IMG/VR virus record: IMGVR_UViG_2667527792_000011
Coordinates: 1 to 3,685 of that record
DNA: 3,685 nt
Source: a virus
Lineage: Duplodnaviria > Heunggongvirae > Uroviricota > Caudoviricetes
Direction: 5' to 3' (one strand)
Shown here: positions 1-3,685 of the stretch, in pieces
Numbering within the stretch: position 1 is the first letter of the stretch
How the letters are laid out: every line of letters starts with the position of its first letter
The notes under the pieces: model-generated
What the model saw: the letters and a program-made list of their open reading frames with translations, nothing else
Databases searched by the model: none
What the model was told of the DNA's origin: nothing
Position numbers and translations under genes: made by a program

Positions 1-450
1 TCAAAGCGCCTTCAGCTGTACTGGCATAACGACATTTATACTGTCGTATAAAATTCGACTGGCAAATCTGGCACTCTCTCCGGCCAGGTGAACCAGTCGT
101 TTTTTTTTGAATTTTATAAGAGCTATAAAAAACGGTGCGAACGCTGTTTTCTTAAGCACTTTTCCGCACAACTTATCTTCATTCGTGCTGTGGACTGCAG
201 GCTTTAATGATAAGATGAGAATCGCAGCAACTTGTCGCGCCAATCGAGCCATGTCGTCGTCAACGACCCCCCATTCAAGAACAGCAAGCAGCATTGAGAA
301 CTTGGGAATCCAGTCTCTCTTCCACCTGCTGATCTGCGACTTATCAACTCCCACAGCTTCCGCTGTCTTCTCAGTTCCAAGCATTGCGATTTTGTTAAGC
401 AACGCACTCTCGATTCGTAGTGCCTCGTTGCGTTTGTTTGCACGAACCAT
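1..450 (-). CDS. cII: cII-type transcriptional activator; N-terminal ~78 aa match lambda CII, C-terminal ~71 aa are unrelated (possible fusion or truncation product)
   Basis: Minus-strand ORF. Translation from the ATG at 448-450 reads MVRANKRNEALRIESALLNKIAMLGTEKTAEAVGVDKSQISRWKRDWIPKFSMLLAVLEWGVVDDDMARLARQVAAIL, matching lambda CII as I recall it, then diverges (ILSLKPAVH...) and runs to a stop at 1-3. The SD-like TAAGGAAATACTTACAT precedes the ATG on the minus strand. The ORF track starts this frame at 510, but that extension covers nutR and is not coding. Lambda homology ends near plus-strand position 216. Confidence 0.7.
   Translation of the reverse strand: MVRANKRNEALRIESALLNKIAMLGTEKTAEAVGVDKSQISRWKRDWIPKFSMLLAVLEWGVVDDDMARLARQVAAILILSLKPAVHSTNEDKLCGKVLKKTAFAPFFIALIKFKKKRLVHLAGESARFASRILYDSINVVMPVQLKAL
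57..108 (+). terminator. Putative intrinsic terminator: two-tier hairpin followed by a T9 run
   Basis: Plus strand: gactgg (57-62) pairs with ccagtc (93-98); inner stem ctggc (68-72) pairs with gccag (83-87) around a 10-nt loop; a run of nine T follows at 100-108. A plus-strand reading frame entering from the left edge ends at a TAA at 49-51, consistent with the 3' end of a convergent gene. Confidence 0.4.
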
Positions 451-467
451 ATGTAAGTATTTCCTTA
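428..467 (+). promoter_or_regulatory. pRE (repressor-establishment promoter) with CII-binding direct repeats TTGC-N6-TTGC
   Basis: TTGC at 428-431 and 438-441 separated by 6 nt, with a -10-like AAGTAT at 455-460. It lies on the strand opposite cII and points towards cro and cI, as in lambda. Confidence 0.6.
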
Positions 468-529
468 GATAACAATTGATTGAATGTATGCAAATAAATG
501 CATACACCATAGGTGTGGTTTAATTGGAT

Positions 530-561
530 GCCCTTTTTCAGGGCTGTGATGTGTAAGAGCG
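530..561 (-). promoter_or_regulatory. nutR N-utilisation site (boxA 553-561, boxB 530-544); the rho-dependent tR1 region lies just downstream, towards cII
   Basis: Minus-strand reading gives CGCTCTTAC (boxA) then GCCCTGAAAAAGGGC (boxB hairpin, 5-bp stem with a GAAAAA loop), located between cro and cII exactly as in lambda. Confidence 0.75.
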
Positions 562-568
562 GTGTTAT

Positions 569-778
<210 letters not shown>

Positions 779-793
779 TTAGTACATGCAATT

Positions 794-822
794 ATTATCA
801 CCGCTAGAGGTAAAACAGTCAA
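794..822 (-). promoter_or_regulatory. pR promoter (drives cro and cII)
   Basis: Minus-strand -35 TTGACT (plus 817-822) and -10 GATAAT (plus 794-799) with a 17-bp spacer; overlaps OR1 and OR2. Confidence 0.8.
796..812. promoter_or_regulatory. Operator OR1 (variant)
   Basis: 17-mer tatcaccgctagaggta; the lambda OR1 I recall is TATCACCGCCAGAGGTA, so there is one substitution, at position 10. Confidence 0.8.
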
Positions 823-834
823 CACGCACGGTGT

Positions 835-836
<2 letters not shown>
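820..836. promoter_or_regulatory. Operator OR2
   Basis: 17-mer caacacgcacggtgtta, matching lambda OR2 as recalled. Confidence 0.8.
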
Positions 837-1605
<769 letters not shown>

Positions 1606-1622
1606 TTACAGGGCGGTAAACA

Positions 1623-2180
1623 TTGGCAAAAATAGATGATTATCAGCCAAGCCAAGTAGAAGTTGATAAAGTACTTTATTGTAAAAAAATAGTTAACTTT
1701 TCTGGCGTTAAATGGAAACAGAAACCAAGTCGCTCTGATATGTGGCTACAAGCTCATATCATCCCCTTGGATGAGGATTGTATACCTATACAAGGGCTAA
1801 AGTTTGAACTGAAATGGAAACCAGATCAGGATTCAGAACCTGATGACCCGATTTCTTACCCTAAAATAAATATTATTGCTTTCTATCATAACAAGAGGGT
1901 TTTCGCGGTAGATACCTATCACTTTGACAAACACACGAATAGTTACAAGGTCGATCATCCGAAGTACCAAGATATCATTTACGGTGCTCATTACCATGTA
2001 TACTATGAAGAAGCTGGATACTATAGTGATAGAATAGCGTTTCCAATCGAAGATGACATAAACCCAGATGACCTGGTAGGGTATTGGAATTACTTCTGTA
2101 AACATCTGAACATAACTTACTCTGGGAGAATACCTTTACCGCTTGAAGATGAGTCGGGGCAAATGGGGTTTGGAATATGA
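1623..2180 (+). CDS. Hypothetical protein, 185 aa, unknown function (cargo gene A in the rexA position)
   Basis: ORF in the same frame as cI, opening after a TAA at 1617-1619. The only in-frame starts are TTG at 1623 (GGGCGG 7-12 nt upstream) or ATG at 1740, so the start is uncertain. The C-terminal half is rich in Tyr, His and Asp/Glu (HPKYQDIIYGAHYHVYYEEAGYYSDRIAFPIEDDINPDD). No transmembrane stretch, Walker motif or resemblance to RexA that I can see. Confidence 0.6.
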   Translation: MAKIDDYQPSQVEVDKVLYCKKIVNFSGVKWKQKPSRSDMWLQAHIIPLDEDCIPIQGLKFELKWKPDQDSEPDDPISYPKINIIAFYHNKRVFAVDTYHFDKHTNSYKVDHPKYQDIIYGAHYHVYYEEAGYYSDRIAFPIEDDINPDDLVGYWNYFCKHLNITYSGRIPLPLEDESGQMGFGI

Positions 2181-2929
2181 TGTGCTCAACAGTGATCTCA
2201 CAACTAGGTTTCGAATGCCATCCAATAGGCAAGACCTTGAGAATTATCAGTCCATTCACTTACTGTGATGATGGAGAGCATGTCGGTGCCTTTATCCGTG
2301 AAGTCAATGGTAGGTATTTAGTTAGTGACAGATGCGATGCCTTAATGAATATGGAGGCAAGAGGGATCTCGCTTACCAAAAAACGACTTGATGAGATACG
2401 ACAATTACTGCTTAAAGAAGGCGCAGAACTCAATGCTCGAGGAGAAATCATTGCTTGGGCAACAGAAAAGGATGTCGGTGCGATTACATCGAACATAATT
2501 AGAGCTGGTATACTCGCATCAACTTTGTCGTTAGACTGGTATCAGCCAGTTCAAGCTGAAAAGTTTGAAAGTATGGTTATTGATTATCTATATCACACAG
2601 AGCTTAGAGAGGCACTTTCTCTTCGTGAAAACGTATATGGCTTGAGTGGACATCAAATTACCGTCCCTGTAACAATAAAAACCGACATACCTAAATACGT
2701 TTTTACATCAAGCGTGAAACACGGAGGAAGCTGGAATAGTGCTTACTCATTGCTTGGGAAACTAATTGATCTTAAAGCTTCAAGTGAGGAGTATAACAAC
2801 AGATTTGTTGTTATAGACAGCGAAGCAATTGGTGATCAAATGCAACAACTCTCCTTACTCTTCCATGAATCAAGCCAAGTTCTACCATTCTCCAAAAGAG
2901 AGACTTGGATTAAGAGACTTGCAGCATAA
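2177..2929 (+). CDS. Hypothetical protein, 250 aa, unknown function (cargo gene B in the rexB position)
   Basis: ATG at 2177 overlaps the gene A stop in an ATGA motif (translational coupling), with GGGG 10-13 nt upstream. The ORF ends at TAA 2927-2929, immediately before a terminator hairpin. No hydrophobic segment long enough for a membrane helix, unlike RexB. Confidence 0.7.
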   Translation: MMCSTVISQLGFECHPIGKTLRIISPFTYCDDGEHVGAFIREVNGRYLVSDRCDALMNMEARGISLTKKRLDEIRQLLLKEGAELNARGEIIAWATEKDVGAITSNIIRAGILASTLSLDWYQPVQAEKFESMVIDYLYHTELREALSLRENVYGLSGHQITVPVTIKTDIPKYVFTSSVKHGGSWNSAYSLLGKLIDLKASSEEYNNRFVVIDSEAIGDQMQQLSLLFHESSQVLPFSKRETWIKRLAA

Positions 2930-2932
2930 TAC

Positions 2933-2960
2933 AACCCGGCCTCAGCGCCGGGTTTTCTTT
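2933..2960 (+). terminator. Intrinsic terminator of the immunity operon (timm-like)
   Basis: GC-rich stem cccggc (2935-2940) pairing with gccggg (2947-2952) around a 6-nt loop, followed by TTTTCTTT. Lambda-like sequence resumes from this point. Confidence 0.75.
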
Positions 2961-3117
2961 GCCTCACGATCGCCCCACCTAAAAACACATAACCAATTGT
3001 ATTTATTGGAAAATAAATAGATACAACTCACTAAACAACGCAATTCTGATCTCTCCTTACATCGCCGAGGCAATACACTCACTCGAAAAAATAAATCCAT
3101 ATAAAAAACATACAGAT

Positions 3118-3134
3118 AACCATTTGCGGTGATA
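3118..3134. promoter_or_regulatory. Operator OL3 (variant)
   Basis: 17-mer aaccatttgcggtgata; the lambda OL3 I recall reads AACCATCTGCGGTGATA in this orientation, so one substitution. Confidence 0.7.
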
Positions 3135-3137
3135 AAA

Positions 3138-3154
3138 TATCTCTAGCGGTGTTG
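3138..3154. promoter_or_regulatory. Operator OL2 (variant)
   Basis: 17-mer tatctctagcggtgttg; lambda OL2 as recalled is TATCTCTGGCGGTGTTG, so the same G-to-A change as in OR1 and OL1. Confidence 0.75.
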
Positions 3155-3187
3155 ACACAAATACCACTAGCGGTGATACTTAGCTCG
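3152..3187 (+). promoter_or_regulatory. pL promoter
   Basis: -35 TTGACA (3152-3157), 17-bp spacer, -10 GATACT (3175-3180); expected start near 3187. Overlaps OL1 and OL2. Confidence 0.85.
3162..3178. promoter_or_regulatory. Operator OL1 (variant)
   Basis: 17-mer taccactagcggtgata; lambda OL1 as recalled is TACCACTGGCGGTGATA, so the same G-to-A change. Confidence 0.75.
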
Positions 3188-3220
3188 TCAGCAGGACGCA
3201 CTAACCACCATTGAAGGTGA

Positions 3221-3251
3221 GGCTCTTAAAAATTTAGCCCTGAAGAAGGGC
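3221..3251 (+). promoter_or_regulatory. nutL N-utilisation site (boxA 3221-3229, boxB 3237-3251)
   Basis: GGCTCTTAA (boxA; lambda has CGCTCTTAA) followed by GCCCTGAAGAAGGGC (boxB hairpin, 5-bp stem with a GAAGAA loop). Confidence 0.8.
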
Positions 3252-3361
3252 AGCATTCAAAGCAGAAAGCTTTGAGTAGCGCGAAATGCAGCTGCAAGAC
3301 AGCAACCGTGGGGATAAGCATCACGGCGCGTTACTCAAAGCTAACTGACAGGAGAATCCAG

Positions 3362-3685
3362 ATGGATGCACAAACACGCCGCCGCGAACGTCGCGCAGAG
3401 AAACAGGCTCAATGGAAAGCAGCAAATCCCCTGTTGGTTGGGGTAAGCGCAAAACCAGTTAACCGCCCTATTCTCTCGCTGAATCGCAAACCGAAATCAC
3501 GAGTAGAAAGCGCACTGAATCCGATAGACCTTACAGTGCTGGCTGAATACCACGAACAGATTGAAAGCAACCTGCAACGTATTGAGCGCAAGAATCAGCG
3601 CACATGGTACAGCAAGCCTGGCGAACGCGGCATAACATGCAGTGGACGCCAGAAAATTAAGGGAAAATCGATTCCTCTTATCTAG
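3362..3685 (+). CDS. N: Antitermination protein N
   Basis: 107 aa, MDAQTRRRERRAEKQAQWKAANPLLVGVSAKPVNRP...KIKGKSIPLI, matching lambda N as recalled, including the arginine-rich boxB-binding motif. SD AGGAG at 3350-3354; TAG stop at 3683-3685. The ORF track's upstream extension from 3272 is not used. Confidence 0.95.
   Translation: MDAQTRRRERRAEKQAQWKAANPLLVGVSAKPVNRPILSLNRKPKSRVESALNPIDLTVLAEYHEQIESNLQRIERKNQRTWYSKPGERGITCSGRQKIKGKSIPLI

Follow-up and report, generated by a model that had tools for sequence, protein, structure and literature searches.

The lambda-type immunity region at the start of this viral contig raises a question about cII: what is a reading frame that begins as lambda cII and ends as something else? 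The stretch analysed, here called the window, comprises 3,685 nt (positions 1–3,685 of IMG/VR record IMGVR_UViG_2667527792_000011) and carries the region in reversed orientation relative to usual lambda (Table 1). From the ATG at 450, the minus-strand ORF encodes residues 1–78 identical to lambda CII (78/78, ending QVAAIL) and then diverges, exactly where the initial annotation had seen homology break. It continues for 71 further codons (216 down to 4) to a TGA stop at 3 to 1, giving 149 codons in all, and includes the poly-lysine stretch noticed earlier (KKK, coded by the A9 complement of the T9 at 100–108). Two readings had been offered: a deletion or recombination endpoint fusing the immunity region to other DNA, or a genuine mosaic cII with a novel C terminus.

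Table 1 Features of the window, in window coordinates
Feature	Position	Strand	Basis
cII extension, almost certainly accidental; 71 codons + TGA (3 to 1)	1-216	minus	ORF list; antisense of lpxC spacer, terminator and 3' end
lpxC 3' end, (F)KAPSAVLA + TAA at 27-29	1-29	plus	100% identity to K-12; K-12 annotation; translation
lpxC-secM spacer, first 187 of 230 nt	30-216	plus	match to E. coli core chromosome
Predicted lpxC intrinsic terminator, interrupted hairpin 56-99 + T9 100-108	56-108	plus	RNA fold; identical in K-12
Breakpoint, 1-nt overlap at T216	216-217	none	direct comparison of both parents; BLAST limits
cII' codons 1-78	217-450	minus, ATG at 450	identical to lambda CII; Pfam PF05269
nutR boxB, GCCCTGAAAAAGGGC on minus strand	530-544	minus	read from sequence; placed relative to lambda annotation
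cro	569-769	minus	ORF; lambda annotation; Pfam Cro called in relatives
pR promoter, TTGACT / 17 nt spacer / GATAAT, within OR	794-822	minus	promoter scan; lambda operator annotation
cI repressor, wild allele of lambda immunity	870-1583	plus	ORF; exact protein in 3,653 blocks of gene-position collection
Two-gene cargo cassette, 185 aa + 250 aa, rexAB position	1623-2929	plus	ORFs; relatives; Pfam; PADLOC
Cargo ORFs singly	1623-2180 and 2177-2929	plus	in place of rexAB
N antiterminator, 107 aa	3362-3685	plus	Pfam N36, E 1.6e-26; lambda annotation

At the DNA level, homology to lambda and all lambdoid phages begins at window 216, equivalent to lambda 38594, the first base of cII codon 79. The truncated gene (cII') matches PF05269 over residues 1–85 (E 4.2e-41, Pfam profile search), placing it in the family, but homology stops after residue 78, short of a full-length CII (~92–97 aa, with a C-terminal tail bearing an FtsH degron). 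The final 19 CII residues (TNKKRPAATERSEQIQMEF) are absent, including RSEQIQMEF, which is given as the FtsH degron of CII (PMC8138137). Set against lambda CII (gene cII, lambda 38360–38653), the window shares residues 1–78, the native start, the nutR/tR1 region, cro and pR; it differs in exchanging the last 19 residues for 71 antisense host codons, with no oop, O or P after them. The replication module (O/P) that lies beyond cII in its normal context is replaced by an lpxC flank. Also lost is the end of helix 4. Without this and the C-terminal FtsH degron, cII' is probably inactive or irrelevant.

The DNA to the left of the break is of host origin. A search with window 1–216 gave identity to the E. 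coli K-12 chromosome (216/216 nt, E = 2e-108), with one copy in 5,425 of 5,426 complete E. coli genomes and no match in any phage record. In K-12 the match comprises 29 nt at the end of lpxC and the start of the lpxC–secM spacer. Window 3–29 translates in plus-strand frame 3 as KAPSAVLA*, the LpxC C terminus, and the lpxC coding sequence ends at L001 position 1529, equal to window 29. An LpxC degron, LAFKAPSAVLA, is listed in PMC8138137. A plus-strand frame ending at 49–51 had been read as the end of a gene; frame 1 is indeed open to a TAA at that position, but the gene frame is frame 3, with its stop at 27–29.

A predicted terminator hairpin, shared unchanged with K-12, starts 27 nt past the lpxC stop. 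Its stems pair 56–62 with 93–99 and 66–72 with 83–89, and U9 follows. The fold (-23.8 kcal/mol, z = -4.3; 0/200 shuffles fold as well) upholds the terminator-like hairpin earlier placed at 57–108, which a simple terminator scanner missed by reason of an interior loop and a 10-nt loop. The suspicion of a convergent, non-phage gene ending here with its terminator was therefore sound, the gene being E. coli lpxC (100% over 216 nt). The "unrelated DNA" into which cII was said to run is likewise non-phage, but it is ordinary E. coli core chromosome.

The lpxC–secM spacer is unbroken across the breakpoint position in 5,425/5,425 complete genomes, and its sequence was not found in any IMG/VR viral contig; it is thus no attachment site, and no hot spot for insertions either. 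To ask whether the break parts secM from a promoter we scanned the K-12 spacer, which gave no consensus match. The spacer finds no match in one of the 5,426 complete E. coli genomes, and three assemblies place the lpxC–secM region on a plasmid-labelled record; mislabelled replicons or an odd assembly may lie behind these cases.

T216 is both the last base identical to the host and the first identical to the phage, so that a single T is shared, with no other homology. With a slash marking the break, K-12 reads ...TAATGATAAGAT/TTGTGCGC... across it, the parental phage reads ...TTTTTTATTGGT/GAGAATCGC..., and the window reads ...TAATGATAAGATGAGAATCGC. Continuity from lpxC to secM in K-12 is ...GATAAGAT/TTGTGCGC..., and that from intact cII to O is ...TTATTGGT/GAGAATCG.... 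The break falls 43 nt before the secM GTG. Inspecting both parents by eye, we recognised no restriction site, IS end, att core or microhomology above 1 nt at the break. On the phage side it lies just past a T-run, which from the lambda map we take to be the oop terminator; this would put the whole of oop, O, P and ori beyond the break. The earlier view of a recombination endpoint that removed distal cII and everything past it agrees with this layout, oop, O, P and ori being cut off in the window copy.

The junction was found in no phage or plasmid record and in none of the complete E. coli genomes (5,426); its 30-mer is absent from GTDB species representatives, JGI metagenome contigs and IMG/VR. 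The predicted reciprocal junction, t_o joined to secM (GGGCGTTTTTTATTGG(T)TTGTGCGCTAAATAC), is absent from JGI and GTDB. Exact look-up of the 149-aa product, of a 169-aa ORF and of the plus-strand junction ORF returned no record among 153 billion gene positions. Neither the junction nor its product shows the recurrence in independent phages or prophages that marks a mosaic boundary. A site-specific integration junction is also a poor description, with the break inside cII and the host site intact elsewhere.

These data bear directly on the idea of a mosaic cII with a novel functional C-terminal domain. The 149 codons do form an unbroken ORF that keeps the RBS and start codon native to cII, as expected of such a protein, but its 71 extra codons are the exact antisense of the host lpxC 3' flank. 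None of the 120 matches listed of 476 (E <= 0.001; 5.8 billion proteins searched) covers the tail, and the ten close relatives listed all carry a 97-aa cII. The initial annotation had proposed looking for the same 149-aa cII in intact phages; we found it in none, and the intact relatives carry the 97-aa form with O and P. We reject the mosaic reading, whose probability we regard as negligible: its tail is host antisense and its product does not recur in phages.

Long cII variants do exist, and these too count against a mosaic domain in that they appear frameshifted from an A-run at codons 81–82. Five over-long CII proteins (P0030, P0033, P0035, P0036 and P0014; 121–195 aa) keep cII to about residue 80 and then appear to switch frame at the AAAAAA run and read on. 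Sequencing errors in the homopolymer, or else genuine frameshifts, are the probable cause; one of the five comes from a 4.75-Mb NCBI genome. Their break differs from that of the window cII'.

Since the 71-codon tail is the antisense of host DNA, it is best read as an accidental ORF that follows the lpxC flank to the first chance stop. As a single joint judgement, it is almost certain that the tail has this origin and that the junction is a unique, non-homologous join of core chromosome to prophage.

A coincidence attends the join: it unites the 3' ends of the genes for two classic FtsH substrates, lpxC and cII. Most of the LpxC degron is still encoded in the window, and exactly the part of cII that carries its own degron is lost. 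We see no functional link between the two, because the genes lie on opposite strands.

The phage half has a clear parent. Window 216–3685 is identical over 3,470/3,470 nt to L013 (GCA_040813085.1), an intact prophage beside ybhC, and nine other close relatives differ from it by at most 2 mismatches. In the gene-position collection, 185 blocks contain the 250-aa cargo protein; the ten of these 185 places listed are all lambdoid prophages with a normal 97-aa cII adjoined by O and P. Their gene order is P–O–cII (97 aa)–cro–cI (237)–185 aa–250 aa, then pL-operon genes and xis–int, with N called in 8/10. Eight of the ten adjoin ybhC, that is att-lambda. The other sites are a response-regulator gene with fimbrial genes, or an aldehyde-dehydrogenase/amino-acid-kinase gene pair, presumably proA/proB. 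The window phage is ~96% identical to laboratory lambda, a wild lambdoid with non-rex cargo.

The cargo proteins have weak Pfam matches (185 aa, DUF6978; 250 aa, DUF1828), and in a PADLOC search the pair matches components A and B of the candidate defence system PDC-M24 (E 5e-4 and 6e-10). It also occurs in phages ev017, ev207, PhiR57_1 and PhiR63_2. Across L003–L022, at least three cargo sets occupy the interval from the identical cI allele to N: a single 345-aa gene, 144-aa plus 200- or 206-aa genes, and the 185- plus 250-aa genes. Several sets beside one cI allele make the rex slot a cargo swap point in wild lambda-immunity phages.

Decayed prophages with the same cI allele (L005, L007 and L011) keep cII–cro–cI–N–int and are natural replication-dead remnants. 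L005 and L007 (8828–9581) have lost O and P, and a 96-aa gene, which we take to be ren, the gene beside P, stands ~170 nt from cII. L011 (7716–9581) has a 46-aa O remnant in place of O, fused to tail genes and next to tail-tip genes. All three adjoin a pantoate-ligase gene, presumably panC. Their decay makes the loss of everything beyond cII a known pattern.

Given such remnants, a lambdoid phage might have integrated site-specifically in the lpxC–secM spacer and later lost its late and replication genes through a deletion from the attR side to cII, the simplest viable form of the deletion remnant first proposed. The order lpxC–cII'–cro–cI–N, then presumably int, attL and secM, fits a remnant of this sort, and decayed prophages of this kind are common. 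Against this history, the spacer is uninterrupted in every complete genome that supplies it and occurs in no IMG/VR viral contig, and the listed relatives with the exact module sit at ybhC or two other sites, never at lpxC–secM. We consider it quite improbable.

The geometry of the chromosome constrains the in-vivo routes. In NZ_CP082100.1, lpxC lies on the plus strand (109.9–110.8 kb), followed by secM, secA, mutT, yacG, zapD and coaE; its att-lambda prophage has cI on the minus strand (821.3–822.0 kb) and cII, O and P on the plus strand. In the window one strand carries both lpxC and cI, whereas an att-lambda lysogen has them on opposite strands. An origin at att-lambda thus needs a ~712 kb inversion within one replichore, or an inverted copy or insertion. 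Plain deletion from an att-lambda prophage is rejected for this wrong relative orientation; the earlier suggestion of a deletion as the simplest mechanism gives way to an inversion-type join.

A second starting point is nearer. In NZ_CP148440.1 a prophage carrying that cI allele stands ~49 kb from the spacer, on its clockwise side and in the window's orientation, and L005, from the sister strain record CP148463.1, is such a prophage beside the pantoate-ligase gene. Plain deletion from this side would give the junction but remove secM–secA–coaE. Both secA and coaE are essential, so the product would be viable only with a second copy.

The reading that we prefer, at about even confidence, is that a real illegitimate recombination made the join in vivo. 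Homology-independent recombination in the sequenced strain would have joined cII codon 78/79 to the lpxC–secM spacer, by an inversion-type or inverted-insertion event if the phage lay at att-lambda, like its 100%-identical relative. The resulting copy of the immunity region would be cut off from oop, O, P and ori and unable to replicate, but would keep OR, pR, cro, cI, the cargo cassette, OL and N, and with them lambda immunity. The cargo should still be expressed from the cI transcript, and a derepressed pR would transcribe antisense into lpxC.

A close rival, which the initial annotation had not raised, is that no such chromosome existed and that the contig is an assembly or library chimera, uniting in vitro or in silico two unrelated pieces, the lpxC flank and a prophage, from a single E. 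coli genome. We hold this to be a serious possibility, at rather more than one chance in three. It could stem from ligation, from MDA (amplification), from a long read that is itself chimeric or from a contig extended at low coverage, any of which would leave the strain's own lpxC–secM and cII–O–P intact. The junction and the chimeric ORF are unique to this record among the collections searched and the 153 billion gene positions, both halves are 100% identical to ordinary sequences, and the overlap is just 1 nt. Public single-cell-derived E. coli fragments with prophage immunity pieces exist as well (H150). Each in-vivo route is awkward, demanding a huge (~712 kb) inversion or an otherwise lethal deletion of essential genes; the blunt join with 1 nt of overlap also looks like a ligation or amplification chimera; and no second independent sequence in the collections searched holds the junction or its reciprocal.

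Other considerations run against a chimera. Graph assemblers would seldom cross a repeat-free chimeric joint while the true paths have normal coverage, and a contig normally passes such a junction only where this is the dominant path. The partners in an MDA chimera usually lie a few kb from each other and not at distances of tens or hundreds of kb. The window start is the exact stop of the chimeric ORF, which suggests that the gene was called on a longer contig, and the window appears to have been cut at called-gene boundaries of that contig. The behaviour of assemblers and this apparent cut, together with the fact that lambdoid prophages commonly decay on the right of cII, are why we slightly favour a real recombination event.

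An engineered origin, in which a cloned or recombineered immunity cassette was placed downstream of lpxC, would account for the clean join in an intergenic spacer just past a terminator. The phage is nevertheless a wild lambdoid, diverged from the laboratory strain and without rex; the endpoint falls inside cII with no restriction site or designed boundary recognised, and the window has no scar, vector or marker sequence. A literature search, aimed at the lpxC–secM intergenic region and its promoter rather than at engineered constructs, found nothing on that region. We think engineering very improbable.

An illegitimate recombination event would have several familiar counterparts. Defective lambdoid prophages and lysogens such as DLP12, Rac and lambda deltaH1-type deletions keep N–cI and lack replication and late genes. 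The window, a candidate remnant in the initial annotation, likewise keeps the immunity region and cargo and, in its copy, lacks everything to the right of cII; it differs in having its endpoint in distant core chromosome, beside essential genes and in an orientation impossible by deletion from att-lambda. Abnormal excision of the lambda gal/bio type also yields homology-independent phage–host joints. The window has such a novel joint with essentially no crossover homology, but its host partner adjoins no known att site. We reject a packaged transducing-phage genome by reasoning: the retained arm has no cos or ori, nor late genes. The E. coli lpxC flank (dcw–sec region of K-12) is reproduced in full up to the break, with the LpxC C terminus and the terminator with its T9; the window copy of the spacer then stops and continues in phage, as in 0/5,425 genomes. 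Whether prophage decay or rearrangement by illegitimate recombination, or a chimeric contig, the kind of event is already known, and no new kind of element is involved.

A bolder reading, to which we give a slim chance, takes the join as both real and heritable: an immunity and defence module (cI and the PDC-M24-like cassette) would have moved into the essential dcw–lpxC–secA region. There pR–cro–cII' would converge on lpxC. SOS derepression would then release N-antiterminated transcription from pR (nutR is intact), which would pass the lpxC terminator and read lpxC and ftsZ in antisense, tying envelope and division genes to the derepression of the prophage. Essential genes on both sides would also make the module hard to lose.

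The main value of the analysis is a correction: the 149-aa "cII" is not a protein variant, and the DNA beyond it is ordinary E. coli core. Neither a real join nor a chimera adds anything new on cII or on lysogeny control. If the contig is a chimera, what has been found is a misassembly to be flagged in the source record. If the join is real, it would be one more case of prophage decay or rearrangement by homology-independent recombination, unusual only in needing an inversion-type event and in lying next to essential genes, 43 nt short of secM.

Follow-up and report, generated by a model that had tools for sequence, protein, structure and literature searches.

A two-gene module in the rexA-rexB slot of a lambda-type immunity operon recurs behind many unrelated phage repressors and is a candidate anti-phage system

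A stretch of 3,685 nucleotides from a tailed-phage record (IMG/VR IMGVR_UViG_2667527792_000011, positions 1 to 3,685), referred to hereafter as the window, was characterized. It carries the immunity region of a lambda-type phage in the leftward reading direction, with two additional genes, here called A and B, placed between cI and the intrinsic terminator that precedes pL and N. The features of the window are as follows.

Start at 450, minus strand: cII.
569-769, minus strand: cro.
Between cro and cI: the pR/oR/pRM region, with pR located by promoter scan.
870-1583, plus strand: cI repressor of lambda immunity, 237 aa, with HTH_3 and Peptidase_S24 domains; it opens the operon expressed in the lysogen.
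1584-1622, plus strand: spacer of 39 nt from the cI stop to the start of A; left boundary of the cargo module.
1623-2180, plus strand: ORF A, 185 aa, from the list of open reading frames, with a TTG start that RefSeq also uses for WP_001062368.
2177-2180, plus strand: ATGA stop/start overlap of A and B, read from the sequence; a signature of translational coupling.
2177-2929, plus strand: ORF B, 250 aa, from the list of open reading frames.
2933-2962, plus strand: intrinsic terminator, AACCCGGCC-TCAG-GCGCCGGGTT followed by a T-run, with its hairpin at 2933-2954; it closes the operon and is common to lambda.
3152-3180, plus strand: pL promoter, TTGACA-17-GATACT, among the oL operators, located by scan and lambda homology; outside the cargo operon.
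3237-3251, plus strand: nutL boxB-type hairpin, located by hairpin scan.
3362-3685, plus strand: N antiterminator, 107 aa, the right flank of the slot (Pfam N36, 1.6e-26).

An earlier note on this DNA, made from its letters, had described the flanks as lambda-like. Comparison with lambda bore this out. Of the 237 residues of the window CI, 7 are not those of lambda CI; N has a single difference in 107 residues, and Cro has none. The regions pR, pL and the terminator were all found. The hexamers of pRM, which we take to be TAGATA (835-840) and TAGATT (858-863) on the basis of identity to lambda and established knowledge of that phage, lie just upstream of cI; the promoter scan of the window missed this promoter. 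No RNA family was found in the window by Rfam. In pairwise BLAST, homology to lambda ran from 216 to 1584, broke off, and resumed at 2933, the first base of the terminator hairpin. As homology stops at the cI stop and restarts at the terminator, the A-B segment of about 1.35 kb replaces exactly rexA-rexB, and the two genes, of 185 and 250 aa, that the earlier note had placed in this slot were recovered there as open reading frames.

The combination of lambda immunity with the A-B pair was found elsewhere. Among phage records and complete Escherichia coli genomes, coverage of the window never exceeds 58%. A complete lambdoid prophage in E. coli GCA_040813085.1 nevertheless matches positions 216-3685 at 100% identity, and over the same positions the identity is 99.94-99.97% for seven further loci taken from NCBI draft assemblies. 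These matches indicate that the combination is a natural one, and the possibility that lambda immunity and the pair had been brought together artificially was rejected on the strength of the complete prophage and the seven further loci.

The left end of the window has a separate origin. Positions 1-216 match, at 100% identity, the end of lpxC and the lpxC-secM intergenic region of E. coli. This DNA is joined to cII at codon 78 with a 1-nt overlap, creating a chimeric cII open reading frame of 149 aa, and the window ends exactly at the N stop codon. An exact search of species-representative genomes did not find the lpxC/cII junction. Given the 1-nt overlap, the chimeric frame and the end at the N stop, the junction at 216 is a rearrangement, an engineered insertion or an assembly artefact; it has no effect on the findings for A and B.

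The GC content of the pair is 38-40%, as compared with 45-50% in the flanking cI, cII and N genes, and this low value fits acquired cargo. Both proteins are acidic and, as had been proposed, soluble: the highest mean Kyte-Doolittle hydropathy over 19 residues is 0.45 for A and 1.19 for B, and neither a membrane helix nor a signal peptide was found in either protein. The coupling of the two genes suggested by the earlier note has its signature in the ATGA at 2177-2180. The description of the genes as unrecognised stood in part, as labels and family assignments already exist: RefSeq lists A as 'hypothetical protein' and B as 'DUF1828 domain-containing protein', and in PHROGs they fall in phrog_2017 (A; 6e-67) and phrog_1960 (B), both families of unknown function. 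A match to a candidate defence family, PDC-M24, described below, also exists. In the 2025 records of ECOR phages that carry the pair, the depositors labelled both genes 'hypothetical protein', and an NCBIfam scan of A and B gave no match.

Since the pair lies where lambda carries rexA and rexB, the relationship to RexAB was assessed directly. The PADLOC models for RexA and RexB did not match A or B at E<=1, under conditions in which lambda RexA and RexB matched their own models at 9e-110 and 9e-61. Similarly, BLASTP of A and B against the lambda Rex proteins gave nothing below E=1. The dissimilarity claimed by the earlier note was thus upheld. The two systems share a slot, from the cI stop to a common terminator upstream of pL and N, and in both cases two genes lie on the same strand as the repressor gene; co-expression with it in the lysogen is presumed to be a further shared trait. 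They differ in size (279 and 144 aa for RexA and RexB, 185 and 250 aa for A and B), in the spacing of the genes, which are separated by 15 nt in rexA-rexB and overlap in the window, and in topology, RexB having four membrane helices in its 144 aa and A and B being soluble proteins. We rejected the reading of the pair as a divergent RexAB, as neither a RexA nor a RexB homologue is present and membrane helices are absent. The A-B pair is an analogue of RexAB by position only and is not a member of that family.

The pair is widespread in E. coli and extends well beyond it. DNA 99.7-99.9% identical to the pair is present in 241 of 5426 complete E. coli genomes (about 4%). Nissle 1917 and the type strain ATCC 11775 are among the carriers, as are Shiga-toxin-producing strains, for example STEC1585. 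Commensal, pathogenic and probiotic E. coli are all represented. DNA of the same degree of identity occurs in seven phage records: ev017 and ev207 (two each), Stx1_121427, PhiR57_1 and PhiR63_2. Stx1_121427 is a Stx1a phage, and PhiR57_1 and PhiR63_2 are ECOR-derived phages. Homologues of B were found in Salmonella (84% identity), Klebsiella (65%), Aeromonas (54%) and Thorsellia (47-48%), and also in Yersinia, Erwinia, Serratia, Photorhabdus, Providencia and Pectobacterium. A diverges faster than B, with 70% identity as compared with 84% in Salmonella and 36% as compared with 54% in Aeromonas. Relative to the Salmonella versions, dN was 0.09 for B and 0.18 for A, with dS saturated; where dS could be estimated, dN/dS was about 0.2. 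These patterns of substitution indicate that A and B are real genes under purifying selection, far from chance open reading frames. An exhaustive search of 1.84 billion representative proteins with the A profile returned only 20 clusters at E<=1e-3, which shows that the A family is small. Hosts of the pair span the Enterobacterales, Aeromonas, Pseudomonas and environmental metagenomes, and the module is always on phages.

A and B are inherited together. A relative of A lies directly upstream of B in every one of the 80 IMG/VR loci that carry a relative of B, and in 79 of these loci the first possible start of B does not lie beyond the stop of A. The same order, with overlap, was found in Aeromonas caviae, Thorsellia, Klebsiella, Salmonella and three metagenomic lineages in which A is merely 21-25% identical to the window protein; overall, the linkage is kept down to 22% identity for A and about 30% for B. 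A Pseudomonas D3-like phage also carries the pair, with its A homologue unannotated. The conserved stop/start overlaps suggest that translation of the two genes is coupled and that the products may form a stoichiometric complex.

Strict co-inheritance, and an operon of two genes whose stop and start codons overlap, would also be expected of a toxin-antitoxin-like addiction module, in which one protein is toxic and the other neutralises it, either stabilising the prophage or incidentally arresting growth. The faster evolution of A than of B fits such a module too, as co-evolving partners sometimes behave in this way. Many toxin-antitoxin systems double as defence systems. However, Pfam, NCBIfam and PADLOC revealed no known toxin or antitoxin family and no DNA-binding antitoxin domain in A or B, and proteins of 185 and 250 aa are large for a type II pair. 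Addiction would be of little benefit to a chromosomally integrated prophage, and a constant position in the repressor operon, documented below, is not a hallmark of these modules. We therefore regard a toxin-antitoxin function as unlikely.

The earlier note had proposed looking for the pair beside different repressors, and the outcome was strongly positive. Across the 80 IMG/VR loci, the same-strand gene directly upstream of A falls into 14 sequence clusters. Seven of these, covering at least 68 of the 80 loci, are HTH+Peptidase_S24 repressors or short HTH_3/Phage_CI_repr repressors; typing was by Pfam on representatives, and the seven clusters are those that were scanned or are of an already scanned type. 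In five IMG/VR loci a DUF3024 gene lies between the repressor and A. Overall, at least 10 types of repressor, unrelated to one another, were found to precede the pair, and the hosts range from E. coli to Aeromonas and Pseudomonas. In E. coli, the identical module follows three of these types. The window has lambda cI; ev017 and Nissle have a CP-933H-type repressor of 231 aa, which has only the C-terminal half in common with cI; and the Stx1a phage Stx1_121427 has an unrelated repressor of 234 aa. Elsewhere the pair follows short non-S24 repressors (Salmonella, Klebsiella) or S24 repressors (Aeromonas, Thorsellia, Pseudomonas).

The boundaries of the module are conserved along with it. The 39-nt spacer (1584-1622) is identical in ev017 and in the Stx1a phage, and the terminator hairpin has been retained downstream of the pair even in Salmonella. 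In Stx1_121427, a non-coding remnant of about 30 nt from the 3' end of a lambda-type cI persists between the foreign repressor gene and A, which indicates that the module moved together with its boundary sequence. Conversely, the exact cI allele of the window precedes other cargo elsewhere, either a single 345-aa open reading frame (mEp332 type) or an overlapping pair of 144 and 206 aa; neither the 345-aa product nor the 144+206-aa pair gave a PADLOC match. The occurrence of other cargo behind an identical cI allele shows that the A-B module is dispensable for the genetic switch. In the passages of PMC8585504 and PMC7067206 that cite Degnan et al. (2007), the cI-N interval is described as a hotspot of mosaicism, with rexAB and bstA among its accessory genes.

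The invariable linkage of the pair to a repressor gene across very different phages, with expression that would track that of the repressor, raises the alternative that A and B are accessories of lysogeny, acting on the switch, on repressor stability, on prophage induction or on the establishment of lysogeny rather than on an infecting phage. Against this, the repressors partnered include both RecA-cleavable S24 proteins and short non-S24 proteins, and a shared regulatory partner is unlikely for repressors that differ so much in mechanism. In addition, the identical cI allele works with unrelated cargo, and lambda itself has rexAB in this position. A role in lysogeny control is accordingly improbable, slightly more so than the toxin-antitoxin reading.

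The predicted model of A (pLDDT 82, pTM 0.81) is beta-rich, and no structural neighbour was found for it in the libraries searched. The invariant residues of the family are K22, W31, R92, D97, N106, G121, H123, H125, F158 and P173, with H104 nearly invariant. This D/H/N/HxH signature is suggestive of a putative metal site, although the cluster could be structural rather than catalytic. A scored 22 bits against Pfam DUF6978, under the 29.6-bit cut-off, and 5 of 15 relatives of A likewise matched this family below threshold. From these weak matches, and those to PDC-M24A given below, A appears to be a distant relative of DUF6978 and PDC-M24A. Sequence searches of all PDB chains with the A and B family profiles gave nothing below E=0.2.

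For B, the AlphaFold model (mean pLDDT 82) consists of two domains. The N-terminal domain (about residues 1-120) corresponds to Pfam DUF1828, which is present in 24 of 24 members of the B family, and is predicted to be YbjN/type-III-secretion-chaperone-like; the C-terminal alpha/beta domain (about 128-250) is modelled with a restriction-endonuclease-like core fold. In an alignment of divergent B proteins, the N-terminal domain has a set of invariants of its own (C3, C14, S25, P26, D32-G33-E34, D51, R70 and G89-E90), and it is fused to the nuclease-like domain, features that set it apart from YbjN, DUF2170 and type III secretion chaperone-like domains; nor does it lie in the context of a secretion system. 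In the stretch that starts at G155 and runs to the C-terminus, the only invariants are G155, S157, G158, P164, T177, G194 and D198, while H159 and K173 vary among divergent homologues. A conserved D...(D/E)xK motif is absent across the aligned divergent homologues, and an active canonical PD-(D/E)xK nuclease was rejected on these grounds. B thus lacks the canonical catalytic motif of the PD-(D/E)xK fold proteins, including CARF-nuclease effectors such as Can2, and it has no sequence-level match to any solved structure. With the motif absent, B is better regarded as a sensor or scaffold whose nuclease fold may be degenerate than as a proven nuclease.

Profile searches of defence libraries with A and B, another of the checks proposed by the earlier note, gave matches to a single system, the PADLOC candidate PDC-M24. 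B matched PDLC04540 (PDC-M24B) at 5.8e-10, residues 2-248 aligning to positions 4-253 of the 256-position profile, and PDLC04539 (PDC-M24B) at 1.1e-7; divergent relatives of B reach 1.8e-15. The match of A to PDLC04536 (PDC-M24A) was weak (4.8e-4) and confined to residues 104-163. Weak matches of A and its relatives to PDC-M24A extend to three models, with E-values of 2e-4 to 7e-3, and one of these matches spans almost the full length. PDC-M24, which pairs a DUF6978-like A with a DUF1828 B, has a two-gene A-then-B architecture like that of the window pair, its order being taken from the component names. The window pair differs in having PHROG families of its own and in being tied to the repressor operon of Gammaproteobacterial temperate phages. 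The matches and the shared arrangement together indicate that the window pair is a divergent branch of PDC-M24. The PDC-x systems of PADLOC are unpublished computational candidates (PMC11811056). Full-text literature searches on DUF1828, DUF6978 and PDC-M24, on the RefSeq accessions and on the names of the ECOR phages brought up no functional study. No homology of A or B to a metabolic or structural family was found, so the kind of homology that the earlier note had named as refuting its reading did not appear. Neither A nor B has any characterised relative.

The slot downstream of the repressor is a recognised home of abortive-infection cargo, for example RexAB and BstA (PMC8585504, PMC7067206). 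BstA of Salmonella phage BTP1 is encoded directly downstream of the prophage repressor, presumably under the same promoter, in a layout kept across genera (PMC8585504), and the A-B pair has the same repressor-linked pattern. BstA is a single protein, in contrast to the two found here, and the PADLOC scan of A and B gave only PDC-M24. BstA also has a self-immunity element, aba; the comparison with the A-B pair is one of gene layout. ST64B likewise carries two uncharacterised genes downstream of cI (PMC7067206). They are probably not homologues of A and B, as a tblastn search of the phage collection with B returned no Salmonella phage, in a collection that may not include ST64B.

Genes expressed in the lysogen also include morons with roles other than defence, such as lambda bor and lom (PMC7067206). 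The pair could accordingly be a lysogenic-conversion moron that acts on host physiology (stress tolerance, virulence or metabolism) and plays no part in conflict between phages, and its presence in commensal, pathogenic and probiotic E. coli alike is compatible with this. Both proteins are, however, cytoplasmic, with neither signal peptide nor membrane helices, and a role in nucleic-acid biology or in conflict is suggested by the nuclease-like fold, the chaperone-like domain and the match to a PADLOC candidate. The broad host range of a module that is nevertheless always on phages argues for a phage-centred function. We consider a role in host physiology the least probable of the explanations weighed here.

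An anti-phage role for A and B is inferred from the slot that they occupy, their mobility between immunity types, their cargo-like GC content, the PADLOC candidate match and their domain content. The proposal of the earlier note, an uncharacterised anti-phage or exclusion system, is supported as a candidate. We give a probability of roughly 55% to the reading that the pair is a defence or exclusion cargo expressed in the lysogen, a counterpart of RexAB without homology to it. Most likely, the module would be an analogue of RexAB, BstA or Stk in function, with no shared ancestry.

In this defence reading, A and B would together be an accessory ('moron') module of two genes that temperate phages carry in their repressor operon. 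In the lysogen, transcripts from pRM (and pRE) would run through cI into A and B and end at the lambda-type terminator. Co-transcription of cI, A and B to 2933-2962 is suggested by the example of lambda and by the finding that a search for a terminator-like site between cI and A revealed none. In B, the YbjN/type-III-chaperone-like domain could serve as a protein-binding sensor or regulatory module, and the domain with the nuclease fold may bind nucleic acid or act as a scaffold. A, through its invariant Asp/His/Asn/His-x-His cluster, might act as an effector that depends on metal and is kept in complex with B. A cue derived from an infecting phage would then free or activate A, and infection would be aborted. 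Control by the repressor promoter would limit expression to lysogeny and turn off synthesis upon induction, so that the phage's own lytic growth would be spared. The full version of this proposal, an uncharacterised, repressor-controlled two-component anti-phage system of Gammaproteobacterial temperate phages in which A is the metal-site effector and B the phage-sensing partner with a catalytically degenerate nuclease fold, is put forward tentatively, at somewhat below even odds.

The cargo of the lambdoid cI-to-N slot is informative about the protection that prophages give their hosts. Bury et al. (2018) reportedly left part of the prophage-dependent phage resistance of Nissle 1917 unexplained, and the presence of the pair in this strain may help to explain it. 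Should A and B prove not to act in defence, their fixed position behind many unrelated repressors would still need explaining. If they do form a defence system, the orphan PADLOC candidate family PDC-M24 would be validated, and a function would be assigned to DUF1828 and DUF6978. The system would then have an effector with a fold unlike those of known nucleases or NADases, and would be a mechanistically new member among the repressor-linked exclusion systems.

In the Stx1a phage Stx1_121427, a non-coding stub lies between ORF A, the first gene of the overlapping A-B pair found in the rexA-rexB slot of the window, and an unrelated repressor gene that encodes 234 aa. The stub (L004 2971-3000) aligned with window 1554-1583 and is a remnant of a lambda-type cI gene: about 30 nt of its 3' end, stop codon included. 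This recombination scar shows that the A-B module came in along with its left boundary.

The window's exact cI allele was also found in other E. coli prophages, where different cargo comes next: a single gene in one locus and an overlapping pair in another. Neither cargo matched any PADLOC model, and both are additional uncharacterised occupants of the rex slot. Extra genes were found between repressor and module as well. In 5 of the 80 IMG/VR viral contigs carrying a B relative with A directly upstream, a gene for a 113-aa DUF3024 protein (2.9e-27) was inserted between the repressor and A; this protein may be extra cargo or an accessory of the A-B module. In the D3-like Pseudomonas phage VB_PaD_phPA-G, an additional gene separates the CI-like repressor from the A-B pair, and its product gave a weak match (3e-6) to the PADLOC candidate system PDC-S48. 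The A homologue of this phage, which is unannotated, bears the D/H/N/HxH signature of invariant ORF A residues and extends into the start of the B homologue.

Cargo and module genes in the comparison loci (coordinates within each locus)
L025, 4737-5774: single 345-aa ORF, mEp332-type, after the window's exact cI allele
L027, 4765-5199 and 5196-5816: overlapping pair, 144 and 206 aa, after the window's exact cI allele
L078, 2052-2393: DUF3024 gene; four similar IMG/VR loci
L022 (VB_PaD_phPA-G), 2920-3504: A homologue
L022 (VB_PaD_phPA-G), 2180-2830: extra gene, 216 aa

In prophage 3 of E. coli Nissle 1917, a cII-family gene and the A-B pair share one immunity region, about 1.1 kb apart. The 'phage repressor (pr)' gene of this strain, EcN_1294, for which qPCR and cloning primers have been published, was reported to make cells about 200-fold more resistant to lambda and stx phages, in tests that did not include the A-B pair (Bury et al., 2018; PMC5987069). 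The published qPCR primers and one cloning primer mapped to the cII-family gene (L002 3576-3900) and not to the 231-aa LexA-family repressor of the prophage.

The left end of the window (1-216) is non-phage DNA: it matches the final 29 nt of E. coli lpxC and the lpxC-secM intergenic region at 100% identity. At position 216 it is joined, with an overlap of just 1 nt, to a lambda-type cII at codon 78, immediately beyond the lambda stretch GCCGCCGGGCGTTTTTTATTGGT, which we take to be the oop terminator. The junction produces a chimeric cII ORF of 149 aa, which runs from 450 down to 1. Natural prophages with 100% identity over window 216-3685 carry an intact cII (97 aa). The right end of the window is exactly the N stop codon. 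Together with the foreign left end, these observations suggest that the sequence was rearranged, carries an engineered insertion or was misassembled.

ORF A has a non-ATG start codon in several lineages (window 1623; L005, L010, L013, L019): E. coli and Aeromonas use TTG, and GTG is used by Klebsiella, Salmonella and a lineage from a metagenome. For B, the start codon is ATG at the loci from E. coli, Salmonella, Klebsiella, Aeromonas and Thorsellia and at most others read; no ATG start was visible in one metagenome lineage (L021). The non-ATG start may set a low ratio of A to cI expression. At the extreme N-terminus of B, the cysteines C3 and C14 (window 2177-2300) were invariant down to ~30% identity. 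Taken with the invariant histidines of A, these residues might form a metal site, perhaps one common to both proteins.

Follow-up and report, generated by a model that had tools for sequence, protein, structure and literature searches.

A conserved pair of soluble proteins replaces rexA-rexB in the immunity region of a lambda-type prophage

Introduction

The slot 3' of a lambdoid repressor gene is a classic place for exclusion genes that are expressed in lysogens. In lambda this slot holds rexA and rexB, and the mechanism of rexAB is, to our knowledge, still incompletely understood. BstA-type genes adjoin prophage repressors and are expressed in lysogens, and BstA is a single protein, unlike the gene pair described below (PMC8585504).

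Two systems described in surveys of bacterial defence are of closer interest at the level of the proteins. PDC-M24 (FAM_00129>>FAM_00065 in PADLOC-DB v2) is a candidate two-gene system; PDC systems were nominated for their embedding in BREX, DISARM or RM loci (Payne et al., bioRxiv 10.1101/2024.01.29.577857), those giving rise to PDC-M24 being BREX, DISARM or type I RM loci. DS-6/HipAD is a validated two-gene defence system in which a DUF1829 protein of the PDDEXK clan is the proposed non-enzymatic, probably DNA-binding and antitoxin-like partner of a toxic HipA-like kinase, with a DUF1829 assignment that carries only 78% HHpred probability (PMC13092281). In that study only 45% of the tested units were validated, and PD-(D/E)xK nucleases were the commonest domain among the newly validated systems (PMC13092281). 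Here we describe a lambda-type prophage in which rexAB is replaced exactly, from the cI stop to Timm, by a conserved pair of genes for soluble proteins, referred to as A and B.

Results

A two-gene cassette fills the slot between cI and Timm

The window, by which we mean the whole stretch of 3,685 nucleotides that was analyzed, contains a lambda-type immunity region whose features are collected in Table 1. DNA homology to lambda, mEp332, ev099 and HK542 stops at 1579-1586 and restarts at 2932-2935. For lambda, homology ends one base past the cI stop and resumes at the Timm stem, and the lambda genes lying between these two points are rexA and rexB. The cassette has a GC content of 38-40%, against 45-50% for its flanks. 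The DNA of cI is 96-99% identical to lambda and mEp332. An 18-codon bridging ORF lies at 1583-1639, and an lpxC/cII junction at 215/216.

Table 1. Features of the immunity region and its cargo, in window coordinates.
Feature	Position	Strand	Evidence
PRM (-35 and -10), presumed lysogen promoter of cI-A-B	835..863	+	transferred from mEp332 annotation
Lambda-type cI repressor, first gene of presumed cI-A-B operon	870..1583	+	HTH_3 and Peptidase_S24
Cargo cassette (spacer, gene A, gene B), replaces rexA-rexB	1585..2932	+	DNA homology gap
Gene A, 185 aa, TTG start, soluble, beta-rich	1623..2180	+	ORF; RefSeq CDS
Codons of A core motif R92, D97, H104-x-N106, G121-x-H123-x-H125	1896..1997	+	29-sequence alignment
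Tyr-rich stretch of A, residues 115-159, 9 Tyr, noted in the preliminary description	1965..2099	+	composition count
Gene B, 250 aa, soluble, ATG overlaps A stop (ATGA)	2177..2929	+	ORF; WP_000968518.1
Residues 25-114 of B (DUF1828), with a fold like YbjN and type III secretion chaperones	2249..2518	+	Pfam, Foldseek
DUF1829-like domain of B, residues 155-241, predicted PD-(D/E)xK fold without canonical catalytic residues	2639..2899	+	Foldseek, published HHpred
Timm-type intrinsic terminator, directly 3' of gene B	2933..2964	+	8-bp stem, 6 GC pairs, T-run

Transcription of the pair is predicted from mEp332. The PRM elements were placed from the pRM annotated in the mEp332 record EF120456 (L014, 686-714) with an offset of +149 given by a 99.4% alignment, and the terminator behind gene B is homologous to the annotated Timm of the same phage. 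PRM presumably drives cI, A and B in lysogens. Six promoter-like sites were found against 6.6 expected from shuffles, with none above chance for the A-B pair, and no Rfam family was detected in the window.

Cargo is known to be exchanged between cI and Timm. In sister lambda-immunity phages the slot is occupied by rexAB, by a protein with an NYN domain or by different, unrelated genes. The cargo of mEp332, HK244/HK542, HK544, CL707 and ev099 resembles A-B in consisting of accessory genes that lie directly 3' of the repressor and are expressed in lysogens, and differs in encoding proteins unrelated to A or B: hydropathy places a membrane segment in the mEp332 cargo protein and also in the second protein of HK542, and the ev099 cargo is the NYN-domain protein. 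The pair occupies the slot of lambda rexAB with boundaries that differ by no more than one or two bases, and it shares with rexAB the strand, the number of genes, the immunity type of the phage and presumably the PRM transcript. In contrast, no Rex family occurs among the matches of A and B in Pfam, NCBIfam, PHROG or PADLOC, and there is no lambda DNA homology over 1585-2932.

A and B lack membrane segments

The preliminary description of this locus had held that neither protein contains a hydrophobic stretch of membrane-helix length, so that any effector mechanism would have to differ from the RexB membrane channel. A hydropathy analysis with lambda RexB as control bears this out. The best 19-residue Kyte-Doolittle average reaches 0.45 in A and 1.19 in B, relative to a membrane-helix threshold of about 1.6, whereas RexB, a polytopic membrane protein, reaches 2.39 with three segments above the threshold. 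The longest run free of charged or strongly polar residues spans 5 positions in A and 10 positions in B, and on inspection of the sequences neither N-terminus resembles a signal peptide. The N-terminal MMC of B was considered as a lipoprotein feature and rejected, there being no signal peptide before Cys3. Both proteins thus look cytoplasmic, and the lack of membrane segments excludes a RexB-like, membrane-depolarizing channel as the mechanism of any exclusion or defence activity they may have.

An invariant polar motif in A lies within a clade-specific Tyr-rich region

Gene A is identical to the 558-nt CDS of RefSeq WP_001062368.1 and encodes a protein with 16 Tyr (8.6%), 8 His and 29 Asp plus Glu. 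It had first drawn attention through about nine Tyr in some 45 residues, together with an HYH and HxK-like spacing, which were taken as reminiscent of a metal-binding or nucleotide-binding surface. The counts are correct: nine Tyr is the maximum for any 45-residue span of A, H-Y-H occupies residues 123-125, and HxK occurs at H89-N-K91 and H112-P-K114. The gene is AT-rich (GC 37.8%, against 45.5% for cI), which favors codons for Tyr, Ile, Lys and Asn, and the Tyr residues show no significant local clustering relative to shuffles of the same protein (p = 0.077).

Conservation divides the proposed surface. In an alignment of 29 sequences reaching down to approximately 22% identity, the residues of the core motif are invariant or present in 28/29, and in the AF2 model of A, which is confident (pLDDT 82, pTM 0.81), a predicted beta strand presents both H123 and H125 on one face. 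This arrangement fits a metal- or phosphate-binding site, and partly supports the view that some of the His/acidic cluster is under functional constraint. The tyrosines follow a different pattern, with most positions exchanging freely with Phe in the enterobacterial clade and, outside that clade, only position 127 remaining aromatic (94%) while Y124, Y128, Y133 and Y134 are lost; judged by this alignment they mostly behave as clade-specific packing residues rather than members of a conserved site. The HxK spacings are not conserved either, with H89 found in 17-28% and H112 in 39-44%, and neither E129 nor S135, which flank the motif, is conserved.

The fold of A, which had earlier been left unassigned, finds no usable counterpart among the structures of the PDB and BFVD searched with Foldseek (best PDB match E = 0.2, TM < 0.3), and thus no known structural domain emerged of which the cluster could be the buried aromatic core. 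A cupin (KduI) and a JAB-domain protein reached only a probability of 0.07-0.13 over 42-61 columns. We considered G-x-H-x-H as cupin motif 1, a HIT triad, JAMM or HNH, and dropped these assignments in view of the fold search, which lent no support, and the unconserved E129 and S135; at the sequence level, the motif appears to match no known catalytic signature. A PDB sequence search also returned the Kelch propeller SAKe (E = 4e-6 with the single sequence, 6e-12 with a profile), which we regard as an artefact: SAKe consists of six identical designed blades that contribute approximately 7 bits each through one hairpin-like stretch (RIYAVGGYDGNTHLNS versus KRVFAVDTYHFDKHTNS), none is significant singly, and the AF2 model of A is not a propeller.

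Among sequence families, A matches phrog_2017 (E = 6e-67) and shows the C-terminal, His-containing half of Pfam DUF6978 with a sub-threshold score (22.0 bits, E = 2.2e-4, gathering cut-off 29.6), residues 104-164 aligning to profile positions 81-133 of 133. Six of 18 A relatives match DUF6978 at E <= 0.01. An exhaustive profile search with A reached only 20 representative clusters, and a word-indexed search recovered no Pfam-annotated DUF6978 member. DUF6978 has been described in a preprint as having conserved His residues that form a putative metal site.

B combines DUF1828 with a predicted nuclease-type fold

B matches phrog_1960 (E = 2e-106) and is a true member of Pfam DUF1828 (33.5 bits, cut-off 22, residues 26-110), a domain present in 24/24 B homologs and matched also by the distant partners. 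Foldseek relates it to SicP, SpcU, InvB and DR_1245, and C3, C14, D32-G-E34, D51 and G89-E90 are invariant in the N-terminal part of the protein.

The C-terminal domain is modeled as a restriction-endonuclease-like alpha/beta fold, with Foldseek matches to Can2, Card1, Bax1, SfsA, NucS, AF1548, an XisH-like protein and LlaBIII at probabilities of 0.8-0.97; the E-values are only about 1e-2 and TM is about 0.3 owing to the two-domain model. A published HHpred analysis assigns residues 155-241 to DUF1829 (clan PDDEXK) at 98.8% (Table S5, PMC13092281). The similarity to DUF1829 is not accompanied by a direct hmmscan match for the B of the window, and one relative (L010) scores 14.6 bits (E = 0.049, cut-off 22.2). 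Invariant residues here are G155-x-S-G158 (including S157), P164, T177 and D198. The canonical D...(D/E)xK is absent at beta2/beta3, where H159 (9/10) and the variable K173 are found instead, D214 varies, and the homolog alignment contains no conserved ExK in this domain. By sequence, B retrieved from the PDB only low-complexity matches to ankyrin/DARPin proteins (E > 0.01).

A and B form an obligate pair under purifying selection

In all 79 viral contigs and all five genome loci, A is followed by B with an overlap of 4 or 13 nt, and the overlapping arrangement extends to metagenome relatives at approximately 22% identity; at a Pseudomonas phage locus, B is preceded by an overlapping, unannotated A-like ORF. 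A and B are an obligate pair throughout the loci examined, and both are under purifying selection (dN/dS 0.12 for A, 0.06 for B), with A evolving 1.5-2 times faster than B by dN in all comparisons. In 76/79 loci a repressor of the cI type is encoded on the same strand no more than 900 nt upstream, these repressors being 26 to 100% identical.

Of 5,426 complete E. coli genomes, 241 carry the cassette, among them the probiotic Nissle 1917 and strains with Shiga toxin; Shiga-toxin phages carry it as well. In Nissle 1917 it persists in a degraded prophage that has an IS insertion and a truncated integrase.

A candidate defence system is matched over full length by B and weakly by A

B aligns to the PADLOC profile PDLC04540 (PDC-M24B) at E = 5.8e-10, with residues 2-248 covering profile positions 4-253 of 256, and to PDLC04539 (PDC-M24B) at E = 1.1e-7. 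A matches PDLC04536 (PDC-M24A) weakly, at E = 4.8e-4 and over residues 104-163 only, and three PDC-M24A models are each matched by 1-4 of 18 A-family members (best E = 2.4e-4). Both halves of one candidate system, PDC-M24, are thereby matched, B over its full length and A weakly. The locus further agrees with PDC-M24 in having two genes on the same strand with A first. It departs from it in that A aligns over the half holding the His motif and not over its N-terminal 100 residues, and in its setting: all A-B loci examined are prophage immunity regions, and none lies within an RM, BREX or DISARM locus or a classical defence island. PADLOC would probably not call the locus. The PDC tables show the B family, FAM_00065, with partners from more than one family.

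DefensePredictor gives values of 4.9-5.4 for WP_001062368.1 and 5.6 for WP_000968518.1 with a cut-off of 4, making both predicted defence genes, and the pair is absent from its tables of tested units, S6-S8 (PMC13092281). A literature search for PDC-M24 by name, or for either accession, found no mention in the main text of papers.

Discussion

We propose that A and B act together in the cytoplasm as a two-protein module for defence or abortive infection that is expressed along with cI, in which A is the enzyme and B its partner, a reading that we would put at about even. Under this proposal a lambda-immunity prophage would carry the pair in the rexA-rexB position, and cI, A and B would, by homology, be co-transcribed from PRM as far as Timm, such that both proteins would be made in lysogens. 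The pair would act as an anti-phage system of the abortive-infection or toxin-antitoxin-like kind and represent a divergent, prophage-borne branch of PDC-M24; for A-B and PDC-M24 alike, the defence role is a prediction. In favor of this reading are the rexAB slot, the constant pairing and repressor-linked position, purifying selection, the PDC-M24 matches and the DefensePredictor values. Against it stand the link of A to DUF6978 and PDC-M24A, which is below curated thresholds and confined to the C-terminal 60 residues, the location of all examined loci outside classical defence islands, the lack of B among plasmid records and the 45% validation rate of DefensePredictor units. A would be the enzymatic component, its invariant Arg, Asp, His-x-Asn and Gly-x-His-x-His forming a putative metal- or phosphate-binding catalytic pocket, as suggested by the invariance of this polar motif, the position of H123 and H125 on one strand face and the putative metal site of DUF6978. 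B would act as the partner, sensing infection or restraining A, with its DUF1829 nuclease-fold domain, devoid of canonical catalytic residues, probably binding nucleic acid. This role is suggested by the lack of a conserved D...(D/E)xK together with the analogy to DS-6/HipAD, from which A-B nevertheless differs in that A is unlike the HipA-like kinase and the N-terminal domain of the partner is DUF3037 there and DUF1828 in B.

The roles might instead be reversed, with B the effector, a non-canonical PD-(D/E)xK-fold nuclease acting through S157, H159, T177 and D198 or the acidic cluster of DUF1828, and A a fast-evolving sensor or specificity subunit whose His motif binds a ligand or phage protein. 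The higher dN of A and the occurrence of FAM_00065 with more than one partner family fit a variable sensor A and a constant effector B at least as well as they fit the proposal above, B carries the sole recognizable effector-type fold by Foldseek and the published HHpred analysis, and nucleases of this fold are those most often encountered in the newly validated systems. Set against this are the missing acidic residue and lysine at the canonical beta2/beta3 positions, with K173 and D214 both variable, the weak Foldseek E-values for B, and the invariant polar residue set of A, which is more enzyme-like; we consider the reversal a real but somewhat unlikely option.

We find it improbable that the pair is a toxin-antitoxin or addiction module that stabilizes the prophage or its immunity region and plays no role against other phages. 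The small two-gene operon, its ATGA translational coupling and the weak, non-ATG start of A in 7/7 enterobacterial loci would suit such a module, as would its retention in degraded prophages such as that of Nissle 1917 and the toxin-antitoxin-like description of the closest validated DUF1829 case (PMC13092281). However, searches of Pfam, NCBIfam and PADLOC linked neither protein to any established family of toxins or antitoxins, no HTH or RHH DNA-binding domain for autoregulation was detected in B, and no promoter dedicated to the pair rises above chance; toxin-antitoxin function and defence are, moreover, not mutually exclusive.

RexA has been proposed to modulate the lysis-lysogeny switch or induction, and A-B could by the same token act on the switch or induction of its own prophage rather than on other phages. 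The position directly 3' of the repressor, kept in 76/79 loci whatever the repressor type, and the lack of any B homolog among plasmid records would agree with this. Cassettes that are 99% identical nevertheless follow repressors with just 69% or 26% identity, and A-B alleles of no more than 40% identity accompany a single repressor type (lambda cI, 97%), which argues against a specific interaction with repressor or operators. As sister phages also fill the slot with unrelated cargo that includes the known exclusion genes rexAB, we regard modulation of the host prophage as quite improbable. Hardly credible is the view that the Tyr/His/acidic cluster is a meaningless by-product of AT-richness that forms an aromatic core within a small structural domain, as this accounts for the tyrosines, with their non-significant clustering, the low GC of the gene, their exchange with Phe and their loss in distant relatives, but not for H104, H123, H125, D97, N106 and R92, invariant at approximately 22% identity in a protein with a dN/dS of 0.12, given that hydrophobic cores do not conserve invariant charged or polar residues.

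Returning to the module with A as enzyme and B as partner, Nissle 1917 offers a phenotypic gap in its favor. There the pair adjoins the sole gene already shown to confer partial phage resistance: the repressor just upstream of A-B protects only partially, and another factor of prophage 3 has been postulated. In its boldest form, which we think unlikely, the proposal would have A found a new enzyme fold. Its R-D-HxN-GxHxH pocket would serve as catalytic effector in a cytoplasmic abortive-infection system not characterized before, with B restraining it. The cassette would then be the 'other factor' that makes Nissle 1917 completely resistant to lambdoid and Stx phages, and the whole would supply the first function for DUF6978/DUF1828/DUF1829 (PDC-M24) pairs.

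The A-B cassette represents a compact, soluble alternative to rexAB, and one that looks easily tested. If it defends, it would provide a first function for three domains of unknown function and one PADLOC candidate system, and would present a small protein whose invariant His/Asp/Asn/Arg site belongs to a fold with no match among solved structures. Should it not defend, the locus would still be a well-defined case of modular cargo exchange at exact boundaries, from the cI stop to Timm.

Gene A and gene B occupy the rexAB slot of a lambda-type immunity region

The window is a lambdoid immunity region, reversed in orientation relative to the usual lambda map, with 96-99.9% identity to lambda and mEp332 over 216-1584 and 2933-3685; the positions of the operators, PRM, PL and Timm are transferable from the annotated mEp332 record. 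Lambda homology ends at 1584, one base past the cI stop codon, and restarts at 2933, where the Timm stem begins, and in lambda the identical interval is occupied by rexA and rexB. Judged by sequence, the A-B cassette is an exact replacement of rexAB.

Features of the lambdoid immunity region (positions in the window)
Feature	Position	Strand
cII	start codon 448-450	minus
cro	569-769	minus
lambda-type cI	870-1583	
gene A	1623-2180	
gene B	2177-2929	
intrinsic terminator	2933-2954 + T-run	
OL/PL region	PL at 3152-3180	
N	3362 to window end	

Other phages of lambda immunity carry different cargo in this slot: mEp332 has a single protein of 345 aa, ev099 a protein with an NYN domain, and HK542/HK244 two unrelated proteins. 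One strongly hydrophobic segment is present in each of the mEp332 (L014, 1457-2494; KD19 2.09) and HK542 (L016, 1918-2538; KD19 2.71) cargos and none in the ev099 protein or A-B, indicating that the slot hosts membrane-associated as well as soluble proteins. Degnan et al. 2007 reportedly gave an account of cargo diversity in lambda-immunity phages, and records EF120455-EF120459 are presumably theirs.

The first 215 nt of the window are non-phage DNA, 100% identical to many E. coli genomes, comprising the last nine codons and stop of the essential chromosomal gene lpxC (1-29; ...FKAPSAVLA*) and the lpxC-secM intergenic region (30-215). At 215/216 this DNA is abruptly fused to codon 78 of the lambda-type cII, so that the minus strand carries a chimeric ORF of 149 aa. 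The junction was absent from all complete E. coli genomes, phage records and IMG/VR loci examined, and one locus with matching phage DNA (L023) lacks lpxC sequence at the equivalent point; possible origins of the junction are truncation of a prophage remnant, a rare rearrangement and an assembly chimera.

A and B form an obligate pair that moves among immunity types

A cassette of at least 99% identity occurs in 241 of 5,426 complete E. coli genomes, Nissle 1917 among them, and in phages ev017, ev207, Stx1_121427, PhiR57_1 and PhiR63_2. The repressor in these genomes and phages is only 69% identical, the shared DNA beginning at 1173, inside the cI C-terminal domain. Each of the 79 IMG/VR loci with an A relative has a B relative beginning 4 or 13 nt before the A stop codon (one cut by a contig end), and in 76 a cI-type repressor ORF, with 26% to 100% identity to reference repressors, lies no more than 900 nt upstream in the same orientation. 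The order cro, cI, A, B is common to all five species-representative genomes with the module (Izhakiella, Yersinia, Xenorhabdus and two Providencia). Even metagenomic A relatives of about 22% identity are followed by an overlapping DUF1828 gene, with an S24-peptidase repressor preceding two of these pairs, and in Pseudomonas phage VB_PaD_phPA-G (PP083311) the pair sits downstream of a CI-like repressor. A and B are an obligate pair in a fixed slot. In the Pseudomonas phage (L018) the A-like ORF, at 2986-3504, was missed by the deposited annotation; it overlaps, and lies just upstream of, a B-like 'hypothetical protein' and carries the motifs R-V-V-A-I-D ... H-M-N ... H-P-H-L-H ... GQMGFDV.

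Three IMG/VR loci (L086, L087 and L091) have lambda-type cI/cro 96-97% identical to window 555-1583, but their A and B, in the same slot, are only about 40% and 51% identical to those of the window and overlap by 13 rather than 4 nt, indicating that divergent alleles of the module are exchanged within one immunity type. Together with the variety of repressors preceding A-B, these alleles indicate that the cassette travels between immunity types as one piece, which speaks against a specific interaction with any single repressor.

Gene A is a genuine 185-codon ORF that begins with TTG, the same CDS being present in RefSeq (WP_001062368.1). Its start codon (1623-1625 here, position 6001 in loci L003-L007) is non-ATG in each of the seven enterobacterial loci examined (TTG in E. 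coli, GTG in the others) and is always followed by Ala-Lys; the B ATG overlaps the A stop (ATGA). This arrangement suggests that translation of A is kept deliberately low relative to B, or is coupled. An 18-codon ORF (1583-1639), whose ATG overlaps the cI stop (TGATG), terminates 14 nt within gene A and could pass ribosomes on from cI to the weak TTG, or be due to chance. The dN/dS values, 0.12 for A and 0.06 for B from one unsaturated pair, show purifying selection on both genes.

An invariant histidine motif in a soluble protein of unassigned fold

A preliminary description of the locus held that both products look soluble and, if they form a defence module, must act differently from the RexB channel, and hydropathy bears this out. 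The best 19-residue Kyte-Doolittle averages are 0.45 for A and 1.19 for B, and neither has a signal-peptide-like N-terminus; in contrast, the lambda RexB control reaches 2.39, with three segments above 1.6, where A and B have none. A RexB-like membrane mechanism is thereby excluded.

The description of A as rich in Tyr, His and acidic residues is likewise accurate (16 Tyr, or 8.6%, 8 His and 29 Asp+Glu), with nine Tyr in the densest 45-residue stretch (115-159) and H-Y-H at 123-125, but it is modest; the invariant His motif is of more interest than the tyrosines. Tyrosine clustering is no greater than in shuffles of the same protein (p = 0.077), and the gene has a GC content of 37.8%, an AT-richness that favours Tyr codons. 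The suggestion that this cluster resembles a binding surface is partly supported for its conserved histidines and not supported for its tyrosines, most of which alternate with Phe within the enterobacterial clade; outside it, an aromatic residue is kept only at position 127. Across 29 sequences, K22, W31, R92, D97, N106, H123, H125, F158 and P173 are invariant, and H104 and G121 are kept in 28, giving A an invariant Arg/Asp/His/Asn site.

The AlphaFold2 model of A is confident (pLDDT 82, pTM 0.81); beta strands make up most of it, and there are two helices. H123 and H125 alternate on one predicted strand and would thus share a face, and the presence of Glu, Gln or Arg at position 124, between them, in distant relatives suggests that the pair may face the protein interior or a pocket. 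As in the earlier reading, no fold could be assigned; Foldseek returned no match in the PDB (best E = 0.2, TM < 0.3) or BFVD, so that the predicted structure of the small subunit matches neither a solved fold nor a predicted viral one. The family (phrog_2017, function unknown) is small, a search of 1.84 billion proteins giving just 20 representative clusters at E < 0.001, and only residues 104-164 match Pfam DUF6978 (22 bits, cut-off 29.6) and PADLOC PDC-M24A (E = 5e-4). The conserved DUF6978 histidines were described in a preprint as a putative metal site, which agrees with our results and is not independent evidence of function.

B combines a DUF1828 domain with a nuclease-type fold

B is a true DUF1828 protein of the function-unknown family phrog_1960 and matches PDC-M24B end to end (E = 5.8e-10). 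Its AF2 model (pLDDT 81.6) has two domains, the N-terminal half matching type III secretion chaperone-like and YbjN-like folds and the C-terminal half resembling, by Foldseek, PD-(D/E)xK folds (Can2, Card1, Bax1, SfsA, NucS/EndoMS, AF1548, an XisH-like protein and LlaBIII) with probabilities of 0.8-0.97 and weak E-values. In the supplementary HHpred table of DefensePredictor (PMC13092281), residues 155-241 are identified as DUF1829 (clan PDDEXK; 98.8%), and in our own scan one distant B relative reached DUF1829 at E = 0.049. The canonical PD-(D/E)xK catalytic residues are absent from this nuclease-type fold, K173 and D214 being variable across the wide family. Invariant there are C3, C14, D32-G-E34, D51, G89-E90, W121, G155-x-S-G158, P164, T177 and D198, while H159 is kept in nine of ten sequences. 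Cys3 (2183-2185) and Cys14 (2216-2218) are invariant even in partners of about 30% identity and could give the DUF1828 domain a small site for metal binding or redox chemistry; conservation of C30 and H35 is confined to the enterobacterial clade.

A candidate role in phage defence

Soluble, co-inherited and encoded by overlapping genes under purifying selection, A and B fill the rexAB slot ahead of a terminator. By positional homology they would be transcribed with cI from PRM in lysogens, and two independent computational nominations, with the nature of the slot, lead us to infer that they act against phage. PDC-M24 is one of 145 candidates, predicted only, nominated because their genes lie within BREX, DISARM or type I RM loci (Payne et al., bioRxiv 10.1101/2024.01.29.577857). 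DefensePredictor lists WP_001062368.1 (A; mean score 4.9-5.4) and WP_000968518.1 (B; 5.6) as 'Predicted novel defense gene' at a cut-off of 4; both are absent from its tables of tested units, 45% of which were validated overall (PMC13092281). The DUF1829 domain called newly validated there belongs not to A-B but to DS-6/HipAD, where the DUF1829 protein is proposed to bind DNA and to act as an antitoxin-like partner to a HipA-type kinase. No validated defence relative of A-B was found.

Within the pair, A may tentatively be assigned as the enzyme and B as the partner that senses or restrains. A serious rival is the opposite division of roles, because A evolves faster, with non-synonymous change 1.5-2 times higher than in B, and because the B family is paired with more than one partner family.

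In Nissle 1917, the prophage with A-B (L001, NZ_CP022686; region 8749-10354) adjoins icd; its left side has decayed, with a frameshift in the ISEc52 transposase and truncation of the integrase, and its cro-cI-A-B-sieB stretch is intact. When cells were exposed to phage, upregulation was strongest for the prophage-3 repressor gene, which lies immediately upstream of A-B; the cloned repressor alone gave only 215- and 243-fold protection, and an additional prophage-3 factor was postulated (Bury et al.), for which A-B is an obvious candidate. Since the exact A and B proteins are already catalogued as predictions and the B family as a candidate, A-B is not new in kind; it represents a divergent variant, placed in a prophage slot, of an uncharacterised candidate system.
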